From Paragordius varius (Eukaryota > Animalia > Nematomorpha), in contig OZ176050.1 in the NCBI GenBank assembly GCA_964247055.1, positions 14,198,001 through 14,262,000 on the forward strand: DNA of 64,000 bases, in the 5' to 3' direction. The translations under genes were made by a program, and so were the position numbers. Under the pieces are notes generated by a model that did not search any database, was not told the origin of the DNA, and saw nothing but the letters and a program-made list of their open reading frames with translations. The first letter of the stretch is position 1, and the number at the start of each line of letters is the position of its first letter. This document shows, piece by piece, positions 1 to 64,000 of the stretch.

Positions 1-457
1 TATATTTTAGTGTTATATTTTGAAATAAAGCATATATTCACCAAAATATTTTGAAAAATTGCGCACCTTTTGCAATTTTATACCGATACACAAAAGTGTA
101 AATAATTTTCTTTAATAACTAAAGGTTAAAACCAAAAGCACCATGATAATCCTGTTATTTTCCTACCAGAATATATATATATATATATATATTTCATCAA
201 GATATTTTTTTGTGGAAACTGTGTAATATACCACACCGATGGTGTAAAAACAGGCAGCTTTAATTTTGTACTGCGACATAGTTCAAAATATCTGGCCACA
301 TTAGGTTTAGTATTTTAATTCTTTTTCGAATTCGCAGGTATTTAAAGAATTTACAAATACGATTTAAGAGTTTGTAATGGTTAAGTTTTATTGTATACAG
401 ATAAAGCATATTAAACAAATTCAACAAGAGCTGGAATTTCTCTCCAACTAACTGAAG

Positions 458-1130
458 GCAATCCTTCTCAACAATCCTCTCAAAGGCAATCCACACCCAT
501 TTGGCCCAACAATCTTTACTATCAAAATTTGGAGGTGTGTTTAAACGCTTTCCTCATCTCCCTTGCTATGGTAAAATAATATAAATACCATCATCAATTT
601 TAACTTATCCCTTAATGCATATTAAAGTAAAGATTAAAATTACACCACAGACACAAAACGTAAAAAATAACGACAGGTAATTTTTTAAAGGTACACATAC
701 TTTTTTAAAACCTTCATTTTTCCTATATAAATTAGGAAATTTGTAAATGATTGTGTATTTACCATATCTTATCAAACAATGAGTTATGTAAAAATGTATA
801 AAACATTGCACGGGTTTTTGAAATATTTGTCCTTATATTTTTACGTTTTTCTCGTAAGATAACTTTTCTTTTATAGCTGATAAGATTATGGCAGGTTCGT
901 GTAATGTTAAATGTTTGGATATATTTCGAAGTTGCCTCGATTTTTGCAATTACAAAATGATTCACAATGAAAAGGTAGGAGGTACTCATACTCGACATAA
1001 AAACAACCAAAATTATACGAAAAATGAAACAGAAATAGCATTTCACGAGCCAGATATTTTGGCGAATTTTGCTGCGCACTTGTATGGAGATGATGTAACA
1101 TATGACAAGGAATATGGTTTTCTATTATAA
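458..1130 (+). CDS. Putative 3' part of an unidentified gene (exons 458-570 and 877-1130), Cys-containing
   Basis: Acceptor CTAACTGAAG before 458, donor GTAAAA at 571 and acceptor TTCTTTTATAG before 877 join in phase 1. The product is ...QSLLSKFGGVFKRFPHLPCYADKIMAGSCNVKCLDIFRSCLDFCNYKM...KEYGFLL-stop, which includes track ORF 888..1130. No family recognised and upstream exons not found. Confidence 0.35.
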
Positions 1131-1637
1131 TACTTTTCATACCTCTAAAAAAATGTTTGAATCGGTTTTGAACCTGTATAGTTTTAAACCTTTAACAATG
1201 AATAGTTAAAATGAAATATTAAAAAAATAATATTATTAAATTCATAGAAAGCCATATTTTTAAAACTTTGGTGTACGATATAAAAACAGAAAAAATATGC
1301 TTTTTTCGCTTATAGAATATTTTTCTTTTATTTTTATGTTCCTGATAACCATGTTCTAGTTCTAGACTCTGGTTAATCCTAATCTTAATATATGTATTTT
1401 AGGTTTTTCACAACTTTATTGATAGCAAACAATAAAATATATTAAAAATTTTGAAATTTGGTTTTCTTAATTATAAAAAAATGTCTATTTAATTTTTATA
1501 TTTTTGCTATATTGTTTTAGATATCATTATTCACTTTTGGCTCCAGACTTTATTGAAAAAAACTATATTTCAAGTTTTGATAAATTTTGTTAATTTTATT
1601 TATGTATCATATATATATGTAAATACTTATTTTATTA

Positions 1638-2014
1638 CAGTAAAAAATTGAAATTATACTATGGACAAAACGTATAAATATAAATACAATAAAGACAACC
1701 ATACTTTCAAACCTTAATTTTTCCTATAAATCATTTAATTACAATTGTAAAAATAGAATTAATTGTGTTAATAATACAGGAAAAATTAAAATTATACGGA
1801 CAAAAGTTGAAAATATAAAGACTTTCTATTTAAAAGACAACCATACTTTTTAAATAGATTTTTTTACTTATAACTTATTGTTTAAACACAATCAATGACA
1901 TTTTATGATTGCATTAACTTGTTTTAATATAAATTAGGGTTAAAAAATTTGGTGTCTTCAAAAAAATTTGTTTTTAGTTTTTACATTTTGTCCGTATAAT
2001 TTCAATTTTTACTG
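1638..2014. mobile_element. TA-flanked MITE (CAGTAAAAATTGAAATTATACGGACAAAA family), composite copy with a second left arm near 1777
   Basis: Long terminal inverted repeats CAGTAAAAAATTGAAATTATAC...GTATAATTTCAATTTTTACTG, with TA on both sides. The same roughly 90-bp arms recur more than 10 times in the window. Tc1/mariner-pogo type is inferred from the TA target. Confidence 0.7.
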
Positions 2015-2402
2015 TAAATATCTAATTTCACACATTGCCATAAACATTGAGTTCAGATCAGGTGCTAAAAAGTATGGTTTTTTTAGAAAATATTTGACTT
2101 TATATTTTTACGTTTTGTTCGTATAATTTCAATTAATATTTTTCATTTCATTTTAGATAAAATGTTGGGGTGCAGGGGTGAGACTTTTTTAACGATTGTA
2201 AAGAAAAGAGAGCTAAAAATATAAAATTCACACCTGAATTATTTGAAGGAAGTTATCAAAAAGTCAAATAATTGCTGATGTCTATAAAATCAATTCTGAT
2301 ATCGATATCCTAAGCTATGCTATATTCCTTTGGCAAAATCATTATGTAGTCAATAAATAACAATTATTTATTCAGAATTGTGAAATATTCTTAAATATTA
2401 AT

Positions 2403-3394
2403 AGGTGATAAAAAAATTTTTGACTTGACTTGCAAGTTTTTCAAGTCATGGCTAGCTTTCATGTGATAAAAAAATTAACATTAGACGACTTAAGTTAAGC
2501 AGGAAAAATTATTCGGAGGTGATAATAAATCATATAATCGTAAAATTTATAGATTTTGCAAGTGTGGTGTAAAGCACACTTGACAAATTTTAAAATATGG
2601 ATAAAATAATTTTGGAAACTATTTATGTATGTGATTTAGGCTTTGTATGTAATTAAAACCTTTGTTAACGATATAATTGTTAATTTGATAAATTTTGTAT
2701 GATGACCTATTCAACTTGGGTGGATACAAAAAAGGATAAATATTTAGAAAAACTCTGCTAATATTTAAGAATTTGGCATATAAAAATATGCTAAATATAT
2801 CGATTTCGTAAACGTAATTTGCTTCTCGATATTTTTTAAAATTAATAATTAAATATTAATCTCTTGCTATATTTCAAATCTTTATTCATTAAACGCTAAA
2901 GGATTCATTAACTAATGTAAATAATTTATATCATCATAAATTTATGTCGAATGTAATGTTGATAATCAATTAAAAATAATAATAAGTTATATTGTATAAA
3001 TATATTCTATTAGCATATGGACTCAAAACAAAATGAGTACAGTGGTAAAATAATGGAGAGTGTTTTAAAGGCGAATGGTTTCATCAATCTAAATTAGCAG
3101 TCTCAATATTTAGAAAACTTTATAATATATATTAAGATACGTGCCATGGGTTTGAGAAACAATGCATATTGTTTTAATTGTTTATCCTTTTGTTCCTTAT
3201 TTCATTAATTTTGGCTGATCAAAATAATTTCCGTAAAATTCAAATTGGGTGACAAAAAAATATTACATTCATAGGCAAAAGACTTGACTTACGTGTTTTT
3301 TTATCACCGATTTTCAAGCGTACACTTGCTAGCTTAAGTTAACTTGCTCATGCCACGCTTGACTTACAAGTCAAGGGCGACTTTTTTATCACCT
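2403..3394. mobile_element. Foldback/MITE-like element with AGGTGATAAAAAA terminal inverted repeats
   Basis: Left end AGGTGATAAAAAAATTTTTGACTTGACTTGCAAG, right end CTTGACTTACAAGTCAAGGGCGACTTTTTTATCACCT, plus further inverted subterminal motifs. No TSD recognised. Confidence 0.5.
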
Positions 3395-3714
3395 CACCTT
3401 ATGTGTGTAGAAACAGTTGCGTAGTTAAATTTGGTTCATTATTTTTTGCAAAAAATAATTCCAAAATAAAAATTGCTTCCATTTATTTTTGTTCAAATGT
3501 TGATTTTTAAATATGTTTAGATTTGTGGCCTAATTTAGTTAATTATGATATAAACCGCAAAAGTAATGTATTAAGACAAATTAAAACACTAATTTATTTT
3601 AATAAAAAAAGTTTATATTGAAATTAAAAAATAAACCTTTACGGTTCCATAAAAAGCCAATCTTTCTCTTTGGATCCCTGGTAAAATTATTTGGATAACC
3701 AAGAGAATATAAAC

Positions 3715-5858
3715 CAGTGGTACTCACGAAAGATATTTGACGGGCCAAATAAAATATATATTTTTTTCGAGGGCCAGAATCTTATAATGGCAAACATTCC
3801 ATAGCTATTTGACACAGCACATATTTATAATCTAAATCAGCACAATTAATATTTTGCGGATCGCAAAATCCAACTAAAAACTCGTTTTGCACCATTTAGT
3901 TTAAAAAATTAAATATTTTGATAACAACATTTATTTTGATATTAACTAATAATTTTTGACAAATTTGGTTTCGCCTCATGACAGACCAATCTTAATGCGT
4001 CGTCCATATGATTAACGGTTAAACGATTTCTGTATCTATTCTTGAGATACCTTATTTTTAAATATGCTGTCCACGGGTAACTTGAGAAAAAACAGTTAGG
4101 ATAACTTGAGCACATTTTTTTATATTTTTATATTTATTTGGCATATCTTGCCGAAACCATACATATCTTTCTTCTCTTCGATTCTCCTTATATATATAGC
4201 CTGCGAATCGGAATCATTTTTAAAATCTACGAATTCTTCAATGATATGCGCCTGAAAACCGAGATGCTCACGTTGCTTAATATTGGATATATCCATACCA
4301 TGGATTTTCCACGAGTTTTAAGCAATTATATTTCTTAGTTCTTCAAATCTGAATTTCATTTCATTAAATAAAAATGCTAAATGATTATCTATTTTAAATG
4401 TTGGAAAATATAGAAGTGTTTTATTTATAAATTCTTGTTTATATAGTATTAATTTTTCAAAAGCAAATATTTGATTAGCAAATTGGGTTATTATTTTGCT
4501 CACTTGAAAACTTGTATTAAGACTAAGTCTATAAGTAAATGTCGCAAAAATAGGCAATAAAACCCACCATTGGTCACTATTAATTTCCTCGTCAAACTTT
4601 CTGTTATCTTTTATAAATAATACAATCTCATGCCTTAAAACAAAAAAATCTATTTAATACTTTGCTAAGGCTTAGTTATCCACAGCGGTGTACAAAAGAA
4701 AATCATCAAACTCACTAAGGATATCTTTCAGAAGGTTTAGAATTTACGGCTGTTAAATTCTCTTGGATGTGGTTAACTATATCCACAATCGTTTTAATTA
4801 CCTAATTGAGTGATTCATCTTTTACACGGAAAACCAAGTTTTGCTGTTGAGTAAATATTTTTCAAATTATATTTGTTTTTCAAAAGAGGGATAAATCATT
4901 CGTTTCATAGAGGGACAGCCATCTGTGCAGATCGAAACCAACCTTTTTCATAGATATACCATTATTATCAAAAAAGGGCTACCACTTATTAGAAATGCTT
5001 TTATTAGTTGGGAATCAGTAAACGGTTTCATATTTTTTCCTAAAATATAACAAACTTCATACGAAGCTAATGTTACAGCTTTTCCTAGGAGAAGGCTATA
5101 AAAATAATAGATTTTCTTTCTGGTATAATTCCTTTATTTTTTATTTATTTCGTTTTCCTCATGATTTTCTGGTAATTTATGAGAATGATGGATTGTAAAA
5201 TGTTTTTCAATATTGTATTTTTTCATAATTATGTTGTCCTTGCATATAAGGCAGGTATCAACATTTTTAAAAACGACAAAGAATTTTTCTTCCCATTCCT
5301 TTTTAAAGAGCGATTTTTATCGGATAATTTACGTTTTTTAGCATTAGATGTCATCCTATGAATTTATATTTAAATATTATGTAAATTTTTGCAAAAAATA
5401 GGAATATAATTTGAATTATGCTATAAAAAATAGGTAAAAATTTAATGATGTTGATTTGAAAAATATTTTATGGGAGTTATAAAAAATGATGTGGGATCGC
5501 TATGAAAAGAATTATATGCAAGTTTGAGTGAAAAGCTTGCTTAAATACAAAAAAGCAATTCAATAAAAATTTCAAAATAGAAAAAAATAAAATACAGAAA
5601 CAGAGACAGAGACAACGTGTGCCAAAATTTTGAAATCATTTTATGTAGGGAAATTTTTCCACCAAATTGGGTAAAAAATAGAAATTACGAAATAGATCTA
5701 AAGAAATAAATTAATATTAAAATAAGCGAAAATTGGTTTATGTGTTTTAAAAATTCATCAATAAAAAAAATAATTTAAGTATCAATATGGTCATAGGGCA
5801 ATTTTAAAGTACTCTTAGGGCCGCATGTGGCCCGTGGGCCGCGGTTTGAGTATCACTG
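3715..5858 (-). mobile_element. Decayed hAT (Charlie/SPIN-like) DNA transposon with transposase remnants
   Basis: TIRs CAGTGGTACTCA and TGAGTATCACTG with GGCCC-rich subtermini. Minus-strand remnants: MTSNAKKRKLSDKNRS / KEWEEKFFVVFKNVDTCLICKD...YNIEKHF (BED-like, from 5354), ORF 4318..4557 (AFEKLILY...YFPTF...KFRFEEL), and RYRNRLTVNHMDDALRL (hAT dimerisation region). Frameshifts and deletions present. Confidence 0.8.
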
Positions 5859-6446
5859 ATAACTATGTATATACACTACATATCATTCAATAAAAGTGTA
5901 AAACAAATTAAAATATGTTTTGCAAGTAAGAAAACGGAAAAAATCAATTGAAAAGGTCATATTGTTTAGTGTGAAAAAGTACTCATAACAACTTAACAGT
6001 AATTCTAATTTAATTAAAAGTCTGCCAAAACTATCATAAATAAATTATTTGATTCAACTTAACAACAGGTAGGTATGATATATAATTTGTCATATGATAG
6101 ATAACAATAAACAAAGGAAATTGTAAAAATGTTACCATATGTTATAATCATCAATTTTTATTTTTTATAAAAGATTACACGTTGTAGTTTTGTGCCCATA
6201 AACTATCATTTTGGCACATGCTTTTATTAAATTAAAATTGCTAAATTGATTTTTTGTATTAAGTATTTTACCGTGGTATATATAATAGTGTAAGTTGCCT
6301 GCGAAGCCGCTATTTGAAAAAAATGGCTCAACAAAATTGTGATCCATATATGTGGATTATTTCGAAAGATATTTTAATAGTTATGATCTCATTGTTTCAA
6401 AACGGTGCTTTTAAATTTTAAACCGTACATTTTTACTAATATATTG

Positions 6447-7387
6447 TTGGTGTGAAGGCCCCAAATTGACGGTGAAAAAATTGCTCTACTATAATTTTTG
6501 CCTTTTTACGGGTAATATTTCAGGCCCTTATTAAACTTATATGACCTGATAAGTTTTCTCAAAATTAAACAACATAATTAAGCATTTGATTATAATTTTT
6601 TTACAGAGAATACCTGGAATCAAGATTGATTCCATATGCTCTCATTAGATTTTTGAAATTTACCTGAAAACTAAAAAATCACTTTATGGCGGCACATTTA
6701 TTAGGGTGAGAAGGGCCTAATTAACGGCTAATTTTAAAAAAGAGCAAAACCTACATGCCTTGTTACGGGTAATATTATGAGCATTTATTAAACTCAGATG
6801 GCCTGATGGGTTTTGTGAAATTACCCTTACAAAGGCACACTGTTTCGATATGAGAGGCAGTAGCAGGTATCTGTTTACCCGGCAGCCAGATATGACGGGG
6901 CAGTAGCAGGCATCTATTTACCCAGCAGCCAATACAAAAAAAGACATGACTAAAATTTTTGCCTTTTAACAGGGAATACCTTGGATCCTTAACTAAACGG
7001 TCTCATACCTTGGGCCAAAAATATATTTACAGTTATTTATGTGGACTAATTTTTTTAAAAAATGGCATTTTACGAGGTGGCGGGTAAAAAGACGGCCTAA
7101 ATTTAAAAAGCGAACCGACCATGTTCGGCGCCATCAACAAAAAGTAGAAAAATTCATATTTTATATCGAATGGTCCAACACGTTTTCCGGGAAAAACTCT
7201 ATGCGATTTTGTAGACTTCTTTTAAAATACCGTTTTTACACAGGGTGGGCCCAAACTGGGGGCTAATTCGAAAAAGGGCGAAGCTAGTGTCGGGGAATCA
7301 TATATGATTCTATTTTTTTGGATTCGAATGGGTATGCCGGTTTTCCGGAAACAGATCACAAAGCCAGCATTTTCCATTTTTATAGAT
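6447..7387 (+). mobile_element. Non-autonomous Helitron-like element, 5'-truncated copy
   Basis: Shares internal subrepeats and the family 3' end CCGGTTTTCCGG...CACAAAGCCAGCATTTTCCATTTTTATAGAT. Directly followed head-to-tail by the next copy. Start is approximate. Confidence 0.65.
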
Positions 7388-7388
7388 A

Positions 7389-9579
7389 GACTAGCGTAAA
7401 TCTCTATACGCGTATGATCTCATAATTTTGGCGAAAAACAGCCTTAAACACATATTTTTGAGCGGGTTTAAGGGTATAAAGGCCCCAAGGCCAAAATTAA
7501 ACAATGTTAACAAAAAAATATTTATTCAGCAATAATCTTAGTATAAAAAACATAAGCGATTATTGGGTGAAACGTGCAAAAAAAGCTTTATTTTTGACAT
7601 CGGAAAGAGATATGTATTTTGTCCTTATGGAGTAAAGAGGTTTGATTTCACATTTTAAAAATTCATATATCTATTAATGCATAACCTGTGATGAAACACT
7701 GATCACTGTAATGAGTGTAATTTGTCCTAAAACCTTAATTTTTACCTAGTTAGGGGTAATATTTCTAGCTTTTAATGAGCTTATATGGCTTCATAATTTT
7801 CTGTAAATAGCTCCAAAACAACGCAATGTCTATACAGTGGCGCAGTTTTTTGGCAGGAGCTCCTTACCCAGGAGCAGGTATAAAAAAGCGTTTGGCAAAA
7901 TATTTGCCATTATATGATAAGTTTTTGGAAATATTGCTTCAAAACTAAAAAATTGTTCTATAGCGGTGCAACTTTACTTAGCATTAAAATAACCCCCTAT
8001 ACTAAAATATTTGTTTTTAAGGAGTTTTAAATATTTTAGGTCCTTATTGAACTCACAAAGTCTCATCGGTTTCTGAAATTCGCCTCCAAAGGGATGCTGT
8101 ATCGATATGGTGATGCAGTTTTACGCAAGTAGCCCCCTAACAAGGGGCGAAACAAAAACACGCTATGATAAAATTTTTGCCTTATTTTGGGTAATACCTG
8201 GAATCATGATTGATTCCATATGCTTTCGTGGGATTTTCGAAAAATTGCCTCAAACCTAAATATCATTCTATGGGAGCGTTTACAGGTCAGGGGCCTAATT
8301 AAGGGTTAATTTAATAAAACTGCTCTACTTAAATTTTTACCTTTATAGGGGTACAAGCCTTTATTAAACTCATATGGCCTGATAGTTTACCGAAAATTAA
8401 TAAACAACGCAATTTCGATATGGTGGCGCAATTTTAGGCGGACACCTCCCTACCCAGAGGCCAATATAAAAAAGACATTCGATAAAAATTTTTCCTTTAT
8501 AGGGGAACACCTAGAATTATTATTTATTCCATATGTTCTTAATAATTTTTGGAAGAATGGCTTCAAAACTAAATAATAGTTCAATGATAGCGTATTTTTT
8601 TGGCCTAATGAACCTAATTAACGGCTAATTTACAAAACCGTTCGACTTAAATTTTTGCCTTTATACGAGTAATATTTCAGGCCCTAATTTATATGGCCTG
8701 ATAGGTTTTCAGAAAATTAACTCCTAAACAACGCAATTTCGATACGGTGGAGCAGTTTTAATCGGGTAGCTCCCTACGAGGCTGATACAAAAAAGTGCAG
8801 GATTAAATTTTTTGCCATTTTACAAAGAATACCTGGAATCATGATTGATTCCATATGATCTGATTAGTTTTTGGAAAAATTGCCTCAAAACTAAAATCAC
8901 ATTCTATGGTGATGCATTTTTAAAGCGTAAGGTGCCTAATTAACAGCTGATTTAAAAAAACCGCAAGACCTAAATTTTTGTCTTGTTACGGGTAATATTT
9001 GATATACCTATTGAATTCACATGGCCTGAGAAATTTTCTAATAATTTGGCCCCAAAGGCACGCTATTTCAATATGACGTAGCAGTTTTTAGCAGGTATCT
9101 GTTTAACCAGCAGCCAAAATAAAAAACGCACAACTAAATTTTTGCCTTTTAACAGGGAATATCTAAAATCCTTGAATTTTTACGCTCATACCTTGGAAGA
9201 AAAATATTTAACAATTATAATTGTGGTGGCATTTTAGGGGGGAGCGGGTAAAAAGAGGACCTAATTTAAAAAAGCGGGCCCACTATGTTCAGCGCAATTA
9301 ATAAGTAAAATTGAAATCGAATGGTCCATCACGTTTTCCGAAAAATTGCCTCAAAGACATGATTTTTGTTAACTTGTGTTTTCAAAAAAAACCTTTTTTT
9401 ACACGGAGTGGTCTCGAACTGGGGGCCTAATTTAAAAAAAGGGCCAAGGCTATTGTCGGGGCATTAATTAATGATTATATTTTTTCGACATTTGAATTTT
9501 AATGGGTCTACCGGTTTCCCGGAAACAAACAAAGACAGCATTCATTTTTATAAATATATATATATATATATATATAGAT
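7389..9579 (+). mobile_element. Non-autonomous Helitron-like element, long copy with internal array of about 160/320 bp period
   Basis: 5' ACTAGCGTAAATCTC and 3' ...CATTTTTATAAA(TA)nGAT; no TIR or TSD. The motif AAATTTTTGCCTTTT recurs about every 160 bp (near 8178, 8330, 8487, 8652, 8806, 8972, 9136). Helitron assignment is inferred from resemblance of the ends to Lep1-like non-autonomous Helitrons. Confidence 0.7.
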
Positions 9580-10009
9580 ATGTGTTAACACATAATTTAT
9601 TATTAAATAAATTTACATAGATACATTTTAATATTAACTATAAGACATCTACAATAAATATATTAAAGATATACAACATATACTATTCAACATTTCTATT
9701 TCTAAAATAAAATTACACTTAAATGATGTCAAAAAGTAGGGGTTGGTTTAAAAATAAAAATTTTTTTGATAAAAACGTTAATATATCAATATTAAAACTT
9801 AAATAAAAATATATTTTTGGAAAATAAAAAAATGAATGTGTTTTGTTCTAAAAAAATTTTGTCTTTCCTTAACCAAGGTGTGAGAGATAAGAATTGAGAT
9901 CATATCACATTAAAAATTAAATCGAAAAAATAAATAAGTGTTGAGTTTGGATTAAAAATATTTTTGCAGATCAATACTGACTGGTCTCTTTTGCGTAAAA
10001 ATTTTTTCT

Positions 10010-10160
10010 TTATTCATCGAAAATAAAGTTGATCATGTCATCGGAATCGTCTTCAGTTGTTGAATGATTCATTGCATTATTGCTAAAAAAATCGCATTAA
10101 ATTATATTTTAAATATATTATAAGGCATATGTTTTAAGGCATATATTTTAAAACAAAATT

Positions 10161-10196
<36 letters not shown>

Positions 10197-12620
10197 ATAT
10201 TATAGTATATAAAATTATTGATTAAACTGTATTTTTTAATTTTAATTGGTATATGACCGTGAAAAAAACCTTTCTCTAGCAATCAAATTACGTTTCTATA
10301 TATCAAATCCTAAATATTAAGCAGCATGTCAGGCTTTCAGTTTTGATAATTTATACTTTGTTTCAATTTAACTTATTAAAGATGACTAATATAATATTAT
10401 ATTATTGACTTCAATATTCATAATTGACGCTCTCAGATGACACTTTAAAAATGGGCTACCCAACTAAATGGCATCCATAAACTAACTAATTCATGATAAT
10501 TATGATATTGGGATAATTCAGTATTGAATGAATTTATTTTGGTTTTCGAATACTACAAATAATCATTTAAACGCAAAAAATAAACTTTTCCGATTTTAGA
10601 CCCTAGTTTGTAATTAGAATCGTTAAAAAAATTACATTTTGCAATGACTAATTTAGAAGTATTCAAGCCGTGATAGCGTCAAAATGCATGAATTATGAAG
10701 GTATTTTTGTAAAATTTTAAATATCTTAAGAATATTATTGTATACCATTTGCACTTCAAGAGTGTCCTTCAACACTTCAAGTTGGTCCTTGAACATTTCA
10801 AGTTAGTCCTTGAACACTTCAAATTGGTCCTTTGACTTTTTTGTTTTGTTTTTTTAACTTTTATCAGTCAAATCGTTAATCATTCATCTATTTTATTGTT
10901 TTTAACCTATTTTCTATTATTTAACATAAATTTTTATCAATATCAACTTTTAATCATTAAGAAACCGTATATCTTAATTAACTTTTTAATTTTATTTTGA
11001 ATATTAATAAGATTTCAAAACCTATTTAAAAATATATAAGTTTTCTGGGTTTTTATTTACAATTTTTCACTGAAAACATTTAATAGTTAATAATTTTGTA
11101 AAATTGAAAAATAAGGTTGAAATAAAAAAGTGGTTTTTAAATGAAAAATTTTATTTTTAAATGAATAAATATATAATAAATAAAGAAAATTAGGTTAAAA
11201 ATAATAAAATAAAAAAAATACATGCAAAAATTATGGTTAAATAATGATTTAAAAATTGGAACAACTTGAAGTGTTCAAGAACCAACTTGAAGTGCTCAAG
11301 GACCAACTTAAAGTGTTAAAGGACCAAAAAGTGTTAAAGTACCAACTTGAAGTGTTTAAGGACACTCTTGAAGTCCAAATGATATAAATCTATAAAACTA
11401 CAAATTATCCAATTTAAATTTCAATTAAGGTCATAATGCGGATATTGCCATGTTCTTTTCACTCGATTTGCATGTCATTGTATATGTACATTTTATAAAA
11501 ATAATAAAAGAATTTTAAAAAAAAACATCAATATTATGTATAACCTAAGTCATAACCTATACTAAATTAGTTCACTATATTTTATAAATAAATCATGTAT
11601 TATTATGGTTAAACTATCTTAAAACTTTTATATAATAAAATGAGGTGTATATCTAGTCAAATGCCGCCTACCTTAGTGCTCTACACGTAAAGAAAAGTAT
11701 GCGTTTGAGTTTTGTGTTATGGAAAAAGTAATTAAAGCTCCAAAGAATGCCATCTTCCCCAAACGGGTCGCTAGTTAAATCCGGGTTATAACTGTAAATA
11801 TCACAATCGGCCAGTTGGATTTGGGATTCAATCGTGTTCCATAAGTGAGGTTTGAGCGCTTCAAATTTTTGGCCCAAAACACTCAACAAGTTTTCGTTGA
11901 TTAGGTTAATCACAATCTAATATATATATATATATATATAAATATATATTGATTTTTAAATAGCAGGCTCAACGACAGACATCTACATAAGAACTACTTA
12001 AACGGGTAAATTTTAACTGACAAAAACAATAATGATTAATGTACAATTTTTAGGTATTACAATGTGTGATAACAGAAATATAGATAAAGAATTAAAGGTT
12101 ACTTTGATACAAGTTATATTTATAAAGTAAATATATATTATGATTTGTAAGAAATATTTATTTAAAAAACACCAATAAAAATTAAATTACTTGCAATGAT
12201 GGTTCAAAACTAAATTCTTCGCTGTGAGCGTTGCTAAAATCATAATCGGGATAAAATGAGGCATTAAGGGTTGAGATGAGATAAAAGAATGTTTTTTTAT
12301 TGATTGCTGGACAACTATTTAATTTTTGATCACATTCTTCTGTTTCCCTATAAAAAAGGTTAAATGACAATTTTTACAAGGAATTTTTGGGACTGATTGT
12401 AAGAAAACTTTGTGGAGGAGCTAATATATGTAATTCGCAGTCATCGGCGCTTCCCTGAAGCAATTTACATAATTTTTTGTCTACCCCAATCATTTTACAA
12501 GAAAAGGCTTCAATTCTGAAATAAAACAAAACTTTACCTTGTGGACAAATTACATCCTTTGACTTCGCCCGAAAGGGCTGAACTTATTGCCTCAAGGTTT
12601 GGATTTTCAAGTAATTTCAT
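10010..12620 (-). CDS. MAF1: Repressor of RNA polymerase III transcription MAF1 homolog, 231 aa
   Basis: Exons (minus strand) 12538-12620, 12378-12515, 12191-12347, 11672-11916 and 10010-10082 total 696 nt, with all introns GT-AG and phases consistent. Protein [16 protein letters not shown]...RIEAFSCKM...[22 protein letters not shown]...[40 protein letters not shown] plus an acidic tail matches conserved Maf1 boxes A, B and C. The last exon is less certain because the CDS could stop at 11668. Confidence 0.95.
10741..11386. mobile_element. MITE with internal 22-bp tandem motifs in the last MAF1 intron
   Basis: Inverted ends TATACCATTTGCACTTCAAGAGTGTCC and GGACACTCTTGAAGTCCAAATGATATA; subterminal repeats ACACTTCAAGTTGGTCCTTGA. 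A partial right end also occurs near 28790-28880. Confidence 0.75.
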
Positions 12621-13204
12621 TGTTTAGTTTTGGCTAAAAGCTGCAATATGTTTTGCATAATCTGCTAAAATCATCCCAGAAATAATATTTACACTGCCTA
12701 TAAAATGTGAAGGTATATAGGAATAGTTTTTATTGCGCATTAGAATTAATTTTACATATGTTTAAGATTATCATACCTTTAAAATATATTTGAAAAAGCT
12801 TTGTGTTTTTGTTGTTGTTGCTAAGGTCGATTGCAACAAACTGCAACATTGAAAATATAACTTCTCCATTCGTTGCAAATAAATCTGACGTTTAGTTCGA
12901 ATAATGTTTGGTTGATTTATTTGAGGTAAACTATCCGACGAGTTTTTCTTTTTTTACGAGCACTACTTATTTTTCCCAGCATCAATGACTTTTCAAGTGA
13001 ACTAGATCTCATAATGTGGCCAAAAACGAATAGTTTTTGCCGTATTAGGCTAAAAAATTGACATTTCCGGATTTTTTTAAAATAGTGACGTTAGGAATTT
13101 TATCTGACTATTTTATTTGGAGAAGTTTTCTCCAATCCTATAATGCGAAAAAAATTTATTAGTCGTTCGTAATATTATTTAGCGTCCAGCGCCCCCCCCT
13201 CCCC

Positions 13205-13477
13205 CATAGATGGAATGTGAGGAAAACAGTTGCCTTGATTCTTCTAATTTTGGTTTTTATTTTGTTCAAAATTTGTTTTATTTGAATGTAACTGCTTTTG
13301 CAATGGGAATTCTTCCTTTTATTTCTGGAGTAAGAATGTTGTCATCGTTTATAATACTGCTCAACAACGCCCAACTATTTTCCGTTTCAATCTGATTACC
13401 GTTGAAGATTATTGAGTCTGTTGTTTGGGCCGGGTTTATTTGTTTTACTTTTGTTGATTTTTAATCCGTTTTTATCG
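13205..13477 (-). pseudogene. RTE-type non-LTR retrotransposon, 3' part of RT region (truncated)
   Basis: Minus-strand translation gives NGLKINKSKT and GNQIETENSWALLSSIINDDNILTPEIKGRIPIAKA, the typical post-YADD region of RTE-clade RTs. It continues the fragment starting at 15051. Confidence 0.75.
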
Positions 13478-13492
13478 CATCCAATTGTAAAC

Positions 13493-15035
13493 AAGTAAAC
13501 AAGTAAAGGGTGTAGCGTCGGAAGATCGTCGGCCACCTGCCGTCAAGGCAATCCCTACCCACCCGTAATGCATTGAGCTTCAGAGCGGGGAAACACATCA
13601 GAGGTTGGGGTTGACGTTAGTATCTACATACATAAATAAATGCCTTCATGTTAGATGTGTTAATGGGAGTTAGTATAATAAGCTATATATATATATTTTA
13701 AAAGAAATGTTAATATCGCCTGGTTAGGTAGGTAAAAGTAATATTTAAGTTTAAATAACCGTACAAACAGGGTTTGATTACTCCAGAAAGTAATGTCAAA
13801 GGTCTATGTCGGGTCAAATGTAGAGTTAATTTTAAGCTCTTATCTTTGGTGTGGAAGGGGGTCTTCTTTTGCTTCTAAATGAGTGTGGCCTTTAAGGTAG
13901 ACCAATTTTGGAGATCTTAGACATTACAAGCGTCAACGTTACCCCTTCGTGCGACCATGTTTCAGTTGTACCTTCAACTGGGACGCTAACCCGGGATAAG
14001 TGGTCGTTGACCTTGTTCTGAGCTAAGTCTCAACTCCGACCAACAGAGATGTCGGAGATTGGTAACCAGCCCTGCTCAAATATCAGCGGCTCCAACATTG
14101 CTTTCCAGGACGTCGTCCCACAATAATTGGCTAATAGTCTGCTCAGAGTCGCGTCTTGCATGCTTTTTACATTCAGTGGTACATTTTGTTCGTGGGATAT
14201 CTGTGGGAAGCAGTCTATATTCTTAACTAACTGTATAGGTGTTTACCATTAACAGATTTTGTTGTAAATATTACATCAATACTAACTGACTTTAACAGAG
14301 CGTTGTAAAATAAAAATTTATACCTTAATTACATCAATACTGACATTAACAAAGCGTTGTATAATAAAATTTATACCTTAATTACATGCTAACTGACATT
14401 AACAGAGCGTTGTGAAATAAAAATTTATACCTTAATTACATCAATACTGACATTAACAAAGCGTTGTTTAATAAAATTTATACCATAATTACATGAATAC
14501 TAACTGACTTTAACAGAGCGTTGTAAAATAAAAATTTATACCTTAATTACATCAATACTGACATTAACAAAGCGTTGTAAAATAAAAATTTATACCTTAA
14601 TTACATCAATATTAACTGACATTAACAGAGCGTTGTAAAATAAAATTTATACCTTATCCAGCAGTGGGAATTAACATTAAAATACTATGGACTTCGCAAA
14701 AGTATCATTCAATCTGGAGCAAAGTATCCGGCTCAAATAAAAGTTGAATATTGGTAATCAGCCCTCAAATATCAGCGGTTCCGATGTCATCGTCATATAG
14801 CAGGGAAGTTTTGCGTTGGTTTACAACGGGATAGGATTAGTAACTCTGGTGCGTTTCCTCGTTGTCAAGAGCTTAAAAGTGATCGATGCTTTCGGAGTAT
14901 AATCGTAATCGCGTTCATTAGCGCAGCTTCAAGAGCTCAGATATCGGGGTCATTAAGGATTTACGGTCATTGTTCGATTCTAGCCTGGAGAGGATGTTGC
15001 GTCAGCCGGTACCGTATACCAAAAAGTCCCCCTCT
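13493..15035 (-). mobile_element. 1.54-kb non-coding retroposon (SINE-like or LINE 3' UTR fragment) inserted in the LINE RT
   Basis: Exact 15-bp direct repeat CATCCAATTGTAAAC at 13478-13492 and 15036-15050. The left end is a short tandem repeat (AAGTAAAC)n, read as a 3' tail on the minus strand. No track ORF inside. Confidence 0.8.
14271..14656. repeat. Minisatellite of about 7 units of 55-59 bp with alternating A/B variants
   Basis: Unit TTAACA(G/A)AGCGTTGTAAAATAAAAATTTATACCTTAATTACATCAATAC(TAAC)TGAC. The cores alternate CAGAGCG, CAAAGCG over 7 consecutive units. Confidence 0.9.
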
Positions 15036-15050
15036 CATCCAATTGTAAAC

Positions 15051-16990
15051 GATTGCAGAGCTTGCGATGTGTGTCGACACTGTCCGCAAATATAACTGTG
15101 TTATCCGTGTAATAAACGGATGTGAGCAAGTTTCCTCCTACGTTGATGCCATAAGTTTCTGGAATGTTTCTTATTTACATTCAAGATAGGCGTTAAAAAG
15201 AATTGGGGAAAAAACGCATCCTTGGGGTAAGCCGTCTTGCACCTTACATGGGTCAGTTATACCGTGAGGTGTAGGTATTACAGCCGTGGAATTTAAATAA
15301 ATTGAGAATATTACGTTGATTAGATGGGTTGATACTCCAAGTTGTTTTAGGGAAGTTCGTAATTTATTGTGTTGGATGGAATCAAATGCTTTGGAAAAAT
15401 TGACAAAGCACATGTGCAGTTATTTGTTAATTACAATATGTTTCTCTAGTATCCACCTGATATTGCCTTTCATAGCTCGGCATCCTCTTTCTCTAAAACC
15501 AGCCTGAATCGTGGATATCTCGGGGTCAAGAATGGTATTTAGTCAAACATGTATTATTTTTAGGAAAACACCTGGTTAAAGAGCGCTATGGTGCGATTGT
15601 CGCAGAGTTCTCGATTATCTTTTTTACAATATGAATCATAACTGATTTACACCAATCATCAAAAAATGTTTCCATATCAAATATATTTTCTAATAATTTT
15701 TTGAATATATCGATTTTAATATATTTTATTAAGCGCTGTATCTGTGTCCCTCTGATTTCCGATACTAGAGTATTTTATAGCATATTTAACTTCTTCTTTC
15801 ATTATAGATGGGTATTTCTCTTGAGTAGGTTCGATGATTATCTGAGGATTATCTACGTAAGGTTTACTTATGTGAGCCAAAGTTTGTGGTTTTGTGTTTT
15901 TCCGTGGATTGAGTTGTTGTCGTTTCTTACAGGTCCCTTGTAGAAAGATTCTTGCGTGGATTATTCTTTGTATGGGCAAAAAAGATTTCGGTTATTTTTG
16001 GCATCTGTTTCTATCTTTTTGCACAGTTGGTCGTAGGTTTTTCTGCGATCTTAAGACTTTTTGCTGATAATTTTATTTTTTATTTAGTATGAGGCTGCAT
16101 AAATTTGTCGGCTGTATCTCTTCGAATTGTGTGTATCGCGTTTCAAAAGGAATTTAAATTGTGATAGTTTTCGGAATTTAGATCACACTCGAAACGATTT
16201 GATAAAGCGGTGCTAAACTTGTCGTCGATTGCGAAATTTAATCTTGTTCTGGTGAGTTTAGATATTTTGGGAAGTTGTAATTTAATGCAAAGGTAAGATC
16301 AATTATGGTCGCTATAGCAACCCGTTTCCGGCAGGCATTTAACATTTTGAAATGAACATATATATTAAACATACCTAATATGAAGTCGATTTGGTTACGA
16401 TATCTCTAACACGGAAAACGCCATGCGTATAAACGTCATTTAGGTTGTTTAAAAAAATGTTTGAGACGAAGAAACCATGGTTAGCACAGAATTCGTCTAT
16501 TTCTTCCGTTTTTTATGCCCAAGCTCATGCCACCCAGGATAGGAAGTGTTTTGTCTTCTCCTATGATGGAATTAAAGTCTCCTAAGATAAATATGATATC
16601 TTTTGATATTTCAAGTCGCCAAGTCGAGATCACTGTAAAATTTTTCACAGACGTCATCGCTGAAAGTGGAGGTAGTGGCGTAAATTTGGAAGAATGGGTT
16701 GAGGGTTTGTTTGTATGCGGATTGCATTCATACGTTCATTAATTGGATTAATGTCAGATAAATTAGCAAGCTTTTTATTCATTATTATACCGACACCGTT
16801 GTATTTTAACGAGTTATGGCTAGAGTAATACATCATGTGATTGTCAAATTCTAAAGTTTCGGTAGAGGGAATGTGTGATCCTGAAATCCCGAGTATGTCA
16901 ATTTTATGCTTGGTTTCGTTTACTGCTAAATCTAATTTATTATTGTAATGAACACCCCGTAGGTTCCACGTCTATACGGAGGCTAAGATT
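15051..16990 (-). pseudogene. Decayed RTE-type LINE: APE endonuclease plus reverse transcriptase
   Basis: Minus-strand motifs TWNLRG (near 16965), YSSHNSLKYNGVGIIMNKK...INERM (ORF 16654..16836), GDFNS, FSKAFDSIQH...PQGCVFSPILFNAYL (ORF 15171..15413) and degenerate YTDN for YADD near 15105. Many stops and frameshifts. The 5' boundary is approximate. Confidence 0.85.
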
Positions 16991-17357
16991 ACGCGATTCG
17001 AATATTTTATGTGCGTAGAATGCGATAATGCGATGAAAGTTGAGAATATGTAAGGAAAATAATATAAATATGTCTAGAATGTTCGGAAAAGGTATAAAAT
17101 CAATGTTTTTGGTAAAAGAGATAGATAAGAGTAGGGTAGGTATACTATACCTTTCCCTCTTGATTAAAAATTGTTATTAAAATTTATATAAATGAGAGAG
17201 GTCATGGTTAACAACCTATTTCGCCATAAAACTTCGTGTATTTTCAACTTCGCTGGATCTTAGGTTTTCTGTGTTTTAATTTCAATAAAGCGGATATCAT
17301 TTATATGACCTATTAAGAGCATTAAATGGGAGAAATCATATCATGTTAAAAATGCTT

Positions 17358-17803
17358 ATCTATATATTTATAAAAATAGAAAGTGGTGGCTTTGTGATCT
17401 GTTTCTGGAAAACCGGTAGACCCATTCAATCCAAACATCGAAAAAATAAAATCATTAATGAATGCCCGACAATAGCTTGGCCCTTTTTTTAAATAGGCCC
17501 CCAGTTCGGGCCCACCCCGTGTGAAAAACAAGTTTTTTTTGAAACACAATTCCACAAAAATCGTGTCTTTGAGAGGAGAACGTGTTGGACCATTCGATTT
17601 CAAATAGGATTTTTGTTTACTTATTTTTGATTGCACCGAACATAGTCGATTCGTTTTTTTTTAATTTAGGCCCTCTTTTTACCCGCTCCCCCCGTAATAT
17701 GCCATTTTTTTCAAAAAAAACAAAATCTACAAATCTATTTTCCCCCAAGTAAACAACATAAGGATTTCCTAGGGCTGCGTAGCGGCACGAGATTTACGCT
17801 AGT
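17358..17803 (-). mobile_element. Helitron-like family, internally deleted copy with both ends
   Basis: Reverse complement of the family 3' end at 17358 (ATCTATATATTTATAAAAATAG) and of the 5' end at 17803 (GCACGAGATTTACGCTAGT). Confidence 0.7.
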
Positions 17804-18935
17804 ATTATGATAAACAAATTCATGGTGCAAGCGATTAAGAGGATTAGGCAATCTCTCCATTTGAAAATGCCTCTATTATCCTAAGCCAATTTGGTGCCGT
17901 CTAAATGCCTCATTTTAAGTATCAATTGCATCATAGAGTATAATTTAAAAAAAAGTGACAAATTTATTTTTAGTTTTGGGCTTCATATATATTATTGGGA
18001 TAAAATTAACTGGTTTCCAAAATAAATGCATAAATACCGCCATTAAAGAGAATAATTTAGAAAAATTGCACACTCTATGTAAAATTTTAATTTCCACCAA
18101 AATTTAGATGAACCGTATTTTTTTGTATATTTGAGCATGGTGAAGCGTTAAACACTATGCACTTTTTCTAGATAAAAATCACGATAAACATATCAATAAC
18201 CTTTTAAACAGAGATCCGTGTCGTTATAACAGTTGATTAAATTTTATAGTGTGTGAGATGACATTTTTGAGTAATTTTTTGCCCCCAAGCTTAAAGTTGT
18301 AAAAAAACAGCTAAAGGTTGTTTTGGTTTAAACTTAAATATCGAAACCCTCTTCCCATGTATTGTATAAATAAAATTTTTTACAGTTTATAGGGTTTTTA
18401 ATTTAGATAGCTACAACATTATTACAATGACAGCTGATATTAAAACAAATAGATCATTAGTATTTTCAATTATAAACAATATGTCTGTCAAGAGGGAGAT
18501 TATAATATTACATATTTTTATTTTTTTATATCATCTACCTAAAAGGTTAAGGAAGACATATTTTTAAAATTAAAAAATATATTTTAAGATTAAAAATTAA
18601 ATGGGCCTGAAATATATCCTAGAAGGGCATGAAGTATATGTTATTTAGGCAATTAGCTTTTTAAAAAATTTATATATGCGCAAATCAGCCATTTCTTTAT
18701 AAATTACCAGAAATTGTTACTTTCTTAAATTAACCAAAAACCAGCAGGATTTATTTATTTCTTCCTTTTGTGCCTTATGTATTATATTTAAACAAATGTA
18801 TTTTTTAACTAATAGAAAATTTATATATGACTAAAGCCCATTATACTACTTATTTGCTGTCAAAATGTATATATGTATATATGCACACATGTGTAACACT
18901 TGATTACCTTTTAAGGTAGTTTTTTTCCTCTAGAG

Positions 18936-21289
18936 CTGAGCTTCTTAAACTATGGGTCGTCGCGAGTGATAAAATTAAAATTTAACAAAAAATGTTTTCT
19001 AACTTTTGAAATCTATATATTTATAAAAATAGAAAATGCGGCTTTGTGATCTGTTTCCAGAAAACCGGTACACTCATTCAAATCCAAATGTCGAAAAAAT
19101 ATATTCAATAATGAATACCCCAACAATATCGCCCTTTTTTAAATTAGGCCCCCAGTTGGGCCCACCCCGTGTAAAAAACGTTTTTTTTGAAAACAAGTTC
19201 ACAAAAATCGTATCTTGAGACAATTTTCTGGAAAACGTGTTGGACCATTCAATTTCAAATATAATTTTTTTACTTATTATCGATTTTGCCGAACATAATC
19301 TGCTCGCTTTTTTAATTTAAGCCCTTTTTTACCCGCTCCCCCCGTAAAATGCCATTTTTTCAAAAAAAATTAAGTCCACAAAAATAATTTTTTGAATCTA
19401 TTTTTAACCCAAGATATGAGACCCTAAAAATTCATGAAGGATTCCAGGTGTTCCCTGTTAAAAAGCAAATATTTTAGTCGAGTGTTTTTTATATTGGCTG
19501 TTGTGTAAGGTGATACTCGCTAAAAACAGTCTCGTCATTTGGAAATAACGTGTCTTTGGGGCTAAATTTCAGAAAACCTATCAGGCTATATAAGTTCAAT
19601 AGGTGCTTAAAATTACCCATAACAAGGCAAAAATTTAGGTCGTACGATTTTTTTAAATTAGCCGTTAATTAGGCCCTTTACGCCTAAAAAATACGCCACT
19701 ATAGAATGTTATTTCTAGGCATTTTTCCCAAAAATAATGAGAGAATATGGAATTCATAATGATTCCAAGTATTCTCTGTAAAAAGGCAAAAATTTCAATC
19801 AAGCGCTGTATTTATAACAGCCTTTGGGTAAGGAGCTAAGCGCAAAACTGCGCCATCATATGGATATTGGGTTGTTAGTTAATTTTCAGATAACTTATCA
19901 GGCTATACAAGTTTCATAAGGGCCTTAAATATTACCCGTAAAAAGGCAAAAATTTAGGTCTAGCGGTTTTTTTAATTAGCCCTTTAGGCCCTTTACGCCC
20001 TAAAAATGCGCTATCATTAAACTGTTAGTTAGTTTTGAAGCCATTCTTCCAAAAACTATTAGGAACATATAGATTCAATTATGATTCCAGGTATTTCCCT
20101 ATAAAGGCAAAAATTTTTAAGGAACGTCTTTTATATTGGCTTCTGGGTAGGGAGTTACCCGCCTACAACTGCGCCACCATATCGATACAGCGTGACTTTG
20201 GAGGCAAATTTTAAAAAACTCATCAGGCCATATGAATTTAATAAGGGATTGAAATATTACCCGTAAAAAGGCAAACATTTAAGTAGGGTTTTATTAAATT
20301 AGCCTTTCATTAGGCCCTTGGCCTAATGCGCCATCATAGAATAACTTTTTGGTTTTGGCATTTCCGAAAATCCCACGAAAGTATATGGAATCAATCATAA
20401 TTCCAGGTATTACCCGAATTAAGGCAAAAATTTTAATTGAGCGTTTTTTGTTTCGCCCATGGTTAAGAGGCTACCCGCGTAAAACTACGTCACCATATCG
20501 ATACAGCTTGCCTTTGGAGCCAAATTTCAGAAAACCTATGAGTCTAATAGGAACATATGGATTCCATGATAATTCCAGATATTCCCCATATAAGGGCAAA
20601 AATTTTAACCAATGCTTCTTTATACCTGCTTTGGGTTAGGAACTACCCGCCAAAAACTGCGCCACTATATATAAATTGCTTTGTTTTGGAGCTATTTTAC
20701 AGAAAATTTATGAAGCCATATGAGCTCATTAAAAGCTTATATTATCCGTAAGGTAAAAAAAATCAGGTGTTTTTTTACTAGCCTTTAATTTGGGGCCTTT
20801 ATGCCCTAAAATAACGCCATCATAATGATAATTTAGTGTTGCGGTATTTTTTCGAATAATTCAAGAGACGATAAAGATGATTCCAAATATTTCCCCTATA
20901 AAGCAAAGAATTTAACGCTTTTTCCATAAGGTCTATGGGTAGGGGTCTACCAGTTTAAAACTGAGACGCCATACAAAAATGGCCTGGTTTTGGTGTTAAA
21001 AAATTAAAAAGCCATACGAGTTCAGTTTAACACGTTTCTGGGGAATTTGTATAAATCATTCTTTCCTTTAAGACCATCGATCATTATAATATCCTGTATA
21101 AATATACTATGAATCAGAAGATGTTATAGAAATTTATAAAAAAATGTAGATTTATTTTTGTCAACTTCTTAAAACCGAAATAATGCCGATAAATATTATC
21201 AACAAATTTTCTAAGAGTTTTTATTGTTGGTGTCGTTAAGAAACTCGCTATAATTGGGGTCGGGAATTACAAAAGTTTAACAAGCCCTG
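18936..21289. mobile_element. Non-autonomous hAT element with a Helitron-like copy inside it
   Basis: Exact 8-bp TSD CTCTAGAG at 18928-18935 and 21290-21297. Ends CTGAGCTTCTTAAAC and GTTTAACAAGCCCTG are imperfect TIRs. Confidence 0.8.
19011..21040 (-). mobile_element. Helitron-like family copy (5' end not seen)
   Basis: Family 3' end at 19011 followed by the internal 160/320-bp array on the minus strand. The right boundary is approximate. Confidence 0.65.
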
Positions 21290-23210
21290 CTCTAGAGTGA
21301 TTTCGATCAGTAAGTTTTGATAATTTTAATAGTAATTAAAATTTACGTTCCGATGTATTAGCGTATATTTCCAAAAAATCTAAGAAATATATTGTACAAA
21401 ATTCGCTTAAATACCATAATTATTTTCAGTATTTTTCAATTAATCTTTAAAAAACTTTCATATTATAAAAAAAAATTATTAAAATTTTAAACATTAATTT
21501 AATCAATTTAGATTTAATATAAATAAATCTTCTTAGAGCACAGACTAGATAAGTCACAATACTATTATAATTTATGAGTTGTATTAAAAAAATCATTCAT
21601 AAATTTATCCCCAAATTTTCCGTCAACACACAGACAATCGAACCCATTCATGATAGAATAATTTAATCATTTACAAAAAATTGAATAATGTCCAAAAAGG
21701 CTGAATAATACACATTAATGGATTAATTTCATTGATATTTTAGGTTATTTTAGATATGACCCTAAGTTTAAATACCTGAAAAATGAGTGTATCTTTTGGA
21801 AATTTAATGTTTAATATCTCATAATATTTATTTAACGGGCGCATTTTCATTAACGTATAAAATATCTTTATAACGGATTAACAAATAAAGACGATTATTT
21901 GTAAAGTTAATAAATACAAAGAGTTCTCCAAAATAAATAAATAATATGACGTTATCTTATTTATTTGCTATTACGTTTCGTTTGAATTACGCCATTTAAA
22001 GCTATCCAAATTCGATAAGGGGTATTTACAATGGTTTTTCTAGATAACATATTGTGTACCATATAAATTATATTTTATTTGTCATTTGTTAAAGCAGTAA
22101 GTAAATATACAAATTTTTAACTAATTGACACATTTCTTTAGAGAAATATCTTACTAAAATATACCAATTTATGACTTGTTGAATCCAGTAATACTTAAAC
22201 CGCGGCCCACAGGCCCCAAGTGATCGTAAAAGTACTTTTTCTTTTTCATGGCCCTGAGGTTCTTATTTAGAGTTTAAGTATAGCTATAAAAATTTTATCG
22301 ATATTATGCTTGAGACAAAGAAAATATTTTTTTTGGCTTTTCGAAAAAAAGTTATGAGTACCACTGGGTATATAACTATAATTAGTTAGCGGGAAATTCT
22401 TATCGAAAAATTTATTTTTAAAATAGTATGTTCATTCTCCTGTTTACATCATAAACATTTAAAGCATATCATATCATTATAGTTTTTACCTGAAATTTTC
22501 ATTTTATTTGCCTCATTATTAACAGTAAATACATGATAAAAATACTTTATTTCTATGAAACATTGTAAATAAAAAAACAACTTATTTTATAAACAAATAA
22601 ATAACAAAAAAATGTTTGAGATATTTTAGTAAAAATAATAAGATTTTTCATAATAAAAAATATATGTATTTTATACCTTTTGTTGATTACCTTTCGCCTT
22701 AGAACAAAAATAATGTGTAATTTTTCTGTAAACAAAGAAGTTACCTGTTTTAACGAGAAAAATAACATAGAAAAATATACCTTTTACATTTTATATATTT
22801 TAATGGCGTATATGAGGGAGAGAGAAACGCCATATTAGTATTTTATTTTACGTATTCTCGTGTACTGTAAAATTAAATAATTTTAGTTATCAAAATTTTC
22901 AAAATTTCTTATCCCTAAAAACGTCTTCAAATATACGATTATAATATATCATAACATATTACTCATACTCCTTCAGTTTATTTCGCATAAAACTATTTTT
23001 TTTAAATAATTCGCGTTAAAATGATTCAAAACATGGATAACTGTGAAAAAATAAAAATACAGATTGGGTTATACGAAGAATTACCAGGGTTCGTTTATCA
23101 CTGACGCCGAGCCCTATATAGTATCATCGACAATCATTAATTCTATCAAATACTACCTAAAAATAAACTAGTCATCTATATATTCTAAAAAAAACGGATC
23201 TATCTAAAAA

Positions 23211-26200
23211 ATGGATAAAACACAACATTTTGGTGGTGGAGGTATGCTCAGAGACCCTAGAAATACGAAATTAAACCCTTCGCCGGAAAAAAAGTTGAGC
23301 CCAGCATTTAAAGCAGCCACTGCATTTGCCCTAATAGCCATGGTTTGTATTGTCATTGCTTTTGCTAGCCCGAATTGGCTTGAACACGATAAACGATTCA
23401 CGCAATATCAACTCAAGAATCTGGGCTTGTGGGAAGTTTGTTTCAAGGGTTTCCGACACCCCTACCAAACCCTAGATAAAGTAACTTTACTTTAAATTCC
23501 AATTATTTTACATACAGGAAAATTGAAATCATACGGACAAAAGGTACAATTTTTTTTCCAAAAGTCAATGAAAATTTTTACTTCTTGATTTTTTATATAT
23601 AACTCATTGTTTGAAATAGTAAAGAGTGTTATTGTCATAGAGATATTACTAACAATCAATTTTATATATTACAATAATAATTAAATAGCTTATATAAGTG
23701 ACATTAAGGTTTGAAAAAGTATGGTTGTCTTTTAAAAAAAATATTTGTCTTTAAATTTTAACATTTTGTCCGTATAATTTTAATTTTTACTGTACTTTCT
23801 TAAAATTAGTTTTTACCAGAGATTTAGCTTAAATATACGATTTAATATATAAAAAAATTATTATTCATAGTTAATTTATTGTTATTAAATATGATTTTTA
23901 GCATGGATCAAAATTATAAAAACAAAAATTTTATAATTTATATATTTAAAAATTTAAAACGAAAATATTTTTTTTTCATTGCTCACCTGTTGCCAGGTCG
24001 GTTCAATGGTCACAAAAGAAATCTATAATCTCTTTTTCTATATATAATTTTAAACCATTAATACAGAGGCGTACCGAGGTGGGGGCAAGGGGTTGCATCA
24101 TGCCCCGGGCGCCGTTATTTAGGGGCGCCTAAATGATTTTTAAAATTAAAATTTAATTATGCAAAAATAATAAGAACTTTCAAATGAGATTTTTCAGCAA
24201 TAAATCCCTATAATATATACTCTATTATTCACCTAATTAGTGCCATTGAATAAATTTAGTATCATATAAATATATATATTTGATAGATTTAAAATTTACA
24301 TGACTGTGCTGTCTTATCTAAGGTCCTTAGGTTACAACGTTTGTATTTTTTTTACTGATTTGTTTTATGGCTTTTTAAAAAAAAAAGGGGGGGGGGGCGC
24401 CATAAAAGTTTTATGCCCCGGGCGCCGCAAATACTTGGTACGCCACTGCATTAATATACTAAATGACAAATATTTTTATACATTTAGTAAAAATCGATTT
24501 TTCAATATTTATTACATGTATAATTTTATTATTAAAGGTATACAGTGGATGTTGGTGGGTATTTTCACGCTACTTTGACGATTTATTGGATTACATTGAA
24601 AAAGGTAACTATACAATTATATAAACCATTTACTCCTCAAATTCACATTTGAACGATTCAAATTTATTCAAAAATAAATTATGTGCTTTTTAAGCTCAAA
24701 AATTACCTGTATTTTTTGATATTTATAAAAAATGAAATTAAAAATTAAAATAATACTGAAAAAATAATAAACTATGCCCATTAATAAATTTATATAAATA
24801 ATGAGTTATATTAGCGAAAAAGACATAATTTATTTTTAGATTGAATTTGAATTGATGAAGGGTGATTTGAATTTAAGGGTGTTAGAATAAAAATGATATA
24901 TTCAAAAAATGCTTAATTTTTTTTAATTTTTTAGAGTATATTAAAAATCCCTTAGGGTTTTATCCCCAAAACATTACACCTTTATTTAATGTTTATTTAC
25001 ATTGTGCATGACTCATTCCTGTATATCATGTAAAATTTTATTGCCTTCAATACATTAACCGTTAGTTATTTAAAAATATTCTTTACACTATAATTTTTTG
25101 CGAATATATTTTTATATACGATCGATACCGCTGATATTTTGGTTAATGTAAGGACTTCTCAATATTTTTGTAAGCTTTCCAACAATAGGGGAGATTTACC
25201 GTTCTCTTCTTTCTAATAATACTTAGAAAAATAAATTAGTTTGAGCATAAATGAACCCTTAAACAATTCCATTTTAATAATTCATTACCTCTTCACTTTT
25301 TTGTCCTAATTTACCATTCATAACACAGAGCTCAATTTAGTAAATAAACTACAATTTTAAAAGTTAATTATCAAACATTGTTCTCATTATTAGATTAAAA
25401 TGCTTATATTTTTTCAAAATTTGTGAGTTCCAGAATCTAAAATTGGGGGAGCTCCAAAACACGATTAAAACAAACAGATGATATTAACACCAAAATATAT
25501 AAATTTTTGCTAATAAAATGTAGCCTGAAAGCTTTTTTAAGTTAATTCTTTACATTTTCTAATTCTAAAATTTATTTATTTGCCTGTTGCATTAGCGATT
25601 TAAAAAAAATATAGAAAAAAATGGCGGCGAAAAAGTTTGAGAAATTTTTTTTACAATTTCCCATTAAAAAATTGTGTAATGCACCGCAAAGACTAAAGAA
25701 AGCATATGTTTAATTTTGGCTACCCTAAATACTTTTTAAGATATTCATATTCTTCTAAATTGATCTTAAACTACCTCGCAAAAAAGGTAATGTAGTGTTA
25801 AATCAAATTTATACTGTTATAACTATTTTCGTTATGCTAAATAAAAAAATCATACATGAATTACTTGAACGATATTATATATTTTCTTTTTCCTTAGGAT
25901 TTTTTATCACGGTTCAAGTTTTCATGAGCTTGGGATTCCTCCTGTTTTTCATAGCAATGGCTATGCTTATTCCGGTTTTCTTGCGACTTTTTGACATTGA
26001 TACCGAGATTAGCGTAACGTTCGTTATGGCCGGGACTATGCTCTTATCATGTAAGTCTTAATTTATTTAAAAATATATAGTAACTGAAATTATACGGGAA
26101 ATAAGTAAAATAATAAAGACAAATATTTGAAAATACAACCATTTTTTTAATTTAACACATTGTTTAAAATGGTAAAGTGTGTGAAATAGAGATATATATT

Positions 26201-26995
26201 ACAAACACAATAAATTCTATATTTTATAATTGCTATAGAGCCTAATAGGAAATATTAAGGTTTAAAAAGTATGGGGTTGTCTTTTAGATAACAATAATTG
26301 CCTCTTTATATTTTTACGTTTTGTCCGTATAATTTGAACTGTATCCCTTTCTTTTATGAAAGTTTTATTTTTACGGTAAAAGTTAAAAATATACAGACAC
26401 AACGAAAAACATAAACACAATTATATTTTATAGACCATTGATTTTCCTCTATAATTTATGTAATCTATAGCTAGAAGGTATTTAATAAAAGCCTTTACAA
26501 TATATCAAGAGTTATTTGGCCTTTTCAAAAGGTATCTGAAGCTATAAAACCTTGTTTCCCTAATCAATTATTTATTAAAAATGCCAAATTAAAGCATATC
26601 AATTTCGCACCCTTTTTATTACATGATGCGTATAAACACTATACTAAAAAGGTGTTTCTCAATTTATTGGATTGGTTGTTTTTGCTGTGCACGGGGATCG
26701 CAGGGACTGGTTGGTAGATTTGCAATGGGCAAATTATGGTTGGTCCTTTTACACCGCTTGGTTAGGTGTGGTGGGCGTCGGGTTAGCCGGTTATTTTTAC
26801 ATGAGGGAAGCGGTAGAAGTTAGCGGACGTCGAACTAAAGAACTTTTTCAGAAAGATAATTTGGGTGCTGCATTCACCATAGAAACAGGGGACAAAGGGC
26901 CTTTAGGCCCTTCGGGAAAAATTCCGTACATGTCTAATGCCTATAACAGCTCTTATGGACCACACATTAGCAAAAAATCTCACCATAAAACATAG
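23211..26995 (+). CDS. Invertebrate claudin-like tetraspan protein (kune-kune/pickel/sinuous type), isoform A, 277 aa
   Basis: Exons 23211-23480, 24538-24604, 25898-26050 and 26652-26995 have consistent phases 0, 1, 1. Motifs FASPNW...NLGLWEVCF...GCWWVF (W-GLW-C-C claudin signature), four hydrophobic segments and DRRDW...GWSF. The orthologue cannot be named from sequence alone. Confidence 0.88.
23515..23792. mobile_element. TA-flanked MITE of the CAGTAAAAATTGAAAT family in claudin intron 1
   Basis: Inverted arms of about 90 bp with TA flanks. Further copies lie near 26078-26341, 28430-28700 and 48075-48353. Confidence 0.75.
24064..24448. mobile_element. hAT-type MITE (385 bp) in claudin intron 1
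   Basis: TIRs CAGAGGCGTACC and GGTACGCCACTG; exact 8-bp TSD CATTAATA at 24056-24063 and 24449-24456; GC-rich GCCCCGGGCGCC subtermini. Confidence 0.9.
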
Positions 26996-27415
26996 AAATT
27001 TGATGATACCAATCAAAGATCCATAAAATATTTAATGCTTAAAAAGAAAATTTTTCTATATATATACTTCTATTAAATGTGGTATAAATCACATTAATAT
27101 CCTTCAAAACACAAACGCGCATGATCTATCACCAGTCCCTGAAATTCCGTTTACAATACTCTGCCAAAATCTAAGCATTTATTTTTGTTACCTATTTATT
27201 GTGATAAAATTTTGTCTGTGATTCAAGCAAATTCATGACAATCCGCGTTTTGGAAAATTTCATATATAATCTTAATGCAGATAATTTCCCTTTAACTTAC
27301 ATTATGTAAACACAATACTATATTTAACCACTTAATTAAACTTCTTTCCTTAAAATATACATATATATACATATATATATCCGATGAGGTTAAGAAACGT
27401 TTTTTTTCACACTAG

Positions 27416-27819
27416 TTTTTTTCCATTTCATGGGACTGGTGATATTTGCCTTCAAAGCTAAAGATTCGGATTGGATGCCGCATTGGAAATGGAACTATTT
27501 ATCGTGGTCTTTTGCCGCGGGGATTATCGGTGCCTTGTTTCAATTAGCTTGTGCCATTCTGTATTTGGTGGATTGCTCGGGTCGCAAACGTTATGTCTTA
27601 GGGCATGGCGGTAGAAGTAAGCGCAATGAAAATATTCAATTCAATTTCGGGGCTGGTCGACAACACAATATCACCAATAATAATATGCCACCTAGACCAC
27701 TTGCGACCCATATATCTTCCTCCTTAACTCATCATCAACACGTAAATCAAAATGTGCAAAATCCTGGAAATAATATGCCTTACCATAATACAAATAATTA
27801 CCAAGGCCGTGGAGTTTAA
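27416..27819 (+). CDS. Second, paralogous terminal exon of the same claudin gene (isoform B, 297 aa)
   Basis: Acceptor TTTTTTTCACACTAG ends at 27415. A phase-1 join to exon 3 gives LS-FFFHFMGLVIFAFKAKDSDWMPHWKWNYLSWSFAAGIIG, which aligns gap-free with exon 4A LS-CVSQFIGLVVFAVHGDRRDWLVDLQWANYGWSFYTAWLG. No separate upstream exons were seen between 26995 and 27416. Confidence 0.78.
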
Positions 27820-29376
27820 TTTATATATGTGGAAATTGCCCCTATTATTACTTTTTTTATTGAGATTTGATAATTGTCTCTATTGCTTTTTAATATATTG
27901 AATACCGACTGCCCGATATACATATGATATTTAATACTTTAAAGAATATACCTTTATTATATCTTGGCAGATTTTTTAATGAAAATCTTGTAATTTTTTA
28001 TATTCTCCCCCTCCAACTCAAGCATTTTATTACACAATACGAACCAAACGAATCGAGAATAACTTTATATATATAAATATTCTGACCTAAAATTTGGGCA
28101 TTTATATAATTTTAAACACAGTCCCTAACCATTTTTCATAATATATTTTGATAATTTTATTTTCAATTTTGATACTACAAAAGGCATTCATTATTTTTAT
28201 TTTTTAAATGTTTTGTTCAGTCATAATTTTTTTGAAATGGTTTACAGCATACTTCTCCAACACATTCCAAACAACATTCTCGATGTAAATATTTTTATTT
28301 AAATAAATATTTATATAAATTTAATTAGAATTTTATAAGTATACATTTTTTAACCTATTTGACAATAAATTATCACATTTTTTTATAACTTTGTAGTTTC
28401 TAGCTAAAGTACAGTGGTATACCTCCCTTACAAAATATTAAAATTATACGGACAAATGTAAAAATATAAAGAAAAAAGTTTTCATTAAAAAACAACCATA
28501 CCATTTCAAACTTGAAATTATTTTAAATATAACTCATTGTTTTTAACTCAAGTGTAAAATTGAATATATATTGGTAACACAGTCAATTACATGTTTTGAG
28601 ATTGTAGATAAACTAAGGATTGAAAAAGTATGATTGTCTTTTAGAAATAATTTTGTCTTTATATTTTTATATTTTGTCCGTATAATTTCAATTTTTACTG
28701 TATTGAATTGATCGTTGGAAAAAATAAACATAATAAACAAAAAAAGCCGGTTAAAAATAATTAAATAAATACATACATACAAAATTTATGGTTATATCCA
28801 AACTTGAAGGAGCCACTTGAAGTGTTAAAGGACTAATTTAAAATGTTCAAGGAGCAACTCTTGAAGTGCAAATGGTATATATGTGGTTCGTTTTAGAATT
28901 ATATATTAAACAATTTTAAATTATAGGAGCCAGTTAATATAAATAATTCAATTTAAATATATGCGTTATTTGCCGAAACAGTAGAAGGGGACTTGAACTA
29001 TCTATTCAACACCGCCTATTTCCTAATTCCAAATGGCTTAAAAATTGTATAATGAAAAACTAAACCATGAAAATTTTCGACGTCTAATTATTTTTCGACG
29101 CTTAAATAATGTTTCAAACTGGCATAGGTTAAATTGTATGGATTATTCTGATTGTGAAAGCAAATTGAACAATCTAATCTTTTTCGGTTTCATTTTTTCG
29201 TTTATTCTTTCTGAGTCAAGCTACTTTTTAGAATTTTAAGTGCCTATTAAACAAAATTTGTATTCTTAAAAAAAGCATTAATTTGTGATATTTATTTTGG
29301 TTTGACCTAATGGGATGACATTTCCATGTTAATAATAAAAAAAAAATTAAAAAAAATTTATTTTGTTGCTTATGGC

Positions 29377-29455
29377 TAAGGTGACCAGACGTCCCGCTTT
29401 TTCACACTTTGTCCCGCGTCCCGCTACGTTTTTAATATGTCCCGCTTTTTCACGA
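29377..29455 (+). mobile_element. Left end of a hAT (Blackjack-like) element
   Basis: TAAGGTGACCAGACGTCCC followed by repeated GTCCCGC subterminal motifs, resembling the TAGGGTGACCA type of TIR. The matching right TIR was not found. Confidence 0.55.
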
Positions 29456-30737
29456 TTATATAACAAAATTTTTTTTTATACAAATATTTTTTTTTTCCGT
29501 TTAAATTTTTTATCATTAAATATTAAAATCTATATAAGTTTTAAATTAAAATTTTTTATTTTTAAATTAATATTTATTTTTTTCGAATTTATATCATACT
29601 AGCGTGAATCTCGTGCTGCTACGCAGCCCGAGGAAGTCCTTCGGACTTCTGGGGGAGGGGGGGGTCGAAGTTTGGATTTGAATGGGTCTCTCGGTTTTCC
29701 GGAAACAGATCCCAAAGTTACTTGAGAAATCAGTTTTTAGCGGGTAGCTCCTTATCCAGCAGCTATCATCAAAGAAACGCCTGACTAAAATTTTTGCCTT
29801 TTAACAGGGAATACGTGGAATCCATATTGAATTTTTACGGTCTCATAAGGGCGAAAAATAGATTTAAAAAATTATTTTTGTGGACTTTGTTTTTTGAAAA
29901 AAATGGCATTTTACGGGGGGAGAGGGTAAAAAGAGGGCCTAAATAAAAAAAGTGACTCGACTATGTTCGGCGCAATCGAAAATAAGTAAACAAAAATCAT
30001 ATTTGAAATAGAATGGACCAACACGTTCTCCATAAAATTGTCTCAAAGACACGATTTTTGTGGACTTGTGTTTTCAAAAAAAAACCGTTTTTCACACGGG
30101 GTGGGCCCGAACTGGGGGCCTGTTTCAAAAAAAGGGCGAAGCTATTGTCGGGCTATTCATTAATGATTATATTTTTTCGAAGTTTGGATTTGAATGGGTC
30201 TACCGGTTTTCCTGTACCAGATGACAAAGTTACATGAGGAATCAGTTTTTAGCGGGTAGCTCCTTACCCAGCAGCTATCATCAAAGAAACGCCTGACTAA
30301 ATTTTTTGCCTTTTAACAGGCAATACGAAAAAACCTTCTCGAATTTTTACAGTCTCATACCTTGGGCAAAAAAATACAATCAAAAAATTATTTTTGTGGA
30401 CTTTGTTTTTTTTTGAAAAAAATAGCATTTTACGGGGGTAGCGGGTAAAAAGAGGGCCAAAATCAAAACAGTGAGTCGACTATGTTCGGTGCAATCGAAA
30501 ATAAGTAAACAAAAATTATATTTGAAATTGAATGGTCCAACACGTTCTCCAGAAAATTGACTTAACCCATTTTTCACACGGGGTAGGCCCAAACTGGGGA
30601 CCTAATTCCAAAAAAGGGCGAAGCTATTGTCGGGGCATTCATTAATGATTAAAATTTTTCGATGTTTGGATTTGAATGGGTTCACCGGTTTTCCGGTAAC
30701 AGATCACAAAGTTACATGAGAAATCAGTTTTTAGCGG

Positions 30738-30844
30738 TGATATGTAGTGGATACTACAACGTTGCATCATTATATTTTCTTACATCATATTTTTATAGTA
30801 ATCGCATCTGGCGTTTATGTTTGTGCGTCATTATTCGTGGAATT

Positions 30845-30877
<33 letters not shown>

Positions 30878-31024
30878 GTAGAATAAATGACATATTTTTA
30901 CAATTGTGACGCACATGCATGTTAAAATTATCATTAATTAAAAAGTATAAATATATCGAAATTCTTAATAAATTATTATTGTTTTGTATTTTCATCACCG
31001 ATTCGTAATATTCGATACGTAATA
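30738..31024 (+). repeat. 5' LTR (287 bp)
   Basis: TGATATGTAGTGG...GATACGTAATA. It differs from the 3' LTR by 4 substitutions that I counted, and by (TA)14 versus (TA)5. Confidence 0.95.
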
Positions 31025-31027
31025 TTC

Positions 31028-31039
31028 TGGCGACGAAGA
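31028..31039 (+). promoter_or_regulatory. Primer-binding site, probably for tRNA-Ser(GCT)
   Basis: TGGCGACGAAGA starts 4 nt after the 5' LTR and is complementary to a tRNA 3' end of the ...UCGUCGCCA type, recalled for tRNA-Ser(GCT). Confidence 0.7.
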
Positions 31040-31041
31040 CG

Positions 31042-34000
31042 ATGGATAAAATTTCAATCGAAGGATACGATGACAAATATGATTTTGCCACTTATATCAG
31101 ATATGTCAAAAGAGTTATGATCTCCAAAAATGTTGATATTAATGATGATAATATCAAAGTACTGTTTTTGGCTGGAGCTGGTTTTAAAACAATTAATAAG
31201 ATCGAAACAATGATTTTTCCGGAATCAATTGATGATGCTCCTTGGTCCAAAATTCATGACATTGGTCTTAAACTTTTCTCACCTGCCAAGTCTGTCTTCG
31301 CTGCAAGGTTGAGTTTGCTCGTTTGCGGAGAAATGATGGAGAAACATTCACGGAATTTTTGCAAAGAGTCAAGAGTGTGGCGGAAAAGGCTAAATTTCAA
31401 ACAGATGTGGAGGAGAGAATTAGAGACAGTTTGGCTGGATTAAACTTGCAATCATTGGAAGTGGATCTTTATTCACGATTCCCCGATGCGAAGTGTGATG
31501 GGAAGGCGGTGTCATTAACCACCATTGTCGACATGGCCTTGGCTCAGGAACTTGCAAGGGCCGATATTGCCTCCCATGTGTCGTCAAGCAGTATCCTTAA
31601 AATTCAAAAGAATCGGTCGAATGATAATAATAATAATAATCATAAGAATAATAATATGGAATATAAAAAAAATGATGATGGCAATAATAATAAATGGAAG
31701 CGGAGATGTAGCAAATGTGGTAAATCGCATATACCAAAACAATGTCCCGCGTTCGGAAAAATATGCCACAATTGTAATAAAAAAAATCATTTTCAGGCAA
31801 TGTGTCGCCATAAGAAACGATATAGTGATAATATAAACGCTAATTATAATAAATGGGGCACACAAGCGAACATTTGCGCTATGATTAATGGACAAGCTGT
31901 CGTATGGTTTTTGATACTGGAGCTGCTGCTTCTTTGATTAATAAAAATGTTTGGAAGACGGTGGGAGCACCGTTACTAAAAAGTGCTCCCAGATTAACTT
32001 CCTACGGAAACAACCCAATCAAACTCTTGGGAAAAACAGTTGTCAATGTAACAATGGGAAATATTACGAAGAAATTAGAATGTTTTGTGACGGAAGAAGA
32101 GCTATCTCCTATATTTGGGCTGCCGTGGATCATTGGTTGTGGCATGACCTTACCGGATAACGTGAGTGTTAATCAAATAACATCGAATAATAATAATGGT
32201 CATGACAATGTATTCAAGCGATTTCCAAAACTCTCTAACGGGAAATTGGGTTGTTACAACGGTGATCCTGTCAAATTGTATGTCCGATCAGATGCAATAC
32301 CAAAAGTCTGCGCTGCACGGCGAATACCATTGGCACTACAGAGTAAAGTAGAGATGGAAATACAGAGACTGATAGACCTGGGAATAGTGAGTCCCGTAGA
32401 TCCAACACAACACCATGTGGAATGGGCGACTCCTACGGTTAACGTCGTAAAAACTAATAGGGAAATTAGGGTGTGCGCTGATTTCCGGGTAACTATCAAT
32501 TCTTTGATGGAGAACATATCTCAGATTATCCCAACATTTGACACGATCGCATCTAAATGTGCGGGATCCACATGGTTCTCGTCCATTGATTTAAAGGACG
32601 CATACCTTCAAATTCCGGTGGATGTGGAAAGTAAAAAATATTTAGTTATTACTACCCCGATGGGATATTTCCAATTTAATCGCCTACCATTTGGATTGAA
32701 AGTTTCTCCCATGCTTTTCCAGAGAATAATGGATGAGGTACTCAAAGATTGCAGGGGCACAATGGCTTATCTCGACGATGTTTTGATTGTTGGTAAAACG
32801 AAAGAGGAACACGATAGAAATCTGAGCGAGACCTTAGCAAAGTTACAAAAATGCGGGTTTACACTAAGAAAAGATAAATTAAAACTGTATCAGAAGAATA
32901 TAAAATTTTTGGGGTTTGAGTTATCAAAACAGGGAATCCGCCCTGTACAAGATAAGCTCGACGCCATTGCTAAATGTGCAACACTCACGAATAAAACTGA
33001 GTTAAGATCATTTTTGGGATTGCTCAATTTTTTTGAACGTTTTATTCCTGGTTTACATGTCAAAGTTAGTAATCTACATGCACTAACAGGATCCAAAAAG
33101 GAATGGAGATGGTCACAAGAACATCAAAATGAATTCAAGCAAGCAAAAAACTTAATATCAAGAGAATCTTTACTTGCCACTTATAACATAAATAATAAAA
33201 CAATAATACAAGTGGATGCGTCTACAAAAGGCTTTGGAGCTGTACTTCTTTAAATGGAAAATAAGAGAATGGTACCAATTGCATTCTCATCAAGAAAATG
33301 CCAGAATGCAGAGAAAAATTATTCTGTGATTGAATTGGAAACCAAGGCTTTGTTATTTGGTTTAGAAAAATTCCATTATAATATTTATGGACAGAAATGT
33401 GAGATTTGGTCAGATCATAAGCCGTTGGTTCATTTATTCGGAAACAATCGGAAGTTAAGTGATATTAAAAACTGTAAATTGTTAAGATGGATCTACAAGG
33501 CCGCCGCGTATGATTTTGATATGAAATATATTGCGGGATCGACAAACATGGCCGATGTGTTTTCAAGACTTCCCGAAAAGAGTCAGACATCCGTAGACAA
33601 TGATGATGAATATGTGGCCGAAAAAATCCGACAAATCGCATTCGTGGATTTAGATTTAAATAAAACGCAAATAAAAAAAGATTGTTTGGAGGATAACTGT
33701 TAAAACGACTACGTATGGCACTTAAAAATAATGATTGGTCAACACCGGAATTATCCGCATTCGAACCCGTTAGAAATGATCTCAAACAAGCCGATGGTTT
33801 CGTATATGTTGGTGATCGGTTGGTTATCCCAACAGCTGCACGAAGACGAATTTTGGCTTGGTTTCATGTTGGACATCCGGGTATCGTTGCTATGAAAAAC
33901 ACAGCCAGGTCGGTGGTGTTTTGGCCCGGAATGGATAAGGATATTGAAAAGTTAGTACACGACTGTCAGTGTTGTCAGGGGAACAGGGCGAACGTTGCTG

Positions 34001-34799
34001 AGAATCCGGTATATAAATGGAACTTCAATGTGGGAATATTGGAAAGACTCCATGTGGACATCGCGGGTCCCATGTGTGGTAAATATTGGTTGGTTTTAAT
34101 TGACGCGTTCTCAAGATGGGTGGAGGTGGAGATACTTAGCAGTATTACATCTGATGTGATTTTGAAACAATTGGAGAAATGGTTTTCCTCTTATGGTTTT
34201 CCAAGAATGCTAGTATCTGATAATGCTACTTATTTCAAATCGTTCAATTTTCGGGATAAGATGACAAACTGGAACATTAAGCATGTGACGTCGGCTCCCT
34301 ACACCCAAGGACAAATGGTTTGGTAGAAAGAGTAATTTATACGTTGAAGTCGAGATTCCATTCCACGATGATGCCTAGCGTGAAGAGTCAGGAGGCTTTA
34401 AATAATGTTTTATTGGCCTATCGTAATTCATGGAATAACGAGATTAAGACGACCCCCGCATCGTTGTTTTTGAAGAGAAACATCAACACACCGTTGAATT
34501 GGTTGCAAGATAAAGAAACGCCTAAAGAAAGTACACCACCGAGACCCTTAAGAGAATTCACACCGGATCAGTCAATATTTATAAAGAACGAGACATCAAG
34601 AGGATGGCGACCGGGTACGGTGGAAGTAAGGACGGGGCCGTTATCCTATGAAGTAAAGGATGAAGATGGAAAAGAGATGCGAAAACATGCCGATCAACTG
34701 AGATCGGATGTTGAGCAGAGGGAGGCCCCCAGACGGTATCCAGACCGAGTCCGAAAACCTCCGAAGCGTTTTGTAGAGGAGGAAGAGAATGATATGTAG
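31042..34799 (+). pseudogene. gag-pol of the Gypsy element, broken into 6 ORF pieces
   Basis: Zinc knuckles CSKCGKSH...C and CHNCNKKNH...C, protease FDTGA, RT YLDD, RNase H DASTKG...ELE...DHKPL, integrase GHPG...CQCC and HVDIAGP...SDNA. Frameshifts near 31325, 31905 and 34320; stops at 33253 and 33703. Confidence 0.93.
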
Positions 34800-35058
34800 T
34801 GGATACTACAACGTTGCATCATTATATTTTCTTACATCATATTTTTATAGTAATCGCATCTGGCGTTTATGTTTGTACGTCATTATTCGTGGAATTCTTA
34901 TATATATATTCGTAGAATAAAAGACATATTCTTACAATTGTGACGCACATGCATGTTAAAATTATCATTAATTAAAAAGTATAAATATATCGAAATTCCT
35001 AATAAATTATTATTGTTTTGTATTTTCATCACCGATTCGTAATATTCGATACGTAATA
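34790..35058 (+). repeat. 3' LTR (269 bp), preceded by a polypurine tract at 34775-34789
   Basis: Direct repeat of 30738-31024, immediately after AGAGGAGGAAGAGAA. Confidence 0.95.
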
Positions 35059-35620
35059 AGCGGGTAGCTCCTTACCCAGCAGCTATCATCATAAGAAATG
35101 CCTGACTGAAATTTTTGCCTTTTAACAGGGAATACGTGGAATCCATATTGAATTTTTACGGTCTCATACCTAGGGCGAAAAATAGATTTAAAAAATTATT
35201 TTTGAGGACTTTGTTTTTAGAAAAAAATGGCATTTTACGGGGGTAGGGGGTAAAAAGAGGGCCTAAATCAAAAAAGTGACTCGACTATGTTCGGCGCAAT
35301 CGAAAATAAGTATACAAAAATCATATTTGAAATAGAATGGACCAACACGTTCTCCAGAAAATTGTCTCAAAGACACGATTTTTGTGGACTTGTGTTTTCA
35401 AAAAAACCCGTTTTTCACACAGGGTGGCCCCGAACTAAGGGCCTATTTCAAAAAAAGGGCGAAGCTATTGTCGGGGCATTCATTAATGATTATATTTTTT
35501 CGAAGTTTGGATTTGAATGGGTCTACCGGTTTTCCTGTACCAGATCACAAAGCCAGCATTTTCCATTTTTATAAATATATAGATGATTATACACTTTCTT
35601 CCTAATACTACTGTCATCAT

Positions 35621-35855
35621 TATCAAAAAGCCAAGTTAATACCACAAATCTCTGGATTAAAAGATAAATTGTTACAACAAATCGGTACCTTACACGTTTA
35701 TTCCAGAAAATTAAGGTAATATAATATATATTATACTAATATTTTAGTTTTATTACTTGCCAACATTATAAAAAAGCCAAATTAATCGGTAGAAAAGACA
35801 AATTGATACTACAAATCGGTACCTTAAACGTTTATTCCAGAAAATTAAGGTAATA
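35621..35855 (+). repeat. Local direct duplication of about 100 bp upstream of the hAT transposase
   Basis: ACAAATCGGTACCTTA(C/A)ACGTTTATTCCAGAAAATTAAGGTAATAT occurs twice, about 140 bp apart, each preceded by AAAAAGCCAA(G/A)TTAAT. Confidence 0.7.
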
Positions 35856-35879
35856 TTAATTATATTAATAGTAGTTTAT

Positions 35880-37730
35880 AAATAGGAGCACAAAAAGAGA
35901 TTGGAAATTTAACGATGAATTTATGAAAGGTTTTCCTTTTATCGAAAAAACGAAGAATGAATCATCTGTTAAATGTCTTATATGCGAAGGGGGAATTTAC
36001 CCTACCAAATGGCGGCAAGCATGATATTACAAAGCATATGGAAACACAGAAACATAAAAAATATTTAGATATGGCGGCATCATCTTACAAAATGAGATTT
36101 TTTTTCGAAAAACCGCTTTTGGAGAGGAGAAAAGAATTTGGCACTAGCTGAGGGCGTGTTATCTTTTCACGCTGTTAATCACAATCATTCCTTTAGATCT
36201 ATGGACTGTACCTCACAGGTTATTCGCACGTCATAAAAAATTTACATGTGCCCGCACAAAGGCTGAAGCCATTGTGTGCAATGTCCTTTCGCCACATGCA
36301 TTTTCTGAAATATAAAAAGATTTGTTGAAAATTAATTTCTTATCCCTATACTCTGATGCCTCTAATCCATGAAACAAAATTATTTCCCACTTTAATAAGA
36401 TATTTTGATTCAGAAACCGGAGTAAAAATTAAAATTTTAGATTTAATTTCACATGGTGAAAATTCCGAAATAATATTTACTTCAATAATGCATTTTCTAG
36501 AAAAAAATAATTTAAAAGACAAAATTATCGCATATTGCGCTCACAACACCAATACGAACTTCGGTGGAAAAGCAAGGATGGGAACGAATAATATTCATAA
36601 ATTAGCAGATAATCTTAATCAAAACATTATTGGCGTTGGGTGTGCAGCGCATATAATACACAACACTATTAAAACAGCTGCTGATTTGTTACCCCTAGAT
36701 GTGGAAAATGTAGTTGTTAAAACATATTCATTTATTTATGTACACGTTACGCGTTGAAACGCTTAAGGAATTCTGTAAAAATGCAGAAGTTAAATATCAA
36801 AAAATGCTTGGATATTATAAAACTCGTTGGTTAGCTCTTCTGCCAGCTATCGAAAGAATTTTAAAAATGTAAGACCCTTTAAAATCCTATTTTTTATTAC
36901 ATGACAAATGTCCTACAACTTTGGAAAAGTTTTTTGAAAGTGATTCTTCGAAAATATGGTTAGAGTTCCTATATAATCAAGCTTCTCTCCTTCAAAATGT
37001 TATTATATTGATAGAAGGTGACAAAATTTCGGCAATCGAAGTAGCCAATGAAGTTAATAACCTAAAATTCCAATGTCAAGAACGGTTAGAAAATAATTTT
37101 ATACCATTAACCATCCGCAATATGATAAATAATTTAGAAAAACAAGGCTTAATAAATCGCTAAGATATCCTGTACCATATAAAAATGTTTTATACAAACT
37201 GTAAAGATTATTTGGAAGACTGGACGACGCAATTCAGTGAAATTGATCATTTTCATTGGATAATATTAAAATCAATTGGTGCGATGTTCAAAAATCATTT
37301 ATTATATCTGCTCCCAAAAATTCTCAAAAAATAATCTTTCAGAAAATGAACTTTTTTCTGAAGTATCATTAGTTAAAAGATGTATTAATAATGAAAAACT
37401 TAAATTATGGACAAAAGAAACATATACAGTAGAAAATAAATGGTTGGAAATATTTCATCATTATGAAGCCAACTATATCATATACAATAATATTTTAAAA
37501 ATTGTGGAATTCCCACTATGTTTACCTAGAACCGACGCTCCTACTGAGCACGTTTTTTCCACAGTAAATCAGGTGTGGACATCGGAAAAATCAATTTTAA
37601 ATGTTGAAACTTTAAAGGCCGTTTTATCTGTCAAATATAATTTGACAAATTCTTATGAAGACTTTTACAATATTTTATGATGACAATCTGCTAAAACGCA
37701 TTCACTCAAACAAAAAATATACCAAAGAAT
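35880..37730 (+). pseudogene. Decayed hAT transposase
   Basis: Fragments SVKCLICE...KHDITKHMETQKHKK (zinc finger-like), SDASN, LIRYFD, NTNTNFGG, GCAAHIIHN, TRWLALLPAIERIL and EHVFS...SEKSILNVETLKAVLSVKYN (dimerisation) across ORFs 35957, 36356, 36921 and 37276. Multiple frameshifts and stops. Confidence 0.85.
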
Positions 37731-38331
37731 AAAATATTTTCTTATATTTATAAAGTTTTTATGTTAAAAAATAGACAAAATTACTTAAAATATTGTATAA
37801 GTCTTCATAATTTGTCAAATTATATTTGAACAGATAAAATGACTTTTATTTAACATTTAAATTTGATTCCGTGTCCTTACTTAATTTACTGTGAAAAAAC
37901 GCAATAGCAGTGGTTCAGGTAAAGATAATGCAAATTCTACAATTATATTATTTTATGGAACATAATTTGTTTAAAAATGATTATTTTAACCATTTCTATC
38001 CTACGTATTTTTTTCTGTTGTCCATAATATAAGTTTTCATTCAATATATTTATTTAATAATGAGACTTCATAAAAAAGTGTCATTGTGCACCGTCTTGTC
38101 TTCCAAATAATCGTTTCTGTTTGTATAAAACATTTTTATATTCTGGCTATTCATTGAGCCTTGTTTTTCTGGATGCTTTATAATATTGCGATTAAGTAAT
38201 GGTAGAAAATTACAAAATTTTGACATCAAAAAGTTTTCGAAAAAATGAATATTTTCTAAAAAGATTTTATGCAAAATTCGGTGAAGCGAGTTTTATGGTG
38301 TTTGCATAGTTCAAACGAAAACACTGTAAGA

Positions 38332-39814
38332 CAGGGGTTTCCAACACGCGAGCCGCTGCCTTTCAATAGGTAGCCCTCAAGAAACATTTAATAAACAAAA
38401 TTTCAATTATTCTAAATGATATCGATTTTCTTAAACTTAATGTTTTTCCGAATTTTGGTAAGAACCAGCAATCATTGTTAAAATAAATAATTGTTTTTCA
38501 GTTTTATGATTGAAATCTATATATTTATAAAAATGGAAAATGCTGGCTTTGTGATCTGGTACAGGAAAACCGGTAGACCCAATCAAATCCAAATATCGAA
38601 AAAATATAATCATTAATAAATGTCCCGACAATAGCTTCGCCCTTTTTTTGAAATAGGCCCCCAGTTCAGGCCCACCCCGTATGAAAAACGGGTTTTTTTT
38701 GAAAACAGAAGTCCACAAAATCGTGTTTTTGAGACAATTTTCCGGAGAACGTGTTGGACCATTCAATTTCAAATATGATTTTTGTTTACTTATTTTCGAT
38801 TGCGCCGAACATAGTCGAGCCACTTTTTTGATTTAGGCCCTCTTTTTACCCGCTCCCCCCGTAAAATGCCATTTTTTTCAAAAAACAAAGTCCACAAAAA
38901 TAATTTTTTAAATCGATTTTTCGTCCTAGGTATGAGACCTTAAAAATTCAATAAAGATTCCACGTATTCCCTGTTAAAAGGCAAAAATTTTAGTCCACCG
39001 TTTATTTGATGATAGCTGCTGGGTAAGGAGCTACCCGCTAAAAACTGATTTTTCATATAACTTTGTGAACTGTTTCCGGAAAACCGGTGATCCCAATCAA
39101 ATCCAAATATCGAAAAAATATAATCATTAATGAATGCCCCGACAATAGCTTCGCCCTTTTTTGGAATTAGGTCCCCAGTTCGGGCCCACCCCGTGTGAAA
39201 AATGGGTTAAGTCAATTTTTTGGAGAACGTGTTGGACCATTCAATTTCAAATATGAATTTTGTTTACTTATTTTTGATCGCGCTGAACATAGTCGAGTCA
39301 CTTTTTTGATTTAGGCCCTCTTTTTACCCGCTCCCCCCGTAAAATGCCATTTTTTTCAAAAAAAACAAAGTCCACAAAAATATTTTTTTGATTGTATTTT
39401 TTTGTCCACGGTATGAGACTGTAAAAATTCGAGAAAGATTTTTCGTATTGCCTGTTAAAAGGCAAAAATTTTAGTCAAGCGTTTCTTTGATGATAGCTGC
39501 TGAGTAAGGAGTATCTATCATATGTATAGCATGTTAAAAGATATATGGATATTAAAACATTATTTATGGTAATCTATATATTTATAAAAATGGAAAATGA
39601 TGGCTTTGTGATCTACAGGAAAAACGGTACACCCATTCAAATCCAAACTTCGAACCCCCCCCCCCCCCCCCCCAGAAGTCCGAAGGACTTCCTCGGGCTG
39701 TGTAGCAGCACGAGATTCACGCTAGTGTAATAATACAATTTTTGTTCATGCCCATATGTTTTACGAATGCGGCCCGTCTGATTTTTTGTCTAAATGCGGC
39801 ATTAGACACCCCTG
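38332..39814. mobile_element. Probable hAT-type non-autonomous element hosting Helitron-like copies
   Basis: Ends CAGGGGTTTCCAAC and TTAGACACCCCTG are imperfect TIRs. The flanking 8-mers do not match, so no TSD is supported. Confidence 0.45.
38515..39726 (-). mobile_element. Helitron-like copies in inverted orientation: two-unit body 38515-39515 and a minimal 155-bp copy 39572-39726
   Basis: Family 3' end at 38515 and again at 39572; family 5' end at 39726 (GCACGAGATTCACGCTAGT). Confidence 0.75.
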
Positions 39815-41616
39815 ATAATTTTTCATAATGATTCTTTGCATTAATATTTACTCAGATTTTTTAATTTAAAGGTTCGTTTGCTGTCAAACTTGGGTAAATT
39901 TTTTTACAAAAAAATTATTTATTTAAACATATTGAAGTCAATGAATATTTTAATCAGCATTCTGAACTTAAAGCGTACGGTTTCCATCATGCCTCAATAC
40001 AGAATGTACGCTTCAACAAAGTTGTGTTAATAATTTAATTTTTAAACTATGTTTGCATCTTTCATAAATATGTTTTAGTAGCCATGACCCAGTAACATGT
40101 ATAAAAGCTATCGCGAAATCTCGGCATTTTTGCGTTTGTTTAAACAAAACTAGCCCATTTTATAGTACCGCATCTGAAACTTAAAGGTACACTAGGATTG
40201 ATGTTTTAATTTTTGAATATAGTATATCACATTTTTTAATGATATTTTTGGAATAAAGCATTTAGCTTCAACAAGAAATTCAGTTTATAATTAAACGACA
40301 ATCTATTACTGGGATGTCACCATAGTGCAAATGAAGCCATTTTCACAATATATTTATAATGCATTTTCATTTATTCATAAAATAGCTCGCCATTAAAATC
40401 AAACATAGGGGTTAAGGAAAAACAGGCAAAAAATATATAATGTTTTGAAGTTTAGGTCCTTTTCATTAGGCGAGTCTAAAAATGAAAATAAAAGTATATT
40501 TATTGATTTAATTGTTATCAAAAATTCATACATGTTAAGTAATTAGTCTACAAAATCACTGTTACCTGAAATTGCTACTTATGAAAAATACTCTTGGTAA
40601 TTTAATTTGTCTAGGATGTTTTTGTGAAGGCTCATCTTATTTAAAAAAATGATCTTGATTATAGAAACGCGGTTAAATTATGATAAAAAATCTTTTTTTA
40701 ATTTTCACAGTTGAAAATATAAGCTTTAAATTTATTGGAATGCAACGTTTACTAAAAAAATATTAGGTATATCTAAGCTAATAAATTTAAAAATTCCCAA
40801 CTTTATTTCTAAATGAAATAATTATTTTTAGGAAGAACACAAATTTATCGAATGTGTATTAATTTTAAAATAGGCAAAAATTCTTTTTGCCTTAAAATCG
40901 TGTCTACAACTGTGAAAACTAAAAAGACAATTATAAGCCCAGATTGTTTATCGTTATGCTTCCAGCATTATTCAAGTCTAAATTAAAATTTTGGGCATTT
41001 TTTATCTCTGATAAAAAGGTTAATGTTATATAGATAGAAAATATATTAAATATTACGATTCTATAATGTATTGAGTTGCCATGCCGTCACATTTGGTAAC
41101 CTAAAAATAGCATATATCTAAAAATTTTCCAAGTCAAATTTATCAATAAGTTTCTCATTATTATTTTAAATCTATTTATATAGATTAGGCTGATGTAATT
41201 TTATTAACTTTACATGCTACATATTAAATTGGATATATATTTGATAATTAACGGCCAATTATTTTTGTACAAAAATTTATAAATTTTAAAAAATTAAAAA
41301 TTTAATATTTGAAATTTTAACGCCCTATATTTGTTGTTCAATTTATATCTTGTTATCTTTTTATCAAGAAAGTTTCGGTTGCTTGCTCAGGGCTGACAGC
41401 GATTATAAATAAGTTTTTTATAAACATATCTTTACCTTATACTACTATTAACAACATTTCTCCTCTTCATTTCACATTTATGCATATAAATTATATATCC
41501 ATAATCTTTTTAAGTTTAATAATAATCAATAAGTTTTTATGCTTTATAAACACCAATGTAATAAATTGCTATATGAATGATGATGATAGTTATTATAAAT
41601 ATTTCATGTATTTTAC

Positions 41617-41774
41617 CCTAAATTCAACAGGGGTATTAATCGCAGCAAAAGTAATTGTGTGATTGACCAGGTTCCCAAGTTTTCCGAAATAAGTTGCAGT
41701 AATTCCTACGGGCGGAGTTGCAATCGGATCCGTTTCATTTTTGATGGTGTAGGTGTTTCCATCCCTAACTATAA
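41617..41774 (-). CDS. Possible internal exon of an unidentified gene
   Basis: TTTAG acceptor and GTAAAA donor bound 52 open codons IVRDGNTYTIKNETDPIATPPVGITATYFGKLGNLVNHTITFAAINTPVEFR. The codon-aligned plus frame is also open, so the strand is uncertain. Confidence 0.3.
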
Positions 41775-41826
41775 CTAAAGCAATGGTTTAACGAAACTTA
41801 TCTATGGGTAGAGTATTAAGCAATGG

Positions 41827-42516
41827 ATGTTTTTAAACAAATTTTATCCATACATACGTAAACAACTGCAATAAATTGTTATAATATCTATTAGTTATTG
41901 TGGAAGTTTGTGCCCTTACTTTTATCGATTTTCATAAATCCGTGGAATATATGGTATGCGTTTAACTTTTTATGAAAATAAGTTTGGCAAAAAACAAAAT
42001 TTTATAAATAAATTAGAAACTTGACTGTACATATTTTGCGGTAAAAACTATTTTAAACTGTAACGATATTTCTTTTTCTTTTAGATATCAAAAAGATTAG
42101 TGAAATTTGAACCGTCCCTCACGAGCTAAACGTTTTAAATCTACTCAGATGTAAGTGGCTATCATTAAAGCTAATTTGCTACGGGTGAAAACTTTAGCCG
42201 AAGTGTAGGAAACCAACAGGTTCCAGACATATTTGGGCCAATTTTAAAAGTCAGACAAGAAAAAAGAGATAAATATATCAGATATTCGTTGTGCAAGAGA
42301 CAGCCAGTGAATTAGAAACGGTGGTCGTCGAATCGTCATTAGCTTATAATAGAAATGGTCAGTGGTGGACAGTCAATCGGTGACAATAACAAATTGATGC
42401 ATTCATCTATCAGATTATAAATACTTCATCAAGATATTTTTTGTGGGTTAATATAAATAAATTATGTCAGGGCGTTATATAATGAGATGCGATATGGAAT
42501 CATTTTATCAGAAGCG
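41827..42516 (+). CDS. Possible multi-exon gene with short introns (incomplete model)
   Basis: Phase-compatible pairs: 41827-41857 + 41895-41953 (MFLNKFYPYILIVEVCALTFIDFHKSVEYM, 37-nt intron) and 42282-42379 + 42471-42516 (IFVVQETASELETVVVESSLAYNRNGQWWTVNRALYNEMRYGIILSEA). The link between the pairs is unresolved and no family was recognised. Confidence 0.35.
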
Positions 42517-45500
42517 GTAAGAGAGAATTGTTTAGTTAATCCATATTAACAAAATCAACCAGAAAGCCATCAAAATCGAATAAATAAATTCATATATCTT
42601 AAATCGTGCATATACACCAGTGATCGGTATATAAACTAATTTAATAAGCAGACAGCTAAAGTGCTATTGGGTTCAATCAAGGAGAAATAGCTAAATTTAG
42701 AGCATTGTTGCGTGTGAATACAAAGGAAGGGTAAAGGAAAATAGTTGAAATGGATAGTTAAATATTTGCTATTAAAATCATCCTTTTCACTTTTTATATT
42801 GGTATAGAAGAGAAAGTGAGTTGCTACAGTGGGCCTCGATTAAATTAAAAACTCCCGCCCACTGGTATAATCAGTTATTATAAGCAGAACGCTTCACTCT
42901 CCCAAAAAACTGTTTAGGCTGTGATAATTTTTGTAAGAACAAAGAAAACAATTTATCCAGCATTATGACCATTTAATCTTATCTCTTAAATAAATATTTT
43001 TATGCCTCTTGTGCGGCATACTTAACAACACGAACCTCAAAAATACATATCTACAGATTTCTATCAATTTAGATCCTAATTTGCCTTCAAACTATTTTAG
43101 AAACACCAGAATTTCTTTCAGAACCTATGATAACAAACAAGGGTTAAAATACAAACGTATGGTTGTATACTTATAAACCAAACAATCCTGAAAAGCTTTT
43201 TTACCTTAATTGATACAAAAATCAATTAATTATCTTTCATTTTTGGTTTATATAAAAACATTCTTTTTATTTTTTACGTTTCGTCTTTATATGTTTTTTT
43301 TGTTTTTCTTGTATAGGCAATGAATCCAAAAAAATTATTAGGCCGCAATTTTTTTTATCTTGTCTGCCGCGATATAATACCGATAAAAATTTCATAATTG
43401 TCTGACACATTTGCAATTGATTTTCAAATAAGGTATAAATAAATTAAAAAGAAATTTTAAGAGACGCAGTTTGAGTACCACTGCTGTATTTAAATAATAA
43501 AAGATATACTCATTTCACATGTGTTCATAAGGAGAGTATACATAGATAGGGTGCAATCAGCGACAGGTCCTTTATTTAAAGTTAAAACTGAATTATTGTA
43601 TTCTATAATTGTGTTTGGTGCTGTCAGACGAGTATTATTAGAGGACCCAATTTTTTCGCAATCTCCTAAATTTAAAGGAAAAATGCTGGCTTTATATGTA
43701 AGATATCATAGTAAAAATTGAAATTATGCAGACAAAATATAAAAATATAAATAATTTTATATATATATATTACAAATGTAAAATATACAGTAATAATCGA
43801 ATTCATATGGACAAAACGTGAAAATATAAAGACAAAAGTTTTTTTCTAAAAGACACCATACTTATTAAATCATTATTATACTAGCTGGCCCTGTACTTTG
43901 TTGTGACGTAGTCTAAACTATAATTATTCTAATAATTTGCAATAAATAGAGGTAATGGAGATAAATAATGAAAAACATATTAAATAAAAGAAATCTTTTT
44001 AATTATTCTTTTACGGGTTTTTGTATATGTTTAAATGTTGTTTATAAATTGACCATATTTAAACTGGCCCTTATGAAAGTTAATATTATACTATCATCCG
44101 ATTTAATTTAAGATTGTTTTACGAAATTATGATTAAAAGGTTTATTTTGAAATTGTGTTACAGCTGGGATCAAGGGATATAAAAAGTAATTCATTTTCTG
44201 GTCCCTTTTTAAAGGATAGAATGTACAAATTCGCCAGAAATGTGTTTGAACTCGTATGTATTCTAAGTTTTTAATCAGCTCCAAAACCACGCCATTTATG
44301 TATGGCGTCTCAGTTTTAAACCGGTAGATCCCTACCCATAGACTTATATGAAAAAGCGCCGAGTTAAATTCTTTGCCTTTATAGGGCAAATATTTGGAAT
44401 CATTTTTGATCGGTGTGGTATATTACACAGTTTCCACAAAAAAATATCCAGATGAAATATATATATTTTGAGGGGAAAAATTCAGGATTATCATGGCGCT
44501 TTTGAAATTATTAGATGTGGGCTCTGAAAGTCTCAAATTTTTTGCTCCTTTTAAAATGGACTGTTCTTTTAACATAAACGCAAAAATTTCGACATTGTGC
44601 AATAATTTAGCAAAATTTTGTTGAAGCGTACTTCGTATTATTTTGAGCAAGATGGAAACGATCTAAGTTGAGATGTTATAACATTTTATATATATAATTC
44701 GATTATGCTAATTCTTAATCAAAATTTTAATTAAAGGATTCGTGCGTTTTCAAATTTATGTTAAATAGAAAATATATTTTTTAACAAAAACTCACCAAAA
44801 TTTGCAATCAAAGAAGCCTTTAAATCAAAATTGTGAACCTATAGCAATGCTCAACATCCTCGAATTATTTAAAAGGGTTTTGTTATACCTTAGAGCGTTT
44901 TGCCGTTTCCATCATGCTTCAAAATAGTTTGAAGACGCTTCAACAAAATATCTCATTGTTTATGCAAAAAATAAGAAAATTAATGAAAATTAAAGTTTAG
45001 GAAAAAATTTAAGAAATATGATACTCCCACCTAATAAGTATAGAAAACGTAAAATCTCTTATTTTTACGAATAAAAAGGTTATTTCGAAATGATATGCCA
45101 TAAAAAATAAATTTTATATAACATGTTAGGGAATAACAATTTTCTTTATAATTTTCGGTTTGATAATTATAACAAAAAATGAACTTTCTAAACTTGATCA
45201 AACATTTATTAAAATATCATAAATGAATTTATTAATTTTAAATATTGAAGCACCTCTTTTTGCGGAAGCCCTGAGTGAAAGAGCCATTAGCCTCAATCTT
45301 AAGGTGGAGTCCGATGTTTATATTTCGCCACTGCGCAAAAGGCTGCAATCTTAAGTTTTATGTATAATTTGAGCAGAAAATAAAACCAATTAAAAAATGG
45401 GCCAATCTTTTACCGAAAAATGAACCATTTCTCTACAAATTATGAGGTTATTTTTACAGAGGGTACTATATTAAGTTCTAAAATATTTTTTTGAATACAT

Positions 45501-45635
45501 AAAAGGTTATATATTTATAAAAAATTAGTTTTTTCTAATTTCAAAAAGCAGTACAAAAGTTGCGCAGTATAGGCTCAGTTTTTTCAGAAAAAACTGTACT
45601 GTACTGCGAAAAATAGCCTATCTGGTCATATTTAG

Positions 45636-46527
45636 TTACGGGTAATATTTCAAGTCTTTATTGAACTCATAAGGCCTAAATTTTAATTTGCCTCCAAAGT
45701 CACGCTGTATCGATATGGTTTCGTAGCTGTTGGCGGGTAGCCCCCCACCCAGAAGCCAATATAAAAAAGACGTTCGATAAAAAATTTTTGCCTTTATAGG
45801 GGAACACCTGAATCATTATTCATTCCTTATTTCTTAATATTTGGAAGAATGGCTTAAAAACTAAACAATAGTTTACTAATAGCGCATTTTTTAGGGCGTA
45901 AAAGGCCTAATTAATAACTAAATCTAATAAACCGCTCGACCTAAATTTTTGCCTTTTTACGGGTAAAATTTTCTGAAATTTAGCCCCAAAGGCAGGTTAT
46001 TTCGATAAAACGGGTTAGTTTTTAGCGGATATCTCCTTACCCAGCAGCTATCATGAAAGAAACGTTTGACAATTTTTGCCTTTTAACAGGGAATACCTGG
46101 AATCCTTATTAAATTTTATTATACTTTGGGCGAAAAATAGATTCGAAAAATTATTTTTGTGGACTTAATTTTTTTTGAAAAAAATGGCATTTTACGGAGG
46201 GAGCGGTAAAAAGAGGGCCTAAATTAAAAAAGTTGGACGACTATGTTTGGAGCAATCAAAAAAAAGAAAAATTATATTTGAAATCAAATGGTCCAACATG
46301 TTTTCTGGAAAATTGTCTCAACGATTTTTGTGGACTTAAGTTTTAAAAAAACCCGTTTTTTACACGGGGTGGTCCCGAACTGGGGACCTAATTAAAAAAG
46401 GGTGTAGCTATTTTCGTGGCGTTCATTAATGATTATAATTTTTTGATATTTGGATTTGAATGGGTTCACCGGTTTTCCGGTAACAGATCATAAAGCCACC
46501 ACTTTCCATTTTTATAAATATATAGAT
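45636..46527 (+). mobile_element. Helitron-like family, 5'-truncated copy
   Basis: Internal subrepeats and the family 3' end ...CACTTTCCATTTTTATAAATATATAGAT. A further fragment lies near 44270-44408. Confidence 0.65.
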
Positions 46528-48609
46528 ATTCATTATTTTAAATGGCAAAGTATGAAATAGTGGTATATATAACTAACACAATAAATTCCATATTTTACAA
46601 TTGTAACTAAATAGCTATCTGAGAAAAATTAAGATTTTAAAAAATATGGTTGTTTTTAGGGATAAAAAATATTCTTTAAATTTTACTTTTATTTAAATTT
46701 CTATTACTTTTTAATTTTATTTTAAAATTTAAAAAATTTGGTCGTTTAAAATATTTAAATTTTCACGTTTTGTTCGTATAATTTGATTTTTTACTGTAAT
46801 ATGTATTTTTAAATAATATAGACATGGTATGACTTTGAACCCAACACCCCGATTTCAAAAAAGGGATGGATTATTATACTATTATGAGAAAAATTGCCTT
46901 AAGATTGAGTTAAATGAATTTCATTTTTTTTGTATAAAAATAATCATCTTTCTAAACCTTTTACGGTCTAGGTAAATACCTGTTTAAATATATTAAATTT
47001 GAAAGTAAAGAGTATGGAAGGCTAGTACTAGATTGTACTATAAAACATTGTATTTAGCCCAAATTATTTTGTGAAAAATACCTAGGTGCCTATATTTTAA
47101 TGGATTCTACCACATGGTAAATACCCATAATCGAAAATTTGAAAATTTAGAGCACACATCTCACAATAATGCCAATGCATTTGATCAAATTATCGAAATG
47201 TTTTGTAAATTATGTTTAAAAAGCAAATTTTAATATCTATAGCAAGAGCTTTAGTTCAGTGTGAATTTTTTAAATCTTTAACTCAAGACTTTGCGATAAG
47301 AATTTTTATATTAAGTGAGATTATTTCATAATTTATTTTCAAATAGAAATTATGTGCTTTGGAAGAGCAAAGCTTAAGGTATTTTGCAAATATGACTTTA
47401 ATTTAAAAATTTTTTAAATAAGTTATTGTCAATTAATTTAAAATAGAAATAACCGGGTGACTACAGTTTTTTTAACGTTTTGACCTTAACAGAATTTCAA
47501 TGATTTTTAAAATATGTGATATTATGTTTTGAATATAACATATATAGTTATTGTCTTTTATATCAATTTTGCCATTGTACGCACATGTTAATTTACCGTA
47601 TAAATTAAAATTATGCGGGGCAAAACGTAAATAAAGAAAAAAAAATTTTTCAAAAGACAACCATTTGTGAGTCTTAATTTTTTGAAAGCATGAAAAAGAG
47701 ATGTTTATTAATATATTTACAATAGTAATAAAACAGAGTATAAGGGATGTTTAAAAAACCATGGTTGTACGTTTTGAAAAAAATATTTGTCTATAATTTC
47801 CATATTGCTGTAAAAACCAAAAATTATTTTCTTCTAATTACAATTTATATATATATATATATCAGACAAAATGTCAAATTTTAAAATAAATTTTTACCAT
47901 TGATCATGCTATCTTTCAAGGCTACGAGAAAGATGATGGCACATATAATTGTTGCGTTAAAGCTGTTTGATACCATTTTCTAAGGCTTTATGGCTAAAAT
48001 ATAGGAAAAAATTTCATTCATGATTTTAATTTTTTTGCCCGCAAAGATATATATGGGGATATATATATATATATAAGTAAAAATAGAAATTAAACGGACA
48101 AAATGTAAAAATGTAAGGACAAATATTTTTTTTTCAAAGGACAATTATACTTTTTCAAACCTTTATGATTCATACATAATCTATTTATATTGTATAAGAT
48201 TGATTGTGTTAGTAAGTAATATACATTCTATAACACACATTAATATTTCAAACAATGAGTTATATTGAAGATTTAAAAATTATCATTGTCTTTTGGAAAA
48301 AAATATTTGTCTTTATTTACGTTTTGTCCATAGTATAATTTCAATTTTTACTGTACCATAGATCAATTATATAAAATAAGTACTGTTTTTGATAGTTATT
48401 TTAATTAAAATTTAATTATTTTTTCTCATAAAATAGATAAGAAAGCTTATATTTTTTACGGTTTTATAACTTCTAAAGACAGCTTGAAACGAACAGCTGA
48501 TAATAAAATCAATATATACACCAAGTTTTTTTGATAAAATATAGACTGAAAGCTTTTATAAGTTAATAATTTAGTTTTTATAATACATACATTTACCTGT
48601 TGCATTAAC

Positions 48610-51600
48610 GAATAACACTTTGATTCAATTTGGGGTATCTCAATACCCCAGAATAAATTTGAGTTAGCATTTTTAATAAACTACTGAAGGAAACTGTCCA
48701 AATTTAAATTTATGCTTTTATCCTAATAAAATTTATATTAAAAAGCCAAATTATATTGATAAAATTTCATTTTGAAAAAAAAAGTTACATGTTAAACTAC
48801 TTCGCCGCCATTCTTATTTTACAAAATTTTTGCGAAATATCGTCTTCCTTTAATTTTATGGGTAAAATTAAAGCTAATTTTTATTTAAATTACATAAAAC
48901 ATTGATAGAAATAGAAACAGCGGTTTATTTTTAATTATTTTTTAATTTTACCATTTCAAACATTTCACGTTGACTAAATTTTCACCTTTCTGTTTTAGGT
49001 TAAAATAAGTTATATCAAGTATTTTTAAATATGTTTTTTTATATATTTCGGTTTATTAATGTTATATTAATATAAGAATTAATTTGGCAAACGTATGAAT
49101 ATATTATTAATAAATAAAAAAAATTTATTAATAAAACTTATATTTCGACCATGTTAGCATGATCTTGATCACAGTGGTGAGAATGAAATTGAGCTACTAT
49201 ATATACCAGTAAAAACCAATTATAGGATTAAAAAGATTATAGAAAATTAATAAATGTGATTAAGTGGGTGTAGATTGTTTGAAGTAGTAAGTACAAATAT
49301 TATAATATATAATAAGGGCTGATTAGTGTTGTTGTTACTGTAAAACATAAGTCCATATTGATGAAAGATTATATCCATCCGCTCTGTTGAGTAGAGCATT
49401 ATTCTTTTTAATTTCAATTGCTTCTAATATTAATCGTTTAAAGGGGTTGTTAATGTTGTGAAGTACCTCGGTTTTAATTATTTTGTGGCCTTCGTTGCAG
49501 ACGTGTTCTGCTAAGCCGGAATTAGGCTTATTGTGCTTGATATAATGTTGGTGTTCCTTTAATCTAATATTAATAGATCTGCTTGTCTCGCCTACGTAAA
49601 CTTCATTGCAAGAGCAGGTAGCCTTATATATTACGGATTCCTCAGCAAGATGTTTTACAGCTAGTTGAGAATTAACCGAAAAAGGTCTACACCCTGATAT
49701 TCCCAACCTAACTAAACTATGTCAAACAAACAACTATTTCCTCTTTAATAATAAATTCTACCTACAAAAACAAAGCACCCCAATAGGTTCTAGTATCTCT
49801 CCAATCCTGGCAGATTTATTTATGGAAAATCTAGAAGAACAAATTTTTGTCTCCTCTACACTCCTCCTTCAATCTGGCTCAGATATGTTGATGACATTTT
49901 CATGATCTGGCCACATGGAACCAGTAAGTTAGTTGATTTTGTAAATTTTATAAATCAAATACATGCTAATATAAAATTTACTATGGACTCTAACCCTACC
50001 TGTATCAGTTTTCTTGATACACTAGTGACTATATCCAATGGAAAACTCAACCATACTGTCTACAGAAAACCCACACATACCAATCTTTACCTCAACGCAA
50101 ATTCACACCATTACCCACCTCAAAAACATTCAGTAATTAACACATTAATAAAACGTGCTTACAATTTATGTGATCCAACTTCACTCAAGTCAGAAATCAA
50201 TACACTTAAACATGCTTTTGAACTTAACGGTTACTCAAAATATCTTTTTGACAAAATACATAATAAAACAACATATAAAAATAATAATACATTTGTGTCG
50301 ACAGCCATTTTGCCCTACATTCAAAATGTCACACCAAAAATTGGCAAAATCTTAAATAAATTCAATATTCGGTCAGTATACACACCTTTTAAAAAACTAA
50401 TTAATCTTACAAAAGTTAAAGATCCAATCTCTCGAGACAAATTACCCGGAATATATAAGGCTACCTGCTCTTGCAATGAAGTTTACGTAGGCGAGACAAG
50501 CAGATCTATTAATATTAGGTTAAAGGAACACCAACAATATATCAAGCACAATAAGCCTAATTCCGGCTTAGCAGAACACGTCTGCAACGAAGGCCACAAA
50601 ATAATTAAAACCGAGGTACTTCACAACATTAACAACCCCTTTAAACGATTAATATTAGAAGCAATTGAAATTAAAAAGAATAATGCTCTACTCAACAGAG
50701 CGGATGGATATAATCTTTCATCAATATGGACTTATGTTTTACAGTAACAACAACACTAATCACCCCTTATTATATATTATAATATTTGTATTTACTACTT
50801 CAAACAATCAATTACACCCACTTAATCACATTTATTAATTTTCTATAATCTTTTTAATCCTATAATTGGTTTTTACTGGTATATATAGTAGCTCAATTTC
50901 ATTCTCACCACTGTGATCAAGATCATGCTAACATGGTCGAAATATAAGTTTTATTAATAAATTTTTTTTATTTATTAATAATATATTCATACGTTTGCCA
51001 AATTAATTCTTATATTGTCATTCACGTATGGAATCCTTAAATTTTAATGTTATATTAAGTCCAAAATTTTGCCATGGTTTCGGTTCCTTTAATAATTATT
51101 AATGAATTCAATTTCAAACAGGCCTGGGGTATTGTCCTAACCCAATTTGAATCGAACGACAGAAAATGAATGTGTTGTACCCAAGTGTCAATAAAAAATT
51201 AAAGAAAAATATGGCGGCAACAATTGAGATAAGGATCTTTTCAACACCTGGTAACAAGACACTCGTTTTAGTCCTTCGATTCAAATTGGGCTAGTTAAAT
51301 ACCCCAGGGATATTTAAAATTTGTTAAAAATATGGAAGGAATCGAAACCATGGCACAACATTAATAAACCGAAATAAATAAAAATTTTATTCAAAAATAC
51401 TTGATATTACTCATTTTAAGCTAAAACTGAAAGGTAAATAATTTCGTCAACGTGACATGCGTGAAATGGTAAAATTAAAAAATAATACAAAATAAACCGC
51501 TTTTTCTATTTCTATCAATGTTAGATGTTATTTAATAAACAAATTAGCTTTAATTTTACCCTTAAAATTAAATGAGGTATTTTGCAAAATTTTGTAAAAT

Positions 51601-51785
51601 AAAAATGGCGTCGAAGTGGTTTGACATGGAACTTTTTTTTTCAAAACAAAATTTTATTTAGATATTTTGGCATATTTATATTATGTTAGAAGCATAAATA
51701 TAAATTGGGACCGTTTCCTTCAGTAGTTTTTTAAAAATATTAATTTAAATTTGGGGGGTGTTTAGATATGAAACAAAGTGTTAAA
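48610..51785. mobile_element. Foldback element with arms of about 0.55 kb, left arm split by a Penelope-like insertion
   Basis: 48610-49070 plus 51044-51190 is an imperfect inverted repeat of about 51265-51785 (for example CTACTGAAGGAAAC, GCCATGGTTTCG and GTCAACGTGA motifs mirrored). Boundaries are approximate. Confidence 0.6.
49071..51043 (+). mobile_element. 5'-truncated Penelope-like element (RT + GIY-YIG endonuclease) with an inverted copy of its 3' end
   Basis: RT motifs TPIGSSISPILADLFMENLE, WLRYVDDIF and ISFLD, and GIY-YIG GIYKATCSCNEVYVGETSR...RLKEH (ORF 49902..50747). 49069-49636 is an inverted, near-identical copy of 50446-51016. A 15-bp direct repeat TTAATGTTATATTAA lies at 49056-49070 and 51044-51058. 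Confidence 0.92.
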
Positions 51786-52104
51786 TGGACCTTGAAGGCT
51801 AAGAAAGCTTTATTATTAATTAAAAACTTAAATACTTTTTAAAGCTTCTAAATTCAAATCGCTTTGGGCGAAGCAACCCCAATAAATTATTCATATATTC
51901 TATAATTTAGCTAGTAAAAACTGAAATTATACGGGCAAAACGTATAAATATAAACACAAATATTTTTTTTTTAAAAGACAACCATATTTTTTAAAGCTTG
52001 ATTTTTTAAATATAATCCATTGTTTTAAACTGCGAAGTATGAAATTGATATGCATATTGGTATAACAATCAATTACTTATTTTACAATTATAATTATATA
52101 ATTT

Positions 52105-53123
52105 ACTAGGGTAAATCTCGTGCTGCTACGCAGCCCGAGGAAGTCCTTGGGACTTCTGGGGAAGGGGGGGGGATTTTTGATTTTAAAAGATTTTTGTGCT
52201 GCACGAAGTTTTAAAATGATTCACATAGTCTCATATGTTTTCTGAAATTTGGCTCCAAAGGCATGCTGAATCGATATGATGGCGCAGTTGTAGGCGGGTA
52301 GCCCCCTACCCAGAGGTCAATATAAAAATGTAGTTAGATAAAAAAGTTTGCCTTTTACTTGGAATCATCGTTCATTCCTAATATTTTATGGAAGAATGGC
52401 TTCAAAACTAAATAATAGTTCAATGATAGCGCATTTTCAGGGCGTAAAGGGCCTATTTAACGGCTAATTCAAAAAATCCGCTCGACTAAAATTTTTGACT
52501 TTTTACGGGTAATACTTTAAGAGTTTATTGAATTCATATGGCCTGATAGGTTTTAGCCCCCGACGCACGCGGTTTAGATATGACGGGTCAGTTTTTCGCG
52601 GGTAGCTCCTTACACAGCAGCTAGCATCAAAGAAACGCTTGACTAAAATTTTTTGCTTTTTAACATGAATACGTGGAATCTTTATTGAATTTTTACGGTC
52701 TCATACCTTGGTCGAAAAATAGATTCAAAAATTTATTTTTGTGGACTTTGTTTTTTGAAAAAAAAATAGCATTTTACGGGGGGAGCAGGTAAAAAGAGGG
52801 CCTAAATTAAAAAGATAGACAACTATGTTTGGCGCAATCGAAAATAAGTAAACAAAAATCACATTTGAAATTGAATGGTTTAACACGTTCTCCAGAAAAT
52901 TGTCTCAAAGATACGATTTTTGAGGACTTTGTTTTCAAAACAAAACGCGTTTTTCACACTGGATTGGCCTTAACTGAAGGCCTATTTCAAAAAAGGGCGA
53001 AGCTATTGTCGGGGTATTTATTAACTTATTATATTTTTTCGATGTTTGGATTTGAATGGGTCCAACGGTTTTCCGGAAACAGACCACAAAGCCAGCATTT
53101 TCCATTTTTATAAATATATAGAT
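52105..53123 (+). mobile_element. Helitron-like copy with both ends, inserted into a TA-flanked MITE (about 51913-53224)
   Basis: 5' ACTAGGGTAAATCTCGTGCTGCTACGCAGCCC and 3' CATTTTCCATTTTTATAAATATATAGAT. The MITE halves on either side rejoin to match the intact copy at 63714-63992. Confidence 0.8.
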
Positions 53124-53580
53124 TATAAGAAAAAATAAGGTTTAAAAAAGTAGGGTTGTCTTTTGAAAAAAAATATTTGTCTTTATATTTTTACGTTTTG
53201 TTCGTATATTTTAATTTTTACTGTATATTATTGAAGTAGTTATGACGTTTATAAGCTACTTTTAATAATTAAAAATACCACAAAATTGGCTAAATTTAAA
53301 ATTATTAATTTCATAACATTTTTCAGTGTTTAATTAACACTGCGATTTAATTTGGGGTATCTAAATACCCCAGACTAAATTCGTATGAGCACTCTTAAAA
53401 AACTACTGAAGGAAACAGTCCCAATTTAAATTTATGCTTATCCTTTTAAAAATTATATAAATATGCCAAACTAAATAAAATTTTGTTTTGAAAATAAGTC
53501 CATGTCAAACTACTTCGACGCCATTTTTACAAAATATTTTCAAAATATCGTCTTCATTTAATTTTAGGGTAGAATTATAT

Positions 53581-56500
53581 ACAACACGCTTTTTCAAAAA
53601 CAAAAGTTCTCTGAAAATGTAACAAACTAAAAAATTGGATTTCAATCAAAAATAGAATTATTTAGAAGATATATCATGCAAGATTGAGCTTATAATAAAT
53701 AAAAAACCCATTTATCAAAGCAGTAGCGAAGATCGTGTTGAACACCCCTGTTCTTGTAAAAATAAATAAATATGTTCACTTAAATTTTTTTATAACTGAT
53801 ATATATACAGTAAAGATTGAAATTATAGGGAAAAAACGTAATAATATAAAGACATTTTTTTTCAAAAGACTACCATACCTTTTCAAACTTTATTTTTTTT
53901 AAATATAACTCATTGTTTTAAACAACAATTAGAGTATATTGGTAACATAATCAATTACTTATTTTACGATTGTTAGTAAATGATTTTAATAATTTAAATT
54001 GATTTGAAAAAGTATGGTTGTCTTTTGAAAAAATATATGGTCTATATATTTTTGCGTTTTGTCCATATAAATTCAATTTTTATTATATATATATATTACT
54101 AGGGGTGTTTGGATCAAAAAATTTATCTACTTTAATGGAAGACGTATGCAAAAATCGTTTAAGAAAATCATAATAATTGTAAAATAAAATAAATATATTT
54201 TTGTAAACTCAAGCATTTATTATCTTTTATTGACTGACTGCCTAGTAAAATAAACAAACAACTAGGGGGGTATTTTTGCAAAAGGCCTGTGTAAATATCA
54301 AATTCCAATTATTCTTTTATATTATTCATTTTTAAAAGCTTTAACACTTAGATTCAAATTGGGGTATCTAAATATCCCAGAATTCATTAAAGTTAGTATT
54401 ATCAAAAAATACTGAGGGCACCGGTCCCAATTGAAATAAAAAAAAAGTTCCATGACTATATCGACCCCAATTTTATTTGCAAAATTTTTGCAAAATATTA
54501 TCATCTAATTTTAAAAGTAAAATTATTTTTTTTAAATTACATCTAACATTGATAGAAAAAGCGGTGTTTTTTGTATTATTTTTTAATTAGGTTGATATGA
54601 ATTATACCTTTTGGTTTTAACTTAAAATAAGTAATATCAAGTATTTTTTATTAAAATTTTTTATATATTTCGGTTTATTAATGTTTTATAAGTGCAAAAT
54701 TTTGCCATGGTTTCGATTGCTTCCATATTTTTAAAGAATTAAATTTTAAACAGCCCTGGGGTATTTAGCTACCCCAATTTGAATCAAAGGACTAAAAGGA
54801 ATGTGTTTACAATTGTTAAAAACATTAAAAAATGGAAACTATTGTATCTTAGATCATTTGGCGCCGTGAAATATAAAAAATCATTAATCTAAAGTATTCT
54901 TTTTATTTTGCTTTATAATAAGAAAATATTTTTGCTGTCGTTAACAAAATATAAAAAATAATTTAACTACTTAGACTATTTTCGAAAATCACCATGCTTA
55001 TTTCTTAAAAAAAATAGATGCCCTGAGTGATTATAAATATTAGTGAATTGGTTGTAGAGAAGAAATATCCAACACGCTTTTTCAAAAACAAAAGTTCTCT
55101 GAAAATGTTTTATCAAAAAATAAAAAATTGGATTTCAATCAAAAATTTAGGATTTAGAAGATATATCATTCAAGATTGAACATAAAATAAATAAAAACCC
55201 ATTTATCAAAACAGTCGCCAAGATATTTGAGTTAGACAACTCTTTTCTTGTAAAAATAAATAAATAACTGATATATATATATATATACAGTTAAATAGAA
55301 ATTATAGGGACAAAACGTAATAATATAAAGACAGTTTTTTTCAAAAGACTACCATACCTTTTCAAACTTTAATTTTTTTAAATATAACTCATTGTTTTAA
55401 ACATATAAAATAGAGTATATTGGTAACATAATCAATTACATATTTTACGATTGTATTAAATGATTTTAATAGGATAAATTAAGATTTGAAAAAGTATGGT
55501 TGTCTTTTGAAAAAAATTATGGTCTTATATTTTTGCATTTTGTCCGTATAATTTCAATTTTTATTATTATATATAAATAGGGATGTTTGGATTAAAAATA
55601 TTTTACTTACTTTAATGGAATACGTGTACAAAAATCGTGTAAGAAAAGCAAAATAATTGTAAAATAAAATAAATATATTTTTGCAAACTCGAGCATTTAT
55701 TATCTTGTATCGACTGAGTGCCTAGTAAAATAAACATACAACTAGGGGGGTATTTTTGCAAAAGGCCTGTGTAAATATCAAATTCCAATTATTCTTTTAT
55801 ATTATTCATTTTTAAAAGCTTTAACACTTAGATTCAAATTGGGGTATCTAAATATCCCAGAATTCATTAAAGTTAGTATTATCAAAAAATACTGAGGGCA
55901 CCGGTCCCAATTGAAATCAAAATAAAGTTCCATGACTATAACGACCCCAATTTTATTTGCAAAATTTTTGCAAAATATTTTCATCTAATTTTAAAAGTAA
56001 AATTATTTTTTTTTAAATTACATCTAACATTGATAGAAAAAGCGGTGTTTTTTGTATTTTTTTTTAATTAGGTTGATATGAATTATAGCTTTTGGTTTTA
56101 ACTTAAAATAAGTAATATCAAGTATTTTTTATTAAAATTTTTTATATATTTCGGTTTATTAATGTTTTATAAGTGGAAAATTTTGCCATGGTTTCGATTG
56201 CTTCCATATTTTTAAAGAATTAAATTTTAAACAGCCCTGGGGTATTTAGCTACCCCAATTTGAATCAAAGGACTAAAAGTAATGTGTTTACAATTGTTAA
56301 AAACATTAAAAAATGGAAACTATTGTATCTTAGATCATTTGGCGCCGTGAAATATAAAAAATTTACATTAATCTAAAGTATTCTTTTTATTTTGCTTTAT
56401 AATAAGAAAATATTTTTGCTGTCGTTAAGAAAATATAAAAAATAATTTAACTACTTAGACTATTTTCGAAAATCACCATGCTTATTTCTTAAAAAAAATA

Positions 56501-59500
56501 GATGCCCTGAGTGATTATAAATATTAGTGAATTGGTTGTAGAGAAGAAATATCCAACACGCTTTTTCAAAAACTAAAGTTCTCTGAAAATGTTTTATCAA
56601 AAAATAAAAAATTGGATTTCAATCAAAAATTTAGGATTTAGAAGATATATCATTCAAGATTGAACATAAAATAAATAAAAACCCATTTATCAAAACAGTC
56701 GCCAAGATATTTGAGTTAGACAACTCTTTTCTTGTAAAAATAAATAAATAACTGATATATATATACAGTTAAATAGAAATTATAGGGACAAAACGTAATA
56801 ATATAAAGACAGTTTTTTTCAAAAGACTACCATACCTTTTCAAAATTTAATTTTTTTTAATACAACTCATTGTTTTAAACATAAATAGAGTATATTGGTA
56901 ACATAATCAATTACATATTTTACGATTGTATTAAATGATTATAATAGGATAAATTAAGATTTGAAAAAGTATGGTTGTCTTTTGAAAAAAATTATGGTCT
57001 TATATTTTTGCATTTTGTCCGTATAATTTCAATTTTTATTATTATATATGAATAGGGGTGTTTGGATTAAAAATATTTTACTTACTTTAATGGAATACGT
57101 GTGCAAAAATCGTGTAAGAAAAGCAAAATAATTGTAAAATAAAATAAATATATTTTTGCAAACTCGAGCATTTATTATCTTGTATCGACTGAGTGCCTAG
57201 TAAAATAAACATACAACTACCTATGGGGGATATTTTTGCAAAACGCCTGTGTAAATATCAAATATTTCCAATTATTATTCAATTTTGAAAGCTTTAACAC
57301 TTTGATATTGGGGTATCTAAATACCCCAGACTTAATTAAAATTAGTATTATCAAAAAATACTGAAGGCACCTGTTTCAATTTAAATTTATGCTATTATTT
57401 ATATAAATTATATGCCAAAATATCTAAATATTTCGTTTTTTTAAAAAAAGTTCCATGACTATATCGACCCCAATTTTATTTTGCAAATTTTTTGCAAAAT
57501 ATCGTCTTCATTCAATTTTAAGGGGAGAATTAAAGCTATTTTTTTATTTAAATTACTAACATTGTTAGAAATAGAAAAAGCGGTGTTTTTTGTATTATGT
57601 TTTAATTTTACTATTGCACACATGTCAGGTTGATAAAATTTTAACCTTTCGGTTTTAAAATAAGTAATATCAAGTATAATTAAAGATTTTTATATATTTC
57701 GGTTTATTAAAGTTATATAAGTGCAAAATTTTACCATGTTTCGATTCCTTCCATATTTTTAACGAATTTACTTTTAAACAGCCCTGGTTTATTTAACTAC
57801 CCCAATTTAAATTGAAGGACTAAAATGAATGTGTTGTAAATTGTTAAAACATTAAAAAAATGGAAACTATTATATCTTACATCATTTAGCGGCGTGAAAT
57901 AATAAATACATTAATCTACTAAAGTGTTCTTTTTATTTTGCTTTATAATAAGAAAATATTTTTGCTGTCGTTAGCAAAAAATTAATAAAAATGAAACTAC
58001 TTAGACTATTTTCGAAAATCATTATCCTTTTTTCTTATAAAAAATAGATGCCTTGGATCAGAAATATTAGTGCATTGGTTGTAGAGAAGGGATGTTTAAC
58101 ACGCTTTTTCAAAAACTAAAGTTATCTGAAAATGTATTAAAAAAAATGGATTTCAATCAAAAATTTAGGATAATTTAGAAGGTATATCATCAAGATTGAG
58201 TTAAAATAAATAAAAACTCATTTATCAAAACAGTCGCGAACATATTTGTGTTAGACAACTCTGTTCTTGTAAAAATAAATAAATATATTCACTTAAATTT
58301 TTTTTTATAACTGATATATATATTATATACAGTTAAATAGAAATTATAGGGACAAAACGTAATAATATAAAGACAATTTTTTTTTCAAAAGATTACCATA
58401 TCTTTTCAAATATAAATTTTTTTAAATATAACTCATTGTTTTAAAAAACAATGTATAAAATACAATATATTGTTAAAATAATCAATTACATATTTTACGA
58501 TTGTTATTAAATGATTTTAATAGGAGAAATTGAGGTTTGAAAAAGTATGGTTGTCTTTTGAAAAAAATTATGGTCTTTATATTTTTGCGTTTTGTCCGTA
58601 TAATTTCAATTTTTATTATATATATATATATATATATATATAATACTAGGGGTGTTTGGATCAAAAAAATTTTACTTACTTTAATGGAATACGTGTACAA
58701 AAATCGTGTAAGAAAATCAAAATAATTGTAAAATAAAATAAATATATTTTTGCATCGAGCATTTATTATCTTGTATCGACTGAGTGCCTAATAAAATAAA
58801 CATACAACTACCTATGGGGGGTATTTTTGCAAAACGCCTGTGTAAATATCAAATATTTCCAATTATACTTTTATATTAGTCAATTTTGAAAGCTTTAACA
58901 CTTTGATTAAAACTAAATACCCCAGACTTAATTAAAGTTAGTATTATCAAAAAATACTGAAGGCACCGGTTCCAATTTAAATTTATGATTCTATTCAAAT
59001 AAAAATTATATGCCAAAATATCTAAATAAAATTTCGTTTTAAAAAAATGTTCCATGACTATATCTACCCCAATTTTGCAAAATTTTTTCAAATTATCGTC
59101 TTCATTCAATTTTAAGGGTAGAACTAAAGCTAATTTATTATTTAAATTACAACTAACATTGATAGAAATAGAAAAATCCGTGTTTTTTGTATTATTTTTT
59201 AATTTTACTATTGCACACATGTCAGCTTGATATAAATTTTACCTTTCGGTTTTTGCTTAACACTTCGATTCAAATTTATTTAAATACCCAGACTAAATTT
59301 GAGTTGGGATTTTTAAAAAACTACCGGAAGAAATGGTCCCAATTTAAATTTTTGCTTCTATCCTAATAAAAATTATATAAATATGCTAAAATCTCAATAA
59401 AATGTTGTTTTGAAAAAAAGTTCCATGTCAAACTACTTCGACGCCATTTTTATTTTACAAAATTTTTGCAAAATATCGTATTTATTTAATTCTAACGTTA

Positions 59501-60492
59501 CATTTAAAGCTATTTTATTTAAATTATATCTAAAATTGATAGAAATAGAAAAAGCTCGTTAACTTGTATTAATTTACAAATTTACCATTGCACGCATGTC
59601 ACGTTGACTAAATTTATACCTTTCGGTTTTAGCTCAAATTAAGTTATATCAAGTATTTTTGAATAAATTTTTTTATATATTTCGGTGTATTGTTAGCTAA
59701 GTGCAAGATTTTGCCATGGTTTCGATTCCTCCCATATTTTTTAAAGAATTTAATTTTAAACAAGCCTGGGGTATTTAACTACACCAATTTGAATCGAAGG
59801 ACTAAAATGAATGTGTTGTATCCAAGTGTTAAAATAAGTAATATCAAGTATTTTTTATTAAAATTTCTAAATATTTCGGTTTATTAATGTTTTGTAAGTG
59901 CAAAATATTCCCATGGTTTCGATTCCTTTCATAATTTTTAAAGAATTGATTTTAAACAACCCTGGGTATTTAACTAACCCAATTTAAATCAAAGGACTAA
60001 AATGAATGTGGTGTATCCAAGTGTTAAATAAAAATGCTATTATATCTTACATCATTTGCCGCCGTGAAATATAAAAAATTTACATTATTCTAAAGTGTTT
60101 TTTTTATTTTGCTTTATAATAAAAAAATATTTTACCTGTCGTTAACAAAAAATTAATAAAAATAAAACTACTTAGACTATTTTCGAAAATCATCATGCTT
60201 TTTTCTTATAAAAAATAGATGCCCTGAGTGATCAGAAATATAAGTGCATTATTTGTAGAGAAGGGATGTTTAACACGCTTTTTCAAAAACAAAAGTTCTC
60301 TGAAAATGTTTTAACAAAAAATAAAAAATTGGATTTCAATCAAAAATTTAGGATTATTTAGAAGATATATCATCAAGATTGAGCTTATATAAATAAAAAC
60401 CCATTGATCAAAACAGTCGCGAAAATATTTGTGTTAGACAACTCTGTTCTTGTAAAAATAAATAAATATATTCACTTAAATCTTTTTTATAA

Positions 60493-60543
<51 letters not shown>

Positions 60544-63100
60544 TAAAAATTGAAATTATAGGGAAACGTAATAATATAAAGACAATTTTGTTTCAAAAGA
60601 CTACCATACCTTTTCAAAACTTTAATTTTTTTAAATATAACTCATTGTTTTAAACAACAATGTATAAAATAGATTGGTAACATAATGAATTACTTATTTT
60701 ACAATTGTTATCAAATGATTTTAATAGGATAAATTAAGGTTGAAAAAGTATGGTTGTCTTTTGAAAAAAATTATGGTCTTTATATTTTTGCGTTTTGTCC
60801 GTATAATTTCAATTTTTATTATATATATATAAATTATAACTAGGGGTGTTTGGATTAAAATTTTTTACGTACTTTAATGGAATATGTATACAAGAATGGT
60901 TTAAGAAAATCAAAATAATTGTAAAATAAATAAATACTCGAGCATTTATTATCTTGTATCGTCTGAGTGCCTAGTAAAATAAACATACAACTACCTATGG
61001 GGGGTATTTTTGGAAAACACCTGTGTTATCATATCCAATTATACTTTTATTACTCAATTTTGAAAGCTATAACACTTCGATTCATGAAGTATCTAAATAC
61101 CCCATTAATTAAAGTTAGTATTATCAAAATATACTGAGGGCACCAGTCCCAATTGAAATTTTTGCTTCTATTCAAATAAAAATTATATGCCAAAATATCT
61201 AATTAAATTCGTTTTTTAAAAAAAAGTTCCATGATCGACCCCAATTTTATTTTGCAAAATATCCTCTTCATTCAATTTTAAGGGTAGAATTAAAATTAAT
61301 TTTTTATTTAAATTACATCTAACATTGATAGAAATAGAAAAAGCCGTGTTTTTTGTATTATTTTTTAAATATTGCTATTTCACACATGTCAGGTTGATAT
61401 AAATTTTACTTTTCGGTTTTAGCTTAAAAAACGTAATATAAAGTATTTTTTATTAAATTTTTTTATATGTTTCGGTTTATTAATGTTATATTAGTGCAAA
61501 ATTTTGCCATGGTTTCGATTCCTTCCATATTTTTAACGAATCTAATTTTAAAGAGCCCTGGTGTATTTAACTACCCCAATATAGATCGAAGGACTAAAAT
61601 CTATGTGTTGTATCCAAGTGTTAAAAACATTAAAAAAATGGAAACTATTGTATCTTATATCATTTGGCGCCATGAAATATAAAAAATTTATATTAATCTA
61701 AAGTGTTCTTTTTATTTTGCTTTATAATAAGAAAATATATTTGCTTTCGTTATTAAAATAATTTAATACTTAATGCATTAAGTGATCAGAAATATTAGTG
61801 CATTGGTTGTAGATAAGGGATATCCAACACGCTTTTTCAAAAACAAAAGTTCTCTGAAAATGTTTTAACAAAAAACAAAAAATTGGATTTCAATCAAAAA
61901 TTTAGGATTATTTAGAAGATATATCATCAAGATTGAGCTTAAAATAAATAAAAACCCATTTATCAAAGCAGTAGCGAAGATCGTGTTAAACACCACTGTT
62001 TTTGTAAAAATAAATAAATATTCACTTAAACTTTTTTATAACTGATATATATACAGTAAAAATGGACAAAACTTAATAATATACAGACAAATTTTTTTTC
62101 AAAAGACAATCTAACCCTTTCAAGCTTTAATTTTTTCATTGTTTTATACAAAGATGTATAAAATAGATTATATTGGTAACATAATCAATTACATATTTTA
62201 CGATTGTTATTAAATTATTTTAATGGGATAAATTAAGATTTGAAAAACTATAGTTGTCTTTTGAAAAAAATTATGGTCTTTATATTTTTGCATTTTGTCC
62301 GTAAAATTTTAATTTATATTATTATATATAAATATATATAACTAGGGGTGTTTGGAATAAAAATATTTTACTTACTTTAATGGAATACGTGTACAAAAAT
62401 CGTGTAAGAAAATCAAAATAGTAAAATAAAATAACTATATTTTTGCAAACTCGAGCATTTTTTATCTTATATTTGGCTGAGTGCCAAGTAAAACTAACAT
62501 ACAACTACCTATGGGGGTATTTTTGCAAAACCCCTGTGTAAGTATCAAATATTTCCAATGCTTTTATATTACTCAATTTTAAAAGCTTAAACACTTCGAT
62601 TCAAATTAGGGTATCTAAATATCCCAGACTTAATTAAAGTTAGTATTATATCAATAAATACTGATTATGCTTCTAATCAAAAATAAATTATATGCCAAAT
62701 TCGTTTTGAAAAAAATGTTCCATGACCATATCGACCCCAATTTTATTTTGCAAAATTTTTGCAAACTATCGTCTTCATGTAATTTTAAAGGTAATAAAGC
62801 TAATTTTTTATTTAACTTACATCTAACATTGATAAAAATAGATAAAATGGTTTATCTTGTATTATTTTGCAATTTTATTATTGCACACATGTGACGCTGA
62901 CCAAATATTTACCCTTGGATTTTTAGCTTCAAATAGGTAAAATCAAGTATTTTCTAATAAAATCTTTTATGTATTTCCGTTTTAATGTCTAATAAATAAA
63001 TTTTGTCATGGTTTCGAATCCAGAATTTAATTTTAAATAGGCCTGGGATATCCAACTACCCCAATTTGAATCAAAGGACAAAAATGAATGGGTTGTATCC
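53581..63100. repeat. Tandem array of about 6 composite units of about 1.5 kb
   Basis: Marker AACACGCTTTTTCAAAAAC(A/T)AAAGTT(C/A)TCTGAAAATGT near 53583, 55071, 56555, 58099, 60272 and 61826 (spacings about 1.49, 1.48, 1.54, 2.17 and 1.55 kb). Each unit contains a MITE, an (ACT)AGGGGTGTTTGG segment, one foldback arm and a unique segment. Confidence 0.9.
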
Positions 63101-63713
63101 ATGTGTTAACCTTGATATTGAACATGTGAGAATAAGAAATTTTTTTATTCAAAAAATATTTTGCGAATTTTATATCGTGATTAACATTGATTGCCCAACA
63201 AATTTTATTTATTGACTTTTTTAGTGTGGCACACTCTTGTTTAAATGAATAAATTTGCCATTTACACATTTTAACATGATACATCATACAAGTACCTTAG
63301 AACATAATATTCCAAAGATTACAAGGTTTTTAGGCTGTGTAACTGTTTTAGTTATGTATGGAAGGGTAAAATTATGATTTAATTAACCCAAATTCCATGT
63401 AAGTCCAATTTTAAGGTATTTGTGTTATGTATAAATAGTATATAAAAACTTTTAAATAATATAATAATTTTGATATAATGCTAAAAATATATACCCTAAA
63501 ATAGCTTAAAAGCTATTATGGTTAAAAATTTGTGAAAATTGATTTACTTAATATATATTTTACATATATTAATAAATTAAACAGCAAATACTGGAAACTG
63601 TTAATGTTAAATTTTATTCTGTTAAATACTTTTCAAAGCTTTTAAATTCAAATAGGTTTGGGATAAAAAACAACCCCAATCAAGTGTTTATATATTTTAT
63701 AATTTAGTAAATA

Positions 63714-63992
63714 CAGTAAAAACTGAGATTATACGGACCAAACGAATTAAAAAGTCAAATATTTTTTTTTTCAAAAGACAACCATATTTTTTGAAGCTCA
63801 TACCCATTGTTTTAAACTGTGAAGTATAAAATTGATATGCATATTGGTAATAAAATAAATTCCATATTTTACAATTATAATTATATAATTTATTATAAGA
63901 AAAATTAAGATTTAAAAAGGTAGGGTTGTCTTTTGAAAAAAATATTTGTCTTTATGTTTTTACGTTTTGTCCGTATATTTTAATTTTTACTG
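63714..63992. mobile_element. Intact TA-flanked MITE (279 bp)
   Basis: TA|CAGTAAAAACTGAGATTATACGGACC...GTCCGTATATTTTAATTTTTACTG|TA. Confidence 0.8.
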
Positions 63993-64000
63993 TATATATG

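Follow-up and report, generated by a model that had tools for sequence, protein, structure and literature searches.

A claudin-superfamily gene of the nematomorph Paragordius varius with two tandemly duplicated candidate last exons

Proteins of the claudin superfamily usually diversify by gene duplication, and the known isoform swaps, such as that of claudin-10, involve the first exon and loop 1. A literature search for alternative terminal exons in the claudin superfamily found none, and to our knowledge no case of a terminal exon swap has been described in this superfamily. According to one report (PMC6862131), claudin-10a and claudin-10b form anion and cation channels, respectively. Drosophila pipe, in its terminal exons, and PGRP-LC, in its 3' variable regions, have tandemly duplicated, mutually exclusive homologous exons, one of which is chosen per transcript, and the choice in PGRP-LC uses competing RNA structures (PMC9013439).

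A stretch of 64,000 nucleotides of the Paragordius varius genome (GenBank accession number OZ176050.1; coordinates 14,198,001 to 14,262,000), referred to here as the window, was found to include a gene of five exon units that is likely to be a single Claudin_2 tetraspan gene, the last coding exon of which was duplicated in tandem before the split from Gordionus, and which ends alternatively in one of two exons, designated 4A and 4B. All of the features described below lie on the forward strand, and their coordinates are those of the window.

Exons shared by the two predicted products

Exon 1 (coordinates 23211 to 23480) carries the start codon and encodes the N-terminal tail, followed by TM1 and the beginning of extracellular loop 1 (..SPNWLE..LGLWEVC..), and is followed by a donor GT at 23481 in phase 0. 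Exon 1 alone matched the Pfam Claudin_2 profile (PF13903) over profile positions 1–48 with a score of 39.8 bits, the curated gathering cut-off being 29.1 bits, and it shared 79% identity (tblastn, E 1e-34) with the two Gordionus proteins described below (P0001 and P0105). Exon 2 (24538 to 24604) completes loop 1 (VYSGCWWVFSRYFDDLLDYIEK) and ends in phase 1, on the initial base of a Gly codon, with a donor GT at 24605; it was 87.5% identical to residues 77–100 of the Gordionus protein in tblastn. Exon 3 (25898 to 26050) encodes TM2, the N-terminal half of TM3 and the short inner loop between them, with 44 of 50 residues identical to those of Gordionus (pN 0.077 vs pS 0.84). Its donor, GTAAGT at 26051, with one base carried over (phase 1), is common to 4A and 4B. 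Exons 1 to 3 would thus supply both products with everything from the N-terminus to the middle of TM3, including TM1, extracellular loop 1 and TM2.

The W (NWLE), the G-L-W and the two Cys residues of loop 1, which are invariant in the family, are all present. In P0001 the two Cys residues are C64 and C82, a spacing of 18 residues, and the spacing in the PROSITE claudin pattern is shorter, at 8–10 residues.

The tandem last exons 4A and 4B

The proximal exon, 4A (26652 to 26995), encodes the C-terminal half of TM3, loop 2 (HGDRRDWLVDLQWANYGWSF), TM4 and a 61-residue tail ending in ..SHHKT, followed by the stop codon TAG. The distal exon, 4B (27416 to 27819), encodes the corresponding half of TM3, loop 2 (KAKDSDWMPHWKWNYLSWSF), TM4 and an 81-residue tail that is rich in N, H and Q and ends in ..QGRGV, followed by the stop codon TAA. 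They are separated by a spacer of 420 bases (26996 to 27415). In the 4A mRNA this spacer would presumably serve as 3' UTR and poly(A) region, and in transcripts that use 4B it would be spliced out as the final portion of a 1365-base intron. The reading frame closes with either end, giving 834 nt (277 aa) with 4A and 894 nt (297 aa) with 4B. A preliminary description of this locus had placed a phase-1 donor at 26051 and two downstream exons accepting it in phase 1, each with its own stop, and all of this was confirmed; the loop sequences and tail ends that it quoted were exact. It had named loop 2, TM4 and the tail as the exchanged module, but this module also takes in the C-terminal half of TM3.

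The 4A acceptor (...ctaaaaag|GT) is weak and A-rich, and the split codon is completed as Cys. The 4B acceptor (...cacactag|TT) has a T-rich tract, and the split codon is completed as Phe. An alignment of the two translations is free of gaps for its first 50 residues, through the D-W...W...W-S-F motif and the last membrane helix, and 18 of 58 residues (31%) are identical (BLASTP, E 1e-8). Both the gap-free alignment and the strong divergence reported previously were recovered. Over positions 135–192 of the Claudin_2 profile, 4A scored 25.3 bits and 4B 23.8 bits. From the rate at which stop codons occur in the local introns (0.086 per codon), the chance of an open frame was estimated at ~4e-5 for the 114 codons of 4A and ~6e-6 for the 134 codons of 4B. 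No internal GTRAG donor able to join 4A to 4B was found within 4A. The two exons are homologous, lie next to each other, share an acceptor phase and have a stop codon each, as is expected for terminal exons derived by duplication, and judged on sequence they appear to be tandemly duplicated alternative terminal exons, an already known kind of arrangement.

As Osmia and Ramazzottius carry this family as three or four tandem complete genes, which is the common mode in relatives, 4B could instead belong to a separate gene, a downstream tandem paralogue with a promoter and 5' exons of its own. However, the 420-base spacer includes no similarity to exons 1–3 and no claudin-like coding sequence detectable by tblastn, and neither a third copy of the exon nor upstream exons of a separate gene were found in the 64 kb window by the same method. 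Exon 4B begins in phase 1 in the middle of TM3 and cannot start a protein of this fold, and the RefSeq and authors' models of the Gordionus gene both join exon 3 to a 4B-type exon. The presence of two genes is thus very improbable.

With one gene, splicing from the donor at 26051 to the acceptor at 26652 would yield a transcript whose 3' end lies at a proximal poly(A) site within the spacer and which encodes the 277 aa product, and skipping of 4A within the 1365-base intron, with the same donor joined to the acceptor at 27416, would yield the 297 aa product. The fold of the two products would be the same, and the differences between them would lie in the second half of TM3, all of loop 2, TM4 and the cytoplasmic tail. 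We infer that both junctions are used in P. varius. A search for sequencing runs covering the locus returned DNA-type runs only. Depth over 23000 to 28500 was zero in three small putative RNA runs labelled as the same species, which is uninformative either way, and a word search using 4A alone produced no match. The spacer includes ATTAAA at 27072, as noted in the preliminary description, and at 27335. AATAAA or ATTAAA occurs ~6 times per kb on this strand, such that two in 420 bases is the chance level and the signal carries no weight as evidence.

The window and the Gordionus sequence were also searched for competing RNA structures that might govern exon choice, without revealing a pairing that was convincing or conserved. 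The inverted repeats that flank 4A in the window and in Gordionus alike are AT-rich and do not exceed what chance would give. A GC-rich 11-mer pairing between 26701–26711 and 27131–27141 was discarded, as an equally strong pairing arose in 1 of 100 shuffles and Gordionus does not share it.

Conservation of both exons in Gordionus

An orthologous gene was identified in the horsehair worm Gordionus sp. m RMFG-2023 (LOC135924557; locus L001), for which RefSeq lists two isoforms. Isoform X1 (P0105; 271 aa) and isoform X2 (P0001; XP_065315696.1 and CAK9297336.1; 232 aa) are identical up to the end of exon 3 and continue with a 4A-type and a 4B-type sequence, respectively. The order of exon 3, 4A and 4B is the same as in the window, and the spacing is similar, the acceptor positions for exon 3 being 14942 and 15912 of L001. 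The shared exons are 79–88% identical between the species and the phase-1 junction in mid-TM3 is the same, but Gordionus splits the N-terminal part elsewhere and is without the intron found between exons 1 and 2 of the window. In an alignment of the window with the Gordionus genome, exons only were aligned (blastn of 4B, 79% identity over 27414 to 27512), and the introns and the spacer were unalignable.

In reciprocal tblastn, the end of X1 found its best match in window 4A (85.5 bits, E 2e-21; 34 bits on 4B), and X2 in window 4B (104 bits, E 3e-28; 37.7 bits on 4A). In a tree of terminal exons, the two 4A sequences were paired with a support of 96 and the two 4B sequences with a support of 99. 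As each exon pairs with its own Gordionus counterpart, the duplication is older than the split between the two species, and because Gordionus keeps both exons in the same order and as two isoforms, it is very probable that one gene makes two proteins. The earlier proposal that a single gene exchanges loop 2 and the tail by choice of last exon is thus supported by the Gordionus gene, the RefSeq isoforms, the orthology of each exon and the constraint described below.

Additional isoforms require transcript support in the RefSeq pipeline. CAK9297336.1 was taken from the RNA-seq-guided BRAKER annotation of the Gordionus authors, and RNA-seq exists for Gordionus, that of Gordionus montsenyensis being in ENA, but their own annotation includes the 4B form only. 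The word 'isoform' does not occur in the Gordionus genome paper, and X1 and X2 are the product of automatic annotation.

Synonymous sites are saturated between the window and Gordionus (pS 0.67–0.96), and pN was therefore compared with pS, together with identity by codon position, in place of dN/dS. The core of 4B has a pN of 0.139 against saturated pS, and that of 4A a pN of 0.369 against a pS of 0.665, indicating that non-synonymous change has been ~2.7 times faster in 4A than in 4B. Identity at codon positions 1, 2 and 3 was 0.85, 0.83 and 0.42 for 4B, and 0.52, 0.69 and 0.50 for 4A. Both exons are conserved as coding sequence across a saturated divergence, with pN below pS in each. Exon 4B, which keeps the near-invariant W-M-P...N...W-S-F loop of the family, is the conserved, family-typical module of ancestral type. 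Exon 4A has replaced the M, P and N of this loop, has the D-W, Q-W, W-x-F and RR-x-KEL-x-Q-x-x-NL motifs in common with Gordionus 4A and is a faster-evolving, derived module in which the frame has been retained. Run X5 (organism B) differs from the window in 4B by R>G, R>S and TAA>TAG, with none listed for 4A; these differences are too few for a polymorphism test.

The rate of 4A could also be that of a little-used or decaying relic, in which case only the 4B protein would effectively be made, and Gordionus X1 would be annotation noise or a rare, non-functional transcript. Such a history would be in keeping with the high pN of 4A relative to that of 4B, with first and third codon positions that are equally diverged, with the loss of the loop-2 M, P and N, with the weak, A-rich acceptor and with an authors' annotation that carries the 4B form alone. 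However, an open frame of 113–120 codons and a phase-1 acceptor have been kept in two species despite saturated silent sites and introns, the open frame of 4A alone has the very low chance estimated above, and the second codon positions of 4A are still its best conserved. The motifs shared by the two 4A exons, the tblastn match between them and an AF2 model of the Gordionus 4A isoform that is confident in the swapped part also argue against decay, and we consider it improbable that 4A is a relic.

With regard to origin only, 4A may be the captured last exon of a neighbouring paralogue that has lost its 5' exons, as in a collapsed gene array. Arrays of whole genes occur in relatives, and an unconstrained tree placed the 4A pair nearer to the group of the third bee gene than to 4B (SH-aLRT 87); this bee gene and 4A share an RRDWL loop start. 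However, the module offers only 58 alignable columns, and a topology with all four nematomorph modules in one clade was not rejected and scored better (AU p 0.906). The shared phase-1 boundary in mid-TM3 is most simply explained by exon duplication, although it fits capture too if the intron position is ancestral. Capture is thus rather unlikely, and duplication of the exon is the origin preferred here.

Family, fold and comparison with known systems

The full-length Gordionus orthologues matched positions 1–192 of the Claudin_2 profile with 92.1 bits (4B form) and 83.3 bits (4A form). AF2 models of both isoforms were confident and of identical topology (pLDDT 88.4 and 82.5; 82–98 in the swapped region), and the two ends are thus compatible with one fold in the Gordionus orthologues. 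Helices were predicted at 18–39, 100–127, 133–165 and 181–~205, and strands at 44–84 and 177–179, hence the modelled proteins have four helices, a beta-sheet formed by loop 1 and one strand from loop 2. A sequence search against solved structures found no true match to any chain and returned spurious GPCR hits only. The nearest solved folds to the models were TARP gamma-2 and gamma-8, GARLH4 (LHFPL4) and claudin-15 (Foldseek E 2e-7 to 2e-6, probability 1.00, TM-score by target ~0.6–0.73), which likewise have a four-helix bundle and an extracellular beta-sheet but share only 12–17% identity with the models. The name claudin used in the preliminary description is therefore valid at the level of the superfamily, to which the Claudin_2 match of exon 1 assigns the gene, but the nearest folds are equally those of receptor auxiliary subunits.

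Loop 2, half of TM3 and TM4 are the surfaces for TARP-type docking on a partner channel and for claudin cis and trans contacts. The 4A module probably confers a different specificity for extracellular or in-membrane partners and different cytoplasmic connections, and by analogy with claudins loop 2 may have a role in adhesion. The PDZ-type tail suggested earlier is a weak part of that account. The 4A product ends in ..HKT in the window, without a hydrophobic terminus, and does not look like a PDZ ligand, and the 4B product ends in ..GRGV, with Val at position 0 and Arg at -2. The 4B end is ..GSGV (S-x-V) in the allele of organism B and in Gordionus. Between the two species, ends that look like PDZ ligands are seen only in Gordionus (..PYV and ..SGV) and not in the window. 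The 4A end is ..PYV in Gordionus but ..HKT here, and the 4B tail is 29 residues long in Gordionus but 81 in the window, where it has an N/H/Q-rich insert.

A more far-reaching possibility, offered only tentatively, is that 4A is a re-specified half of the protein, perhaps a captured exon, such that one nematomorph gene makes two proteins with different partners in place of an array of whole genes. If so, this would be the first example in the claudin superfamily of partner switching by alternative terminal exons. If both exons are used, the gene is a natural domain-swap experiment on the roles of loop 2, TM4 and the tail in partner choice, and it would illustrate how splicing can take the place of a gene array in a parasite lineage with few genes. 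In annotating the Paragordius varius genome, which has no annotation as yet, both ends of the gene need to be modelled.

Among related genes, the Claudin_2 genes of arthropods and tardigrades, for example the bee P0027 cluster (RefSeq name 'claudin'), Drosophila setifemur KAH8373024.1 and Ramazzottius RvY_13975, are 31–38% identical to the Gordionus orthologue and have the same G-L-W...C...C loop 1 and, as in that orthologue, a G-D-x-R-D-W-M-P-x-W-x-x-N-x-x-S-W-S-F loop 2. Their tails end in a class-I PDZ-type T/S-x-I/V, and diversity in these animals is provided by three or four tandem whole genes with one last exon each. Relative to pipe and PGRP-LC, the gene in the window belongs to another family and has only two copies of the terminal exon, which are anciently diverged. 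As with vertebrate claudin-10a and claudin-10b, one gene would give rise to two proteins that differ in a swapped module of membrane segment and extracellular loop. However, claudin-10 swaps the first exon, with TM1 and loop 1, whereas the gene described here would swap the last, with half of TM3, loop 2, TM4 and the tail.

Structure of the claudin-like gene in the window

The claudin-like gene lies on the + strand of the window, which is very AT-rich (23-38% GC). Exon 1 (23211-23480) carries the ATG start and encodes the N-terminal tail, TM1 and the beginning of extracellular loop 1, and by itself matches Pfam Claudin_2 with 39.8 bits against a cut-off of 29.1. The remainder of loop 1 is encoded by exon 2 (24538-24604), and TM2 together with the N-terminal half of TM3 by exon 3 (25898-26050), which ends in phase 1 and is followed by GTAAGT. 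Exons 4A (26652-26995) and 4B (27416-27819) each continue from mid-TM3 through loop 2 and TM4 into a tail, and each has its own stop. The codon split at the end of exon 3 is completed by either of them, and the complete reading frame closes at 277 aa with 4A or 297 aa with 4B. The two exons align gap-free over 50 residues (18 of 58 identical, E 1e-8), and each hits Claudin_2 in the final quarter of the profile. Based on the stop-codon frequency in neighbouring introns, the chance of such open frames is ~4e-5 for 4A and ~6e-6 for 4B. The phase-1 donor, two acceptors, gap-free alignment and separate stops had been reported exactly in the preliminary description; however, the ATTAAA at 27072, noted there after exon 4A, is weak because such hexamers occur ~6 times per kb here. 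No additional copy of the gene or its last exon was found in the 64 kb using tblastn. The sequencing runs found to carry the locus were all of DNA type, and in three small runs, presumed to be RNA, read depth on 23000-28500 was zero.

A dispersed repeat family with the ORF motif ..FFTRGGPELGAY(F/L)KK..LNGSTGFP.. has at least four copies in the window (17346-17636 and 38437-38823 on the - strand; 30013-30237 and 35287-35605 on the + strand). High-copy repeats, whose contig depths run into the thousands in DNA run X5, are present within the claudin-like gene's introns too. Long ORFs at 31042-34799 (+), with gag zinc-knuckle, protease/reverse-transcriptase and integrase-like translations judged by eye, look like an LTR retrotransposon, and a separate reverse-transcriptase fragment, also judged by eye, was seen at 15171-15413 (-). 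The window's genome is nematomorph-like, in keeping with the 27% GC and 64% repeats that have been reported for Gordionus montsenyensis.

Counterpart in Gordionus and constraint on the two exons

Searching exhaustively with a profile of the 4A/4B alignment recovered 82 proteins, the best of which was identified by cluster look-up as isoform X2 of LOC135924557 from Gordionus sp. m RMFG-2023 (Nematomorpha; P0001), identical in sequence to CAK9297336.1 in the genome authors' annotation. A word search with this protein recovered isoform X1 (P0105), and both isoforms already exist as automatic RefSeq models. They do not differ up to the residue encoded at the end of exon 3, after which a 4B-type module (..DSDWMPHWKWNYYSWSF..) ending ..QGSGV follows in X2, and a 4A-type module (..HGDDRDWMIDAQWLVYSWAF.., ..RRNKELAQHVNL..) ending ..PYV in X1. 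At the Gordionus locus, exon 3 is followed after ~690 bases by the 4A-type exon and after a further ~600 bases by the 4B-type exon, matching the window's order. In tblastn searches of the window, which gave reciprocal matches, the X1 end scored 85.5 bits with 4A and 34 bits with 4B, and the X2 end 104 bits with 4B and 37.7 bits with 4A. As each last exon also paired with its own Gordionus counterpart in a 95-module tree (support 96 for 4A and 99 for 4B), the duplication is, on these sequences, older than the split between the two species.

In the DNA comparison with Gordionus the coding exons align and the introns do not, and synonymous differences are saturated (pS 0.67-0.96). Exon 3 has a pN of 0.077, with identities of 0.82, 0.98 and 0.46 at codon positions 1, 2 and 3; the corresponding values are 0.139 (0.85, 0.83 and 0.42) for the 4B core and 0.369 (0.52, 0.69 and 0.50) for the 4A core. 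4B is strongly conserved and has the near-invariant loop-2 residues of the family, W-M-P...N...W; 4A is clearly under less constraint, and its M, P and N are replaced. A neutral relic would not be expected to behave as 4A does at such divergence, since its frame, phase-1 acceptor and several motifs are kept in both species.

Predicted fold and protein tails

Both Gordionus isoforms, modelled as they occur naturally with an alignment of 25 family sequences, gave confident structures (mean pLDDT 88.4 for X2 and 82.5 for X1; 82-98 in the swapped region) of identical topology: four helices, with four strands from loop 1 and one from loop 2. A sequence search against solved chains gave no match. 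Foldseek neighbours were GARLH4/LHFPL4, TARP gamma-2/-7/-8 and claudin-15 (E ~1e-7 to 1e-6) and the protein is thus a claudin-superfamily tetraspan, for which a junctional role or one as a receptor/channel auxiliary subunit would both fit. The two products would have the N-terminal half in common; their differences would lie in loop 2, the tail and the TM3/TM4 face, regions that make partner contacts in claudins and TARPs.

The PDZ-type tail suggested in the preliminary description is weak in the window species (4A ..HKT, 4B ..GRGV) but plausible in Gordionus (..PYV, ..SGV), and likewise in arthropod relatives, where tails end ..T-x-I/V. In the near-identical organism B (run X5), 4B has three changes relative to the window; 27808 C>A converts the third-last residue from Arg to Ser, giving ..GSGV, a class-I PDZ-type end as in Gordionus, and 27819 A>G retains the stop.

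Possible origin of exon 4A, probable exon choice and known systems

In the bee Osmia bicornis and the tardigrade Ramazzottius varieornatus the family is present as three to four whole genes in tandem, with one last exon each, and in one Drosophila species as a single gene without introns. As the relatives' genes each have one last exon, duplication confined to this exon appears, as far as sampled, to be a nematomorph feature. A single clade holding all four nematomorph modules was not rejected (AU 0.906), and the unconstrained tree placed 4A closer to the group of the third bee gene (support 87), from which it is possible that 4A arose by capture of the last exon of a lost paralog.

The bee and tardigrade arrays (L002:5038-12720 and L004:1-12910) are nested in a host gene with Pfam Indigoidine_A and PfkB domains, on the opposite strand to all array genes. 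The equal nesting in two phyla suggests a very old microsynteny, which is not seen around the Gordionus gene. A 431 aa protein of Liolophura sinensis (P0070) contains two complete claudin-like units head-to-tail, from fusion or read-through. Five stretches of a 336 aa protein (P0003) match the profile, yet this W/D/M-rich tandem-repeat protein is probably a false friend.

The window gene most likely uses standard alternative terminal-exon choice. The exon 3 donor would either join the weak A-rich 4A acceptor (...ctaaaaag in the window, ...aaaaaaag in Gordionus), with the transcript then cleaved within the spacer, or skip 4A and join 4B. No conserved or convincing RNA pairing that could regulate the 4A/4B choice was found. 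A perfect GC-rich 11-base complement links 26701-26711, within 4A, with 27131-27141, 136 bases past the 4A stop; its score was reached by 1 of 100 shuffles, and Gordionus has nothing comparable.

No last-exon swap within the claudin superfamily turned up in a literature search, and the case for two isoforms is built on comparative rather than transcript evidence. In claudin-10a/b (PMC6862131) the swapped module is the first exon, whereas the window gene would swap the last. Mutually exclusive terminal exons duplicated in tandem, the arrangement proposed for the window gene, have been described for Drosophila pipe and PGRP-LC (PMC9013439).
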